53,542 nucleotides of DNA, from assembly GCA_014764485.1 (NCBI GenBank), contig JACXWA010000062.1, positions 1 through 53,542 on the forward strand, given 5' to 3'. The notes beneath the pieces were generated by a model. That model searched no databases, was not told the origin of the DNA, and worked only from the letters and a program-made list of their open reading frames with translations. The stretch's first letter is position 1. The number at the start of each line of letters is the position of its first letter. The DNA comes from Candidatus Sulfomarinibacter kjeldsenii (lineage in GTDB: Bacteria; Acidobacteriota; Thermoanaerobaculia; Thermoanaerobaculales; Sulfomarinibacteraceae). Below, in pieces: positions 1 through 53,542 of this stretch. A program made the translations under genes and the position numbers.

Positions 1-1617
1 GGTCTTTCCGTCCGCCGTTTCGAGATTCGCACCCGCATCTTCGGAAAACCACGGCTCACCGCCGCGCTTCCACTCGAGGCCCGGGAGGCCAACCTTCTCA
101 CGGACACATTCGATGACACCTTTGAGGCGCAGGAATCGGGTCTCTGCGTCGCCGCTCTCGTCAAGAAGAACGATGCCAAGCCGCTCATGCTCGCGCGGGC
201 CGCCGTCATCGAGATCGAAGACGCGGCCCTGTTCGAAGAAGCCGAGCGTGCGCTCGCCCTGATTGAGGTTGGCCTGGGCCGCGCTCAACAGCCCCGGCAG
301 CAATGAGCGGCGCATCACGCCCAGGGTCGTGGCCAGGGGATTGTCCAGCGCCAGGGGCTCCCCCGGACACAGAGACTGCGAGCCAACCAGTTCGTCGGTC
401 TTCGGGTCGATGAAGCTCCACGTCATGACCTCGTTCAGCCCCACTGCGACCGCTGCATCGCGTGCCCGGTCAATGAGCTCCCAATTCGGATTCCGGTGAC
501 CCGGTGTTGTCGGTAACACCGGTAGTTGGGACGGCACTGCGTCATAGCCCACGTGCCGGATCACTTCCTCATAGAGATCCGGCAACCGATCGATGTCGAC
601 CCGATGCGGAGGCACGCTGACCCGGACCTGGTCGCCCTCCAACTCGGGGAATAATTCGAGGCCGTCTAGAATCTCCATCACCCTTGGCGCCGGAATTTCG
701 AGCCCGGCGAAGGCCGACAACGCGGCTACCGAGAATTCCATTTGCTTCGGTTCCCACCGTTGGGGATAGACATCGATGCGTCCGCGACACACCCGGCCAC
801 CGCCAAGCTCGGCGATCAGAGCCGCCGCCCGGTCGCAGGCTGTTGCCGCCATTTCGGGATCGGTGCCCCGCTCGAAGCGATGGGACGCCTCGGTGTGCAT
901 GCCGAGGCGACGGGCTGTCCGCCGCACCGACAGGGCATCGAAATGTGCGCTTTCCAACAGCACGTCTGTCGTGTTGTCGTTGATCTCCGAATCCGCGCCG
1001 CCCATGATTCCGGCCAAAGCAACAACGCCCTCACCATCGGCAATCACAAGCATTGAAGAGTCGAGCTGACGCTCCTCGCCGTCGAGGGTCGTGAGCTTCT
1101 CACCAGCATCCGCGGGCCGGACAACGATCTTCCGTCCGCGGACCAGATCGAGATCGAAGGCGTGGAGCGGTTGACCGAGTTCGAGGAGCACATAGTTCGT
1201 GGCATCGACCACCGCGTTGATAGGCCTCACCCCGCAGTTGAGCAGACGGCGTTGCATCCACCCCGGCGACGGCCCGACAGACACCCCGCGGATCACTCGC
1301 GCCACATACCGTGGGCAGAGGGCAGGATCGGCGATTTCGACCGTGGCCAACTTTGTGGCGTCTTCGGTACATTCGGAGAGCTCGAAGTCAAGTGGGTGGA
1401 GCTGACCACCGACCGCTACCGCGGCTTCGCGTGCAAGACCTCGGTGATTCATAGCGTCGGGGCGATTGGTGGTCACCTCGACATCCCATTTCTCGGCACC
1501 GTCACCCTTCTCGCGAAGTTCTACCAGACAGCCGCTATCGGTCAACCGTTTGGCCAGCGTGTCGAGATCGGGGGCACCGTCGAGATATTCCGTCAGCCAA
1601 TCAGAGTCGAAGATCAT
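1..1617 (-). CDS. pheT: Phenylalanine--tRNA ligase beta subunit (N-terminal ~539 codons; 3' end runs off the window)
   Basis: Absent from the ORF track because there is no stop in the window. Manual translation from ATG 1617 gives MIFDSDWLTEYLDGAPDLDTLAKRLTDSGCLVELREKGDGAEKWDVEVTTNRPDAMNHRGLAREAA, a typical PheT N-terminus. ATGA overlap with the pheS stop. No listed ORF occupies this frame, and spot-checked codons at 1-60 are open. Confidence 0.85.
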   Translation of the reverse strand, partial: MIFDSDWLTEYLDGAPDLDTLAKRLTDSGCLVELREKGDGAEKWDVEVTTNRPDAMNHRGLAREAAVAVGGQLHPLDFELSECTEDATKLATVEIADPALCPRYVARVIRGVSVGPSPGWMQRRLLNCGVRPINAVVDATNYVLLELGQPLHAFDLDLVRGRKIVVRPADAGEKLTTLDGEERQLDSSMLVIADGEGVVALAGIMGGADSEINDNTTDVLLESAHFDALSVRRTARRLGMHTEASHRFERGTDPEMAATACDRAAALIAELGGGRVCRGRIDVYPQRWEPKQMEFSVAALSAFAGLEIPAPRVMEILDGLELFPELEGDQVRVSVPPHRVDIDRLPDLYEEVIRHVGYDAVPSQLPVLPTTPGHRNPNWELIDRARDAAVAVGLNEVMTWSFIDPKTDELVGSQSLCPGEPLALDNPLATTLGVMRRSLLPGLLSAAQANLNQGERTLGFFEQGRVFDLDDGGPREHERLGIVLLDESGDAETRFLRLKGVIECVREKVGLPGLEWKRGGEPWFSEDAGANLETADGKT

Positions 1618-2684
1618 GCGAACTGCCTCGTCAATCGCTGGTCACCCGCAAAAAGCTGCCGCAGATCCGGAATGCCGTAAACCAACATCGCGATCCGGTC
1701 GAGTCCGAGCCCAAAGGCAAAGCCGGTGTATCGATCGGAGTCCACTCCAACCGCCTCGAAGACCCTCGGGTCGACCATGCCCGACCCGAGGATCTCGATC
1801 CACCCCGAGCCCGAGCACACGCCGCAGCCCTTCTGGTCGCAGAAGATGCAGGAGATATCGACCTCGGCCGACGGCTCGGTGAACGGGAAGTAGCCGGGAC
1901 GGAGCCTCACCTCGACGTTGTCGGAGAAGAGAGCGTGGAGAAAGGTCTCGAGTGTCGCTTTGAGGTGACCCACGGTGATGCCCTCGTCAACCAGCAGTCC
2001 TTCGAGCTGGTGAAACATCGGAGAGTGACGGAGGTCCGAGTCGCGCCGGTAGACGCGCCCGGGCACAACGATTCGGATCGGAGGTTTGCGGCTCTCCATC
2101 ACCCGCGCCTGCACCGGGGAGGTGTGAGTACGCAGGAGAAAGCCCTGGGGCAGATAAAAGGTGTCCTGGTCGTCACGGGCCGGGTGGTCGGGCGGAATAT
2201 TGAGCGCCTCGAAGTTGTGCCAGTCGTCCTCGACCTCCGGTCCTGCCTCGACGTCATAACCCATGCGAAGGAAGATCTCCTCGATGCGCCGCCTGACAAT
2301 GTGGACCGGGTGTTGGGCTCCTTGAGCAACGGGCGTTCCCGGAAGGGTTACATCGATACGACCCTGACCGCCAACCGTTACGGTTGGCGAGTGACCTTTG
2401 ACGGTGATCTTCCCAGCTGTAGCCTTGATGACCGTGCCAGCGTTTTTCTTCGCCTCGGCCAAGCTGCCCTCGATCTCCTTCTTGAGCTCGTTGAGGCCGC
2501 GGCCGTAATCCCGCTTCTCCTCATTTGGCAACTCGCGAAGATGAGCCGTCAGCTCGTTGAGCAGACCCGATTTCTTTCCGGCGTACCGAATGCGAACGGT
2601 CTCAACCGCCGCCGCATCGCTGCCGGCCTCTTCGAGGTCGGCAAGGAACGCGGTACGGACCTCGTCGAGTCGCGCCGTGCTCAC
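1614..2684 (-). CDS. pheS: Phenylalanine--tRNA ligase alpha subunit
   Basis: ORF 1614..2795. Class II core present (HSPMFHQLEGL, FTEPSAEVD, GFAFGLGLDRIAML). Start trimmed to GTG 2684 (VSTARLDEVRTAF) because the longer N-terminus is Arg/Ser-rich and overlaps rplT. Confidence 0.9.
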   Translation of the reverse strand: MSTARLDEVRTAFLADLEEAGSDAAAVETVRIRYAGKKSGLLNELTAHLRELPNEEKRDYGRGLNELKKEIEGSLAEAKKNAGTVIKATAGKITVKGHSPTVTVGGQGRIDVTLPGTPVAQGAQHPVHIVRRRIEEIFLRMGYDVEAGPEVEDDWHNFEALNIPPDHPARDDQDTFYLPQGFLLRTHTSPVQARVMESRKPPIRIVVPGRVYRRDSDLRHSPMFHQLEGLLVDEGITVGHLKATLETFLHALFSDNVEVRLRPGYFPFTEPSAEVDISCIFCDQKGCGVCSGSGWIEILGSGMVDPRVFEAVGVDSDRYTGFAFGLGLDRIAMLVYGIPDLRQLFAGDQRLTRQFA

Positions 2685-2691
2685 CGGGGCC

Positions 2692-3045
2692 TCAGCCCTC
2701 GGCCTGCTGCGAAAGCTCGACGATCTGGGTGAAGGCCTGCGGGTCACGCACCGCGAGGTCGGCGAGGACCTTGCGGTCGAGGTCGCAGCCGGCATTCTTC
2801 AACCCGGCGATGAGGGCCGAGTAGGTGGTGCCGTTCTGCCGCGCCGCCGCATTGATTCGAGTGATCCACAACGAGCGGAACTGCCGCTTACGTTGCTTTC
2901 GGTCGCGGTAGGCGTACTGCAGGGACTTGTCGACCTGGATCTTGGCGGTACGGTGCAGGCGGGACTTGCCGCCCCAGTAACCTTCCGCCAACTTGAGAAT
3001 CTTCTTGCGCCGGTCCTTACGATTGGATGATCTTTTGACGCGCAT
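2692..3045 (-). CDS. rplT: 50S ribosomal protein L20
   Basis: 117 aa. [28 protein letters not shown]... is the bL20 pattern. Classic rpmI-rplT-pheST order. Confidence 0.95.
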
Positions 3046-3054
3046 GCTGCCTCC

Positions 3055-3255
3055 CTATTTCTGCGCCGCGAGCATCTTCTCGAGCACCTTGGCGTCGCCG
3101 GGCGACACGATGGTGGACGAGCGCAGCTTGCGCTTCCTTTTGGTGGTTTTCTTGGTCAAGATGTGCGAGTGATACGCATGGTGCCGCTTGAACTTGCCGC
3201 TCGCGGTCCGTTTGATCCGCTTGGCAGCTCCACGGTGAGTCTTCAACTTCGGCAT
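3055..3255 (-). CDS. rpmI: 50S ribosomal protein L35
   Basis: 66 aa. [31 protein letters not shown] is the bL35 pattern. AAGGAG RBS upstream. Confidence 0.95.
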
Positions 3256-3280
3256 GACGGGCTCCTTTTCTTCAAAAACT

Positions 3281-5126
3281 TCAGAGTTTCAATGATCGTG
3301 TTTCGACGGCGTTGACGATGCGGTCCACAACCTCGTCCAGGGGAAGTACCCCCTCGTCCCTTCGGTGCCGCAGACGAAGGGAAACGGTTCCGTCATCGGC
3401 CTCGCGCTGCCCCACCACCAGGAGGTAGGGCACTTTTGTTGTCTCTCCGTCGCGAATCTTATAGCCGAGCTTTTCCGAACGCCGATCGACATCGGCCCGC
3501 AGGCCGCGCTTCGTGAGCTCGGCGGCCACCTTCTCGGCATAGTCGTTGACGGCATCCGTGATCGGCAGCACCCGCGCCTGCTCGGGAGCGATCCACGGCG
3601 GCAAGTCGCCGCCGAAGTGCTCGAGCATGACGCCGTAGAAGCGCTCCAGCGAACCGAGGATCGCTCGGTGAATCATCACCGGCCGTTTTTCTGAGCCATC
3701 CGAGTCGACATATGTCAGCTCGAAACGCTCGGGCATCTGGAAGTCGAGCTGGATGGTCGCGAGCTGCCAGGCGCGGCCGAGAGCGTCGTGGACGTCAAAG
3801 TCGATTTTCGGTCCGTAGAACGCACCGTCACCCGGCTTGATCGTGAATTCGAGGTCCTCGCGGCTCTCCAGGCATCGTTGGAGCACCTCTTCGGCGTGCC
3901 TCCACACCTCCGGGTCGCCCATCGCGTTCTCCGGCCGGGTCGAAAGGTAGAACTTGATGTCCTCAAACCCGAAGAGCCGGTAGATCTCGAAGATGAAATC
4001 GAAAAGGGCGGTGATCTCGGTTTCGATCTGCTCCGGGGTGCAGAAGATGTGGGCGTCGTCCTGGGAGAAGGTCCGTACACGGGTCAGACCGGTCACGACT
4101 CCCGAGCGCTCGTAGCGGTGGAGGCGCCCGAAATCGGCGATTCGCCGCGGAAGATCTCGATAGGAGTGGGCTTTGCCGCCAAAGAGCAGGCAGTGCGACG
4201 GGCAGTTCATCGGTTTGACGCTCATCGAGCGTTCCTCGACCTCGTCAAACTCGTCGGCAAAGAACATGTCATCGCGGTAGTTTTCGTAGTGGCCCGACCT
4301 CTTCCACAACTCGACGTCGAAGATCTGTGGTGTGATGACCTCTTCGTAGCCATACTCCGCGTACTTTTCTCGCATGAGATCGATCAGGATCGCGACGCTT
4401 GAGCTCTTCGAGGCGGGCGAAATAGGCGTTGAGCTCCTTCTTCGAAGCGAAGGCCGTGCCGTAGATGCGTTGCAGCATCTCGTTGCGTTCGTCACCCCTG
4501 AAATACGCGCCGGACGCTTCGAGCAAACGCACCGCTCCGATCTGCGAGGTGCGCTGCACGTGGGGTCCCCGGCAGAGGTCGAGGAACGGGCCGTGCGAGT
4601 ACAGGGTGATGACCTCGCCTTCCGGAATGTCATCGAGGCGGACCAGTTTGATGTCCTCGCCCCGTTCAGTCATGACCTCGCGAACCTCGGCGCGATCTGC
4701 TTCCTGTCGATCGAACTCGAGGTCCTCGGTAATGATCCGCGCCATCTCGGCTTCGATCTTCTCGAAATCTTCGGGTTTGAAGGCGCGGGGGAAGCGAAAG
4801 TCGTACTGATACTTCTCGGAGTGGTCCTGCCGGCCTGCGTCGATCGGGGTGCCCGGCCACAGGCGTTTCACCGCGTCAGCCAACACGTGCTCGGCCGAGT
4901 GACGGATAACATCGCCCGCCTCCGGGTCCTTTGCCGTGACGATGCGAAGATCGGCATCGGCGGTCAGCGCGGTCCGAAGATCCACGAGATCCCCGTTGAC
5001 CATCCCCGCCACCGTGTCCCGGGCAAGCCTCGGGCCGATGGCCTCAGCCACCTCGAGGACGGTCGTGCCAGCGGGAAATTCCCGCGCACTGCCGTCCGGC
5101 AAGCTCACCCGAACTGTTTCGCTCAT
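3281..5126 (-). pseudogene. thrS: Threonine--tRNA ligase, split by an internal deletion plus frameshift near 4385-4395
   Basis: ORF 4269..5174 holds the TGS and editing domains up to ...KKELNAYFARLEELKRRD (start ATG 5126, MSETVRVSLPDG, AGGAG RBS). ORF 3281..4633, offset by one frame, holds ILIDLMREKYAEYGYEEVITPQIF... through the anticodon-binding domain. The conserved HRKLG...LDLF...W.P.G block between them is missing. Confidence 0.8.
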
Positions 5127-5172
5127 CTCAAACTCCTGTCGGGAGCCCTTCCGGCGGCCTCCGTTTGGCTCC

Positions 5173-5203
5173 AAAAATACAAATACCCGACCGCGGGGTC
5201 GGG
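5173..5203 (-). terminator. Rho-independent terminator after the tRNA-Val pair
   Basis: Minus strand reads CCCGACC-CCGC-GGTCGGG followed by TATTTGTATTTTT, 13 nt after the 3' CCA of tRNA-Val(CAC). Confidence 0.6.
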
Positions 5204-5215
5204 CATCGAACGATG

Positions 5216-5292
5216 TGGTAGGCGCGCGCGGACTCGAACCGCGGACTTCATCCGTGTGAGGGATGCGCTCTAACCAACTGAGCTACGCGCCT
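5216..5292 (-). tRNA. tRNA-Val (anticodon CAC), CCA encoded
   Basis: Minus strand reads AGGCGCGTAGCTCAGTTGGTTAGAGCGCATCCCTCACACGGATGAAGTCCGCGGTTCGAGTCCGCGCGCGCCTACCA. Cloverleaf folds by hand: 7-bp acceptor stem, anticodon loop CTCACAC, T-loop TTCGAGT. Confidence 0.9.
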
Positions 5293-5308
5293 TCACGGAT
5301 CCACAAAA

Positions 5309-5385
<77 letters not shown>

Positions 5386-5523
5386 ATCTTCCCAAGATGT
5401 GTACTCCCGGCGCACTGCCGGCAACACACTTGGGGACTACGGACGGGTGGTCCCGCGGACGCTTTCGACCCGTCTTCGTCTGTTTGACTGACAAAGAGCA
5501 ACCCCTCAAAAAAGGGGGCTGGG

Positions 5524-5552
5524 AGCATAGCAACGGGTATGCAAACTGTCAA
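5524..5552 (-). promoter_or_regulatory. Candidate sigma-70 promoter for the tRNA-Val operon
   Basis: Minus strand has TTGACA (5552..5547), a 17-nt spacer, then TATGCT (5529..5524), about 125 nt upstream of the first tRNA. Confidence 0.45.
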
Positions 5553-5639
5553 CACGACGGTGTGTTAGCCTGCACACCTCGCCAGTTTTCGCCGCGAGGC
5601 CGGAAGGCTGATGAGAAATTCGGGCTGAGGTTATTTGAG

Positions 5640-5909
5640 ATGGAACACCAATGGATCGTCGTCCACACAGCGCAAGGCGAGCCCGAAGAGACCCAGGTAC
5701 GCTCGTTTCTGAACGCTCACGGCATTTCGACCTCGGCCCGCGGCGAAGCGCTGCGCAAGACCCATGGCCTTACTCTCGATGGGCTCGGTCAGGTTGAGAT
5801 CCTGGTGGCGCCAGAGAATGCCGCCGACGCGCGAGCGCTGCTTGCTGCGGCGGAACAGGGTGACCTCAGGATTTCTGATGACGAAGGTCGGTTACCGGAC
5901 CCGAGCTGA
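5640..5909 (+). CDS. Small DUF2007-like (putative signal-transducing) protein
   Basis: Part of ORF 5397..5909. Internal ATG 5640 (MEHQWIVVHTAQGEPEE...) is preceded by GAGG. The upstream part lies over the tRNA promoter region and looks non-coding. Family call rests on overall resemblance only. Confidence 0.45.
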   Translation: MEHQWIVVHTAQGEPEETQVRSFLNAHGISTSARGEALRKTHGLTLDGLGQVEILVAPENAADARALLAAAEQGDLRISDDEGRLPDPS

Positions 5910-6005
5910 CCTCATGTCTCGCCATTTTTCGTCGTAGGGCCTCCGAGCCGTTCTCCACTATTGCCTCTGCCCTACGCCTGAAATTCGACAAACGTCTGCG
6001 ACGAA

Positions 6006-7778
6006 TCAGTCCTCGACCCGCTCTTTGAGCCCGAGTTCTACAAGCTGCCGCGAATCTACCGGTGAGGGGGCTTTTGTCATCAAACATGTCACCGAGGTCG
6101 TCTTGGGGAATGCGATGACATCACGAATTGAATCCCGGCCGGCCATGAGCATCACCAGGCGGTCGAGTCCGAGGGCGATTCCACCGTGCGGCGGCACACC
6201 ATAACGAAACGCCTCGAGGAGAAAGCCGAAGCGCGACTGTGCCTCTGCCTCGTCAATGCCGAGGGCCGCAAACACCTTGGTTTGGAGCTCGGGATCATGG
6301 ATTCTGATCGACCCGCCGCCAAGTTCGACGCCGTCCATGACCACATCGTAGGCGCGCGCATACGCCGCCCCGGGGTCGGAGTCGAGCAGCGTTTCGTCTT
6401 CAGTCCGCGGCGAGGTGAATGGGTGATGCATGGCGAAGAAACGCTGGTCGTCCTCGCTCCATTCGAGGAGCGGGAAATCGGTCACCCACAGAAAATCGTG
6501 ACGCCCCTCTGGGATGAGCCCGTACTCACGACCAAGGTGGAGTCTGAGTGCACCGAGGGCTCCCAAGACCACGGTCTCCACGCCACCGACTGCGAGCAGG
6601 AGATCTTCTTCCCCGGCCCCGGCACCGTCAAGGAAGCCGCGCACGCCGTCATCGCCGAGCGCCTTTTTGGCGGGCGAGGCGACTCCGTCCGGGGTCCGTT
6701 TGAACCACAGCACGCCGGCAGCACCATGCGGACGGACAATCTCGGACAGACCATCGAGCTGCTTGCGGGAGAGAGCCGCACCGCCGGGCAGCACCAGGCC
6801 CTTGACCCTGCCCTCGGCCGCCGCCTGCTCGAGAATCTTGAAACCGCATCCTTCGGCGAGGCCGCCGAGTTCGACCAGCTCGAGACCGAAGCGTGTATCG
6901 GGGCGGTCGCTCCCGAACCGTTCCATGGCCTCGCGGTAGGAGAGGCGCGGAAACGGTGCCTGAGGATCGATTCCCACCAGGGGGAAAATCCGGGCGCAAA
7001 GCCCCTCGATGAGGGTGAAAATGTCTTCCTCACAAACAAACGATGCCTCGACGTCAACCTGGGTGAACTCGGGTTGGCGGTCCGCGCGCAGATCCTCGTC
7101 GCGGAAACAGCGAGAGATCTGCATATAGCGCCCGCAGCCTGCAACCTGCAGGAGCTGTTTGAAGAGCTGTGGTGACTGCGGCAGGGCGTAGAAGGAGCCC
7201 TTGTGGATCCGTGACGGTACCAGGAAGTCGCGAGCGCCTTCTGGCGTCGACCGGGTCAGAATGGGGGTCTCGATATCAATGAAACCCATTTCGTCGAAAT
7301 AGCGTCGGATTTCGGCAACCACCTGGTGGCGCAAGACCAGGTTGGAAGTCATCTCCGGCCGTCTCAGGTCGAGGTAGCGATGAGTCAACCGAAGTTCTTC
7401 GGAGACATTGACCCTGTCCTCGATCACAAAGGGAGGGGTTTCGGCCGAGTTCAAGACTTCGAGCTCCTCGACCTTGATCTCGATCTCGCCGCTCGCCAAC
7501 TCGAGGTTGGCCTGACCCTCTGCCCGATCGCGGACTGTACCGTTCACACGGACGACGTCCTCGGCCGACAGCTGCTCACCCTCGGCCACCATGGCGTCTT
7601 CGAAGACCAGCTGCAAGAAACCACTGCGATCTCGAAGATCGACAAAGACCAGACCGCCCAGATCCCGGCGTCGCCGCACCCATCCCACCACCTCCACCCG
7701 TTGGCCAAGGTTGTCGCGGCCAAGGCTCGCGCACCAGGGCCTCTCCCACGCGCTTGTCGTCATTGGTCTCTCCGTCAC
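6006..7778 (-). CDS. aspS: Aspartate--tRNA ligase
   Basis: 590 aa. OB-fold N-terminus ([24 protein letters not shown]), [17 protein letters not shown]-terminal [13 protein letters not shown]. Confidence 0.95.
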
Positions 7779-7792
7779 CGTATTTTCTATTC

Positions 7793-7812
7793 GATCCCGA
7801 TCCCGATCCCGA
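7793..7812. repeat. (GATCCC)x3 hexamer microsatellite in the hisS-aspS spacer
   Basis: gatcccgatcccgatcccga read directly, between the hisS stop (7825) and the aspS start (7778). Confidence 0.9.
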
Positions 7813-7824
7813 CAATGTCGTCCA

Positions 7825-9096
7825 TCAGGTCTCCGATTCTGAAGCTATCAGCCCGGCCACGAATCCGGGCACTTTTTCCAGCACCACCGTCTCTTGCTCG
7901 CCTTTTTCGAGATCACGAACAATAGCCGTGCCTTCAGCGATTTCATTCTCACCGAGAATCACTGCCGCTTGGGCTCCGATCTTCCCTGCCCACTTGAAAC
8001 CCGCCTTGAGCGACCTGCCCGTGACTTCGGTCTGAGCAGATATGCCCCGCTGAACGAGCCTGCGAGCTATTGCCAGTGCCGCCGCGTTCCCCTCTTCGCC
8101 GATCGGCAGTACTGCAACTGTTGGTCGATCGAGGACTCGACGACGGAACTGCTCCGGCAGCACCTCGATCAATCGATCCTCACCGATCGCGAACCCGGTT
8201 GCGGGCACCTGCGAACCGCCAAGGTCGGAGATCAGCCGGTCGTAACGACCACCACCGCAGATCACTGTGTCCTCTCCAAGCTGCGGTGACACGACCTCGA
8301 AGACGGTCCGCAAATAATAGTCGATTCCACGCACCAGTCTTGGTGAGCGACGCACCGGGATCTCGAGTGATGCGAGGCCACTCTCAACCGCCTCGACATG
8401 GGAACGCGCCTCCTTGCTCACGACCTCGGCAACCGGTTTGGTATCGGCTACCAGCTCGCGGCACCGGGCCACTTTGCAGTCGAGAATGCGCAATGGGTTG
8501 GCGTCCCATCGACGCTGACAGTCCGCGCAAAGCTCTGCCCGATTCGGTTCAAGCTCGGCCTTGAAGCCCTCGATGAATCGGGGGCGATCCTCCGGATCAC
8601 CAAGATTGTTGAGGACAATGATCAAGTCGTCGAAACCGAGTTCCGCCAGAAAGCTATGGAGTGCCAGCAGGACCTCGACATCCGCCTGTGGGGTGGCGGC
8701 ACCGATGAGCTCAATACCGATCTGCGCGAACTGCCGGAAGCGACCACGCTGCATCTTCTCGTAGCGGAACATCGGGCCGAGATAGCTCAGCCTCAGTGGC
8801 ATCGGCCGCTGGCCGAGGCCATTTTCGATGTAAGCACGCGCGACACCGGCCGTCCCCTCGGGACGGAGGGTCAGCGATCGGCCTTTGCGATCGGCGAAAG
8901 TGTACATCTCCTTGCTGACAATATCCGTGCCCTCGCCAACCGAACGTACGAAGAGCTCGGTCGGCTCCAGCAACGGCAGGCGGATTTCTTCGTAGCCAAA
9001 TCCGCCAAAGATACGATTTGCGACCGCTTCGACCTCGACCCACAGCCTGGACTCAGGCGGTAAAATGTCGCGGGTCCCCTTCACTTTGCGAATCAT
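7825..9096 (-). CDS. hisS: Histidine--tRNA ligase
   Basis: 423 aa. [15 protein letters not shown]..., [27 protein letters not shown]. Confidence 0.95.
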
Positions 9097-9459
9097 CGAT
9101 CACTCCCCAGGGTCGAAAACGGCGTCGTTGAGGCGCTCGCCGAGCCGATCCGCTGCCAGTCGTTGACGCCGCCCGTGAGCAACCCGGCTCCCCGCATTCG
9201 TGAGCTGAACTCGCGCCCTCGTGGACGGAGATCGCACGCTACCATACGCCCTCCTAGGGCAGCAACTTCCAAGTCGAAATTACGTCCCGCAAGCGCCTCC
9301 AAATCAGGGGGTTGTGGATCTATCAAAAATGCACCCCTATGCCAACGGCTTCAAAATGAACGACATCCAAGGAAATTACTGAATAATAAACACTTAACCA
9401 GAGACGCCCCAAACGGTGCCGACAACGGGAAGTATTTGCGTTTACATTGCCTTAACTTG

Positions 9460-9502
9460 TTTTCCACAGTGTTTTCCACAGGCTTCTCCACATTCGTCCA
9501 CG
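9460..9502 (+). promoter_or_regulatory. Phased array of DnaA-box-like 9-mers
   Basis: TTTTCCACA (9460-9468), TTTTCCACA (9472-9480) and TTCTCCACA (9484-9492), head-to-tail with a 12-nt period, then a degenerate TTCGTCCAC (9493-9501). The first two fit the relaxed DnaA box TTWTNCACA. An inverted AGATCCACA lies at 9313-9321. Confidence 0.4.
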
Positions 9503-9527
9503 AAGACGGGTTCCCGCCCCAATTCCG

Positions 9528-10142
9528 CTAGCAACCGTCCGGATAGGGCTCCTCCCAGGCACACGCCCCGGGACGTAAAATTTTGGGCTCCCCTCGACTG
9601 AGATCGACCAGAGTACTCACTGTGCCGCCCGCCGTGGCACCAGCATCAAGCACAAGGTCAGGAGGTTCAGCCAATGATGCCAGCGCTCCATCCACGGTCG
9701 TGAAAGGCGGATCGCCGTGACGATTGGCCGAGGTCGCGGTCAGTGGCCCAAACCGATAGAGCAGCGCACGCACTTCGGCATGCCCGGGGATGCGCACCGC
9801 GAGGGTGCCGCTCCGAGCCGCCGGCACTTCACCCACAGTTGGCAGAACGACTGTCAGCGCCGCCGGCCACAGGCGCGCCAGTCTGACCCTGAAGGTTTCG
9901 GGAACCACCACCAGGGTCTCCAACTGCTTCCAGTCTGCGCAGAGCACCGGCAGCCCGAGCTCCGCAGGCCGCTCTTTCATCGAAAATATGCGCGCCACCC
10001 CCGTTTCACTCGTTGGGTCAGCTCCGAGGCCGTAGAAGCTTTCGGTGGGCAAGAGAAGCACACCGCCTTGAACGATCAACGCACTCCCAGCTTGAACGGC
10101 CTCTGCCACATCACCGGGTTCGACAAACGGAAGGCGAATCAC
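9528..10142 (-). CDS. tsaC: L-threonylcarbamoyladenylate synthase (YrdC/Sua5 family)
   Basis: 204 aa. LLLPTESFYGLGADP and LTATSANRHG motifs of the YrdC fold. 4-nt overlap with the recN stop. Confidence 0.8.
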   Translation of the reverse strand: MIRLPFVEPGDVAEAVQAGSALIVQGGVLLLPTESFYGLGADPTSETGVARIFSMKERPAELGLPVLCADWKQLETLVVVPETFRVRLARLWPAALTVVLPTVGEVPAARSGTLAVRIPGHAEVRALLYRFGPLTATSANRHGDPPFTTVDGALASLAEPPDLVLDAGATAGGTVSTLVDLSRGEPKILRPGACAWEEPYPDGC

Positions 10143-11842
10143 CGCCGCTCCAGCAATACTCGGGCATGGGCTCGGGCCGATTCGGTCAACTCACCGCCGG
10201 CCAGCATTCGGGCCACCTCGGCCTCACGCTCGCCGCCATCGAGGGGAGCGACACGCGTTGTTGCCCTTCCTTCTTCAACCACCTTTTCGATCCGAAAATG
10301 GTTGTAGGCCTTCGCCGCCACTTGCGGCAAGTGAGTCACAACCAGGACCTGGTCGTCCACCGCGAGATCGGCGAGTAGCTCGGCGAGAGCAGCCGCTGTC
10401 GCCCCACCCAAGCCTGAATCCACCTCGTCGAACAGGAGGCTCAGACCGCCCGTCGAGCGCCGCTTCCGCAGCACCGTCCGGATCGCGAGATGGACGCGCG
10501 ACAGCTCGCCACCGGAGGCGATCCGCGCCATTGGGCGGGGCTCCTCGCCAGGGTTGGCGGCGATCATAAGAACACACTCGTCGACACCATCCGCGTCAAA
10601 GGCAACCGGATCTCCCGACCGCATCAGGGAGCTTGATGCGTCGGCCCGCGGTTGCCACTGAAACTGGAGCCGCGTCCCGTCCATGGCGAGACGAGCCAGA
10701 ACTTCCTCGACCGCGGTCGCGAGCTCCTCGCCAGTTGCCGATCGTGCCTCGTCGAGCGCCGCAGCACTGGTGTCGAAATCTGCAAGTGCCCGGTCGGCCG
10801 CGGCCGCAGCGCGATCAACACGTTCTTCGACCGATTCAAGCTCGCCCCGTTCGCGGATCAGGTCGTCCTGATGGGCGAGTACGTCCGACAAGCTCGAACC
10901 ATACTTCAGCATCAGCTGTTCGAGAACATGAAGTCTTGACTCGGTGGACTCCAACTCGCCGGGATCGGCGTTCGCGTCATCGCCCAGCGCCTGCACCTCG
11001 CGCACCACTTCCTCAACGTGGACCCGTGCTTCTCCGAGGCGTTCGATCCCGCCCTCCAGCGGCACGCCGCATTCGGCGATGGCTGCAACCTCGCGTTCGG
11101 CGCGGGCGAGCCCGTCAACGACTGACGACTCTCCTTCGCTCAGGCGATCGAGCAGCGACGATGAAAGATCGGCAAGTTGCGCAGCGCTGCGGAGCACGAG
11201 TCGACGTCGTCGCAGTTCGTCATCCTCTCCCTCCATAGGGCCGACGCCGTCGATCTCCTGGAGTTGGAAACTGATGGTGTCGAGGCGATCGCGTCGCGAT
11301 GCCTGTTGCTTTTGCAGCCGTTCGAGCTCGGCCGCGGCCTCGCTCCAGCTCGCGAAACATCGTGCTGTTTCCTCGAGCAATTCCTCATGCGAGCCAAAAT
11401 CGTCCACCAGCCGACGTTGCACATCGGCATCTGCGAGACCATGCTGCTCGTGCTGACCGTGAATCGAGAGCAGATGCGGTGAGATCCGCTGCAGAGCGCC
11501 GGCAGTGACCGTCACGTCATTGACCCATGCGCGACCGCGACCGCCTCTGGTCACCTCACGGCGAAGAACCACGGCATCCGACCGTGGGATGCCGAGATCA
11601 TCGAGGATCGCAGCCAACGGCGAATCGGGCTCGTTGGTGAAGACGCCTTCAACCCACAACCGATCATCACCCGTACGGACCATATCCGACTGCGCACGTT
11701 GACCACCCAGCAGCTTCAGCGATTCAACGAGCAGAGATTTGCCGGCGCCGGTTTCGCCGGTGAGGGCGGAAAAGCCTTCATCGAGATCGATCTCGACGGC
11801 CGAGATGATGCCGAGGCCACGAACAGACAATCGTTCGAGCAT
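10139..11842 (-). CDS. recN: DNA repair protein RecN
   Basis: 567 aa. Walker A LTGETGAGKSLLVESL, long coiled-coil middle, C-terminal LLFDEVDSGLGG signature/Walker B. Confidence 0.93.
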   Translation of the reverse strand: MLERLSVRGLGIISAVEIDLDEGFSALTGETGAGKSLLVESLKLLGGQRAQSDMVRTGDDRLWVEGVFTNEPDSPLAAILDDLGIPRSDAVVLRREVTRGGRGRAWVNDVTVTAGALQRISPHLLSIHGQHEQHGLADADVQRRLVDDFGSHEELLEETARCFASWSEAAAELERLQKQQASRRDRLDTISFQLQEIDGVGPMEGEDDELRRRRLVLRSAAQLADLSSSLLDRLSEGESSVVDGLARAEREVAAIAECGVPLEGGIERLGEARVHVEEVVREVQALGDDANADPGELESTESRLHVLEQLMLKYGSSLSDVLAHQDDLIRERGELESVEERVDRAAAAADRALADFDTSAAALDEARSATGEELATAVEEVLARLAMDGTRLQFQWQPRADASSSLMRSGDPVAFDADGVDECVLMIAANPGEEPRPMARIASGGELSRVHLAIRTVLRKRRSTGGLSLLFDEVDSGLGGATAAALAELLADLAVDDQVLVVTHLPQVAAKAYNHFRIEKVVEEGRATTRVAPLDGGEREAEVARMLAGGELTESARAHARVLLERR

Positions 11843-11931
11843 TGATGCTCATCCTAGCCCGCACTATTCATGAAGTCACTACTACGGCACGCGCGGACGG
11901 GTTACAATCGAGCCCATCCCTGGAGGTCGTC

Positions 11932-12324
11932 ATGAGCCATCCGCCCACCGCCGTTGTCCGGTCCGTGGAATCCGTGGAAGCGGTCACTGTTCCCCGCTGC
12001 CGGGGTGCTTCGCTAAAAGTCCTGCTCGGTCCGGAGAGTGGGGTCCCGAACTTCATTACCCGTCAATTTACCCTCGAGCCGGGAGGCCGTATTCCCTGCC
12101 ATCGCCATGACGACATCGAACACGAGCAGGTCGTTCTCGAGGGCACGATGGTCTTGGGACTCGATTCACGTGAGGTGGAGGTCGGACCAGGTGACAGCGT
12201 GTTCATCCCGGCCGGGGTCGGTCACTGGTATGAAAACCGCAATACAGTTCCGGTGCGGTTCCTGTGTGTGGTTCCTCACACCGACGACTACCAGACGGAA
12301 TGGCTAGAGGAAGCCGCGGATTGA
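11932..12324 (+). CDS. Cupin-2 domain protein
   Basis: ORF 11842..12324. Start set to ATG 11932 (GGAGG 6 nt upstream), since the TTG at 11842 would overlap the recN start. Cupin motifs PCHRHDDIEHEQVVLEG...GDSVFIPAGVGHWYEN. Confidence 0.75.
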   Translation: MSHPPTAVVRSVESVEAVTVPRCRGASLKVLLGPESGVPNFITRQFTLEPGGRIPCHRHDDIEHEQVVLEGTMVLGLDSREVEVGPGDSVFIPAGVGHWYENRNTVPVRFLCVVPHTDDYQTEWLEEAAD

Positions 12325-13007
12325 TTTCGGAATTCGGAATTCAGAACTCGGAATCGCCCCCCGACCCACACGGTGAATCGGACGGACGGAGACCGTGTAC
12401 GGTCGGGCTGACCGGGGGATTGGCAACCGGCAAATCGACGGTGGCCCGGATTCTTGCCGCTCGAGGGATCCCCGTTTTTGATGCGGACTCAGCCGTTCAT
12501 GATCTTTACGAACCTGGCCGAGCCGGCGCAGCCGCCGTCGCGGATCTTTTCGGTGAATCCGCTCTCGACGCCGAGGGGGGTGTCGTAAGGGCCGCGCTTT
12601 CGGAGATGGTACTCGGCAACACAGCAGCTCGCCTTCGTCTCGAAAACGCCATCCACCCGATGGTTCGTGAAACGGTGTCGGAGTGGCTCGAGTCCATCAG
12701 TGACCGGCCAGTCGCCGTGGTCGAGGCGACTCTGCTCGCAGAGACCGGGTCCCACCGAGACTATGACGTTCTCATGGTGGTGTGGTGTGAGCAGCACCAA
12801 CAGTTGCAACGCGCTCTGGCGCGGGGTGTGCCGACCGAGCGGGCACGCGGGTTGATCAATGCCCAGCTGCCGATGGCAGAGAAGAAGGAGCTCGCAGACA
12901 TCCTGGTGGACAACCGTGGCGATCTCGAAGATCTTTCGAACGAGGTCGATAGAGCCTGGTCACAGGTTCACCGGCTCTGCGCCGGGCATCCCTCACGAAG
13001 GGACTAG
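12300..13007 (+). CDS. coaE: Dephospho-CoA kinase
   Basis: VGLTGGLATGKSTVARILAARGIPVFDADS P-loop pattern. Start uncertain: ATG 12300 is chosen, and the conserved core begins near 12405. Confidence 0.85.
   Translation: MARGSRGLISEFGIQNSESPPDPHGESDGRRPCTVGLTGGLATGKSTVARILAARGIPVFDADSAVHDLYEPGRAGAAAVADLFGESALDAEGGVVRAALSEMVLGNTAARLRLENAIHPMVRETVSEWLESISDRPVAVVEATLLAETGSHRDYDVLMVVWCEQHQQLQRALARGVPTERARGLINAQLPMAEKKELADILVDNRGDLEDLSNEVDRAWSQVHRLCAGHPSRRD
12327..12354. repeat. Tandem heptamer (TCGGAAT)x4, third unit TCAGAAC
   Basis: tcggaattcggaattcagaactcggaat read directly, just after the cupin stop and within the uncertain coaE N-terminus. Confidence 0.85.
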
Positions 13008-13008
13008 C

Positions 13009-13935
13009 TTATTCTCTGCGGGTCTTCGCTGCGGCAACGGTGTTGGCCATCAGCATGGCGATGGTCAATGGACCGACGCCACCGGGCACAGGCGTGATGC
13101 GGCCCGCTTTTGGCAGAACGTGGGCGAAGTCAACGTCGCCGGCGAGCACCGCACCGCGCTTTTCGAAGGCGGCAATCTTCTTTTCGTTGCCCGGGTAGAG
13201 GCGCTCCACTGTCTCGCGATCGGTGATTCTGTGCATCCCCACATCGACCACCACAGCGCCTTCACCCACGTGTTCAGGCCCGATCAGCGACCGCACTCCG
13301 ACCGCCGCTACCAGGATTTCCGCCTGCCGCGTGACAGCCGCGAGATCACGGGTGCGCGAGTGGCAGATGGTCACCGTCGCATGGGCGTGGAGGAGGAGCA
13401 TGGCCATCGGTTTACCGACGATGTCCGACCGCCCCACCACCACCGCTCGCCGGCCCGCGATTTCGATCTCTTCTCGTCGCAGCATTTCCATGATGCCCGC
13501 CGGGGTGCAGGGCACCATACGTGGCCGTCCCTGCTGCAACAAGCCGACGTTTTCCGGGTGAAAACCGTCCACATCTTTAGCGGGATCGACGCGACGCAGG
13601 ATTGACGCGGTATCAATGGCTTCAGGCAGCGGCAGCTGGATGAGAATGCCGTCGACTTCTGGATCGGCGTTGAGATCATCGACCACAGCCTCGAGTTCGG
13701 CCTGGCGCGTGGTCTCAGGCAGTCTGTGGGTCTGGGACTCCATCCCGAGCGCGGCCAGGGTCTTCGCTTTGGAACCCACGTAGACCATCGATGCGGGGTC
13801 CCCACCCACCAGAACGGCGTCGAGACGGGGTATGACTTCTTGTTCGCCAAGGGCGGCGACCTCCGCGGCAACCTCCGCGCGAATCTCGGCGGCGATTCTG
13901 GACCCATCGAGCTTCTTTGAAGTGTTGTCCATCAT
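13009..13935 (-). CDS. folD: Bifunctional methylenetetrahydrofolate dehydrogenase/cyclohydrolase
   Basis: 308 aa. LDAVLVGGDPASMVYVGSKAK..., GRSDIVGKPMAMLL, PVPGGVGPLTIAML. Confidence 0.93.
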   Translation of the reverse strand: MMDNTSKKLDGSRIAAEIRAEVAAEVAALGEQEVIPRLDAVLVGGDPASMVYVGSKAKTLAALGMESQTHRLPETTRQAELEAVVDDLNADPEVDGILIQLPLPEAIDTASILRRVDPAKDVDGFHPENVGLLQQGRPRMVPCTPAGIMEMLRREEIEIAGRRAVVVGRSDIVGKPMAMLLLHAHATVTICHSRTRDLAAVTRQAEILVAAVGVRSLIGPEHVGEGAVVVDVGMHRITDRETVERLYPGNEKKIAAFEKRGAVLAGDVDFAHVLPKAGRITPVPGGVGPLTIAMLMANTVAAAKTRRE

Positions 13936-14678
13936 GACCGCCTCCCCTGGTACAACGAAGCGACACCTCCGGTCAGCCTCAACGCTTCAACGTCGCTCAA
14001 CCCAGCTGCCTCCAGGGCCTGACACATCTCTCTTCCCTCGGCGAAGGTGCTGACCGACGCTGGCAGATAGGTGTATGCCTCAGGATCTCCTGACACGAAT
14101 CGCCCGACCCGTGGTGGTACGTTACGCATCCACCACCCGAGCAGCGGTGCCATGGGCCCGCGCGGACGCGAAAATTCCAAGACCAGCAACTCACCCCCGG
14201 GACGCAGAACTCGCGCGAGTTCGCAGAGGCCAACATCGAGGTCAGCAAAATTCCGCACCCCAAAAGCCACGGTCACCACATCCACCGATTCGTCTGCAAA
14301 CGGCAGGCAGAGGGCGTCGGCGGCACAAAGAGGCAAAGACCGCTGGCCGGCCGAGCTCTTGGACTGCGCTTCGCGGAGCATCGGTAGACAGAAGTCGGCA
14401 CCGAAAACGATCGTCCCTTTGATGGCAAGGGCGAGGTCTCCGGTACCGGTGCAGACATCGAGCACCCGCTCGGGACGGGTGGCCGCGACCCGCTGTACAA
14501 CGGTCTTTCGCCAGCTCACATCCCGGCCAAGAGAGAGCACCCGATTGAGGAGATCATACCTGTGGGCGATGCGCCCGAACATCCCTCGGATCTCGGAGCT
14601 CTGCTTCAACAGCAGCTCCTGCCGCATGGCGCGAAGAGTAACACGCTGGCTTGAGGCTTGAGGCCTGGGGTTTGACAT
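13932..14678 (-). CDS. ubiE: Demethylmenaquinone/ubiquinone C-methyltransferase
   Basis: MFGRIAHRYDLLNRVLSLGRDVSWRK plus SAM motif VLDVCTGTGDLA. ATG 14627 is an alternative start that would leave the 14648-14729 hairpin intergenic. Confidence 0.85.
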   Translation of the reverse strand: MSNPRPQASSQRVTLRAMRQELLLKQSSEIRGMFGRIAHRYDLLNRVLSLGRDVSWRKTVVQRVAATRPERVLDVCTGTGDLALAIKGTIVFGADFCLPMLREAQSKSSAGQRSLPLCAADALCLPFADESVDVVTVAFGVRNFADLDVGLCELARVLRPGGELLVLEFSRPRGPMAPLLGWWMRNVPPRVGRFVSGDPEAYTYLPASVSTFAEGREMCQALEAAGLSDVEALRLTGGVASLYQGRRS

Positions 14679-14729
14679 TTGATGTCACGTATACAGATTG
14701 CTCAAGCCACGGGTCTCAAGCCCCAAGCC
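14648..14729. repeat. Imperfect hairpin with tandem-repeat arms (unit GGCTTGA)
   Basis: Left arm ggcttgaggcttgaggcctggggtttga (14648-14675). Right arm ctcaagccacgggtctcaagccccaagcc (14701-14729). 23 of 28 positions are complementary, with a 25-nt loop. Lies downstream of the rdgB stop. Confidence 0.7.
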
Positions 14730-14741
14730 TTGGGTGGGCGG

Positions 14742-15296
14742 TCAGGGGCTTCCGAGCGCGTCGCGGAACGCGATGAAAGCTTTGTGACGGTGGGAGATGA
14801 GGTTCTTCTCCTCCTCGCTCATCTCGCCATAGGAGCGGCCGCCGCCATCGGACGGGACAAATGTGGTGTCCCAACCGAAACCGCCGTCACCCCGGGGACT
14901 CCGAGCGATGGCGCCCTCCACCACCCCTTCACCAAAGACCTCGGCCGCGCCGTCGGTGGCGCAAATCAAACAGCGGGCGGTCGCGCGAACGTCGTCGAAA
15001 CTGTTGGCAATCGTGCAAATACCCTCTGCTCCGACGCTGACCAACAACCACCGAATCAGCGGACCGGGGAATCCACCGAGCCCGGCCAGTTCCAAACTTG
15101 TATCCTCCACCAGAACCGGTCGCCCAAGATGTTTCCATGCTGCCCTTGCCTTGTCACGCACGACCTCTTCGAGGTCGAGCGTCTGCAGTTCTGGGAGGTC
15201 GAGTCCGCAATGATCGAGTGACCGACCGAGGACTGCCTCGGCCTCGCGGAGCTTTCCAAGGTTGGATGTGACAAAGACCAGATCGTCGAGGCGCAT
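14742..15296 (-). CDS. rdgB: Non-canonical purine NTP pyrophosphatase (RdgB/HAM1)
   Basis: 184 aa. VFVTSNLGKLREAE..., LVEDTSLEL, FGWDTTF and HRHKAF patterns. Confidence 0.88.
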   Translation of the reverse strand: MRLDDLVFVTSNLGKLREAEAVLGRSLDHCGLDLPELQTLDLEEVVRDKARAAWKHLGRPVLVEDTSLELAGLGGFPGPLIRWLLVSVGAEGICTIANSFDDVRATARCLICATDGAAEVFGEGVVEGAIARSPRGDGGFGWDTTFVPSDGGGRSYGEMSEEEKNLISHRHKAFIAFRDALGSP

Positions 15297-16879
15297 TAGT
15301 TCTCCGCCTCAGTTTTCTCGATCTCCTCGGCTGCGAGGCGGAATATGTTGATCTTGCGGCTCAGGCCCTTGAGCTGGACCGAGCCCAGAGGTTCAGTTGG
15401 GAAAAGACCGGCAGTCGCCGCCTGGGTTGACTCCCCCAAGACGATGGTGCCGGGTTTGGCAACATGCTCCTCGAGTCTGGAGGCGACGTTGACGGTGTTG
15501 CCGAGCACCGTGTAATCGACTCTGGTCGCCGAACCAATGTCGCCAACAACAACAGGACCCGAGTTCACCGCGACACGGACCTCGACCCGGTCCTCACCCA
15601 CAGCCTCGCGCTCCGTGTTCCACTCGTCGAGCGCGGTCAAAAGCTCGAGTGCCGATCGAACCGCTCGTTCAGCATGGTCGTCCTGTGGTAATGGCGCGCC
15701 GAAAAACGCCATCACCGCATCGCCGATAAATTTGTCGAGCGTCCCGCCATACTTGAAGATCACATCAGCGGCGAGTGAGAAGAACTGATTGAGGAAGGCA
15801 GCCACCTCCTCTGGTGGCAAAGTCTCGCAACGGGCGGTGAAGCCGACGATATCGGCAAACAGAATCGAGGTCTCGCGCACGGTGACTGTAGCGCGATCAT
15901 CACCCGATTCCGACAGGACCGCCTCGATGACCGCTGGAGAGTGGTAGCGCTCGAGGCGGTCGCGGGCCTGTCGTTCACGACGAATATTTTCGTTCAACCG
16001 AGCCCGTTCGATCGCCACCGCGGCGTAGTTCGACAAAGCGGTCAGGAGATCGAGATCGGAAGCGGAAAAGGACCCCACGTGCAACGGCGAGTCGACATAG
16101 ATCACTCCGATGACCCGCTCACGATGCCACAGCGGTGCACACATGGCCGAGCGGATCTGATGAATACGGACACTGCGTCCAGCCTCGAAGCGCTGGTCGG
16201 CTTGCGCGTCGTGGGTCAGAATCGCCACCTGCTGTTGCGAGACCATATCGAGAATCGTGCGCGAAATCGGAACCTCGGCATCTTCACTTACTTGAGATTC
16301 GCGAACCCGATTGAGCTCGAGTTGGGGGTTGCCGTCCGCATCGAAGAGCACAATGAAGCCGCGGTCGACCCGAAGTTGATCGAAGACCAGATCCATCACT
16401 TTTTCGAGCACCGGATCGAGTTCCTCGACCTGAATGAGGACTTTCGCCACTTGGGCAAGAATCTCGAAGACCCGTTCGCGGGGACCTATCTCCTTGGAAA
16501 TCTCCTGCGGTTGACCTTCGAGTCCGTAGTCCTGGTTGAACTCCGACAGAGGTCGCAGAAAAGTGGCCGATGACAAACTTCCGGTGTCGCTTGCCGCCTC
16601 TTCCACCCTGAGTTCGAAGCTTCCGACGCCCAGGAGATCTCCGAGCACAAAAGCACCGGAGGCGACGAATTCCTCGTTGATTCTGACGCCATTGGTGGAT
16701 TCGAGGTCCACAAGATGGAGGTCACCATCGTTCTCTTCGATCCGGGCATGATGCCGCGAAACCGAAAAGTCCCTCAGCACAACATCATTGTCGCTTGAGC
16801 GGCCAAGCGTTAAGCCGCCCCGCACCGGAACTCGATGCGAAACGCCGCTATCTTCGAAGACCAACTCCAGCATTTGCAC
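15296..16879 (-). CDS. FHA-GAF-class III adenylate/guanylate cyclase
   Basis: 527 aa. FHA (LTLGRSSDNDVVLRDFSVSRHHARIE...STNGVRIN), central GAF-like region, cyclase core (ILFADIVGFT...GDAVMAFFGAP...GNTVNVASRLE). Confidence 0.88.
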   Translation of the reverse strand: MQMLELVFEDSGVSHRVPVRGGLTLGRSSDNDVVLRDFSVSRHHARIEENDGDLHLVDLESTNGVRINEEFVASGAFVLGDLLGVGSFELRVEEAASDTGSLSSATFLRPLSEFNQDYGLEGQPQEISKEIGPRERVFEILAQVAKVLIQVEELDPVLEKVMDLVFDQLRVDRGFIVLFDADGNPQLELNRVRESQVSEDAEVPISRTILDMVSQQQVAILTHDAQADQRFEAGRSVRIHQIRSAMCAPLWHRERVIGVIYVDSPLHVGSFSASDLDLLTALSNYAAVAIERARLNENIRRERQARDRLERYHSPAVIEAVLSESGDDRATVTVRETSILFADIVGFTARCETLPPEEVAAFLNQFFSLAADVIFKYGGTLDKFIGDAVMAFFGAPLPQDDHAERAVRSALELLTALDEWNTEREAVGEDRVEVRVAVNSGPVVVGDIGSATRVDYTVLGNTVNVASRLEEHVAKPGTIVLGESTQAATAGLFPTEPLGSVQLKGLSRKINIFRLAAEEIEKTEAEN

Positions 16880-16905
16880 TCATTGTACCGTCGCTGCAAT
16901 GCTCT

Positions 16906-18006
16906 TCAGCGTTTCATCCCTGGTTTGCGCTGTGATTTCTGCTCCCGTATTGTCCGCGTTATCGGACTGTACCAAGAGGAAAGCTCATTCCTCCGCCGCC
17001 CATTGTCTTCGGTGTCAGGCCGAAGAACGGAGAGCTCGTACCATGGTCCCCCAGAGGCATAGAGCCGCCGAGCCGCCAAAGCCCACCACCGTGAATTCGT
17101 GCCATCGAGCAGAGCGAGCCAAAGCCGATCGGAACCCGGGCCAAGAGGGTCCCTGTTCTTCGCTCCGAGAGATCTCAGGTTTTGGTACAAGACTGCTTCC
17201 CCGTCCAGCTGACAATTGTTGTTCCTCCACTGGCGCACCTTTCCATCGAGGCGTCGTAAAGCAGTGTCGACCAGCGACTTGCCCCATCCCTTATGCTGTC
17301 CCTTTGGGATTATGAGGAAGCGGCTCACGCTTACCGCTTCGATGAGTTTGAGGAGCGCGATTCGGTTGTTTCTATCTTGCGACTGCTCGTAGGCCGTTAC
17401 CAGCAGGTCGAGGTCTCCGACGTCGAACACGCGCTCTGCGGCCCCGAAACAATCGTCCGGTGATCGAATCAGCTTGATGCCGATGTAATCGGGCAGCGAT
17501 GCCCCCTCCTGGGCAAGTGCCGACTGGAGCCAAATCTCCAACAACGAGTGTCTGCGAAGTGTTTGTTGCACCCAACCCATTTCACCGGCTAATGCCTTCA
17601 ACGCCTTTTCGTCGATCGTGACATTGACATTTGGTGGACGATCCCCAATCAAATCCCTAAAACCGTAAATAGCCGCCTGGCGCAAGCGTTGGGATTTCGA
17701 CTCGATCGCCGCGCGATAGGCGGGGAGCATCACAGGGTCGTGGTACACCGCTCCACCGAGCAACAGGGCCACCCTCTGCTCCTCGGAAAGATCACGGTCG
17801 CTCCACAGCCGCATGAGTTCGGTTGGGCCGGGCCACGAAGCCTTGACGTAGCGTTGAAAGTTCTCGCGCACCCGGGTGTCGAAATATCTTCCGGGGAAAT
17901 CCATCACCGCCCCCGGGGAGAACGCTGACCCACTGAGCGCGGCCATCAGGACCACTGTAGTCACCACCATCGCCCGATCCCCCATTCCATGCGAGGATAC
18001 CCGCAA
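16906..18006 (-). CDS. Hypothetical secreted protein
   Basis: 366-aa ORF from TTG 18006. ATG 17985 or 17970 gives a cleaner signal peptide (MVVTTVVLMAALSGSAFS). No family recognised. The coding call rests on length and position. Confidence 0.55.
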   Translation of the reverse strand: MRVSSHGMGDRAMVVTTVVLMAALSGSAFSPGAVMDFPGRYFDTRVRENFQRYVKASWPGPTELMRLWSDRDLSEEQRVALLLGGAVYHDPVMLPAYRAAIESKSQRLRQAAIYGFRDLIGDRPPNVNVTIDEKALKALAGEMGWVQQTLRRHSLLEIWLQSALAQEGASLPDYIGIKLIRSPDDCFGAAERVFDVGDLDLLVTAYEQSQDRNNRIALLKLIEAVSVSRFLIIPKGQHKGWGKSLVDTALRRLDGKVRQWRNNNCQLDGEAVLYQNLRSLGAKNRDPLGPGSDRLWLALLDGTNSRWWALAARRLYASGGPWYELSVLRPDTEDNGRRRNELSSWYSPITRTIREQKSQRKPGMKR

Positions 18007-18791
18007 TGGTGCATCGAATGAAGCTCGAGATCGCCTATCATGGTCTGTCGTTCCACGGCTGGCAGAAACAGCGTGACCAGAGGACCGTGCAGGGCGAACT
18101 CCATAATGCGCTCGCTACGCTTTTTCGAGGCCGTGGGGTTTCGGTCGTCGGCGCGAGCCGTACCGATACCGGGGTTCACGCGGCTGGGCAGGTCGCACAT
18201 CTCGATCCTCCCGGTTCAATTCCCCCGGAAGCACTGGTTCGTGGCCTCAACTCCAGACTTCCTCGGCAGATCCGCGTGCTGTCCGCTCGCCCCGTCGCCG
18301 CTACCTTCCACGCCCGCAAAAGCGCTTTGGGAAAGCTCTATACCTACCGCGCCCGATGGCGGGAGCCAAGACTTCCATGGCTCGAACCGCGCTCGGCCGC
18401 GGTGAAGGAGATCTCGGATTCCACAAACTTTTCTGCCGCCCTCGACCTGATGGTGGGACGACACGACTGGGCATCGTTCACGGTCCCCGACCCGGGAACC
18501 GAGTCAACCACACGCACCCTGTTTCGAGCACGAATCCGTCATCGGCCCGAAGGAATTGATCTCGACTTCTTCGGCGAGGGTTTCCTGCGGTACCAGGTCC
18601 GGCGCATGGTGGGGGCATTGTTGGAGGTCGGCACGGGAGACCGAGAGGTAGATGATTTGAGGAATCTGATTGAAAAACCTCGACCCGGTGCGCCAATCCG
18701 CACCGCGCCCGCCCAGGGATTGTGTTTGGAGCACATCTACTATCGGAGCTGTCCCGCTGTCGCCGGCGTGCAGTCGTCGAAAAAGAGCTAA
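18006..18791 (+). CDS. truA: tRNA pseudouridine(38-40) synthase
   Basis: MKLEIAYHGLSFHGWQKQ...GASRTDTGVHA (catalytic Asp). Start is ATG 18006 or 18018. Confidence 0.92.
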   Translation: MVHRMKLEIAYHGLSFHGWQKQRDQRTVQGELHNALATLFRGRGVSVVGASRTDTGVHAAGQVAHLDPPGSIPPEALVRGLNSRLPRQIRVLSARPVAATFHARKSALGKLYTYRARWREPRLPWLEPRSAAVKEISDSTNFSAALDLMVGRHDWASFTVPDPGTESTTRTLFRARIRHRPEGIDLDFFGEGFLRYQVRRMVGALLEVGTGDREVDDLRNLIEKPRPGAPIRTAPAQGLCLEHIYYRSCPAVAGVQSSKKS

Positions 18792-18812
18792 GGATTTTTG
18801 TCATGAGACCTT

Positions 18813-19664
18813 GTGGTAGACTTCCCAGCCCTGGTGTTCACTGTGATGCAGCTTCTTGATGAGATTGCCGAACCCGGCACCCGCGAACGCGAGATCCTGG
18901 AGCGAATCGACCCTGATCGCATGCCCCGCCACGTTGCCATCATCATGGACGGCAACGGACGCTGGGCAAAGGCTCGCTCGCTGCCTCGTGTCGAGGGCCA
19001 TCGTGCCGGTATTCGATCGGTTCGAGAGACCGTGGAGACTGCAGCTCGCCTCGGATTTGAGGTGATCACCCTTTACGCCTTTTCAACCGAAAACTGGAAA
19101 CGACCTCGGCACGAGGTGCTGACCCTGATGGGTTTGCTCAAGGAATACATCAAACGGGAGCTCAAAACCCTGCGCGCCAATAACCTCCGATTCCGTCCTA
19201 TCGGTCGAATCGATCAGTTCGACAAGTCGGTGCAAAAGGAGTTGCAGCGCGCCGTAGATGGCACCGCTGACTGCACCGGCACGCTCGTCCAGATTGCCCT
19301 CAACTACTCTGGGCGCCAGGAGCTGACGGATGTCATCCGTGCCGGAGTCACTGAAGGCGTCAACGGTACGCTCCACCCAGACGGGGTTAACGAAGAGTGG
19401 ATCAACGACCACCTCATGACCAGCGGGTGCCCCGACCCCGACCTCTTGATCCGCACATCGGGCGAACAACGAATCTCAAATTTCCTGCTCTGGCAGGTGG
19501 CCTACGCTGAGATCTACTTCTGTCCGGTCCTGTGGCCGGATTTCACCACGGCGGACCTGCTTGCCGCAGTCCTCGAATTTCAACAGCGTGAACGGAGGTT
19601 CGGTGGTCTCGCTCCAGACGGCAACGTCTTCACACCGGCCGGAGAGTCAGGGGCCACAACGTGA
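18813..19664 (+). CDS. uppS: Isoprenyl transferase (undecaprenyl-diphosphate synthase family)
   Basis: HVAIIMDGNGRWAK and RTSGEQRISNFLLWQ motifs. GTG 18813, with ATG 18846 as an alternative. Confidence 0.92.
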   Translation: MVDFPALVFTVMQLLDEIAEPGTREREILERIDPDRMPRHVAIIMDGNGRWAKARSLPRVEGHRAGIRSVRETVETAARLGFEVITLYAFSTENWKRPRHEVLTLMGLLKEYIKRELKTLRANNLRFRPIGRIDQFDKSVQKELQRAVDGTADCTGTLVQIALNYSGRQELTDVIRAGVTEGVNGTLHPDGVNEEWINDHLMTSGCPDPDLLIRTSGEQRISNFLLWQVAYAEIYFCPVLWPDFTTADLLAAVLEFQQRERRFGGLAPDGNVFTPAGESGATT

Positions 19665-20470
19665 AACGCGAACTGTTTGCGGCTGCCGCGATCCCGATCA
19701 TGGTCGTTACAATCGGTTGGTTGCCTGCGTGGGGATTCCTGACAATTCTCGGGGCGGCGGCGTTGCTCGCATGCGACGAGTACCTGAAGCTGGCTCGAGC
19801 CGCTGACATCGTGGTCGGACGATGGCTCGTCCTCATATTGATAGGCTCTCTTCTGGTCGCGTCATGGCTTCACGGTGTCAACGGCCTTGCAGTCGCAGCG
19901 GTTGCCGCGCTGGTGATTCTGCCGACCGTTCGTCTGGCCCGTCCAGAATCACCGCAGGGGAGCCTTGCCGGGGTTGCTGCCGAGTGTTTTGCGGTCCTTT
20001 ATCTGGGAGCAACGGCCGCCTGTCTCGGTTGGTTGCGGCTTTGGCCGGAGGAGCCTGACGGCGTCAAGATTCTGTTCTTCTTCCTTGCCTGCATCTGGGT
20101 AGGTGATTCCGGAGCTTACTATGTCGGGAAGAATTTCGGCCGCCACAAGATGTCACCCAAAATCAGCCCCAACAAAACCTTCGAGGGGCTTGTGGGCGGC
20201 GTTGCCACCACCTATGTGGCCGCAGCCGCTGCGACCTTTGTTCTCGGCCTCGATCTCAGTGTCGTACATATCTTCGCTCTCGCGACCATCCTTGCCGCTG
20301 CCGCCCCGGTGGGGGATCTCATCGAATCGCTCTTCAAACGGGATAGCGGTATCAAGGACTCATCGAATCTGATACCGGGGCACGGTGGATTGCTCGATCG
20401 CACCGATAGCCTCTTTTACCCGGCGCCGCTCGTGCTCGGATACCTCCTGCTGACCGGTCTTGTGGGATGA
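19661..20470 (+). CDS. cdsA: Phosphatidate cytidylyltransferase
   Basis: 269 aa polytopic protein. SGAYYVGKNFGRHK...GHGGLLDRTDS signature. GTGA overlap with uppS. Confidence 0.9.
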   Translation: MKRELFAAAAIPIMVVTIGWLPAWGFLTILGAAALLACDEYLKLARAADIVVGRWLVLILIGSLLVASWLHGVNGLAVAAVAALVILPTVRLARPESPQGSLAGVAAECFAVLYLGATAACLGWLRLWPEEPDGVKILFFFLACIWVGDSGAYYVGKNFGRHKMSPKISPNKTFEGLVGGVATTYVAAAAATFVLGLDLSVVHIFALATILAAAAPVGDLIESLFKRDSGIKDSSNLIPGHGGLLDRTDSLFYPAPLVLGYLLLTGLVG

Positions 20471-21654
20471 AACGCGTCGCTGTCCTTGGATCCACGGGAT
20501 CCATCGGGACTTCGACGCTATCCATAGTGGAGTCGTTTCCCGACCGTTTTCAAATCGTCGCCCTCGCCGCCGGTCGCAACCTCGAGCTGCTGCGGTCACA
20601 GGTTGCCCGCCACAAACCTCTGCTGGTTTCCGTGGCTCGGGCCGACGACGCCAAGACGCTGGCAAGAGAGTTCGGGCACACACGATTCGTTGACGGCCTT
20701 GATGGGCTCGAAGAGGTCGCATGTTTCGAGGCCGCCCACATGATCGTATCGGCGCTTGTTGGTTCGATTGGGCTGGCGCCAACTGTAGCCGCAATCCGCG
20801 CCGGCAAGGACATTGCCCTCGCAAACAAGGAGACTCTCGTAGTGGCCGGCGGTCTCGTCATGGCCGAGGTCGAACAGGCCGGTATCAAATTATTGCCCGT
20901 CGATTCCGAACACGCCGCCCTTCACCAGGTTCTCGGCACCGCTCCGATTGACAGCGTAACGCGCCTGATTTTGACCGCATCCGGCGGTCCATTCCGTACC
21001 TGGCAGCCGAGCCGGATCGCCGAAGCCAATGTCGCTGATGCTCTTGCACACCCGACATGGGAAATGGGGCCGAAAATTACGATCGACTCAGCGACAATGA
21101 TGAACAAGGGGCTGGAAATCATCGAGGCCCATCACCTCTTCACCGTTCCGGAGAATCTCATCGAAGTCGTCGTCCATCCCGAAAGCCTCATCCATTCGAT
21201 CGTCGAGTTCGTCGATGGCGCTCTGATCGCCCAAATGGCGCCCAATGACATGAGATTCCCGATCCTTCATGCCCTTTCATGGCCCGATCGGCTGCCGAGT
21301 CGAATGCCCGGTCTCGACCTCCTCGCGGCCCCCCCGATGACATTTGAATCGCCCGATGAGGAACGATTTCCCTCCCTCCGTTTGGCGAGAGAGGCCCTCC
21401 GTGCCGGCGGCGAAATGCCCGCGGTCCTGAACGCCGCCAACGAAGTTGCCGTGGCCTCCTTCCTCGATGGCATCAGTTCGTTACCATCGATTGCAGCGAC
21501 GGTAGAGGCGACCCTCGAGCGATGGAGTGAACACAACAGTCCGCTGGCCAGCATCGAGCAAGCTCTCACCGCCGATCGAGAGGCACGGGATGTCGCCAGC
21601 GAAGAACTACGGAAATACCTCGACACAGAGGTTGGTTCGGAGAGTAGATGCTGA
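20467..21654 (+). CDS. dxr: 1-deoxy-D-xylulose 5-phosphate reductoisomerase
   Basis: 395 aa. VAVLGSTGSIGTSTL, LANKETLV, NKGLEIIEAHHLF. Confidence 0.95.
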   Translation: MKRVAVLGSTGSIGTSTLSIVESFPDRFQIVALAAGRNLELLRSQVARHKPLLVSVARADDAKTLAREFGHTRFVDGLDGLEEVACFEAAHMIVSALVGSIGLAPTVAAIRAGKDIALANKETLVVAGGLVMAEVEQAGIKLLPVDSEHAALHQVLGTAPIDSVTRLILTASGGPFRTWQPSRIAEANVADALAHPTWEMGPKITIDSATMMNKGLEIIEAHHLFTVPENLIEVVVHPESLIHSIVEFVDGALIAQMAPNDMRFPILHALSWPDRLPSRMPGLDLLAAPPMTFESPDEERFPSLRLAREALRAGGEMPAVLNAANEVAVASFLDGISSLPSIAATVEATLERWSEHNSPLASIEQALTADREARDVASEELRKYLDTEVGSESRC

Positions 21655-22973
21655 CACTTGCTGCTTTCGTCTTTGTCATTGGTGTATTGATCACTATCCA
21701 TGAAGCGGGCCACTTCGCCATGGCTCGGCTCCTCGGGGCGCCGGTCGAGGTCTTCTCGATCGGGTTCGGTAAGCGCCTCTGGGGATTCGAGCGCGGCGGG
21801 ACCGATTATCGAATCTCGCTGGTCCCGCTCGGCGGCTATGTTCGGATTATCGGTCTCGGGCCTGACGAGTCGGACATCGTAGGCGACGGTGCGGACGAAA
21901 TCGAGCTCCTCCCTCGCTGGAAGCGAACACTCATCCTACTGGCCGGGCCACTCACCAATATCGTCGCGGCGGTGGGTTTCGTAGCCCTCGCTTTTATTAT
22001 TGGTGTTGAGGTCCAAGCCTACCTCGACGATCCGCCTGTGGTCGGTTGGGTGGAGCCTGGTTCTGGCGCTGACCTTGCCGGGATTCGCGAGGGAGATCTC
22101 GTGCGGGCAGTGCAGGGAGAACCTTCCGACCGCTGGCGTGATCTCGAGATCGCCCTGCTGACCGCTGGTGGTGGAGAGGTCCTGCTGGAGGTCGAACGAG
22201 ACGGCTCCGTTTCCGAGGTCCCGGTCACCCTCGGGGTTGACTATCTCTACGGCTTTGGGGTGTCGGGGATCAAACCCTTCCTTGACTCCGTCGTCCAGCC
22301 ACGGGCAGGTGGACCGGCCGCCGGCGCCGGCATTCGCGCAGGTGACCGAATCGTGGCCGTCAACGGCAAGCCTGTCGCTCAGTATTACGAACTCCCACTC
22401 CTTATCGAACCGCATCCAGGGATCGAGATCAGACTCGACGTCATCAGGGATCACGACCGACTGAGCTTCGACCTGACGACAATGAACGAGGCCGGGGCGG
22501 GAAAAATCGGTGTGGTTCCGCTTTTTCCAACGGTTGTCGAGAAACTCGGCATCCTTCCAGCGATCAGAGCCGGATTTATCGAGTGTCAGCGCATGACCAT
22601 TCAGACCTTCCAGGTCATCGGCCGCCTCCTGACCGGCAAGGCTTCGATCCGCCAGGTCTCGGGGCCGGTAGGCATCGCTCAAATCTCGGGAGAGGCCGCC
22701 CGTAGCGGCATCGAGGCCTTGATCATGCTGATGGGCATCATCTCGCTCCAGTTAGGCATCTTCAATCTCCTGCCGATACCGATCCTTGATGGCGGACACC
22801 TGACCGTCATCGCTGTCGAGAGCATTATCGGTAGGGACCTGCCGCTCAAGGTCAAGGAGCGCATTCTCGAAGTCGGATTCTACCTTCTCATCTTGTTGAT
22901 GGTGGTGGTGCTCTTCAACGACATCGTCCGCTATCTGCCCGAAAGCGTCCGCCAATTCATATTCCGTGGCTGA
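21648..22973 (+). CDS. rseP: RIP metalloprotease RseP (site-2 protease)
   Basis: 441 aa. HEAGHF zinc motif, PDZ region, C-terminal NLLPIPILDGGH. Confidence 0.92.
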   Translation: MLTLAAFVFVIGVLITIHEAGHFAMARLLGAPVEVFSIGFGKRLWGFERGGTDYRISLVPLGGYVRIIGLGPDESDIVGDGADEIELLPRWKRTLILLAGPLTNIVAAVGFVALAFIIGVEVQAYLDDPPVVGWVEPGSGADLAGIREGDLVRAVQGEPSDRWRDLEIALLTAGGGEVLLEVERDGSVSEVPVTLGVDYLYGFGVSGIKPFLDSVVQPRAGGPAAGAGIRAGDRIVAVNGKPVAQYYELPLLIEPHPGIEIRLDVIRDHDRLSFDLTTMNEAGAGKIGVVPLFPTVVEKLGILPAIRAGFIECQRMTIQTFQVIGRLLTGKASIRQVSGPVGIAQISGEAARSGIEALIMLMGIISLQLGIFNLLPIPILDGGHLTVIAVESIIGRDLPLKVKERILEVGFYLLILLMVVVLFNDIVRYLPESVRQFIFRG

Positions 22974-23042
22974 CCCGCAGCAGGAGGTTGGTGCGACATG
23001 CGGGCTAAGGGTTGAGCCTCTGTCGTGCTAAGGTTTGCGCCG

Positions 23043-23744
23043 ATGGCGAAACGTATTTTGGCTGCCCTGCTCTTCCTATTCTGTGCCGGAATTGTGTTTT
23101 GGTTTGCGCTGGTGCACACCGTTCACCGGGGCACGCTTGCGGTACCCTACCTCGTAGAGAGAAACTTGGAAGAGGCGAGACGACGGGTGCATGACCTCGG
23201 TCTCGAAATGAGGGTGGAAGACCCAGGAGTGTTTTCGACAGCGGTCCTCCCAGGCGCTATCGCCTTCCAGGAGCCGCCACCCGGATTTCATGTCAAATCG
23301 GGCTCGACGGTGACAGTCCGAGTAAGCCTCGGTGGCAAGACGATAGATGTTCCAGAAGTACGCGAGAGCTCTCTCAACACGGCCCAACGCGAAATCGAGC
23401 GAGCAGGCCTGGTGCCGGGCTTACACGCCCGGGTCAAGGGGGAAGGTGCCGCCGACAGAATCATCGCGACCGGTCCACCGGTGGGTCAGCAAGTGGCACC
23501 CGTCACACGGATCGATCTCCTGGTCAATACCGCGCCGCACCGACAACTGTGGGTCATGCCCTCGCTCGTATCGCAATCCCTGGGTCCGGTCGAACAATTC
23601 TGCAGACTGAATCGCTTGCGTCTGGGTCGGGCTCGTGAGGTGAACTACCCCGGTGTCCCTTCCGGGCTCGTTCTCCGCCAGTATCCGCCGGCCGGGTCGC
23701 CGGTGGCACCGTCCGAGATCATCACGGTATGGGTGAGCCGATGA
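23043..23744 (+). CDS. Membrane-anchored protein with three PASTA domains
   Basis: ORF 23025..23744. ATG 23043 (MAKRILAALLFLFCAGIVFWFALV, a TM segment) followed by three ~65-aa PASTA-like units. No kinase or PBP domain. Confidence 0.75.
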   Translation: MAKRILAALLFLFCAGIVFWFALVHTVHRGTLAVPYLVERNLEEARRRVHDLGLEMRVEDPGVFSTAVLPGAIAFQEPPPGFHVKSGSTVTVRVSLGGKTIDVPEVRESSLNTAQREIERAGLVPGLHARVKGEGAADRIIATGPPVGQQVAPVTRIDLLVNTAPHRQLWVMPSLVSQSLGPVEQFCRLNRLRLGRAREVNYPGVPSGLVLRQYPPAGSPVAPSEIITVWVSR

Positions 23745-24406
23745 GTATTCGATTGGCACCGTCGCTTCTCTCGGCCGACTTTTCGCGCCTCGCGGAAGAG
23801 GTGGCTGAGGTCGAGTGGGGAGGTGCAGAGCTTCTGCATCTCGACATCATGGACGGGCACTTTGTGCCCAACTTCACTTTTGGTCCCCCGGTGGTGCGGG
23901 CGATTGCATCGCATTCGAAGATCGCCCTCGACGCGCACCTGATGGTTACCAATCCCGACGATCTCATCGACGATCTCATTGCGGCTCCGGTGGCCCGAAT
24001 CGCGGTCCACGTCGAGGTCTGCAACCATCTCCAGCGCACACTGGAGAATATCCGCGCCGGCGGAGTCGAGGCCGGAATCGCAATCAACCCTGCCTCGGCC
24101 CTTGCGCTGATCGAGGACGCCCTTCCCTGGACCGACTTTGTCCTCATCATGTCGGTCAACCCCGGTTTCGGTGGCCAGGACTTCATCCCCGAGACGCTCG
24201 ACAGAATCAGTCGGTTGCGGCAGATGGCAGGCAAGAGGCCGTTGGACATTGCTGTAGACGGCGGCGTCTGTCTCGAGAATGCCGCATCGCTCGCAAATGC
24301 CGGCGCGACGACCCTGATTGCGGGTTCAGCCATCTTTGGCGTTGATGACAGGGCCTCAGCGATTACCGATTTACGCCTGTCCGCGACCGTTGGAGGTGTG
24401 CGATGA
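23741..24406 (+). CDS. rpe: Ribulose-phosphate 3-epimerase
   Basis: MSIRLAPSLLSADFSRLAEEV, HLDIMDGHFVPN, MSVNPGFGGQ. ATGA overlap with the PASTA gene stop. ATG 23729 is an alternative start. Confidence 0.93.
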   Translation: MSIRLAPSLLSADFSRLAEEVAEVEWGGAELLHLDIMDGHFVPNFTFGPPVVRAIASHSKIALDAHLMVTNPDDLIDDLIAAPVARIAVHVEVCNHLQRTLENIRAGGVEAGIAINPASALALIEDALPWTDFVLIMSVNPGFGGQDFIPETLDRISRLRQMAGKRPLDIAVDGGVCLENAASLANAGATTLIAGSAIFGVDDRASAITDLRLSATVGGVR

Positions 24407-25155
24407 CGTCTGCACGGGGGGTCGCCATCATCATGTTGCCCGTAGTCATCCTCGCTTTCGGCTGCAAAAGCGGCCGCAGCAATGAGGATGCGCTGCTGGA
24501 CCAGTTGGCGAATCTTGACAAAGAAACCATCTTCGAACAGGCCGAAGCCCTGTACTCCGAGAAGGAGTATCAGAAGGCCCGTGAGCTGTTCGCCTTCGTT
24601 TATGACAGCTTCCCGAACGACCCTATGGGACATAAGGCCGCGCTGCGGGTTGCAGACACGTATTCCGCAAAGAACGATGTGACGAATCTCACAGAAGCCC
24701 GGCTTCGGTATCGCGATTTCGCGAACCGTTATCCGAACGATCCGGACCGCGATTATGCCCTTCTGATGGTGGGTCACACGTACTCGGCGCGAAAGCTCCG
24801 CCCGGATCGAGATCTGAGTGATATCCATGAGGCCTTAAGCGCATATGAACAGCTGATCAACCTCTATCCGAACTCGCAATATTTACCGGAGGCGGACTCC
24901 AGGATCAGCGCTCTCTATGAGTTACTTGCGGAGCACGACTGGATTGTCGGCCAATTTTACCAACGAAATAAACGTTACGAGGGCGCGTTGTGGCGGTTCC
25001 AATATATCCAGGAAAATTATCCGAATTTCTCAAAGTTCGACGCCGTGAACGCCAAGATTAGCGATTTGGAATCGCTCATTGAAGAGCGCAACGCCGCGTG
25101 GAAAAAGCGTCTCGAAGAACTGAGAAAAAAGACTGGGGATAAGACCGAGGATTGA
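24403..25155 (+). CDS. bamD: Outer membrane protein assembly factor BamD (lipoprotein, TPR-like)
   Basis: Lipobox LAFGC. Repeated helical YfiO-type pattern (YSEKEYQKARELF, FANRYPNDPDRDYA, NLYPNSQYLPEA). ATGA overlap with rpe. Confidence 0.8.
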   Translation: MTSARGVAIIMLPVVILAFGCKSGRSNEDALLDQLANLDKETIFEQAEALYSEKEYQKARELFAFVYDSFPNDPMGHKAALRVADTYSAKNDVTNLTEARLRYRDFANRYPNDPDRDYALLMVGHTYSARKLRPDRDLSDIHEALSAYEQLINLYPNSQYLPEADSRISALYELLAEHDWIVGQFYQRNKRYEGALWRFQYIQENYPNFSKFDAVNAKISDLESLIEERNAAWKKRLEELRKKTGDKTED

Positions 25156-25214
25156 CGGATCGGGCGCCCATAGGTTAACCTCAAATAGTGTTATTTTCAG
25201 CGGGGAGAGGGCTT

Positions 25215-26303
25215 ATGAGCGCTAAGAATTTGTTCGCCATCATTGCCGTATTCCTTCCCTTGATGGCTGCGGCGCAGTCGGTGGCTCCACCTCCGCAACC
25301 GCTGCATTTTGTCAACGATCACTGGACGCCTTACGATCCGCCGGCGGCGTTTCCAGAAGGCGCCATGGTGCACACCATCGTCAAGGGTGACACGTTGTGG
25401 GATCTTGCTGACCACTATCTGGGGGACCCGTTCCTGTGGCCGCAGATCTGGGAGCGGAACCCTTACATCAAGGACTCGCACTGGATCTACCCTGGTGACC
25501 CGGTGGTGATCGATCTCGCGGTCCAGGAAGCGCCGGTGGCCGAGGCCGATGTTCCTTTCGAAGAGACAGTGACGTCTGAGTACGACGAGGACTTCGGAGG
25601 TGGCGACGAGATCATGCCCCGCCCACTCGGGTCTTCGGCTGATGTCTACTGCTTCGCCGAGCTCGTCCAGGATGAGGGCATCTTCCCGTTTACGGTCGCG
25701 TCGTCTGAACAAATCGAATATCAGGACTCGTACTCCGAAGGCGACGTCCTCTATATCGATGGTGGAATCAACCAGGGTGTGAAGGCCGGTGACCGGTTCT
25801 TCATCCTCCATCGGGTCCGCCCGCTCCATCACCCGGTCTCGAACTCGAAGCTCGGCTTCGTTTTCACCCAGGTCGGCCAGCTCAAGGTGTTGTGCTCGCA
25901 GGAGGACACGTCGATTGCCGAAATTACCTACGCCTGCGACCCAGTTTACATCGGCGATGTCCTGAAACCATTCGCACCAGTTCCCGTTCCCCTGGTGATT
26001 CCTCCCGACCCAACGGACCGTTGCGACGTACCCAACGGCAAGCCAACCGGATACATCACTTATGACCGCGACGACCAGATCGATATTGGGACCCACTGGT
26101 TGGTATTCCTCGACCTCGGCGCAGCCGAGGGCCTCTACCCTGGCACATTTGCAACGGTATTCCGTGACAACCCGGTCAAAGGTATGCCTCGCCTGGTGAT
26201 GGGTGAGGTGGGTGTGCTGACGGTCGACGAAACATACTCGACAGCCCTTGTTACCCAATCCTGGTCACCTCTTGCGGTCGGCGATCGGATCGAAGTGAAG
26301 TAA
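25215..26303 (+). CDS. LysM domain-containing secreted protein
   Basis: ATG 25215 with a GGAGAGG RBS. Signal peptide MSAKNLFAIIAVFLPLMAAAQS. LysM motif HTIVKGDTLWDLADHYLGDPFLWPQIWERNPYIKDSHWIYPGDPVVI. Confidence 0.8.
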   Translation: MSAKNLFAIIAVFLPLMAAAQSVAPPPQPLHFVNDHWTPYDPPAAFPEGAMVHTIVKGDTLWDLADHYLGDPFLWPQIWERNPYIKDSHWIYPGDPVVIDLAVQEAPVAEADVPFEETVTSEYDEDFGGGDEIMPRPLGSSADVYCFAELVQDEGIFPFTVASSEQIEYQDSYSEGDVLYIDGGINQGVKAGDRFFILHRVRPLHHPVSNSKLGFVFTQVGQLKVLCSQEDTSIAEITYACDPVYIGDVLKPFAPVPVPLVIPPDPTDRCDVPNGKPTGYITYDRDDQIDIGTHWLVFLDLGAAEGLYPGTFATVFRDNPVKGMPRLVMGEVGVLTVDETYSTALVTQSWSPLAVGDRIEVK

Positions 26304-26326
26304 CCGTCCCAGAACTGAAACGTCCA

Positions 26327-26355
26327 AAGGGCTCCGGAAACGGAGCCCTTTTGTT
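26327..26355 (+). terminator. Rho-independent terminator
   Basis: AAGGGCTCCG-GAAA-CGGAGCCCTT followed by TTGTT, 24 nt after the LysM gene stop. Confidence 0.8.
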
Positions 26356-26445
26356 ATCCTGGCCCGAGTTACTCATGAGATGTCTACCGTGGCCTCCGTT
26401 GCACAGGACACTGCGCCTCGCCGACCTCGCAAAGAAACCTCATGA

Positions 26446-26943
26446 TTGACGCGGGTTGAATCAATGTTGCCAGAATGGGTTTTTGACGCCGACGACCGCT
26501 CCTTCATGGCGGCAGCCATCGCGGAGGCCGAGGCGGCTGCGGCGCGCGGAGAAGTCCCAGTCGGCGCTGTCGTCACACTCGGTGGTGAAATAGTCGCGCG
26601 CTCCGGAAATCGTCGACAGGAGCAATCAGATCCAGCGGCCCACGCCGAGATCATCGCCCTCCGCGAGGCGGGTCGGGTGGTCGGCGATTGGCGTCTTTCG
26701 AATTGCACCCTCTATGTCACCCTTGAACCATGTCCCATGTGTGCCGCAACCTGCCGAGAGGCCCGGCTCCAGCTCGTGATATGGGGAGCAGAGGATGAAC
26801 GTGCCGGCGCCTTCGGCTCCGTGATCGATCTCGCCGCCGATCCACGACTTGGCCCACCACTGGCACACCGCGGAGGTCTCGAGGAAGACAGGTGCCGAGA
26901 GCTGCTCCTCCGCTTCTTTGCCAAACAACGGCAATCGTCGTAG
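26446..26943 (+). CDS. tadA: tRNA adenosine(34) deaminase
   Basis: CDA zinc motifs HAEIIALREAG and PCPMCA. Start is TTG 26446 or ATG 26464. Confidence 0.92.
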   Translation: MTRVESMLPEWVFDADDRSFMAAAIAEAEAAAARGEVPVGAVVTLGGEIVARSGNRRQEQSDPAAHAEIIALREAGRVVGDWRLSNCTLYVTLEPCPMCAATCREARLQLVIWGAEDERAGAFGSVIDLAADPRLGPPLAHRGGLEEDRCRELLLRFFAKQRQSS

Positions 26944-26961
26944 AATACGGGGCCCGATCGC

Positions 26962-27051
26962 GGAGAGGTGCCGGAGTGGTCGATCGGGGCGGTCTCGAAA
27001 ACCGTTGACCTTTCACGAGGTCCAAGGGTTCGAATCCCTTCCTCTCCGCCA
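26962..27051 (+). tRNA. tRNA-Ser (anticodon CGA), CCA encoded
   Basis: GGAGAGGTGCCGGAGTGG...GGTCTCGAAAACC...long variable arm...GGGTTCGAATCCCTTCCTCTCCGCCA. Anticodon loop CTCGAAA. Confidence 0.9.
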
Positions 27052-27076
27052 GTTTCTTTGAAAAATCGAAGTCTGT

Positions 27077-27166
<90 letters not shown>

Positions 27167-27177
27167 TCTGAATTCTG

Positions 27178-27310
27178 GTGCGAGCCCGGCATGGAGCTCG
27201 GGCCCTGTGCATCGTCGTCCTTCGAACCGTGTCAGACCCGGAAGGGAGCAGCACTAAGGGGGAATACGACGAGTGCCGCAGGTCGCCTGGGCTCCATGGC
27301 GGGCTCGTTT
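27178..27310 (+). ncRNA. ffs: Signal recognition particle RNA (small bacterial 4.5S type)
   Basis: Domain IV core GTCAGACCCGGAAGGGAGCAGCACTAAGG closely matches E. coli 4.5S GUCAGGUCCGGAAGGAAGCAGCCAAGG (GGAA tetraloop, AGCAGC). It is closed by a long terminal stem, GCGAGCCCGGCATGGAGC (27180-27197) pairing with GCTCCATGGCGGGCTCG (27291-27307). Ends are approximate. Confidence 0.8.
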
Positions 27311-27316
27311 CTCCCT

Positions 27317-27340
27317 CGTCCGCGCCCGCGTCCGCGCCCG
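27317..27340. repeat. Tandem 12-mer (CGTCCGCGCCCG)x2
   Basis: cgtccgcgcccgcgtccgcgcccg read directly, between the SRP RNA 3' end and the stop of the minus-strand glycosyltransferase gene. Confidence 0.85.
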
Positions 27341-27349
27341 ATCTCAGAA

Positions 27350-28444
27350 TTAACCAATCAGCGATCCAAACCTCTCCAAAATAACCTCCGCCGCCCGAAC
27401 CGCTCCATTCGGCTGATCTGGTTTCCGGCGCGGAATCTCGAGGAGCTCATTCGCCGCAGCAAGCCAGGCACCACCCCGCAGCTCACCCTCTCCAATCTCT
27501 GCCGCAACCATGTGTTCCTCAACCCACTGTGCGAGGATCGGTGATTCCGGGAAACGCGGACGCCCCAGAAAGGCGAGTGCCGCGCCTGCGCCATGGGCCT
27601 CGGCCACCGTGCTGTAACCCAACTTACTGACCACTAGATCCGACGCCCCCACCAGGTCGGGATGATAGTAACCGCTATGAAAAGGGAGCAAAAGAAACCG
27701 ACCCCGGTGATGCATCTCTCCCTCAGATCCGCCCGGGACCACGACCCAGGCGCCATCGGAATGATCGAAACCCGCGAAGTCTCCATAGTTCCAAGGCACG
27801 CCTCCCATGCTCGCCACGATCATAGGCTCGTCCGGTGGCACTCCAAGTGAGGCGCGAATTGCCTCTCTTCCCGATCTCGGCGATCTCGCCACCGGTCCCA
27901 CGTTGACTGCCGTCGGTGACGGCTCACACATCGGGTCTGTTTGAATTCTGAGGTTGGCAGAGGCAAAGATCTCGACCATCCTTCGACCATGCTGGCGTAA
28001 TCGCGACGTCCCGTCAGGATAGTTGAGATAGATCCAATCCCAGGTGAAGTTTTCAACCAAAACTGACGGTATTCCGGCGCTGGCGGCGGCCACCAATCCG
28101 AGAGGCGAGATATCGGCGATGACGACGGAACATCCAAGCATCTGAAGTCTGGCCGCCAGGCGGTCGACGATATCCGGGTCATCAAAACGGTTTCGATCGA
28201 GAAGATCGCAGGTTGCTTCCAGATCTTCGACCAACGGAGAGCATTGGGCCATCCCGACATCACTGGCAAAGCGGTGATAGGAAAAGCCATGAGGAAGGGA
28301 CTCTGAAAAGAACCACTTCGGCACCTCGGTGAATACCTCGAAGTGGATCGCCGGGCATTGCCGGTGAACTTCCGCCATCACCGCACAGGCCCGTGCAGCG
28401 TGGCCAAATCCGTGCGGTGACACGATGTACGCCACCCGTCCCAT
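27350..28444 (-). CDS. GT-B fold glycosyltransferase (MurG/GT28-like)
   Basis: ORF 27350..28552 trimmed to ATG 28444 (MGRVAYIVSPHGFGHAARACAV, a Gly-rich N-terminal loop typical of GT-B enzymes). C-terminal ...SKLGYSTVAEAHGAGAALAF resembles the donor-binding region. Family assignment is tentative. Confidence 0.55.
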   Translation of the reverse strand: MGRVAYIVSPHGFGHAARACAVMAEVHRQCPAIHFEVFTEVPKWFFSESLPHGFSYHRFASDVGMAQCSPLVEDLEATCDLLDRNRFDDPDIVDRLAARLQMLGCSVVIADISPLGLVAAASAGIPSVLVENFTWDWIYLNYPDGTSRLRQHGRRMVEIFASANLRIQTDPMCEPSPTAVNVGPVARSPRSGREAIRASLGVPPDEPMIVASMGGVPWNYGDFAGFDHSDGAWVVVPGGSEGEMHHRGRFLLLPFHSGYYHPDLVGASDLVVSKLGYSTVAEAHGAGAALAFLGRPRFPESPILAQWVEEHMVAAEIGEGELRGGAWLAAANELLEIPRRKPDQPNGAVRAAEVILERFGSLIG

Positions 28445-28502
28445 GGCGGGGGAGTGTACTACGTGCACCCTCCAACACTGGAGTACGTGGTAGGATGCCC
28501 CT

Positions 28503-29360
28503 GTGAAACGCGTCATCATGATCGTTTCGACCTTCGTGTTGGTGGCGACCACGGCCGCGGCTCAAAGCGCCTCGAGCCGCGCCTGGCAACAAAGAATGGA
28601 CGTCGAAATTCCACTCCCCGTGCCTATGGTGGAGTTGTTGTCCGTCAACCCCTTCGCGATAATTGTCGATGAAACGCCAAAGGTGCTCCAGGCGAGCGCG
28701 CCACGAAAAGTCGACATTCGGGGTGTGGCGACCGTGGCCACATTTGTTGATGCCAAGGGAGTCTGTCTCGGCGCGGTTCCCCTCGAGCTCCCGGTTCCCG
28801 GTCTGACGGCCTCGCTGGTAGAGGATTTGAACGGTTCCCGATTCGATCCCGCCATCGCCGGTGGCTTACCCCAGCCGTCCTGGGTGGTGCTCGAGATCGG
28901 CATGGAGGGCAAGATCAAAGAAAGCGAGATTGTCGATCAATCTCTCGAAATGCCAAACCCGGAGACACCTTCTGTTCCCAACCAACCGGTAGCAATGAAA
29001 CCGCCCGGAAACCTACGCAACCTCAAGGCGACGCCGCAGACGCAGCTCACCAAGCTGGCCGCGCCGCGCCGGATCAAGGTCAGTGCTCCCGGCCGAGACG
29101 ACGAAGTTCACATCCGTGCCCTCCTCCACGTCACCGAGAATGGGCGCTGTGACCGCTACGTTCCGTTGGAGCTCTACGACGGCCTCAATTCGTGGTTCTC
29201 GGGCTATCTTGCCACCTGGAGGATGCAGCCCGCATCTCGGGACGGGGCTCCTGTGGCGGTTTGGGTTGAGTACTCGGCCCGCGTCAGAATGAAGATATCA
29301 GGGATATCTTCGACAACCTCGAGAGTTGTTCGCGATCGTGAGTACACACCGGTCGAGTAG
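28503..29360 (+). CDS. Hypothetical secreted protein
   Basis: 285 aa. Signal peptide MKRVIMIVSTFVLVATTAAAQS. Two internally similar ~90-aa segments. No family recognised. Confidence 0.6.
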   Translation: MKRVIMIVSTFVLVATTAAAQSASSRAWQQRMDVEIPLPVPMVELLSVNPFAIIVDETPKVLQASAPRKVDIRGVATVATFVDAKGVCLGAVPLELPVPGLTASLVEDLNGSRFDPAIAGGLPQPSWVVLEIGMEGKIKESEIVDQSLEMPNPETPSVPNQPVAMKPPGNLRNLKATPQTQLTKLAAPRRIKVSAPGRDDEVHIRALLHVTENGRCDRYVPLELYDGLNSWFSGYLATWRMQPASRDGAPVAVWVEYSARVRMKISGISSTTSRVVRDREYTPVE

Positions 29361-29419
29361 CGCGAGCGCTCTCAGATGCCCGTACGCCGACAGGAGACGC
29401 TCACCCGATCACGATTCGC

Positions 29420-29491
29420 GAGTAAAGAGTAAAGGGTAAAGAACACCCTCCCCTCCAACTTCAGCTGAACTCTTAACTCTCAACCCTTGAC
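29420..29491. repeat. Heptamer-arm palindromic element with CACCCTCCC core (copy 1)
   Basis: (GAGTAAA)(GAGTAAA)(GGGTAAA)G at 29420-29441. Core CACCCTCCCCTCC at 29444-29456. 10-bp palindrome TTCAGCTGAA at 29459-29468. Opposing arm TCTTAACTCTCAACCCTTGAC at 29471-29491. Confidence 0.7.
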
Positions 29492-29531
29492 TGCGTCGCC
29501 GCTTTCGGAGGAGCTTCGCACCAGAATCGGA

Positions 29532-31442
29532 TCATCCTTTGCGCCGGATTATCTTTCGGCGATTGCCGTGGCGGACCGTCACCCGCTCCGAGTCCAACCA
29601 CTCGAGGGCAGGTATGGCGAGCTTGCGAGTGAGATCGAATCGTCCTTTAAAGTCACCGACCGCAAAGTCTTCGACCTCCCAATCACGAACCTGCCGCGCC
29701 ATTTCATCCATGACGGCGCGATGAATCAAAAACTTGCCATCAAGCCGGACCAGCCGATGGCGTTGGGTCAGGAAACGGCAGATCCCCTCGACCGTCGCCT
29801 GTCTCGCCTGAAGGTGATCCGCGGCCTCCCCAGGCGACGGTGCATCGAAACCGGCCTTTCGATACAGTGCCTCGACCTTCCGAGTCAGCGCCTCGCCGGC
29901 GGCAGTCATATGACTCTCCTTGCCGGGAGGTACCACTCTTCCTTCTGAAAGTTCGAGGGTTCCGCGGCCGCGCAACTCCTCGAGGTAAAACTCGGCCAGG
30001 GGCAAGGCGGACCGAGGAAGCAGCTGGCCCACAAAATCCCGTGCTGGAATCCCGGCAGAGACCTCCTCTCCCGCCAACCGGCGCCGAAGCTCCTGTCCAG
30101 CCTCGGCGGCAAGGTCTTTAATCCGCCCCGTCATTACGAAGGTCGGCGGTTGGGTCGACAGGGTTTGAACGGTGCCCCCCTCGAGGAGTCGGCCGAGAGG
30201 TGCCTCGATGGCGCCATCGAGGACACCAAGTCGGCCGGCCATTGTCGGCACGGTGAGTCCAGCCAGCCCTTGACGATCAATCCAGCTTGAAAGCAACTCG
30301 GGCCACGCGTTACGTCGGACATCAGGTAGGCGGTCCAGGGCCACACTGTCCCGTCTTCGCCATCGCCGGAGGTGAGCGTCAAGCACCCTCCCACCGGCAA
30401 AGGTATTGACCGGAGACGGGCGCCTCAAGACGAGACGGTCCCCCGGGAAAAGCAGCATCGGCTGGCGAAGCAAAATCTGGGCGGTCGCGCGAGAGCCAGG
30501 AGAGAGTGGTCGCACAGAGAGCCGGTCGACACGCGCCGGAACACGCGCCGCGAGTGCGTGGACCTCAATCTCGTCGCCCTCATCCAGCGGGCCGGGAGCA
30601 GTCGCTAAAAGCTCGAGACCGACGGTGACCAGTTGGGTGACCTCCCACGGTCCCGGAGCAATGATCTGGTCACCACGGCTGACGGTCTCACGCGAGAGTC
30701 CTGCGAGATTGATAGCAACCCTCTCCCCGGCCTCGACAACGCTGCGTTCATCGCCGTGAACATGCAACCGGCGCACCCTGGCGGCCGTGTCATGGGGAAA
30801 AATCCGGACATCCGAACCCACTTCCAACTCGCCCCAAAGAGAGGTTCCGGTAACCACCGTGCCCGCTCCGGTCAAACTGAAAACACGATCAACCGGCTCA
30901 CGGAAGGGACGACCCTCAACCTGTCGGGGACGAATACCGCCGGCCTGCTCGAGGAGTATCCTCCTCAGCTCGGAGATGCCAGTCCCTGTTTGACCCGAAA
31001 CCGGTACCACCGGGGCCCCGGCGAAAGCGGTTGGCGCCAGGAGCTCGCAGATTTCTTCCGTCACCAATTCCACCAGATCATCGTCCATGAGATCGATCTT
31101 GGTGAGCGCAACCGCACCGCCCGGCACGCCCATCAAACGAATGACATCAAGGTGCTCACGCGTCTGCGGCATGACCCCCTCGTCCGCAGCCACTACGAGA
31201 AGGGCGAGATCGATTCCCGAGGCGCCAGCGATCATCGTATGTACCAAACGTTCGTGCCCCGGAACGTCGACGAAATGGAGTTGGATCTCGTCCTCGCTGA
31301 GTTGGGCAAACCCGAGGTCGATGGTGATCCCGCGCTCACGTTCCTCGGGCAGGCGGTCACAATCAGTGCCGGTGAGAGCCTTCACCAGAGTCGTTTTGCC
31401 GTGATCGATATGCCCGGCTGTACCCCATACGACGTGCCGCAT
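29532..31442 (-). CDS. selB: Selenocysteine-specific translation elongation factor
   Basis: ORF 29532..31556 trimmed to ATG 31442 (MRHVVWGTAGHIDHGKTTLVKALTGTDCDRLPEERERGITIDLGFA). DVPGHERL. ~300-aa C-terminal extension typical of bacterial SelB. Confidence 0.88.
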   Translation of the reverse strand: MRHVVWGTAGHIDHGKTTLVKALTGTDCDRLPEERERGITIDLGFAQLSEDEIQLHFVDVPGHERLVHTMIAGASGIDLALLVVAADEGVMPQTREHLDVIRLMGVPGGAVALTKIDLMDDDLVELVTEEICELLAPTAFAGAPVVPVSGQTGTGISELRRILLEQAGGIRPRQVEGRPFREPVDRVFSLTGAGTVVTGTSLWGELEVGSDVRIFPHDTAARVRRLHVHGDERSVVEAGERVAINLAGLSRETVSRGDQIIAPGPWEVTQLVTVGLELLATAPGPLDEGDEIEVHALAARVPARVDRLSVRPLSPGSRATAQILLRQPMLLFPGDRLVLRRPSPVNTFAGGRVLDAHLRRWRRRDSVALDRLPDVRRNAWPELLSSWIDRQGLAGLTVPTMAGRLGVLDGAIEAPLGRLLEGGTVQTLSTQPPTFVMTGRIKDLAAEAGQELRRRLAGEEVSAGIPARDFVGQLLPRSALPLAEFYLEELRGRGTLELSEGRVVPPGKESHMTAAGEALTRKVEALYRKAGFDAPSPGEAADHLQARQATVEGICRFLTQRHRLVRLDGKFLIHRAVMDEMARQVRDWEVEDFAVGDFKGRFDLTRKLAIPALEWLDSERVTVRHGNRRKIIRRKG

Positions 31443-31521
31443 CGGCTTATGGTACACGGTCCTCCCCATTCGCAGCCTGGCGCAGTTTTCGTGTTCTAAT
31501 AAGCTCTGAAGATGGTGAGAT

Positions 31522-32091
31522 ATGAAAGCTGAAGAAACTCTCGAGTCAGAGCTCAAGATCCCAGTGACCGACCTCGAACCGGTGCGGACGTCTCTCCGTC
31601 GTGAACGGGCGGTTCTCGTTCAGATCTTGGCTCGAGAAATCAACCTTCTCCTCGATCGGCATGACGGCCGGCTCCGCACGGCAGGTTCGACACTCCGCCT
31701 GCGTCAGCACGGAGACCGCAATCTTCTGACTCTCAAGGGCCCGGTCAGCTACAGCGGTGCGATCAAGGTACGAGCGGAGCATGAGACGGAATTTTCGGAC
31801 CTGCCTCGGATGGTCGACATCTTCGAGCGGCTTGGGTTCTCTGTATTCATGAGGTACGAGAAAGATCGCGAGGAGTGGCTCGTGGAACAGTGTTCTGTGG
31901 TCCTCGATCACACGCCGATGGGCGACTTCGTCGAGGTGGAAGGACCGCCTGAACGGCTCGAGCGGGTGGCTCGTCTTCTCGGACTCGATGCCGAAACGGC
32001 AGTACGAGGATCGTACGTCAGTCTCTGGTTGGAATACAGAGAGCTGCATCCCGAGCTCGATCTTCCCGCCAATATGGTCTTTACCGAATGA
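31522..32091 (+). CDS. CYTH-domain protein (CyaB-type class IV cyclase / triphosphatase family)
   Basis: 189 aa. N-terminal ESELKIPV matches the CYTH ExExK motif. Alternating charged beta-strand pattern throughout. Confidence 0.75.
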   Translation: MKAEETLESELKIPVTDLEPVRTSLRRERAVLVQILAREINLLLDRHDGRLRTAGSTLRLRQHGDRNLLTLKGPVSYSGAIKVRAEHETEFSDLPRMVDIFERLGFSVFMRYEKDREEWLVEQCSVVLDHTPMGDFVEVEGPPERLERVARLLGLDAETAVRGSYVSLWLEYRELHPELDLPANMVFTE

Positions 32092-33044
32092 CGGCTTACG
32101 GTTTCAAGACTGCAATGATCCTTGCTGCAGGTCTCGGCAAACGTATGCGGCCTCTGACCTCGGTCCTGCCCAAGCCGGCTCTGCCGATGACCGATGGACC
32201 GGTCGTGGCTTCGGCGTTGAGACTGGCCGCATCGGCCGGAGCGACACAAATCGTTGTCAACGTCTCCCATCTAGCCGAGCAGATGGCCGAGGCGGTATCC
32301 GAAGTAACGATCGGCGGAATCGAAATCGCTCTCTCGTTTGAGGACGAGCTCATGGGAACAGCTGGCGGTCTCGCTATGGCCAGGGACCGGGGACTGCTCG
32401 GCAACGAGAATTCTGTTCTTGTCATAAACGGTGATGGCGCCCTCGGTCTCAATCTGGAGGGCTTCGCCGAACACCATCTCGCCTCGGGCGACCTCGTAAC
32501 TCTCGCACTTCTTCCCCACCTCGACCCCGAACAGTGGTCACGGGTGGTTCTCGATGTCGACGAGCGGGTGACTGAGATCCACCCCCCGGGCCGGCCCGGC
32601 CCACACGAAGTCCCGTTTTTGTATCCCGGGGTGATGGCCGTCCATCGAAACGCTCTGGACGCTCTACCCGCGACTCCTGGAGAGATTCCGGCCGCCCTCT
32701 GGAACCCCGCCCAGAATGAGCGGAAGCTCGGTGGCCTGGTGGTGGCCGGTCACTGGCGAGAGATCGGCACACCAACCGATTATCTCGAGGTCATGCTCCT
32801 CCGTTTAGCGGGCACGACCTGGATCCACCCCTCCGCCAAAATTTCTACCGGCGCCTCGATCCGCAACTCGTTCGTCGGCCGCAAGGCAGTTGTCTCGGAC
32901 CGAGCGGTCATCGCGGAATCTGTGGTCGCTGAGGAAGCGCAAATCGGCAAAGGAGCGCTGGTGACTCGCTCCGTACTCCTCGGCGCGGTCGAAATCGCCG
33001 CGGACGAAAACGTGGTCGGAGAATTTCGCGCCACAGGCCGATGA
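32088..33044 (+). CDS. Sugar-phosphate nucleotidyltransferase with C-terminal hexapeptide-repeat region
   Basis: MILAAGLGKRMRPLT nucleotide-binding loop. LbH-like C-terminus. ATGA overlap with the CYTH gene stop. Confidence 0.8.
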   Translation: MTAYGFKTAMILAAGLGKRMRPLTSVLPKPALPMTDGPVVASALRLAASAGATQIVVNVSHLAEQMAEAVSEVTIGGIEIALSFEDELMGTAGGLAMARDRGLLGNENSVLVINGDGALGLNLEGFAEHHLASGDLVTLALLPHLDPEQWSRVVLDVDERVTEIHPPGRPGPHEVPFLYPGVMAVHRNALDALPATPGEIPAALWNPAQNERKLGGLVVAGHWREIGTPTDYLEVMLLRLAGTTWIHPSAKISTGASIRNSFVGRKAVVSDRAVIAESVVAEEAQIGKGALVTRSVLLGAVEIAADENVVGEFRATGR

Positions 33045-33070
33045 AAAACAGCGGGGCGACCGGCCGCTCC

Positions 33071-33691
33071 TCACATTCCCTCCGACCGCCACTTGGGCCA
33101 ACCCGACCTCCACACTCGCGAGATCACGCGGCCGGTGCCACCATAGACCCTCAACACACGCATTCGCGCCCGATGATCGGTGAGGTAGATTGAGGCGGGA
33201 GTGGCGGTACTCCTCGGGGTGAAAGTAATGATGTTGCCTCGCCCGGCGCGGACCGGGTCATCAAGATCACCCCGCAGGCGGCCCCGCCCCGAAGGATCGG
33301 GAACGAACTCATGCTGCAAGATTCCGAGACCCGCGCCTCCGCCATCGATGTGAAGGACCTCGCCAACCACCCGATCGATAAGCCTGTGTATGTCTCGTGT
33401 CCGGATTCCATCGCCGTCTCCATCGACAGCGATAAAGCACCTCCAGGATCCGTCGTCACGGCGCTCGAAGACCACAGCTGTCGCGCGCGAATTCATAATC
33501 GCGTAAGCCCGGCACCGAAAGAGCAGGCCTTTGAGCTGACTCGATGCCGTTCTCAACGTCGCCGCGCCCCGGATCTCAGCAAGGTCCGGGAGGGTTGCTG
33601 CAACGACGATGGTCAATACTACGAGCGCCAGCATAGCTTCGACCAGTGACATGCCGATGTTTGTCGAACTACCCGACCAATCTCTATCCAT
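33071..33691 (-). CDS. Pseudopilin, GspH/FimT-like (prepilin-type N-terminal methylation domain)
   Basis: ORF trimmed to ATG 33691 (GGGAGG RBS). Leader MDRDWSGSSTNIG then MSLVEAMLALVVLTIVVAATL, a class III signal sequence pattern. Confidence 0.7.
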   Translation of the reverse strand: MDRDWSGSSTNIGMSLVEAMLALVVLTIVVAATLPDLAEIRGAATLRTASSQLKGLLFRCRAYAIMNSRATAVVFERRDDGSWRCFIAVDGDGDGIRTRDIHRLIDRVVGEVLHIDGGGAGLGILQHEFVPDPSGRGRLRGDLDDPVRAGRGNIITFTPRSTATPASIYLTDHRARMRVLRVYGGTGRVISRVWRSGWPKWRSEGM

Positions 33692-33855
33692 TTCTACCTC
33701 CCGATCTGCATATCCAGCCGACTGTCTGCCGCGGCCGGAAGTTTGGTGAGATACGCAGACAGAAAACGCGGCCCCGAAGGGCCGCATCCCGTCCACGCTG
33801 TAGTTGTCCCGCCCGAGCCATGAATTTCAGTACAGACTCGAACGAGCATTGAACA

Positions 33856-34203
33856 TCAGTCGGCGACGTTCTCGTCGCCGGTTGAACGCGCCATCCTCAC
33901 CTTGTCGGCAAGTGTGGTAGCTCCGCTTGTGACAATGAACGGTTCGAGCTTCTCGAACGAGCTCTCACCGATGCCTTTGACCGCGAGAATCTCGTCAACG
34001 GTCTGGAATGGGCCGTTTGCCTCGCGGAATTCGATGATCCGACCCGCCAGGGCCGGGCCCACCCGGGGCAGGAGCTCGAGTTCCTCTGAAGACGCGGTGT
34101 TGATGTTCACCACCCCGGAGGGTTGCGAGCTTTCAACGGTCCAGGCAACAGCGGTGACAGCGAACGCCACCAGGATCAGGGTCAAAAATCTGCGATGCTG
34201 CAT
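33856..34203 (-). CDS. comEA: ComEA-like helix-hairpin-helix DNA-binding protein
   Basis: Trimmed to ATG 34203 (MQHRRFLTLILVAFAVTAVAW). VNINTASSEELELLPRVGPALAGRIIEFREANGPFQTVDEILAVKGIG. Confidence 0.8.
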   Translation of the reverse strand: MQHRRFLTLILVAFAVTAVAWTVESSQPSGVVNINTASSEELELLPRVGPALAGRIIEFREANGPFQTVDEILAVKGIGESSFEKLEPFIVTSGATTLADKVRMARSTGDENVAD

Positions 34204-34517
34204 AGTGAGTCCTTTCTTGAGCGAGTTGGTCGATAGGGTTCTGGGCCGAATCATTCGCCGCTCATGGCATCCTCCTCTCATTCACGACCCACAGGAGCAC
34301 TATCCGTGCCAGTTCTTTATCGAAGGAGAAGTGCTTATTTTGCATAAGTTTAGATCTCTTTCTCAGATCCCGCACTACACACACATGACAAAAAATTCTT
34401 ACACCAGCCCTGAAAACTCATCCGCAGAAGATGTAATAAAATTTTGTCAGTGACCGGCTGCTATACTCCCCCGATGATCGAACCAACTGACCTCCACCAA
34501 CGGCGGCAAGGCTGATC

Positions 34518-35132
34518 GTGGCGAAGGAGCTGGCCCTGTTGGTTTCCGGGGGTTCCGGCAGCGTTCTTGCGACTCGATTCGCCATAGCTGCACTCGAGAG
34601 CGGGCAGATAGATGCCCTCCATCTGGTCGTGACAGGCGCGGCCTCAAAGGTCCTTGCCCACGAGATGGGTTCGGAGTGGGCGAGTGCGCGGGCCATTCGG
34701 GACAACCTCGAACTCGACGAAGATTTACGAAGCCGAATCCACCCATACACCGACTCGGATCTTGCAGCCCCAGTCGCATCCGGTTCGCATCGCCTCCACG
34801 GAGTTGTGGTGCTACCGTGCTCGGCCGGCATGGCCGGGTCATTGGCCAACGGTATCTCGCGCGGCCTCGCTCAGCGGGTTGCGGATGTCGCCATCAAGCA
34901 ACGGTGGCCGCTGTTGATCGGGATCCGCGAGACTCCGATGTCGACAATCCTGCTCGAGAATCTTCTCCGATTGGCGCAGGCCGGCGCCCACATCGTGCCG
35001 CCTTTACCCGCGTTTTATCTCAAACCCGAAGATAAAACCGCCCACCAAATTTTCGTCGATCATTTCTGCTTGCGCCTGCTCGATCTTCTTGGAATCCCTT
35101 CGCGGGACAACGGCCTCCGATGGCGGGGCTGA
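34518..35132 (+). CDS. ubiX: UbiX-family flavin prenyltransferase
   Basis: 204 aa. LLVSGGSGSVLA..., VVLPCSAGMAGSLANGIS, IRETPMS. Confidence 0.88.
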   Translation: MAKELALLVSGGSGSVLATRFAIAALESGQIDALHLVVTGAASKVLAHEMGSEWASARAIRDNLELDEDLRSRIHPYTDSDLAAPVASGSHRLHGVVVLPCSAGMAGSLANGISRGLAQRVADVAIKQRWPLLIGIRETPMSTILLENLLRLAQAGAHIVPPLPAFYLKPEDKTAHQIFVDHFCLRLLDLLGIPSRDNGLRWRG

Positions 35133-36010
35133 CTGGCTCCACAGGACGAATCCTTGCCGGTCTTCGCGAGACGGGTGAGATGGTCGCCTTCAAACACACC
35201 GTGTTCGCGCTTCCGTTCGCAGTCATTTCCATCATCACCGCTGCAGCGCCTGGATGGCCAACAGCACACACCTGGCTGTGGGTGGCGGTAGCCATGGTGT
35301 CTGCAAGGACCGCAGCCATGGCCTTCAACCGCCTCGCCGACCATAGAATCGATATTGATAACCCCCGCACGGCGGGCCGTGCACTGCCGGCAGGAAGGCT
35401 GAGTCGTAACTTCGCGTGGGCCATCACTGGGTTTTCAGCGGCCCTCTTTTTGTTTGCAGCGGCATCCCTCAATTCTCTGTGCCTAGTTCTGGCACCACCC
35501 TCCTTGGCGGTTCTACTTGGCTACTCCTACGCAAAACGATTCACAGCCACTTCCCATCTGTGGCTCGGCCTCGCCCTCGGCATCGCGCCGGTCGGTGCGT
35601 GGATCGCCGTCACCGGAAAGGTCGAATGGCCCGCATTGGTGCTCGCCGGCGCAGTGGCGCTGTGGGTGGCCGGGTTTGATGTGATCTATTCGCTCCAAGA
35701 CGAGGACTTCGACCGCCAACAAGCCCTTCACTCGCTCCCCGCTCGGGTTGGTGGACGGCGCGCCCTGGCGATCGCCAGGGGCTTTCATCTGCTCGCCTTC
35801 GCCGGCTTTCTGGCCTTTGCACTGGCCGCGGGTGGTGGTGCAATCCGATTGCTGGCGGTAGCGGTAGCAGGTCTCTTATTGGCCTGGCAGCACCGACTGA
35901 TCAGGGCCGACGACCTACACTCAGTCGACGCCGCATTCTTCACCACCAACGGTGCGCTCGCAATGGTGGTGTGCATCCTCTTTGTCGTCGCGAAATTGAT
36001 GGCAGCGTAA
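35120..36010 (+). CDS. UbiA-family aromatic prenyltransferase (4-hydroxybenzoate polyprenyltransferase-like)
   Basis: 296 aa polytopic protein. NRLADHRIDIDNPRTAGRALPAG (NxxxDxxxD) and YSLQDEDFD second Asp-rich motif. Overlaps the ubiX stop by 13 nt. Confidence 0.85.
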   Translation: MAGLTGSTGRILAGLRETGEMVAFKHTVFALPFAVISIITAAAPGWPTAHTWLWVAVAMVSARTAAMAFNRLADHRIDIDNPRTAGRALPAGRLSRNFAWAITGFSAALFLFAAASLNSLCLVLAPPSLAVLLGYSYAKRFTATSHLWLGLALGIAPVGAWIAVTGKVEWPALVLAGAVALWVAGFDVIYSLQDEDFDRQQALHSLPARVGGRRALAIARGFHLLAFAGFLAFALAAGGGAIRLLAVAVAGLLLAWQHRLIRADDLHSVDAAFFTTNGALAMVVCILFVVAKLMAA

Positions 36011-36080
36011 AATTCGTCCTCGACGTCATGCACTACGGTCCCTGCTAAGATCGCCAAAGCCCGATGAGTGGACGCACTGA

Positions 36081-36737
36081 ATGATGCGGGACAAGATTCC
36101 CTTCCGGCATATCGCCGTCGAAGGCCCTATCGGGGTCGGTAAGACCTCGCTCGTCGAGCTCCTCGCCGAGCGATTCGAAGGCGTCATGGTGCTCGAGGAC
36201 ATTACCAATCCCTTCTTGCCATCGTTCTACGAGGGGCGCGCAGGCGCCGCCTTCCAGGTCCAGATCTATTTTCTGTTGTCTCGTTTTCAGCAGCAGCGTG
36301 AAATCGCGCAGATGAACCTCTTTCAACGGCTGGTATTGGCCGACTACACCTTCCCAAAGGATCGAATATTTGCCTATTTGAATCTTGATGACACCGATCT
36401 CCGAGTTTACGAAAAGCTCTACCCGGTTCTCGAACAGGAGGTTGCTAAGCCAGACCTCGTGATCTACATGCAAGCGTCGATCGAGGTGCTCCTGGAGAGG
36501 ATCAAGAAGCGGGCCCGGGATTTCGAGCGCAGCATCGATCCCGGGTATCTCGAGCGGTTGGGCGAGGCCTACTCCTACTATTTCTTCCACTACCGGGAAA
36601 CGCCCCTCTTGGTGGTCAACACCGATGAGATCGACTTCGTCAACAACCCCTCCGATTTCGATGCGTTTGTCGAACAGATCATGCGCAGCCGTCGCGGCAC
36701 TCAGGTGTATGTGCCGGTCGGCTCGAAACGAGGTTAA
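36081..36737 (+). CDS. Deoxynucleoside kinase family protein
   Basis: 218 aa. P-loop VEGPIGVGKTSLVELL, then the dNK-type middle and lid regions. Confidence 0.8.
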   Translation: MMRDKIPFRHIAVEGPIGVGKTSLVELLAERFEGVMVLEDITNPFLPSFYEGRAGAAFQVQIYFLLSRFQQQREIAQMNLFQRLVLADYTFPKDRIFAYLNLDDTDLRVYEKLYPVLEQEVAKPDLVIYMQASIEVLLERIKKRARDFERSIDPGYLERLGEAYSYYFFHYRETPLLVVNTDEIDFVNNPSDFDAFVEQIMRSRRGTQVYVPVGSKRG

Positions 36738-36809
36738 GGGTTAAGAGTTAAGCCCACCCTCCCTCCCCTGAGACATATGGTCTTTACCCTTGGCTCTTTG
36801 CTCTTAACC
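36732..36809. repeat. Heptamer-arm palindromic element with CACCCTCCC core (copy 2)
   Basis: (GGTTAAG)(GGTTAAG)(AGTTAAG) at 36732-36752. Core CCCACCCTCCCTCCCC at 36753-36768. Opposing arm GTCTTTACCCTTGGCTCTTTGCTCTTAACC at 36780-36809. The outermost 7 bp pair perfectly. Confidence 0.7.
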
Positions 36810-36897
36810 TGCACGGTATGCCAGCTGTCATGTAGCACGGGCTGCCCTTTCACTGAAGCACTCCGCGGCTGCTATAGTTCCCGCCGAAGGAGTGCTC

Positions 36898-38181
36898 ATG
36901 CTCGCCCGCGATCTATTCCGCAACGACCCCGAGCGGATCCGTACCATGCTTGCCGAGCGCCACACTGAGGCGAACCTCGATCGTCTTCTCGAGGTCGACG
37001 CTTCGTGGCGGGACGTGCTGGTACAGGTCGAGGAGCTCAAAGCACGCCGCAACGCCGGTTCGAAGGAGATCGGTGGTCTGTATCGAGAAGGGCGTCAGGA
37101 CCAGGCTGAAGAGTTGAAGACTGAGATGTCCACACTCGGAGAGGAAATCAAGGACCTGGAGGGTCGCGCCAAGGGCTTCGAGGCCGAGCTTGGCGAGCTC
37201 GAGCTTCAGATCCCCAATCTCTTCGACGAGAGCGTTCCGGTCGGGGTCGATGAGGACGCCAACCGGGTCGAGCGGATCTGGGGTGAACACCCCGAGTTCG
37301 ACTTCGAGCCCAAGGCTCACTGGGACCTCGGCCCGGAACTCGGGATGGTTGATTTCGAGCGTGCTGCCAAGATCGCCTCGAGCCGATTCGCGGTCCTCCG
37401 CGGAAAGGGAGCGGCGCTCGAGAGGGCATTGATCTCCTACATGCTCGATGTTCACACAGGCCATCACGGCTATACCGAGATCATCCCGCCATACCTCGTC
37501 AATTCTGCCTCGCTCTTCGGTACCGGTCAGCTGCCGAAGTTCGCCGACGATCTATTCCGCGTGAAAGACTTCGACCTTTACCTCGTGCCCACCGCCGAGG
37601 TGCCGTTGACCAACCTCCATCGTGACGAGACTCTTGACGAATCGGAGCTTCCGGTTCGCTACTGTGCCTCCACACCTTGTTTCCGCGCCGAAGCCGGTTC
37701 GCATGGGCGCGACGTTCGTGGTCTGATCCGCCAGCACCAATTCCACAAGGTGGAATTGGTTCAATTCGTTCGGCCCGAGGAATCATGGGACCGTCTCGAG
37801 GAGCTCTGCGGACACGCCGAGGCAGTGCTTCAAGGACTCGAGCTTCCGTACCGTGTCGTCACCCTGGCGAGCGGCGACCTCGGTTTTTCAGCCGCCAAGA
37901 CCTACGACCTCGAGGTCTGGCTGCCGGCCCTCGGCTGCTACCGAGAAATCTCGTCCTGCACCAACTTCACCGACTTTCAGGCCCGCCGCGCACATCTCCG
38001 CTTCCGGCCCTCCCAGGGTGGAAAATCACGCCACCTTCACACCCTTAACGGCTCCGGGCTCGCCGCTGGCCGCACCATGGTGGCGGTACTCGAAAACTAC
38101 CAGCAAGCCGACGGCTCGGTCGTCGTGCCCGACGTCCTCCGCCCTTACATGGGCGGCCTCGAGGTCATTGAACCCCAGTAG
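36898..38181 (+). CDS. serS: Serine--tRNA ligase
   Basis: ATG 36898 is 6 nt after [21 protein letters not shown], coiled-coil arm, [29 protein letters not shown]. Confidence 0.95.
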
Positions 38182-38200
38182 CCACCGAGGGGTTGGTTTT

Positions 38201-38339
38201 TCACCGCCAAGACACCAAGAGCACCAAGAAAATCTTTGGGTCTCGAACACTCGACCACCGTTGGCGTCAACGCTGATGAACCCCTCATCCGCCTCATCTT
38301 AAAAGGGCCTCCTTGGTGTCCTTGGTGACTTGGTGGTGA
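38201..38339. repeat. Long imperfect inverted repeat with tandem (R)CACCAAG arms
   Basis: Left arm tcaccgccaagacaccaagagcaccaag (38201-38228). Right arm cttggtgtccttggtgacttggtggtga (38312-38339). 24 of 28 positions are complementary, with an 83-nt loop. Lies between convergent serS and the HD gene. Confidence 0.75.
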
Positions 38340-38354
38340 GAATGGGCGAGGGGC

Positions 38355-38942
38355 CTACTCTGGTGGAGGGAGTTCCAACTGGTCGGAGATGGTCGCCATC
38401 GCGTCGCGCACGAACTCGATGTGCTCGCCGAGATCGACCTCCAACTGTTCCGCGCCAACTCGAACGTCGTCGCGATTGACACCACGGGCGAAAGCCTTGT
38501 CCTTGAGTTTTTTCTTGACTGATTTCACCTTGACCTCGGCAATCGCCTTGTCGGGGCGCACCAGCGCACAGGCTGTGAGGAAGCCCGAAAGTTCGTCGAC
38601 GGCAAAGAGCGTCTTGGCGGCTCGGCTGTCTCGCGGTACGCCCATGTAGTCAGCGTGCGAGGCAACAATCCGCACCCACTCTTCCGGCCAGCCCCGTTCG
38701 CGGAGAATTCCGGTGCCGACATGAAGGTGGGTTTCCTCGGTAGGGTTCTGTTGATAGTCAAAGTCGTGGATCAGACCGATCGTGGCCCACATTTCCTCGT
38801 CTTCGTCGTACGACCGTGCGTACGCCCGCATCGCCGCCTCCACCCCAAGGGCGTGTTTGATCAGGCTCGGATTGTCTGTGTACTCCGTGAGCAGCGCCCA
38901 CGCATCCTCGCGAGTCGGTGTCTGGCTCATCGTCCCCTCCAA
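38355..38942 (-). CDS. HD-domain metal-dependent phosphohydrolase
   Basis: 195 aa. LIKHALGVEAAMRAYA and IGLIHDFDY (HD motif). Confidence 0.8.
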   Translation of the reverse strand: MEGTMSQTPTREDAWALLTEYTDNPSLIKHALGVEAAMRAYARSYDEDEEMWATIGLIHDFDYQQNPTEETHLHVGTGILRERGWPEEWVRIVASHADYMGVPRDSRAAKTLFAVDELSGFLTACALVRPDKAIAEVKVKSVKKKLKDKAFARGVNRDDVRVGAEQLEVDLGEHIEFVRDAMATISDQLELPPPE

Positions 38943-38970
38943 CGGGAGAGTATAACGCTCGCCCCTCGTT

Positions 38971-39000
38971 CGCGCCCCTGCCCGCGCCCGTACCCGTACC
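38971..39000. repeat. GC-rich tandem repeat (CGCGCCCNTNCC x2 + CGTACC)
   Basis: cgcgcccctgcccgcgcccgtacccgtacc read directly, 30 nt upstream of the HD gene start. Shares CGCGCCCG with the 27317-27340 repeat. Confidence 0.8.
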
Positions 39001-39099
39001 AGACAAGGCCATCACGGCCTTCTCTCTCCCGGCTTCGAAATGTGTTTAAGTAATTTTGCAATATGAACAAAGACTTCTGCTTAAATTGCAAAAATAGTC

Positions 39100-39128
39100 T
39101 TGACTTTTCTCATTTCAGATCACAAAAT
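39100..39128 (+). promoter_or_regulatory. Candidate sigma-70 promoter of glnA
   Basis: TTGACT (39100-39105), 17-nt spacer, CAAAAT (39123-39128), in an AT-rich stretch about 30 nt upstream of the glnA GTG. Flanked upstream by the 9-bp inverted repeat TTTTGCAAT / ATTGCAAAA (39054-39093). Confidence 0.35.
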
Positions 39129-39158
39129 CAACAAATCGACACGCCTGGAGGCAGCATC

Positions 39159-40399
39159 GTGCCAAAATCAGCATCCGACATCCTCGCGCACGCAAAAGAA
39201 GAAAAAGTTCATTTCCTGCGTCTTCAGTTCACCGACATCGACGGCATCATCAAAAACGTCGAGGTTCCCGAAAGCCAGTTCCAAAAGGCCCTCGACGGTC
39301 AGATCATGTTTGACGGTTCCTCCATTGAAGGCTTCACCCGCATCGAGGAGTCCGACATGCTCCTGGTACCTGACCTCGATACCTTCCAGGTCTTTCCCTG
39401 GGAGGCCAATCAAGGAAAGGTCGGGCGGTTGGTGTGTGACATTGCGACCCCGGACGGTACACCGTTCGCAGGCTGCCCGCGTGGCGCACTCAAGCGAGTC
39501 GTTGCCAAGGCAAAGGCGATGGGTTACGAGATGATGGCCGGCCCCGAGGCCGAGTTCTTCCTCTTTCAGCGCGACATGAATGGAGCCGCGATCCCAGCAA
39601 CCCATGACACTGGTGGTTATTTCGACCTCAGTCCGCGCGACCTCGGCGAGGAAGCGCGGAGGGACATCACGTTGGTACTCGAGGCGATGGGTCTGGAGGT
39701 CGAGGCCGCCCACCACGAGGTGGCACCAGGGCAGCACGAAATCGACTTCAAGTACGGCGAGGCCGTGGCCACCGCCGACGCTGTCGTGACCTTCCGCTTC
39801 GTGGTCAAAAAGGTCGCCCTGATGCACGGCCTTCACGCCACCTTCATGCCCAAACCGATCGCGGGGGTCAACGGTTCCGGCATGCACGTCCACCAATCTC
39901 TCTTCACTGCCGATGGCGGGAACGCTTTCTACGACGCGGATGGCTCCTGGCAGATGTCAAAGGTTGGCCAATTCTATATCGGCGGCCTACTCGACCACGC
40001 TCGCGCCTATGTTGCGCTGACCAACCCGCTGGTCAATTCCTATAAACGACTGGTGCCCGGTTACGAGGCCCCGATCAATGTCGCCTGGTCCGAGAAAAAC
40101 CGTTCGCCGATGGTGCGTGTCCCCGCGCGACGTGGCGTGGGCACCCGCTGTGAAGTGAGAATCCCAGACCCGTCCTGCAACCCGTATTTGGCGTTTGCGG
40201 CGATGCTTGCCTCGGGTCTCGACGGCATCGAGCGCGAGCTCCCCTGTGGCGAGCCAGTCAACCGCAACATATTCGACATGAGCCAGCGCGAGAAGAAGCG
40301 CCTCAAGATCCACCAGCTCCCGGCCAGTCTCGACGAGGCGCTCGACTTCATGGAGAAGGACAAGATGCTGCGCGAGGCCCTTACCTCGATCGGTACTGA
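39159..40399 (+). pseudogene. glnA: Glutamine synthetase type I with a deletion plus frameshift near the 3' end (about 40375-40382)
   Basis: GTG 39159 with a GGAGG RBS. FTDIDGIIKNVEV, GSGMHVHQSLF, NSYKRLVPGYEAP, RVPARRG. After ...LDFMEKDKMLREA the listed frame reads through to 40679 as nonsense antisense to the next gene. A +1 frame gives ...PYLDRY-TGA at 40397-40399, 20 nt before a terminator. Confidence 0.75.
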
Positions 40400-40418
40400 G
40401 CAGCCTCGTCTACGACAA

Positions 40419-40450
40419 GGCCCCGCTGAAACGACGGGGCCTATTTCTTT
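40419..40450 (+). terminator. Rho-independent terminator downstream of glnA
   Basis: GGCCCCG-ctgaaacga-CGGGGCC followed by TATTTCTTT. Confidence 0.7.
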
Positions 40451-40465
40451 CCAGACTGATGCGAA

Positions 40466-41057
40466 TCAGGGAAAAATCGACGGCCGAACGTTGACCCGAA
40501 CCTCGGCGACACCGGTGACGGTAGAGGCGACACCAATGATCTGTTCACGCACCTTGTTTTCCTGGGCTAGTGGCGCCTCGACATCGATGAAAACAACGCC
40601 ATCCGCCGCCGAAATACGGACACCCGGCCATTCGCAGATCACTGCGCTGCGCACGCGCGCCGCCAGCAGTAGATTTTGAAGAGCGGCCCGAGAAGCAACT
40701 GTCGTCTCGAAGCACGGGCTCGAGGAAGCCGTTTGGCAGATTATTTCAACCGCACATTCGACCTCCATGTCACAGACATTGATGACGAGGTCGTAGAGCG
40801 AGGAGTCGAGTGTGTCGATGCCGTAAAGTGAAAGGGCCCAGTGGCGGCGCTCGTCGTCATCCTTTTTAAGGATCCGCCGAGCCTCTTTTTCGCTGATCCC
40901 CTCGCGACTCATCTCGAGACCGACGCGATCGTCCATGCCGGCAATGATCCGAACCTTGAGCACATGGCCGACACCCCGAGTTCAACTTGGCGGCTACTTT
41001 TTCCGCGATTTCCTTGCCGCGCGAGTACGAGCCGCGTGAGATTGTGATGATGGCCAT
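40466..41057 (-). pseudogene. Cytidylate kinase-like family / BON-domain protein, internally deleted and frameshifted (about 40975-40990)
   Basis: ORF 40866..41057 begins MAIITISRGSYSRGKEIAEKVAAKL and then becomes nonsense. ORF 40466..40963, in another frame, reads (TRGVGH)VLKVRIIAGMDDRV...LYDLVINVCDMEVECAVEII plus a BON-like C-terminus. Aligned to the intact paralog at 41541, about 75-85 residues are missing. Confidence 0.75.
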
Positions 41058-41258
41058 TTTCTACGCTCCAGAATCTCGGGCTGCGGAGTGTAACACCACC
41101 GGTCCTGAAAAAAGAACTCCTCGATGGAACTGTTGGAGGCGAAATGTTACAAACGAGTAACATTGTGCAACCAAAACAGAATCCAACCCTCGCCCCCGCA
41201 TCGCGCTCGAATTGTCGAAGAATCAGAGAGTTGCGCTGCCAGTTCCAAATCCAACCCG

Positions 41259-41273
41259 TGGCACACATTTTGC
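41259..41273 (+). promoter_or_regulatory. Sigma-54 (-24/-12) promoter
   Basis: TGGCAC-ACATT-TTGC, with GG at 41260-41261 and GC at 41272-41273 (GG-N10-GC). Points toward the CDS at 41541, about 255 nt downstream. Confidence 0.6.
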
Positions 41274-41540
41274 GGGGTTTCTCGGTGGCCCCGGTGCCGT
41301 GAATGATCGTGTTCCGAACCGCACAACGGTCATCCCTCCGACACGAGGCAGTGTTGTTTCAAACCAGTGAATCCGGCGCCCTCGTGGCGAGGTGGCATCG
41401 CGTCCGTGACGCGAGGCGGGTTTCGACCGCAAAAAGAGCCCTGGTGAGACGACTCACGATCACTCCGATCACAGCCAAGGCGTACACTGGTCCGACCACC
41501 GGTCCTCGACCGGAGAGTTAGCAACGGGGGTTCTGAATCC

Positions 41541-42968
41541 ATGCCCATCATTACGATTTCTCGGGGATCCTGCAGCGGCGGCGCACGATTGGCGGATGAG
41601 TTACACAGAGTCCTCGGCTGGGACGTCCTCAGCCAGGAGGACGTGTCAACCGCCGCGGCCAAAACCTACCGGATGACGGAACAGGAGCTCTTTCGCGGGC
41701 TCTACCTGCCGGCCAATTTCTTCGAACGCTTCACCCACCGCAAGACCCGATACCTCCTCGCCACTCAAGCGACGGTCACCGAGCTTCTCGCTGACGGGAA
41801 CGGCATCTACCACGGGCTCGCCGGACAATTCCTATTCGCCGACCTGTGCAACGCATTCAAGGTGCGGATCGTTGCGCCGATGAGTTATCGGATCGAGACC
41901 GCGATGCAGCGATTCGGTTTGAAGAAGGACGAGGCCAGACGACATATCAAAGACGCCGACGAATACCGTTCTCGGTGGGGCCGCCAGATTTTCCATGCCG
42001 ATATCGCCGATGCCGACCTCTATGACCTGGTCGTCAACCTCGAACACGTCAGTATCGATAGGGCCGCAACGATGATCGCCGAGCTCATGGAGGGCGACGA
42101 CTATCAGCCCACCCCACAGTGTGTCCAGGACTTCCGGGATTTCGCACTCGAACGACGGGTGAGGGCAGAGCTCTTTTTCAATTCGCCCTTCACTCCCGAA
42201 ATCGCGCACGTCGAGACCCGAAACTCCGAGGTCACGCTCTCCGGGGGCAAATCGTTTGCGGCGTCCGAGAATGGGCTGATCGATTTTGTCGCCAAGATCC
42301 GCGGGGTCGAGAAGGTCACGACTGATCACGGGACCGTCGGCGCCGTCGACATCCGGCTCGACCCCGACTTCGCCCTTTCATCACGCGAAGCGAAGGCAGG
42401 CGACGTCATGTTGCCTCCTGAGAATTACCCGCACTGCAGGCTGACCTGTACCGTCCGCGAGGCGATCGTGGCCCTCAGTGCATCGGCCGTCAAGCTCCAG
42501 GACGGCTACATCATGCTGCCTCGCTACGTCCTGGTCCTTGATGACGACGACCGCCTGGTGGGCGTGGTCAGCCGTCGCGAGCTTCTCAAGGGCCTGATCC
42601 CCCACCTCCATGAAGATCGAGAGGCCGCGGCCCACATCAGAGAGTTGGTTCCCTTCGGCGGCAGCATGCCAACCGAGCTGTCGATTCGCTGGACTTCGTT
42701 GTTCTCACGTTCGGCGATCGAAGCTTCGATGATGCCCATTCAGTCTGTTATGGTGCCGATCAAGGGCACTGTCCAGGTCAACGACACGTTGTCGACGGTC
42801 ATCTCGACAATGCTCTTCCACAGGGTGGACCTGGTGGCAGTCCTCGATGGCGAGAAGGTGGCGGGTGTGGTTCTGATGACCAACATCTTCGACATCGTCG
42901 CCCAGTTCATCATGGAGTACGGACAGCCGCCCGCCGCCGATAGTGGCAAGGGCGGCAACGATGGCTGA
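41541..42968 (+). CDS. Cytidylate kinase-like family + BON + tandem CBS domain protein
   Basis: 475 aa. MPIITISRGSCSGGARLADEL (P-loop-like), KVRIVAPMSYRIETAMQRFGLKKDEARRHIKDADEYRSRW, a BON-like middle, and a C-terminal CBS pair (VLVLDDDDRLVGVVSRRELL; LVAVLDGEKVAGVVLMTNIF). Confidence 0.8.
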   Translation: MPIITISRGSCSGGARLADELHRVLGWDVLSQEDVSTAAAKTYRMTEQELFRGLYLPANFFERFTHRKTRYLLATQATVTELLADGNGIYHGLAGQFLFADLCNAFKVRIVAPMSYRIETAMQRFGLKKDEARRHIKDADEYRSRWGRQIFHADIADADLYDLVVNLEHVSIDRAATMIAELMEGDDYQPTPQCVQDFRDFALERRVRAELFFNSPFTPEIAHVETRNSEVTLSGGKSFAASENGLIDFVAKIRGVEKVTTDHGTVGAVDIRLDPDFALSSREAKAGDVMLPPENYPHCRLTCTVREAIVALSASAVKLQDGYIMLPRYVLVLDDDDRLVGVVSRRELLKGLIPHLHEDREAAAHIRELVPFGGSMPTELSIRWTSLFSRSAIEASMMPIQSVMVPIKGTVQVNDTLSTVISTMLFHRVDLVAVLDGEKVAGVVLMTNIFDIVAQFIMEYGQPPAADSGKGGNDG

Positions 42969-44535
42969 AAACGTAACCACCACCAGTGCCGAAACTGGCT
43001 CGAAATCCCGCCGCCGCTGGACGATTCGATTTCGGAGGAAACCCGAGTCGACCGTTGACTGGAAACGCCTCTTCTTTCTCCTTCTCGGTGTTTCGCTTTT
43101 CTTCGCAGTTTTCTTTTCACCGGCGTGGCCGGACGCAATCGATCCAATGGGGGAGGCTTTCGAGCTCAGTTCTCAGGGCAAGGCAGCGCTCGGCCTGTTT
43201 CTCCTGGCTGCCGTGTGGTGGGTCTTTGAGGTGGTGCCGATCGGTGTCACCAGCATCACGATTGCAGTCACCCAGGCGCTCTTTCTGATCCGTCCAGACG
43301 TGATGCTGGTTGGAGGAGACGCTCCAGTCGGTGGCGCCGAGTTGGCGTTCAAGGAGTTCATGCACCCCTCGGTCTGGTTCATCTTCGGTTCAATCGTCAT
43401 CGGCATGGTTTTTACAAAGACCGGTCTCACCAAACGATTGGCGTACAAGATGCTGGTCCTGGTCGGTGAGAAGACGAGCCGGATCTACCTCGGCTGCTTC
43501 GTCATGACCGCCGTCCTGACGCACGTCATGGCCCATACCGCGGTCGCCGCGACGATCTTTCCGCTGCTGGTCGCGATCTACCGTCTCTATGAAGAGGGTG
43601 ACGAGCCGACCAACTTCGGCAAGGGGCTGTTCATGGGAATGGCCTTCGTCGCCGGAGCCGGTAGCATCGTCACGCTGCTCGGCGCGGCCCGCGGCGCGGT
43701 GGCCCTCGGTTTCTACAAAGAGATCACCGGTCGGGACGTAAGCTTTTTCGGCCTCACCTGGTACATGTTCCCGATCGGTTGGGTGATGGTCTTTGTCTTG
43801 TGGGCCTTTTTCATGGTCTATTACAAACCGGAGCGCGCATCGATCCCGGGTCTTCGCGAACGAGCAAAGGACCTCTACACGCGCCTGGGGCCGATCACCG
43901 CCAAAGAGATCCAGGCCGCAGTCATCGTCCTCGGGGCGGTTTCAGTCATGAGCCTGCGATCGTTCATTCCGGCGCTCAAGAGCGTCGACAAGAGCGGGGT
44001 GATTCTGCTCGCGACGGTGCTCTTCTTCGTCCTCAAGATCCTCGACATCGGCGACCTCGAGAATGTGCCGTGGAATATCATCCTGCTCTTTGGCGGAGCG
44101 ATGAGTCTCGGCTACTGTCTCGTGCTGACGGGCGCTGCCGACTGGCTCGCCATCAACACGGTTTCGATGCTCAAGACCGCCCCGGCCCTGGTCTTCATTC
44201 TCGGCATGACGTTCTTCGTGATGATCATGACGAATCTGATCATGAACGTCGCCGCCATCGCTATCTGCCTGCCGGTGGCTCTCAAGGTCGCACCGTATCT
44301 CGGAGTCGGGGGCGAGGTGATTTTGTTCAGCGCGCTGGTCGTGGCCGGCATGCCATTTCTTCTTCTGGTGGGCGCGGCACCGAATGCCATCGCCTATGAG
44401 AGCAAACAGTTCACCTCGGGCGAGTTCTTCAAAGCAGGAATACCGGCCTCGCTGCTGCTGATGGTTGTTGTGGCCATCTTCGTCATATTCATCTGGCCGG
44501 TGATGGGCATGGAGGTGCTCATTCCGACCCAGTGA
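42961..44535 (+). CDS. DASS/SLC13-type anion transporter (ArsB/NhaD permease superfamily)
   Basis: ATG 42961 overlaps the upstream stop by 8 nt. About 12-14 hydrophobic segments with duplicated hairpin-type motifs. Substrate cannot be assigned from the sequence. Confidence 0.75.
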   Translation: MAENVTTTSAETGSKSRRRWTIRFRRKPESTVDWKRLFFLLLGVSLFFAVFFSPAWPDAIDPMGEAFELSSQGKAALGLFLLAAVWWVFEVVPIGVTSITIAVTQALFLIRPDVMLVGGDAPVGGAELAFKEFMHPSVWFIFGSIVIGMVFTKTGLTKRLAYKMLVLVGEKTSRIYLGCFVMTAVLTHVMAHTAVAATIFPLLVAIYRLYEEGDEPTNFGKGLFMGMAFVAGAGSIVTLLGAARGAVALGFYKEITGRDVSFFGLTWYMFPIGWVMVFVLWAFFMVYYKPERASIPGLRERAKDLYTRLGPITAKEIQAAVIVLGAVSVMSLRSFIPALKSVDKSGVILLATVLFFVLKILDIGDLENVPWNIILLFGGAMSLGYCLVLTGAADWLAINTVSMLKTAPALVFILGMTFFVMIMTNLIMNVAAIAICLPVALKVAPYLGVGGEVILFSALVVAGMPFLLLVGAAPNAIAYESKQFTSGEFFKAGIPASLLLMVVVAIFVIFIWPVMGMEVLIPTQ

Positions 44536-44579
44536 GAAAAGGGATCTTCTGAATCGAGGTCATACGCAGGAGGTACAGA

Positions 44580-45218
44580 TTGCCGACTTCAAAACTGATC
44601 TCAGGGTATCGAGAGTTCAGGGATAAGTTCGACTCAGAGCACGAGGTCTTCGAAAGGCTGGCCGAAGAGGGTCAGAATCCAAAGGTCCTGTGGATCGGTT
44701 GCGCGGACTCGCGGGTAGTACCTGAGCTGATCACCGGCGCCGATCCGGGCGAGCTCTTCGATGTGCGCAACATCGCCAATGTGGTCCCGCCCGCCGCCTC
44801 CGCCGCATGCGCAACTGGCGCCGCGGTAGAGTACGCAGTGATCCACCTCAATGTGAGTCACATCGTTATCTGTGGCCACACCGATTGCGGCGGCATCAAG
44901 GCCCTGGAGGCATCGCCGGATCCGGGGAGTCAGCCCCATATCACCTCGTGGCTCGAGCTCGCCAGACCGGCCCGCGACCGCGTTCTCGGCTCCGACGTTG
45001 CCGAGGAAGATCGGTACTTGGAGACAATCAAAACCAACGTGCTCATGCAGTGTGAAAACCTGCGGTCCTACCCTTGCGTTGCCGACGGCGAGCAATCGGG
45101 CGGCCTGTCGATCCATCCCTGGTTGTACGACCTGTTCACCGGCGACGTCCTGGAATTCGACCAGGACTCCGGGACCTGGGGTACCATCGCCGAATCCGCC
45201 GCAGGCTTGGAAACCTAG
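44580..45218 (+). CDS. Beta-class carbonic anhydrase
   Basis: TTG start 7 nt after AGGAGG. Zinc ligand motifs GCADSRV and GHTDCGG. 212 aa. Confidence 0.88.
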   Translation: MPTSKLISGYREFRDKFDSEHEVFERLAEEGQNPKVLWIGCADSRVVPELITGADPGELFDVRNIANVVPPAASAACATGAAVEYAVIHLNVSHIVICGHTDCGGIKALEASPDPGSQPHITSWLELARPARDRVLGSDVAEEDRYLETIKTNVLMQCENLRSYPCVADGEQSGGLSIHPWLYDLFTGDVLEFDQDSGTWGTIAESAAGLET

Positions 45219-45273
45219 CAACACCGTCGTTATCCCTCGAACGCGGCACTCGATTGGGAGTTCATTCTCGACA

Positions 45274-46332
45274 ATGGGACAGACAGCGACGATTTCCAAC
45301 GGCGCCCTTGCCGAGGCGTTGTTTATGCTTGCGGACGCCGAACCGCCCGGCGACAGGCGCCTGGCTCTGTTGCGCGCCGGCTATGCCGCCTTCGACGCGC
45401 CTGGAAAAGCACGTCGAGACCTGCTGCGAGAAGCGCCGCACTGGCTCAAACCTCTGATATCGCAACTCATAGCCTGCCGCGGTGAAGACGCGTTGCAGGC
45501 TGCAGTCCAACGCCTTCAGGGCGGTGAGAACTCTCGTCGTCGGCCCGCGCGTCAGGGCTATCTCAGCCGTGCTGAGATGACCGAGGTTCTCAAATCCGGA
45601 CCCGAGGATCTCCATCCTCAACGGCTGCGGGGGGCCTGTCATTGGCACACAAGGCACTCAGACGGCAAGGCGTCGCTCGAGACCATGGCCCGGGCGTGTG
45701 GTCGCCGCGGCTACGCCTGGTCGATGGTCACCGACCACTCACGCGGGCTCGAGGTCGCGTCGGGGCTCGACCGGGAAGGAGTCCGTCTCCAGCGCCGGCG
45801 AGTTGAGCGGTGGAATGATCAGCACGGCGAGGAACACCGCCTTTTCCAGGGGCTCGAGGTCGAGGTCCTGGCCGACGGCACCCTAGATGTACCGAAGGGT
45901 GAGCGTCTCGAGATCGACTGCGTGGTCGCGGCCGTCCACAGTCAATTCGATCCGGACCGTGATCAGACCGAACGCCTTCTGCGCACCATCCAGACGCCCG
46001 AAGTGCACCTACTCGCCCACCCCCGCGGTCGTCACTTCCACCATCGTCCTGGCCTCAAGGCGCGTTGGGAGACCGTGTTTTCGGCCTGCGCAGACGCAGG
46101 CGTTGCAATCGAGATCAACGGATTTCCACGTCGTCAGGACCTCGACGCAGACCTTGCCCGCCTGGCTGTCGAAAAGGGCTGCGAGGTCATTCTCTCCTCG
46201 GACGCCCACGCCGTGCCGCACCTCGAATTCGATGCCTACGCCTCGGCAATCGCCATGCGCGCCGAAGTCCCCCGCGAACGGATCCTCAATGTCCTCCACG
46301 CCGACGAGTTCGAGGTTTGGCTGAAAAGGTAG
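45274..46332 (+). CDS. PHP-domain phosphoesterase (PolX C-terminal-like)
   Basis: ORF 44872..46332 trimmed to ATG 45274 (MGQTATISNGALAEAL). CHWHTRHSDG, MVTDHS, AAVHSQF, LAHPRGR and SSDAH metal-binding motifs. Confidence 0.75.
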   Translation: MGQTATISNGALAEALFMLADAEPPGDRRLALLRAGYAAFDAPGKARRDLLREAPHWLKPLISQLIACRGEDALQAAVQRLQGGENSRRRPARQGYLSRAEMTEVLKSGPEDLHPQRLRGACHWHTRHSDGKASLETMARACGRRGYAWSMVTDHSRGLEVASGLDREGVRLQRRRVERWNDQHGEEHRLFQGLEVEVLADGTLDVPKGERLEIDCVVAAVHSQFDPDRDQTERLLRTIQTPEVHLLAHPRGRHFHHRPGLKARWETVFSACADAGVAIEINGFPRRQDLDADLARLAVEKGCEVILSSDAHAVPHLEFDAYASAIAMRAEVPRERILNVLHADEFEVWLKR

Positions 46333-46379
46333 CGAAGTAGGTGCCCCTCTTCTGAAGCGCTTCTCATTGGGGCGAGGCG

Positions 46380-46461
46380 GGTGCCACCCTTCGCATTGTT
46401 TGAATTCGTTGCGTTTGACCCTGGCAGCGCCATCCCGGCAAACAATGCGAAGAGTGGCACC
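46380..46461. repeat. 23-bp near-perfect inverted repeat (stem-loop) between convergent genes
   Basis: GGTGCCACCCTTCGCATTGTTTG (46380-46402) and CAAACAATGCGAAGAGTGGCACC (46439-46461). 22 of 23 positions are complementary, with a 36-nt loop. Confidence 0.8.
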
Positions 46462-46488
46462 TGTGTCGACGACGCAGCTACGCGCGCC

Positions 46489-46911
46489 TCACCGGGAGGA
46501 GTTGATAACTGCCTCAACCTCAACCAGCGTTGTCTCTTCGAGTCGAGCCCGGAGCATGGTGTTCGCCTCGAGAACAATCCGGCCCAGAATGCAGTTGTCA
46601 CCGTCACAGATGGCGGAGCTGAGCAGACATTGGTTCGGCTCGAATGGTCCTTCAATGGCTTCGAAGATTTCCAAGAGCGTGACTGACTCCGGAGGTCGAG
46701 TGAGGATAAAGCCTCCGTGAGGACCGCGTAAAGATCGTAGAAGCCCGACCTTTACCATTCTTTGCAGCACTTTTGCGAGATGCGCTTCAGAAATTTCAAA
46801 CCGCCTTGCGATCTCACGCGATGTGATCGGTCCATCCTCATCGTTGGCTAGGTATCCAAGGGCGTGCATGGCCAATGAGGAAGCTTCCGATATCTTGAGC
46901 GCACACGGCAT
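46489..46911 (-). CDS. Rrf2-family transcriptional regulator with three C-terminal Cys (Fe-S type)
   Basis: ATG 46911 (GGAG RBS). MPCALKISEASSLAMHALGYL..., wHTH ITSREIARRFEISEAHLAKVLQRMVKVGLLRSLRGPHGGF, and Cys cluster C-x6-C-x4-C (NQCLLSSAICDGDNC). Confidence 0.85.
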   Translation of the reverse strand: MPCALKISEASSLAMHALGYLANDEDGPITSREIARRFEISEAHLAKVLQRMVKVGLLRSLRGPHGGFILTRPPESVTLLEIFEAIEGPFEPNQCLLSSAICDGDNCILGRIVLEANTMLRARLEETTLVEVEAVINSSR

Positions 46912-46966
46912 CTTGATAACTCCGGTTGTTGAATGTGTCGCGGGTTTCGGCACCGGACGGCACCGG

Positions 46967-46995
46967 CCTTGACCTCGGTCAAGGATACCTTGACC
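46967..46995. promoter_or_regulatory. Candidate operator in the Rrf2 / operon divergent region
   Basis: Palindrome CCTTGAC-CTCG-GTCAAGG (46967-46984) followed by a third half-site CCTTGACC (46988-46995). Confidence 0.35.
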
Positions 46996-47120
46996 ACATT
47001 CAGGCTATTCAGTATTGTAATGCCGAAATTCGGGTTTCAATTCCGAGAGTCCAGCGGAACGGTAGGAGGCATGACGAAAACAATGGTCGCCGAAACCGTC
47101 AACCGAAAGAGTCATCGTTC

Positions 47121-48971
47121 GTGAACGAAGCTGACTCTATCGCCGAAGGACGCTTTGAAGACGCCTTTTTGATCGCACGCGCTCCCAACCCGTTGGCCTC
47201 GGTCTGCGGTCGGATCTGTTCCGCGCCGTGTGAGGATGCGTGCCGACGGGCATGGGTCGATGAGGCAGTCACCATCCGACCCCTCAAGCGATTCGTCACC
47301 GAACAATTTGGGGCCGAGTCGGCACGCCCGGATTTCTTCAAGCTCTTGATGTCCGACCCGCAGCAGACGTCTGACGCAGCCGATGACGCAGGCTGCCGGC
47401 GGCTTTGGCACGTGGATCAGCTGAGCAGGGACACATCCCTCGCCGGCACACGTTCCCAGAGGGTGGCTGTGATCGGAAGCGGCCCCGCCGGGCTGGGATG
47501 CGCTCACGATCTGGCGTTGATGGGCTTTGACGTCACCGTCTTCGAGGCCCTGCCGGAGCTCGGCGGCATGCTGCGATATGGAATCCCCGAGTATCGCTTA
47601 CCCCGGGGCGTGATCGATCGGGAGGTCGCCGCAATTGAAAAACTTGGCGTCACCTTCCTGACCAACAAACCGATTACCAGCGAATATGGCCTCCGGGAAC
47701 TCCGGGCAGAAGGGTATGAGGCGTTCTTCCTGTCGGTGGGTGCCATGCGCGGACGCGATCTGAGAATCGAGGGATCCGACAAGGACGGGGTCGTCAAAGC
47801 CGTAGACTACCTCCTCAACCTCAACCGCGGCTACCGCGTCGATCTCGGCGAACGAGTCGTGATCATCGGCGGTGGATCGGTAGCTCTCGACGCCGCGCGC
47901 ACCGCGGTTCGTGAGTTCTACCAACCCATGGACGAGATCGAGCTCACTGCCAAAGCGGTAGCGAACCAACCAGCTATGGACGCCGCCCGCGGGGCGTTGC
48001 GTGGTGGTGCGAGCGAGGTCCACGTCATTTCACTCGAATCCCTCGATGAACTCCCCGCCGCTCAGACAGTGCAGGGGAAGGATGAGCTCGACGAGGCCCT
48101 CGAAGAGGGAATTCAGCTCCACCTGGGGTGGGGACCGAAGAAGATCACAGGCAACGGCGGCGTCGAGGGCATCGAGTTTGTCGGGGTCGAGAGGGTCTTC
48201 GACGACGAGGGCCGCTTCAATCCCTTGTTTGACGACAGTCGCACATTAGCTCTCGATGCCGACTCGGTGATTTTGGCGATCGGCCAGCAACCCGATTTCA
48301 GCTTTCTCTCGGACGAGGACGGAATCGAGCTCAGCCCAACAGGAACCGTCAAGATCGACCCAGAGACCCTGGCGACCACTGCGGATGGCGTTTTCGCGGG
48401 AGGGGACGCCGCCTTCGGTCCGCGCATCGCCATCGAGGCGGTGGCGAACGGCAAGCAAGCCGCACGTTCAATCCATGAGTACCTCACCGGATCTCCGGCC
48501 GCAATCAGGATGCAGGTTGAAATCGAGAAGATTCCCGCCGACGTGTACTGGATGCCCGAGGCTTACGAAAAGAAGATGCGGCGTTCCGCTCCGACCGTCT
48601 CCGCAGGGCGGCGGACCGGGATCACCGAGGTCGAAGAAGTGATGTCGCCCGAGCAGGCCCTGAATCAGGCAGAACGATGCCTGTCCTGCCATGTAGACAC
48701 CATCTACGACCCGCACCGGTGCGTTCTGTGCAACCGTTGTGCGGACGTCTGCCCGGAAAAATGCCTGACCTTCGTTCCTCTCGAGCAGGTGGACATGCCT
48801 ACGGAGCAGCTCGAGGTCGCCCTCGAAACCTACGGACACGACCGCAACCGGCCGATGACAGTCCTTTTGAAAGACGACACCGTCTGCATTCGCTGCGGTC
48901 TCTGCGCGGCGCGTTGTCCAACGGAGGCGATGACCATGGAACGGTTCAACTTCATCGAGTCAACGGGGTGA
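47121..48971 (+). CDS. GltD-like NAD(P)H-dependent flavin oxidoreductase fused to a C-terminal 2x[4Fe-4S] ferredoxin domain
   Basis: ORF 46926..48971. Start uncertain, and GTG 47121 is chosen. NPLASVCGRICSAPCEDAC, Rossmann VAVIGSGPAGLGCAHDL, GGMLRYGIPEYRLP, IIGGGSVALDAART, then CVLCNRCADVCP and CIRCGLCAARCP. Confidence 0.8.
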   Translation: MNEADSIAEGRFEDAFLIARAPNPLASVCGRICSAPCEDACRRAWVDEAVTIRPLKRFVTEQFGAESARPDFFKLLMSDPQQTSDAADDAGCRRLWHVDQLSRDTSLAGTRSQRVAVIGSGPAGLGCAHDLALMGFDVTVFEALPELGGMLRYGIPEYRLPRGVIDREVAAIEKLGVTFLTNKPITSEYGLRELRAEGYEAFFLSVGAMRGRDLRIEGSDKDGVVKAVDYLLNLNRGYRVDLGERVVIIGGGSVALDAARTAVREFYQPMDEIELTAKAVANQPAMDAARGALRGGASEVHVISLESLDELPAAQTVQGKDELDEALEEGIQLHLGWGPKKITGNGGVEGIEFVGVERVFDDEGRFNPLFDDSRTLALDADSVILAIGQQPDFSFLSDEDGIELSPTGTVKIDPETLATTADGVFAGGDAAFGPRIAIEAVANGKQAARSIHEYLTGSPAAIRMQVEIEKIPADVYWMPEAYEKKMRRSAPTVSAGRRTGITEVEEVMSPEQALNQAERCLSCHVDTIYDPHRCVLCNRCADVCPEKCLTFVPLEQVDMPTEQLEVALETYGHDRNRPMTVLLKDDTVCIRCGLCAARCPTEAMTMERFNFIESTG

Positions 48972-48976
48972 GAACA

Positions 48977-49525
48977 GTGGCATCAAACACAATCCAAAAC
49001 GAAACAGGGGTCTCCTCCGAAGCCGGCACGGATCCGACGCGTCGGGGTTTTCTGGGGCGCCTGACGGCGGCGGTTGCAGCCGTCGGAGCCCTGGTGGCGG
49101 GATGGCCGCTGCTGCGATCGCTGGTGCCGAATGTCCTCTACGAACCACCGAAGAGATTCCGCATCGGCGCTCCCGAGAACTTTCAGGAGGGCGTCACCTT
49201 CCTGGAAGAGCATCGGCTCTTCCTGTTCCGCGACAGCTCGAACTATCACGCCGTTTCGGGGATCTGCACTCACCTCGGCTGCACCGTGAAGTTCTCCCCG
49301 TTCACCCTGCCCCAGGAGGAGACGGTCCGCGAGTTCACCTACCGCGCCCTGGGCGAGTTCCACTGCCCGTGTCACGGCTCGAGGTTCAGGGGCGAAGGAA
49401 CCAACTACGCGGGCCCCGCACCGCGGCCTCTCAAGTGCTTCCACCTAGAAGTTTCACGCGCAACTGGAGAGTTGGTGGTTGATGTGGCGACCGAGGTCTC
49501 GCGCGACTTCAGACTGGTGGTATAG
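48977..49525 (+). CDS. Rieske [2Fe-2S] subunit with Tat-like signal
   Basis: GTG 48977. TRRGFLGRLTAAVAAVGAL. CTHLGC and CPCHGS cluster-binding boxes. Confidence 0.88.
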   Translation: MASNTIQNETGVSSEAGTDPTRRGFLGRLTAAVAAVGALVAGWPLLRSLVPNVLYEPPKRFRIGAPENFQEGVTFLEEHRLFLFRDSSNYHAVSGICTHLGCTVKFSPFTLPQEETVREFTYRALGEFHCPCHGSRFRGEGTNYAGPAPRPLKCFHLEVSRATGELVVDVATEVSRDFRLVV

Positions 49526-51022
49526 ATGATCCTCTCCAAAATCACCGGTGTCTGGCAGAAACTCACCTGGTCGTGGCGGCCGGAGTCCAACCGCGAGGCC
49601 GGCAGCGGAATCGTCGCCAACTTCCTACTCCACTGGTTTCCGAATCGAATCTCTCTTCGCAGCCTCGCTTTCCCCGCTTCGTTCTATCTCGGCACCATCA
49701 CCTTTGTCGTCTTTCTGGTCCTGACTGTCACCGGGGTGATTCTGATGTTTTTGTATGTGCCTTCAGTAGAACGCGCTTACTGGAGTCTCAAAGACCTCGA
49801 CCACGCGGTGAGCTTTGGATGGCTCCTCAGACGGTTGCATCGGATCTCCGCCCACCTCATGGTGGCCTTGGTCTTCCTCCACATGTTCCGGGTCTTTCTC
49901 ACCGGCTCGTACAAAGCCGGCGAGATCGTCAAGTCCGCGCGCCCATTCAATTGGGTGCTCGGAGTCACACTGCTGGTGCTGACGCTCCTCCTCAGCTTCA
50001 CCGGTTACCTGCTGCCGTGGGACCAGCTCGCATTCTGGGCGATCACGGTCGGAACCAACATTGCGGCTGCCGTTCCATATGTGGGCGAAACCATTCGGCA
50101 GTTCCTGCTCGGCGGCACGATCATCGGCCAACCGACCCTGATCCGATTCTACGTCCTCCACTGTGCCCTCCTGCCATTGGTCCTCTTTGGGGTGGCGGCC
50201 TGGCACATGTGGCGCATCCGCAAGGATGGCGGCCTCGCGATTGTCGAGCAGGACCGCCAGGAGGCGCTTGCCCGGGAACCCCAGGCACCCAAGAAGAGCA
50301 AGACCTACAGCGTTCTCGGCATCGCCAGCGGAACCACCGTCCAGGTCAACGATCCGACCACTCTCAACGAGGAAAACTCGGTGCCGTCGACGCCATTCCT
50401 CACCGTCCGAATCCTGCTCGTCACCCTTCTGACAGTGGCCGTCTCGATCGGTCTGTCGCTCGTTGTTCACGCACCCCTCGAGGCTGCTGCAAACCCGGAG
50501 GTCACCCCCAACCCCGCAAAGGCGCCGTGGTACTTTCTCGGGCTTCAGGAAATGGTCGGTTACTCCGCCCTCATGGGCGGCGTTATCGTTCCGACCATTG
50601 TCATCCTCGGCCTGATGCTGATTCCCTTTCTCGATCGCGAGCAGAAGGGGATCGGCTTCTGGTTTACCGACGGCCCCGGGAGGAAATGGGGTGTCTTCGG
50701 TTTCGTCTATGGGCTGGTGACGACCTGCGGTTGTCTGGCGATGGCGCTCCTCGCTCCCATGCGCAGCATTTTCCCGACCATCGAGAGCCAGTTTTTCTTC
50801 GATCTCGTGAACCCTGCGACATTCCTCCTTCTTCTCTTTGCAGGCATGTATTTCGTGGTCCTGAAGAAGACCGCTTCGACGCGCTATGCGGCGATCGCCA
50901 CCTTCTGCGCGTTCATCATTGCGTTCGTCATTCTGACCTACACCGGGACGGCCCTGCGTGGGCCCAACTGGGATTTCTTCTGGCCCTGGCAGGCGTGGCC
51001 GGTTCACCCGACGGCGCTGTGA
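49526..51022 (+). CDS. Cytochrome b (fused b6 / subunit IV-type)
   Basis: 498 aa. [21 protein letters not shown] (bis-His helix), [24 protein letters not shown] (PEWY-like). Confidence 0.88.
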
Positions 51023-51029
51023 GGTACCG

Positions 51030-52253
51030 ATGATCAAAAAGATTTCTCAGCGCGAGATCCTGCTGGTGCTCATCGCCGCAGTGGCAGTCCTTGCGGTCGG
51101 CATCGCGGCGATTGTTTACGACACCGCACCGGAGTGGAAGTACTACCAGTCCGAGTTCGGCGCGATCGTCGCCGAAACGTTCGCTGAAGTCGATCCTGCG
51201 ACTCTACCGTCCGGGATCCAACAAGTCTGGGTCGAGAAACTCGACCGTGTCGACCGTTGCACCACCTGTCACCTCGGCGTCACCTGGCGCGGTCTCGAGG
51301 GCGTCGAGCAACCGTGGACCACTCACCCCATGCCGGAGATCTTCGACAACCACCCGATCGAGGACTTCGGTTGCACGGTGTGCCACGGCGGGCAGGGATT
51401 TGCGCTCGCCGAGTACGACGCCCACGGTTTCGTCAAGCACTGGGAGGAGCCTCTCCTTTCAGACATCGCGGGATCCGAGTACGACCCTCGCAACCCGCCG
51501 CCCCTGTATGAGGTCCAGTGCAACTTCTGTCACCGCTATGAGCGTTCGACCGACGGCACGCCGTACATCAACCAGGCCAAGGAGTTCGTGCGCACCAAAG
51601 GCTGCAAGATCTGCCACGTCATCAATGGTGACGGTGGCAAGCTCGGACCGGATCTGACACGGGAGGGCGACAAGCACGCCGAAGGCTTCGATTTCTCGAA
51701 TCTGGTCTCCGATCAGATAACTGTCTTCAACTGGCACATCAAACACTTCCAATCGCCACCGACCATCGTGCCTGGATCGATCATGCCCGAGATGAACTTC
51801 CAGTCGCACGAAGCTCAGGCTCTCGCCATGCTGGTCATGAGCTGGCGCGACGACGAGGACCTGCCCCGCGCCTACTTGCCGGGAGTCGAGCTCAAGGATG
51901 AGATGACACCCGAAGAGGTCGAGAGGGACCGTCGCATGCGCGAGGGTGACGGCGCCTTCTTCGTCAAGCACAACTGCTTCGTGTGCCACAGCATCAAGGC
52001 GTATGACATTCAATCTCCGACCGACAAGGGGCCCGATCTGTCGCTGGCTCCGGACGACGTCCGCGCCCGCTTCAACAAAACGGTCGAAGAATTCCTCTTC
52101 GATCCGACCGGCACCATGAAGATCATCCTCGAGAGTCAGATCGTTCTCTCCGACGAAGAAAAATGGCAGGCCGTCGAAAAGATCATGAAGGCCTACGACA
52201 TCGTCAAAAACCGGGCCGTGGAGGCCGAGGCCACCGCGGCGAGCGGGCCATAG
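51030..52253 (+). CDS. Membrane-anchored multihaem c-type cytochrome (five CxxCH)
   Basis: ATG 51030 with an N-terminal TM helix. CTTCH, CTVCH, CNFCH, CKICH and CFVCH. The last two lie in class I cytochrome c-like contexts (…GPDL…). Confidence 0.85.
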   Translation: MIKKISQREILLVLIAAVAVLAVGIAAIVYDTAPEWKYYQSEFGAIVAETFAEVDPATLPSGIQQVWVEKLDRVDRCTTCHLGVTWRGLEGVEQPWTTHPMPEIFDNHPIEDFGCTVCHGGQGFALAEYDAHGFVKHWEEPLLSDIAGSEYDPRNPPPLYEVQCNFCHRYERSTDGTPYINQAKEFVRTKGCKICHVINGDGGKLGPDLTREGDKHAEGFDFSNLVSDQITVFNWHIKHFQSPPTIVPGSIMPEMNFQSHEAQALAMLVMSWRDDEDLPRAYLPGVELKDEMTPEEVERDRRMREGDGAFFVKHNCFVCHSIKAYDIQSPTDKGPDLSLAPDDVRARFNKTVEEFLFDPTGTMKIILESQIVLSDEEKWQAVEKIMKAYDIVKNRAVEAEATAASGP

Positions 52254-52280
52254 AACCGCACAACAAGGAGGAGGCATCAA

Positions 52281-53542
52281 ATGAACAAGAAGACAATCTT
52301 TCGACTGACGGTCGCGTTGCTCGTCGTCGGGCTCTTTGTCGGGCTCGCGGCTTGCGGCAAAAAACCGCCGCAACGTCGCGGCGCGCGCGCCGGCGGAGGA
52401 GGAACATCCGATCTGGCGAGCGCGGCTCTGGCAACCTATGTCGCTCCGGGCGACCTCGACGAGTACTACCTCTTTTACTCGGGTGGTCACAGCGGCCAGA
52501 TCTTTGTCGCCGGCATCCCGTCGATGCGCCACATCGCAACGATCCCGGTCTTCACGCCGTACCCCGGTACCGGCTTCGGTTTCGACGACGAGACCAAGGA
52601 AATGCTTGGTGAATACTCGTGGGGTGACTCCCACCATCCGGGTCTCTCTGAGACCGGCGGTGAGTACGATGGTCGGTGGTTGTTCATCAACGACAACGCC
52701 AACGGCCGGATAGCACGGATCGACCTCAAGGACTTCAAGACCAAACAGATCCTGACCATCCCCAATATTTCGGCCAACCACGGCAGTTCTTTCGTCACCC
52801 AGAACTCTGAATATGTGACCATGGCGACCAGGATGTCGGTTCCGTTTCCTGAGGGCAGATATGCCGACGTCACCGAGTACGCCACCGAGTACAACGGGAT
52901 CGTCGCGGGCATTAAGATCGATCCCGACGACGGAAACCTGAGCTTGGGATGGGAGGTCCTGGTACCGCCATTCAACTACGACCTCGGCGACGCCGGAAAG
53001 GGCCCCTCGGACGGATTCCTCTTCTGGACCTGCTACAACTCCGAACGCGAGTTCATCGAAGGCGGCAAACTCGAGGTGACCGCCTCTCAGAAGGACAAGG
53101 ATTACATCTTGATCGTGGACTGGCGTGAGGCCGACAAGGCCATTGCCGCCGGCAAATTCAAGACCGTCACGGGAGCACCGGTCATCGATCCCGCGGCCGC
53201 TCCGGGCGTGGCCTACTTCATGCCACTCGCCAAATCGCCACACGGAGTCGACGTCGACCCCAGCGGTCGTTGGATCATCGGCTCGGGCAAGCTTTCACCG
53301 ACGACCACCGTGTATGACATCGAAAAGATCAAGACCGCGATCGCCAACAAGGACTTCGAGGAGACCATCGACGGCATCCCGGTGCTGACCTACAGCTCGG
53401 TGCGTGAGGCCGAGATCCCGGTCGGACTCGGTCCGCTCCACACCCAGTTCGACGGCAAGGGCTACGCCTATACGTCGCTCTTTGTCGAGAGCGCGGTCGC
53501 GAAGTGGAAGCTCCCGCCGTACGAGGCCGGCGCCGACATGAA
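52281..53542 (+). CDS. nosZ: Nitrous-oxide reductase, clade II type (N-terminal ~420 codons; continues beyond the window)
   Basis: Not in the ORF track because there is no stop in the window. ATG 52281 follows AAGGAGGAGG. Lipoprotein-type signal MNKKTIFRLTVALLVVGLFVGLAAC with no twin-Arg. DLDEYYLFYSGGHSGQIFVAGIPSMRHIATIPVF, WGDSHHPGLSE, AKSPHGVDVDPSGRW. Confidence 0.85.
   Translation, partial: MNKKTIFRLTVALLVVGLFVGLAACGKKPPQRRGARAGGGGTSDLASAALATYVAPGDLDEYYLFYSGGHSGQIFVAGIPSMRHIATIPVFTPYPGTGFGFDDETKEMLGEYSWGDSHHPGLSETGGEYDGRWLFINDNANGRIARIDLKDFKTKQILTIPNISANHGSSFVTQNSEYVTMATRMSVPFPEGRYADVTEYATEYNGIVAGIKIDPDDGNLSLGWEVLVPPFNYDLGDAGKGPSDGFLFWTCYNSEREFIEGGKLEVTASQKDKDYILIVDWREADKAIAAGKFKTVTGAPVIDPAAAPGVAYFMPLAKSPHGVDVDPSGRWIIGSGKLSPTTTVYDIEKIKTAIANKDFEETIDGIPVLTYSSVREAEIPVGLGPLHTQFDGKGYAYTSLFVESAVAKWKLPPYEAGADM

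What the first reader, a model, noticed from the sequence alone, without database searches (positions are those of the whole stretch)
46489..53542. Rrf2-flanked operon couples a GltD-like flavoprotein-ferredoxin fusion to a Rieske/cytochrome b/five-haem c module directly upstream of clade II nosZ
Seen in the sequence: five co-directional genes are separated by only 5, 0, 7 and 27 nt (48971/48977, 49525/49526, 51022/51030, 52253/52281). They encode a GltD-type NAD(P)H/FAD protein with two extra CxxCxxCxxxCP clusters, a Tat-signal Rieske protein, a fused cytochrome b, a TM-anchored cytochrome c with five CxxCH motifs, and a lipoprotein-signal NosZ. A three-Cys Rrf2 regulator is divergently transcribed, with a palindrome in the shared control region. 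Established knowledge: clade II NosZ is Sec-exported, and its clusters carry varied accessory b/c-type cytochrome and Fe-S genes (for example NosG/H/C1/C2 in Wolinella). Fe-S Rrf2 proteins such as NsrR sense NO. Inference: this looks like a dedicated quinol-to-NosZ electron delivery complex. A soluble pyridine-nucleotide-linked flavoprotein translationally adjacent to it is not part of the nos modules I know. I cannot check here whether this exact architecture is already described.
Basis: partly seen in the sequence, partly recalled or inferred. Interest (0 to 1): 0.7.

Follow-up and report, generated by a model that had tools for sequence, protein, structure and literature searches.

The report
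Flavoprotein-linked Rieske/cytochrome b module feeding NosZ
This is the front half of a common type of nitrous-oxide-reduction gene cluster whose dedicated quinol-oxidising membrane complex carries an extra NAD(P)-binding iron-sulfur flavoprotein; the layout is already known, but what the flavoprotein does is still unsolved, and this copy of its gene carries an unusual in-frame deletion.

Summary
Five co-directional genes, with gaps of 5, 0, 7 and 27 nt, encode a GltD/NfnB-like FeS flavoprotein, a Tat-exported Rieske protein, a fused cytochrome b, a five-haem cytochrome c and a Sec/lipoprotein clade II NosZ. A divergent three-Cys Rrf2 gene and a perfect 8-2-8 palindrome lie upstream.

The architecture is not new. 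The order flavoprotein-Rieske-cyt b-cyt c-nosZ-nosD-nosF recurs in most of 80 species-level genomes from many phyla, including Anaeromyxobacter. nos papers draw this layout as "Fe-S / S / cy-b / cy-c".

The flavoprotein is a full-length homologue (32% identity, E 3e-102) of the NAD(P) oxidoreductase subunit of the anammox Rieske/cyt b complexes. The Rieske protein's best solved relatives are Kuste4569 and Kustd1480.

Most likely this is a dedicated menaquinol:NosZ Rieske/cyt b complex with a cytoplasmic NAD(P)-linked subunit. The direction of electron flow is unresolved. I lean towards N2O-driven reduction of NAD(P)+ through quinol bifurcation.

One thing is peculiar to this window: an in-frame 111-nt deletion removes the conserved CxxxCP segment found in all 89 relatives examined.

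Verdict: a new member of a known kind, of moderate interest.

The parts
46489..46911 (-). Rrf2-family regulator gene (140 aa), with three Cys (C95, C102, C107), transcribed divergently from the operon.
   Evidence: PF02082 E 2.8e-31 and TIGR00738 above its cut-off. All named subfamilies (IscR, NsrR, RirA, CymR, SufR) score far below their cut-offs. The 140-aa gene call comes from the near-identical contig L001.
46967..46995 (.). Candidate operator: a perfect inverted repeat CCTTGACC-TC-GGTCAAGG (46967-46984) plus a third CCTTGACC half-site (46988-46995). It overlaps the -35 of a promoter-like site (46990-47018, + strand).
   Evidence: the repeat is unique in the window, and the chance expectation is 0.24 even when 3 mismatches are allowed. 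Relatives with about 90% protein identity (L003-L006) keep it at the same position, and it is absent from distant relatives. The promoter-like matches are no more numerous than in shuffled sequence.
47071..47124 (+). Short upstream ORF (17 codons, MTKTMVAETVNRKSHRS). Its TGA stop overlaps the GTG start of the flavoprotein gene (GTGA), and AGGAGG lies at 47064-47069.
   Evidence: Read directly from the sequence. The same arrangement is present in L003. Its function is untested and it may be fortuitous.
47121..48971 (+). Cytoplasmic NAD(P)-binding FAD/FeS flavoprotein: a GltD/NfnB-like core with a C-terminal 2x[4Fe-4S] ferredoxin domain. It is 616 aa here and 653 aa in the closest relatives.
   Evidence: Pfam and NCBIfam hits. 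A profile of the family hits the NfnA chain of NfnABC (9bov/9bp5, E 1.5e-103), NfnB, NfnI, GltD and DPD. It is a full-length homologue of the anammox NAD(P) oxidoreductase subunit.
47135..47142 (+). Junction of an in-frame 111-nt deletion, between 47138 and 47139. It removes residues 7-43 (GFPRFPARFNELPWYRSNVPCMEACPVHTDSGRYVQL), including the conserved CxxxCP pair.
   Evidence: Protein alignment. DNA alignment against L001 and L002. The blastn breakpoints share 4 nt, and the flanks are 99.5-99.7% identical. CxxxCP is present in 89 of 89 relatives. The Fer4_20 match starts only at model position 48.
48977..49525 (+). Rieske [2Fe-2S] subunit with a Tat signal and membrane anchor. Box I is CTHLGC and box II is CPCHGSRF.
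   Evidence: The best solved relatives are 9rk4 (Kuste4569, E 4.7e-22) and 9rk3 (Kustd1480, E 4.2e-16), against 2e-9 for the next hit. The box II Ser is present in every family member examined.
49526..51022 (+). Fused cytochrome b (498 aa): a b6-like four-helix part plus a subunit IV-like part.
   Evidence: The best PDB hit is cytochrome b6 (E 3.7e-41), with both His pairs aligned. The Qo motif is APWY in 77 of 77 relatives. The haem cn Cys is absent (FYLGT). The N-terminal NFLLHWFP motif is conserved.
51030..52253 (+). Membrane-anchored periplasmic cytochrome c with five CxxCH motifs. Its C-terminal part resembles class I cytochrome c and is the presumed direct donor to NosZ CuA.
   Evidence: Translation. 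Weak Pfam hits to Cytochrom_C, FixO and CBB3. It follows cytochrome b in 63 of 63 loci. The first dihaem part is 44% identical to the anammox hexahaem subunit.
52281..53542 (+). 5' part of clade II (Sec-dependent, lipoprotein-type) nosZ, cut off by the end of the window.
   Evidence: TIGR04246 scores 527 bits over model positions 1-365. The signal peptide with its LAAC lipobox is visible. In relatives the full 634-aa gene is followed by nosB-like, nosD and nosF genes.

Best explanation
The region is the regulatory and electron-transfer head of a clade II nos cluster of the 'Fe-S / Rieske / cyt b / cyt c' type.

Proposed complex. The four genes before nosZ encode one membrane complex of the Rieske/cytochrome b family.
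- Menaquinol is oxidised at a Qo site formed by the fused cytochrome b (motif APWY) and the Rieske cluster.
- The high-potential electron passes from the Rieske cluster through the five-haem cytochrome c to CuA of the periplasmic lipoprotein NosZ.
- The flavoprotein (FAD, an NAD(P) site and four FeS clusters) sits on the cytoplasmic face of cytochrome b. It wires the b haems to the pyridine-nucleotide pool, as proposed for its anammox homologues Kuste4570 and Kustd1483.

Direction of flow (inferred). [quoted passage not shown] That electron would pass through bL, bH, the FeS chain and FAD to reduce NAD(P)+.

Shown here: homology, domain content, conserved residues and conserved synteny. Inferred: physical association of the flavoprotein with the complex, the direction of electron flow, the quinone type and operon-level regulation.

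Regulation (inferred). The Rrf2 protein probably represses the divergent promoters through the 8-2-8 palindrome.

This window's copy. The flavoprotein has lost one Cys pair through an in-frame deletion, so its FeS wire may be broken.
For: Identity and synteny
- domain content.
- in the 80 best of at least 455 relatives in species-level genomes, Rieske follows in 74/75 loci, cyt b in 69/70, cyt c in 63/63 and nosZ in 52/57. These span Acidobacteriota, Gemmatimonadota, Myxococcota (Anaeromyxobacter sp. PSR-1), Ignavibacteria/Bacteroidota, Calditrichota, KSB1 and Zixibacteria.
- Gene gaps are 0-7 nt, or a 4-nt overlap in L008.

Link to the anammox complexes
- the Rieske protein's best solved relatives are Kuste4569 and Kustd1480.
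- the anammox-type loci have Rieske, a full-length flavoprotein homologue (32% identity over residues 17-645, E 3e-102, all Cys motifs shared), cyt b (47-48% identity) and a subunit IV carrying the same [14 protein letters not shown] motif.

Conserved residues
- the Ser in CPCHGS is universal. This Ser raises Rieske potential, and the anammox proteins measured +303 and +335 mV (PMC12954380).
- the His of N-x-x-L-H-W-F-P is conserved. It aligns with His43 of Kuste4571, the predicted ligand of an extra haem b facing the flavoprotein.
- both b-haem His pairs and the Qo motif are retained.

Literature
- The Kartal bifurcation proposal and the co-migration of subunits are summarised in PMC12954380.
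- Co-occurrence of subfamily G cytochromes b with NAD(P)-binding FeS oxidoreductases is noted in PMC5600118.
Against: - There is no experimental evidence for any nos-linked complex of this type.
- The direction of electron flow cannot be derived from sequence.
- The host phyla are mostly heterotrophs. They make NADH in catabolism and have no obvious need for reverse electron flow.
- If a functional Qi site exists, electrons on bH would reduce menaquinone rather than NAD(P)+.
- The nos type differs from the anammox type: cytochrome b is fused, it lacks the haem cn Cys, and the cytochrome c has five haems rather than six or eight.
- Rieske/cyt b/cyt c clusters without the flavoprotein also exist (L099, L152), so the flavoprotein is not needed for quinol oxidation as such.
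- In this window the flavoprotein gene carries a deletion of conserved cluster ligands.
- My AlphaFold2 model was too poor (pLDDT 53) to test docking.
Confidence: 0.55

Rival explanations
1. Same complex, opposite direction. The flavoprotein is an electron entry module. NAD(P)H reduces FAD, and the FeS chain feeds the b haems and a Qi site, or feeds the c haems directly from bL. The complex is then a self-contained NAD(P)H:N2O oxidoreductase with an internal quinone loop. Alternatively it supplies low-potential, membrane-potential-assisted electrons that keep CuZ of NosZ active, the role ascribed to NosR in clade I.
For: GltD and NfnB relatives normally take hydride from NAD(P)H (family knowledge; hits). 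The hosts are heterotrophs that must reoxidise NADH. Clade II clusters lack nosR (PMC9697520). The AF3 models of the anammox complexes show unexpectedly short bP-to-haem c distances (PMC12954380). All conserved features found here fit this direction equally well.
Against: Complex I would do the same job with better energy conservation. Outward electron flow through the b haems dissipates membrane potential. The universally conserved high-potential-type Rieske box and Qo motif are not required for a simple NAD(P)H-to-cytochrome c wire.
Confidence: 0.3
2. The flavoprotein is an independent soluble enzyme, for example an Nfn/GltD-like NADPH:ferredoxin or transhydrogenase-type enzyme. It is merely co-transcribed with the nos genes and is not a subunit of the Rieske/cyt b complex.
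For: It has no transmembrane segment or signal peptide (translation). Its closest solved relatives are soluble enzymes.
Against: It is followed by Rieske and cyt b in 74/75 and 69/70 genomes across many phyla, often with overlapping or nearly abutting reading frames. The same pairing occurs in other gene orders and without nosZ (L112-L154, L070, L074-L088). The anammox homologue co-migrates with its complex (de Almeida 2016, as cited in PMC12954380).
Confidence: 0.08
3. In this particular genome the flavoprotein subunit is inactive, because the 111-nt deletion removes FeS ligands. The module works only as a plain quinol:NosZ Rieske/cyt b complex. Alternatively the deletion is an assembly or consensus artefact and the real genome is wild type.
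For: The deletion is absent from two contigs that are 99.5-99.7% identical and from 89 of 89 relatives. It removes invariant residues. It is in frame, so downstream genes are not affected by polarity. A 4-nt microhomology at the junction is typical of a real slippage deletion.
Against: No reads are available to verify it. A protein that keeps four N-domain Cys, the RCLSC pair and both ferredoxin motifs might still fold and carry some clusters.
Confidence: 0.5

Closest known systems
Clade II nos clusters of the 'Fe-S, S (Rieske), cy-b, cy-c, nosZ, nosB, nosDFY' type, as drawn since Sanford et al. 2012 (for example Anaeromyxobacter)
   Same: Same gene set and order. Anaeromyxobacter sp. PSR-1 (L052) has flavoprotein (53% identity), Rieske, cyt b, cyt c, nosZ, a nosB-like gene, nosD and nosF. 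NosZ is Sec-type and no nosR is present.
   Different: In this lineage the Rrf2 gene is divergent rather than co-directional or absent. The flavoprotein gene carries a 37-codon deletion. In that literature the first gene is only called an iron-sulfur protein. That the 'Fe-S' box is this gene is my inference from L052 and from the figure legends (PMC11096178, PMC11237620, PMC13122619); I could not read Sanford 2012 itself.
Anammox Rieske/cyt b complexes Kuste4569-4574 and Kustd1480-1485 of Kuenenia stuttgartiensis
   Same: A homologous Rieske protein (best PDB hits). A homologous full-length NAD(P) oxidoreductase subunit with identical Cys motifs. A b6-like cytochrome b with the conserved N-terminal His. 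A subunit IV part with the APWY motif. A multihaem c subunit. A strongly oxidising terminal enzyme encoded last.
   Different: Gene order differs (Rieske comes first in anammox). Cytochrome b and subunit IV are split and carry the CxGG haem cn site in anammox, whereas here they are fused and lack it. The cytochrome c has six or eight haems there and five here. The terminal partner is an HAO-like octahaem protein there and NosZ here. The flavoprotein here has two insertions of about 30 aa.
Wolinella succinogenes NosGH-NosC1C2 module plus the housekeeping Qcr complex (Hein et al. 2017)
   Same: It has the same task: delivering menaquinol electrons to a Sec-exported clade II NosZ.
   Different: There the proteins are unrelated polyferredoxin/NapGH-like proteins plus small cytochromes c, and the bc complex is encoded elsewhere. 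Here the Rieske/cyt b complex itself is encoded in the nos cluster, and no NosG or NosH gene is present within 10 kb in relatives.
NosR of clade I nos clusters
   Same: It is a flavin and FeS protein with cytoplasmic 2x[4Fe-4S] motifs that connects cytoplasmic or membrane redox pools to periplasmic NosZ.
   Different: The architecture is unrelated: NosR is an integral membrane protein with periplasmic FMN. No homology to NosR was detected in the Pfam or NCBIfam scans.
NfnB / NfnA of NfnABC / GltD (glutamate synthase small subunit) family
   Same: An FAD Rossmann fold, an NAD(P)H Rossmann fold and an N-terminal FeS helical domain. Profile E-values range from 1e-103 to 1e-59.
   Different: All equivalog models score below their cut-offs. 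There is no partner NfnA/GltB-type gene. The protein has a fused C-terminal dicluster ferredoxin domain, and its neighbours are membrane-complex genes.

Membership tests
Clade II (Sec-dependent) nitrous oxide reductase NosZ | The sequence matches the Sec-dependent NosZ model better than the Tat-dependent model. | tested here: met
   TIGR04246 scores 527 bits over model positions 1-365, against 260 bits for TIGR04244. The score is below the full-length cut-off only because the gene is cut by the window end.
Clade II (Sec-dependent) nitrous oxide reductase NosZ | A Sec or lipoprotein signal peptide instead of a twin-arginine signal. | tested here: met
   The N-terminus is MNKKTIFRLTVALLVVGLFVGLAAC, with a lipobox and no RR motif (read directly).
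Clade II (Sec-dependent) nitrous oxide reductase NosZ | A CuA cupredoxin domain, and nosB plus nosDFY downstream. | not testable with these tools
   These lie beyond the window end. They are present in relatives L003, L007 and L008: PF13473, a 213-aa membrane ORF, NosD and an ABC ATPase.
Rieske/cytochrome b (bc-type) quinol oxidising complex | A Rieske protein with cluster boxes CxHxGC and CxCHG, exported by Tat. | tested here: met
   CTHLGC and CPCHGSRF are present. PF00355, PF10399 and TIGR01409 all match.
Rieske/cytochrome b (bc-type) quinol oxidising complex | Cytochrome b with two His pairs for haems bL and bH. | tested here: met
   The alignment to cytochrome b6 (2zt9_A, E 3.7e-41) conserves both the H-x13-H and the H-x14-H pairs.
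Rieske/cytochrome b (bc-type) quinol oxidising complex | A Qo-site P(E/D)W(Y/F) motif. | tested here: inconclusive
   The variant APWY, with no acidic residue, is found in 77 of 77 nos-linked and 7 of 7 anammox sequences. Its functional meaning is unknown.
Cytochrome b6f-type complex in the strict sense | A CxGG motif that binds haem cn, and a split b6 plus subunit IV. | tested here: not met
   The equivalent position reads FYLGT or FWLGT instead of CxGG, and the gene is fused (498 aa).
Anammox-type Rieske/cyt b complexes with an NAD(P) oxidoreductase subunit | A full-length homologue of Kuste4570/Kustd1483 encoded next to the Rieske and cyt b genes. | tested here: met
   32-38% identity over residues 17-645 to the flavoprotein genes of anammox-type loci L091-L097. 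BLASTP gives E 3e-102, and all Cys motifs are shared.
Anammox-type Rieske/cyt b complexes with an NAD(P) oxidoreductase subunit | The Rieske subunit is most closely related to Kuste4569 and Kustd1480. | tested here: met
   9rk4 E 4.7e-22 and 9rk3 E 4.2e-16, against 2e-9 for the next PDB hit.
Anammox-type Rieske/cyt b complexes with an NAD(P) oxidoreductase subunit | The flavoprotein is physically part of the membrane complex. | not testable with these tools
   Only synteny and conservation of the predicted interfacial His speak to this. The single-chain AF2 model was poor.
GltD/NfnB-type NAD(P)H:FAD iron-sulfur flavoprotein | Two Rossmann folds (FAD and NAD(P)H) with GxGxxG motifs. | tested here: met
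   PF07992 E 1.2e-30, and VAVIGSGPAG and VVIIGGGSVA are present. The profile hits NfnA, NfnB, GltD and DPD.
GltD/NfnB-type NAD(P)H:FAD iron-sulfur flavoprotein | A complete N-terminal FeS domain (Fer4_20) with its Cys ligands. | tested here: not met
   In the window copy the CxxxCP pair is deleted and the Fer4_20 match begins at model position 48. The feature is met in all 89 relatives.
Genuine glutamate synthase small subunit (GltD) | A score above the equivalog or subfamily cut-off, and a gltB partner gene. | tested here: not met
   TIGR01317 scores 178 bits against a cut-off of 448, and TIGR01318 scores 202 against 483. The neighbours are respiratory genes.
NsrR (NO-sensing Rrf2 repressor) | A score above the NsrR equivalog cut-off. 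| tested here: not met
   NF008240 scores 41 bits against a cut-off of 182. The IscR, RirA, CymR and SufR models are also far below their cut-offs. Only membership of the Rrf2 superfamily and the three Cys are shown.
Wolinella-type NosG/NosH/NosC1/NosC2 electron transport module | NapGH-like polyferredoxin and membrane subunits encoded in the nos cluster. | tested here: not met
   No such genes occur in the window operon or within 10 kb downstream in L003, L007 or L008.

The most novel reading that the evidence does not exclude
The nos-linked flavoprotein-Rieske/cyt b complex is an N2O-driven, quinol-bifurcating NAD(P)+ reductase. Oxidation of menaquinol at Qo sends one electron to NosZ and pushes the other through low-potential b haems and four FeS clusters to FAD and NAD(P)+. 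Complex I could then reoxidise the NADH, which would raise the energy yield of N2O respiration.

Because the module occurs in cultured bacteria such as Anaeromyxobacter, it would be the first experimentally tractable model for the anammox complexes, whose function is unresolved. The naturally shortened allele in this window would amount to a ready-made variant of the FeS wire.
Probability: 0.35. Interest if true: 0.75.

Novelty: new member of a known kind. Interest (0 to 1): 0.35.

Why it matters
Clade II NosZ organisms are a main biological sink for the greenhouse gas N2O, and this module heads the nos cluster in many soil and sediment phyla. How electrons reach NosZ sets the energy yield and competitiveness of these N2O reducers.

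The nos papers I could read treat the first gene only as an iron-sulfur protein. The anammox and cytochrome bc literature treats its homologue as a puzzling NAD(P) oxidoreductase subunit. I found no open paper that joins the two views, although my ten literature searches cover only part of what is published.

Joining them matters because anammox bacteria are hard to cultivate and, to my knowledge, cannot yet be manipulated genetically. Testing the nos-linked complex in cultured N2O reducers could answer whether Rieske/cyt b complexes can bifurcate quinol electrons onto NAD(P)+.

For this window itself the result is ordinary annotation. The exception is the in-frame deletion, which may mark a natural loss or change of function in the flavoprotein subunit.

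Tried and rejected
- Structure prediction. An AlphaFold2 model of the full-length flavoprotein (P0001, 14-sequence alignment) gave mean pLDDT 53 and pTM 0.42. That is too poor for a fold search, so I ran none and used a sequence-profile search of the PDB instead.
- Papers I could not read. Sanford 2012, Park 2017 and Dibrova 2013 are not held. Equating the 'Fe-S' box with this gene therefore rests on later figure legends and on locus L052.
- Literature searches. Searches for an explicit link between the nos Fe-S gene and NAD(P)/flavoprotein/anammox found nothing relevant. This is a limited search, not proof that no such paper exists.
- One failed lookup. P0116 (Latescibacteria) had no encoding contig on record.
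- Genuine glutamate synthase beta subunit: rejected, because scores fall below the cut-offs and there is no gltB neighbour.
- DsrL-like protein of sulfur metabolism: considered from memory because of the same GltD-plus-ferredoxin architecture. I did not pursue it, because every neighbour is respiratory or nos-related.
- NsrR: rejected as a family assignment.
- Internal terminators between the genes: none lies in the intergenic gaps. The ten terminator-like hits all fall inside coding sequence and barely exceed the shuffle expectation of 5.7 +/- 2.8.
- The long antisense ORFs (for example 51459-53243 on the minus strand) are treated as shadow ORFs of GC-rich coding DNA. I did not test them further.

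Full report
WHAT IS IN THE SEQUENCE

The finding's coordinates hold up. On the plus strand, five reading frames follow one another with gaps of 5, 0, 7 and 27 nt: 47121-48971, 48977-49525, 49526-51022, 51030-52253, and 52281 to the window end. Profile scans identify them as follows.
- An NAD(P)-binding FAD/FeS flavoprotein. It matches Pyr_redox_2, part of Fer4_20 and Fer4_7. Its best NCBIfam match is the NAD(P)-binding subfamily PRK12771, and every glutamate-synthase model scores below its cut-off.
- A Rieske protein with a Tat signal.
- A 498-aa cytochrome b. Its N-terminal half is b6-like and its C-terminal half is like subunit IV.
- A cytochrome c with an N-terminal membrane anchor and five CxxCH motifs.
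- The first 420 residues of a Sec-dependent (clade II) NosZ with a lipoprotein signal, LAAC. TIGR04246 scores 527 bits against 260 bits for the Tat-type model.

An Rrf2-family gene with three Cys (C95, C102, C107) is transcribed divergently. It is best placed at 46489-46911, following the gene call on the near-identical contig L001.

In the 209-nt control region there is an exact inverted repeat, CCTTGACC-TC-GGTCAAGG (46967-46984), with a third half-site at 46988-46995. The repeat is unique in the window, and the chance expectation is 0.24 even when three mismatches are allowed. It overlaps the -35 of a promoter-like site. However, promoter-like matches are no more frequent than in shuffled sequence, and no terminator-like site falls in any intergenic gap.

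Immediately upstream lie a DASS-type transporter, a beta carbonic anhydrase and a weak PHP-domain protein.

The flavoprotein gene of this window is 37 codons shorter than all of its relatives. The protein alignment and the DNA alignment against two metagenome contigs (L001, L002) show an exact 111-nt in-frame deletion between 47138 and 47139. Elsewhere those contigs are 99.5-99.7% identical to the window, and the breakpoints share 4 nt.

The lost segment is GFPRFPARFNELPWYRSNVPCMEACPVHTDSGRYVQL. It contains invariant residues and a CxxxCP pair that is present in 89 of 89 relatives examined. In the NfnABC structure 9bov this stretch aligns with PCVLACPAHTD of the FeS-binding N-domain.

The family has only six Cys in its N-domain. 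A conserved RCLSC pair sits just before the C-terminal ferredoxin domain and resembles the RCLSCG start of E. coli GltD (my recollection of that sequence). I infer that this pair completes the two N-domain clusters, but this is untested. If so, the deletion would destroy one of the four FeS clusters.

A 4-nt microhomology is typical of a real slippage deletion and is an unlikely product of a k-mer assembler. Without reads this cannot be settled.

COMPARATIVE EVIDENCE

The flavoprotein has thousands of database relatives. The best 120 are 65-100% identical, and the few that carry a source name are MAGs labelled Acidobacteria, Calditrichaeota or Latescibacteria.

Gene neighbourhoods of four of them show the same order: an Rrf2 gene, the flavoprotein, Rieske, cyt b (always 498 aa), cyt c (about 405 aa), nosZ (about 630 aa, propeller plus cupredoxin), two small ORFs (the first in the position where nos papers place nosB), nosD, an ABC ATPase and membrane genes.

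A scan of one genome per species found at least 455 relatives. I ran tblastn with the window's proteins against the 80 best loci. Counting only loci long enough to show each gene:
- Rieske follows the flavoprotein gene in 74 of 75 loci.
- Cytochrome b follows in 69 of 70.
- The cytochrome c follows in 63 of 63.
- nosZ follows in 52 of 57.

The hosts include Acidobacteriota, Gemmatimonadota, Myxococcota (Anaeromyxobacter sp. PSR-1, L052), Ignavibacteria/Bacteroidota, Calditrichota, KSB1, Zixibacteria, Kryptonia and Acidimicrobiia.

Five loci carry the four-gene module without nosZ. In L070 it is followed by a small five-haem cytochrome, a Tat-signal 827-aa ORF, a Cys-rich 227-aa ORF and a hydrophobic 442-aa ORF. 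By size and N-terminal sequence these suggest a molybdopterin-type oxidoreductase with FeS and membrane subunits; I ran no domain scan on them. In four loci labelled Binatia, Acidiferrales or delta proteobacterium, a monohaem cytochrome c gene precedes it.

An Rrf2 gene lies within 1.5 kb upstream in only 12 of 73 loci, always on the same strand. The divergent arrangement and the palindrome are confined to the window's close relatives L001-L006.

RELATION TO THE ANAMMOX COMPLEXES

The best solved relatives of the window's Rieske protein are 9rk4 and 9rk3 (E 4.7e-22 and 4.2e-16, against 2e-9 for the next hit). These are Kuste4569 and Kustd1480 of Kuenenia stuttgartiensis.

Those proteins belong to two Rieske/cyt b complexes that contain a putative cytoplasmic NAD(P) oxidoreductase with FAD and four FeS clusters. 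Kartal et al. proposed that quinol bifurcation in these complexes reduces NAD(P)+, and the subunits co-migrate experimentally (PMC12954380).

I used the 9rk4 sequence to fetch anammox-type contigs. The gene next to Rieske is a full-length homologue of the window's flavoprotein family:
- 32-38% identity over residues 17-645, with BLASTP E 3e-102.
- Identical CxxxCP, Cx3Cx3Cx3C and RCLxC motifs, and two ferredoxin motifs.

It is followed by a b6-like cytochrome b (47-48% identity) and a subunit IV carrying the same [14 protein letters not shown] motif as the window's fused cytochrome b. A hexahaem c comes next, whose first dihaem part is 44% identical to that of the window's cytochrome c. An HAO-like octahaem protein comes last.

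The same scan also returned many environmental loci with the flavoprotein paired with cyt b and Rieske in other gene orders. Some Rieske/cyt b/cyt c clusters lack the flavoprotein (L099, L152).

RESIDUES THAT BEAR ON MECHANISM

- Both b-haem His pairs align with those of cytochrome b6.
- The Qo motif is APWY in 77 of 77 nos-linked proteins and in the anammox subunit IV.
- The haem cn Cys (CxGG) is present in the anammox cytochromes b but is replaced by F(Y/W)LGT in the nos type.
- The N-terminal motif N-x-x-L-H-W-F-P is nearly universal. Its His aligns with His43 of the anammox cytochrome b, read from L093. The AlphaFold3 models in PMC12954380 predict that this His ligates an additional haem b at the dimer interface, facing the flavoprotein.
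- Box II of the Rieske protein is CPCHGS-x-(Y/F) in every sequence. The Ser raises the cluster potential, and the two anammox proteins measured +303 and +335 mV (PMC12954380).
- The host phyla are, to my knowledge, menaquinone organisms. This comes from established taxonomy and was not tested here. A high-potential Rieske cluster paired with menaquinol implies very low-potential b haems.

HOW IT MOST LIKELY WORKS

- Shown: the homology, the conserved residues and the synteny.
- Strongly inferred: the four proteins form one complex dedicated to NosZ. Menaquinol is oxidised at Qo, and one electron runs from the Rieske cluster through five c haems to CuA and CuZ of NosZ.
- Inferred by analogy: the flavoprotein docks on the cytoplasmic face and wires the b haems to NAD(P).

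The direction of flow is open. I lean, at about 0.4-0.45, to the standing anammox hypothesis: the exergonic high-potential branch, here ending in N2O at E0' of about +1.36 V, drives the second electron onto NAD(P)+.

The main rival, at about 0.3, is electron entry from NAD(P)H. That entry could go into a Qi site to form an internal quinone loop. Alternatively it could run outward to keep CuZ reduced, a NosR-like role in clusters that lack nosR.

Every conserved feature I found is compatible with both directions. The presence or absence of a working Qi site would discriminate between them, and I could not assess it.

COMPARISON WITH WHAT IS KNOWN, AND NOVELTY

[quoted passage not shown] A BadM/Rrf2 regulator next to nos genes was noted for Melioribacter roseus (PMC3534657).

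Dibrova et al. noted that subfamily G cytochromes b co-occur with large NAD(P)-binding FeS oxidoreductases. They also described a clade G' of long cytochromes b in large conserved operons of unknown function (PMC5600118).

The architecture is therefore known in both literatures. I found no open paper that connects the nos 'Fe-S' gene with the anammox NAD(P) oxidoreductase subunit, but my ten searches cover only part of the literature.

VERDICT

This is a new member of a known kind.

Interest is moderate (0.35). That score rests on two points. The homologous complex in cultured N2O reducers could make the long-open question about anammox-type Rieske/cyt b complexes testable. And this copy of the flavoprotein gene carries a naturally shortened allele.

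Noticed in passing
window 47138/47139 (within 47121-48971): An in-frame 111-nt deletion in the flavoprotein gene, relative to two 99.5-99.7% identical metagenome contigs and all 89 relatives. It removes the conserved CxxxCP segment, and the junction shows a 4-nt microhomology.
   Followed up: yes
window 47064-47124: An AGGAGG followed by a 17-codon ORF (MTKTMVAETVNRKSHRS) whose TGA stop overlaps the GTG start of the flavoprotein gene. The same arrangement occurs in L003, where gene callers even predicted a 66-aa ORF. It may be a leader peptide or translational coupling, or it may be chance.
   Followed up: partly
window 46948-46966: A direct repeat CGGCACCGG-A-CGGCACCGG immediately upstream of the palindrome. 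It lies within a block of about 70 nt that is perfectly conserved between the window and L003.
   Followed up: no
L070 9968-20110; L074, L077, L086, L088: The same flavoprotein/Rieske/cyt b/five-haem c module occurs without nosZ. In L070 it is followed by a small five-haem cytochrome, a Tat-signal 827-aa ORF, a Cys-rich 227-aa ORF and a hydrophobic 442-aa ORF (not domain-scanned). In the four loci labelled Binatia, Acidiferrales or delta proteobacterium, a monohaem cytochrome c gene precedes it.
   Followed up: partly
L112, L114, L115, L118, L138, L144, L149, L154: Environmental contigs with a different gene order (flavoprotein, cyt b, then Rieske; about 43% identity). This shows that the flavoprotein-cyt b pairing is much wider than the nos clusters.
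   Followed up: no
L041 10001-21869: A MAG labelled Ignavibacterium album carries the full module upstream of nosZ. The I. album genome paper (PMC3362086) states that the organism has no cytochrome b-Rieske complex. Either the MAG label is loose or the nos-linked complex was overlooked.
   Followed up: no
L152 112-8500: A nosZ-nosB-like-nosD-nosF cluster followed, rather than preceded, by Rieske and cyt b genes, with no flavoprotein gene detected. This is a flavoprotein-less variant.
   Followed up: no
window 42943-46332: The upstream neighbours are a Na/sulfate-citrate (DASS) type transporter, a beta-class carbonic anhydrase and a protein with a weak PHP-domain match. The carbonic anhydrase is also near the cluster in L003, but the genes between it and the Rrf2 gene differ.
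   Followed up: partly
window 47121-48971, protein residues about 68-109 and 259-289 (P0001 residues 105-146 and 296-326): Relative to the anammox homologue, the nos-type flavoprotein has two insertions of about 30 aa. One lies between the FeS N-domain and the FAD fold, and one lies just after the GGGS motif of the NAD(P) fold. Their function is unknown.
   Followed up: no
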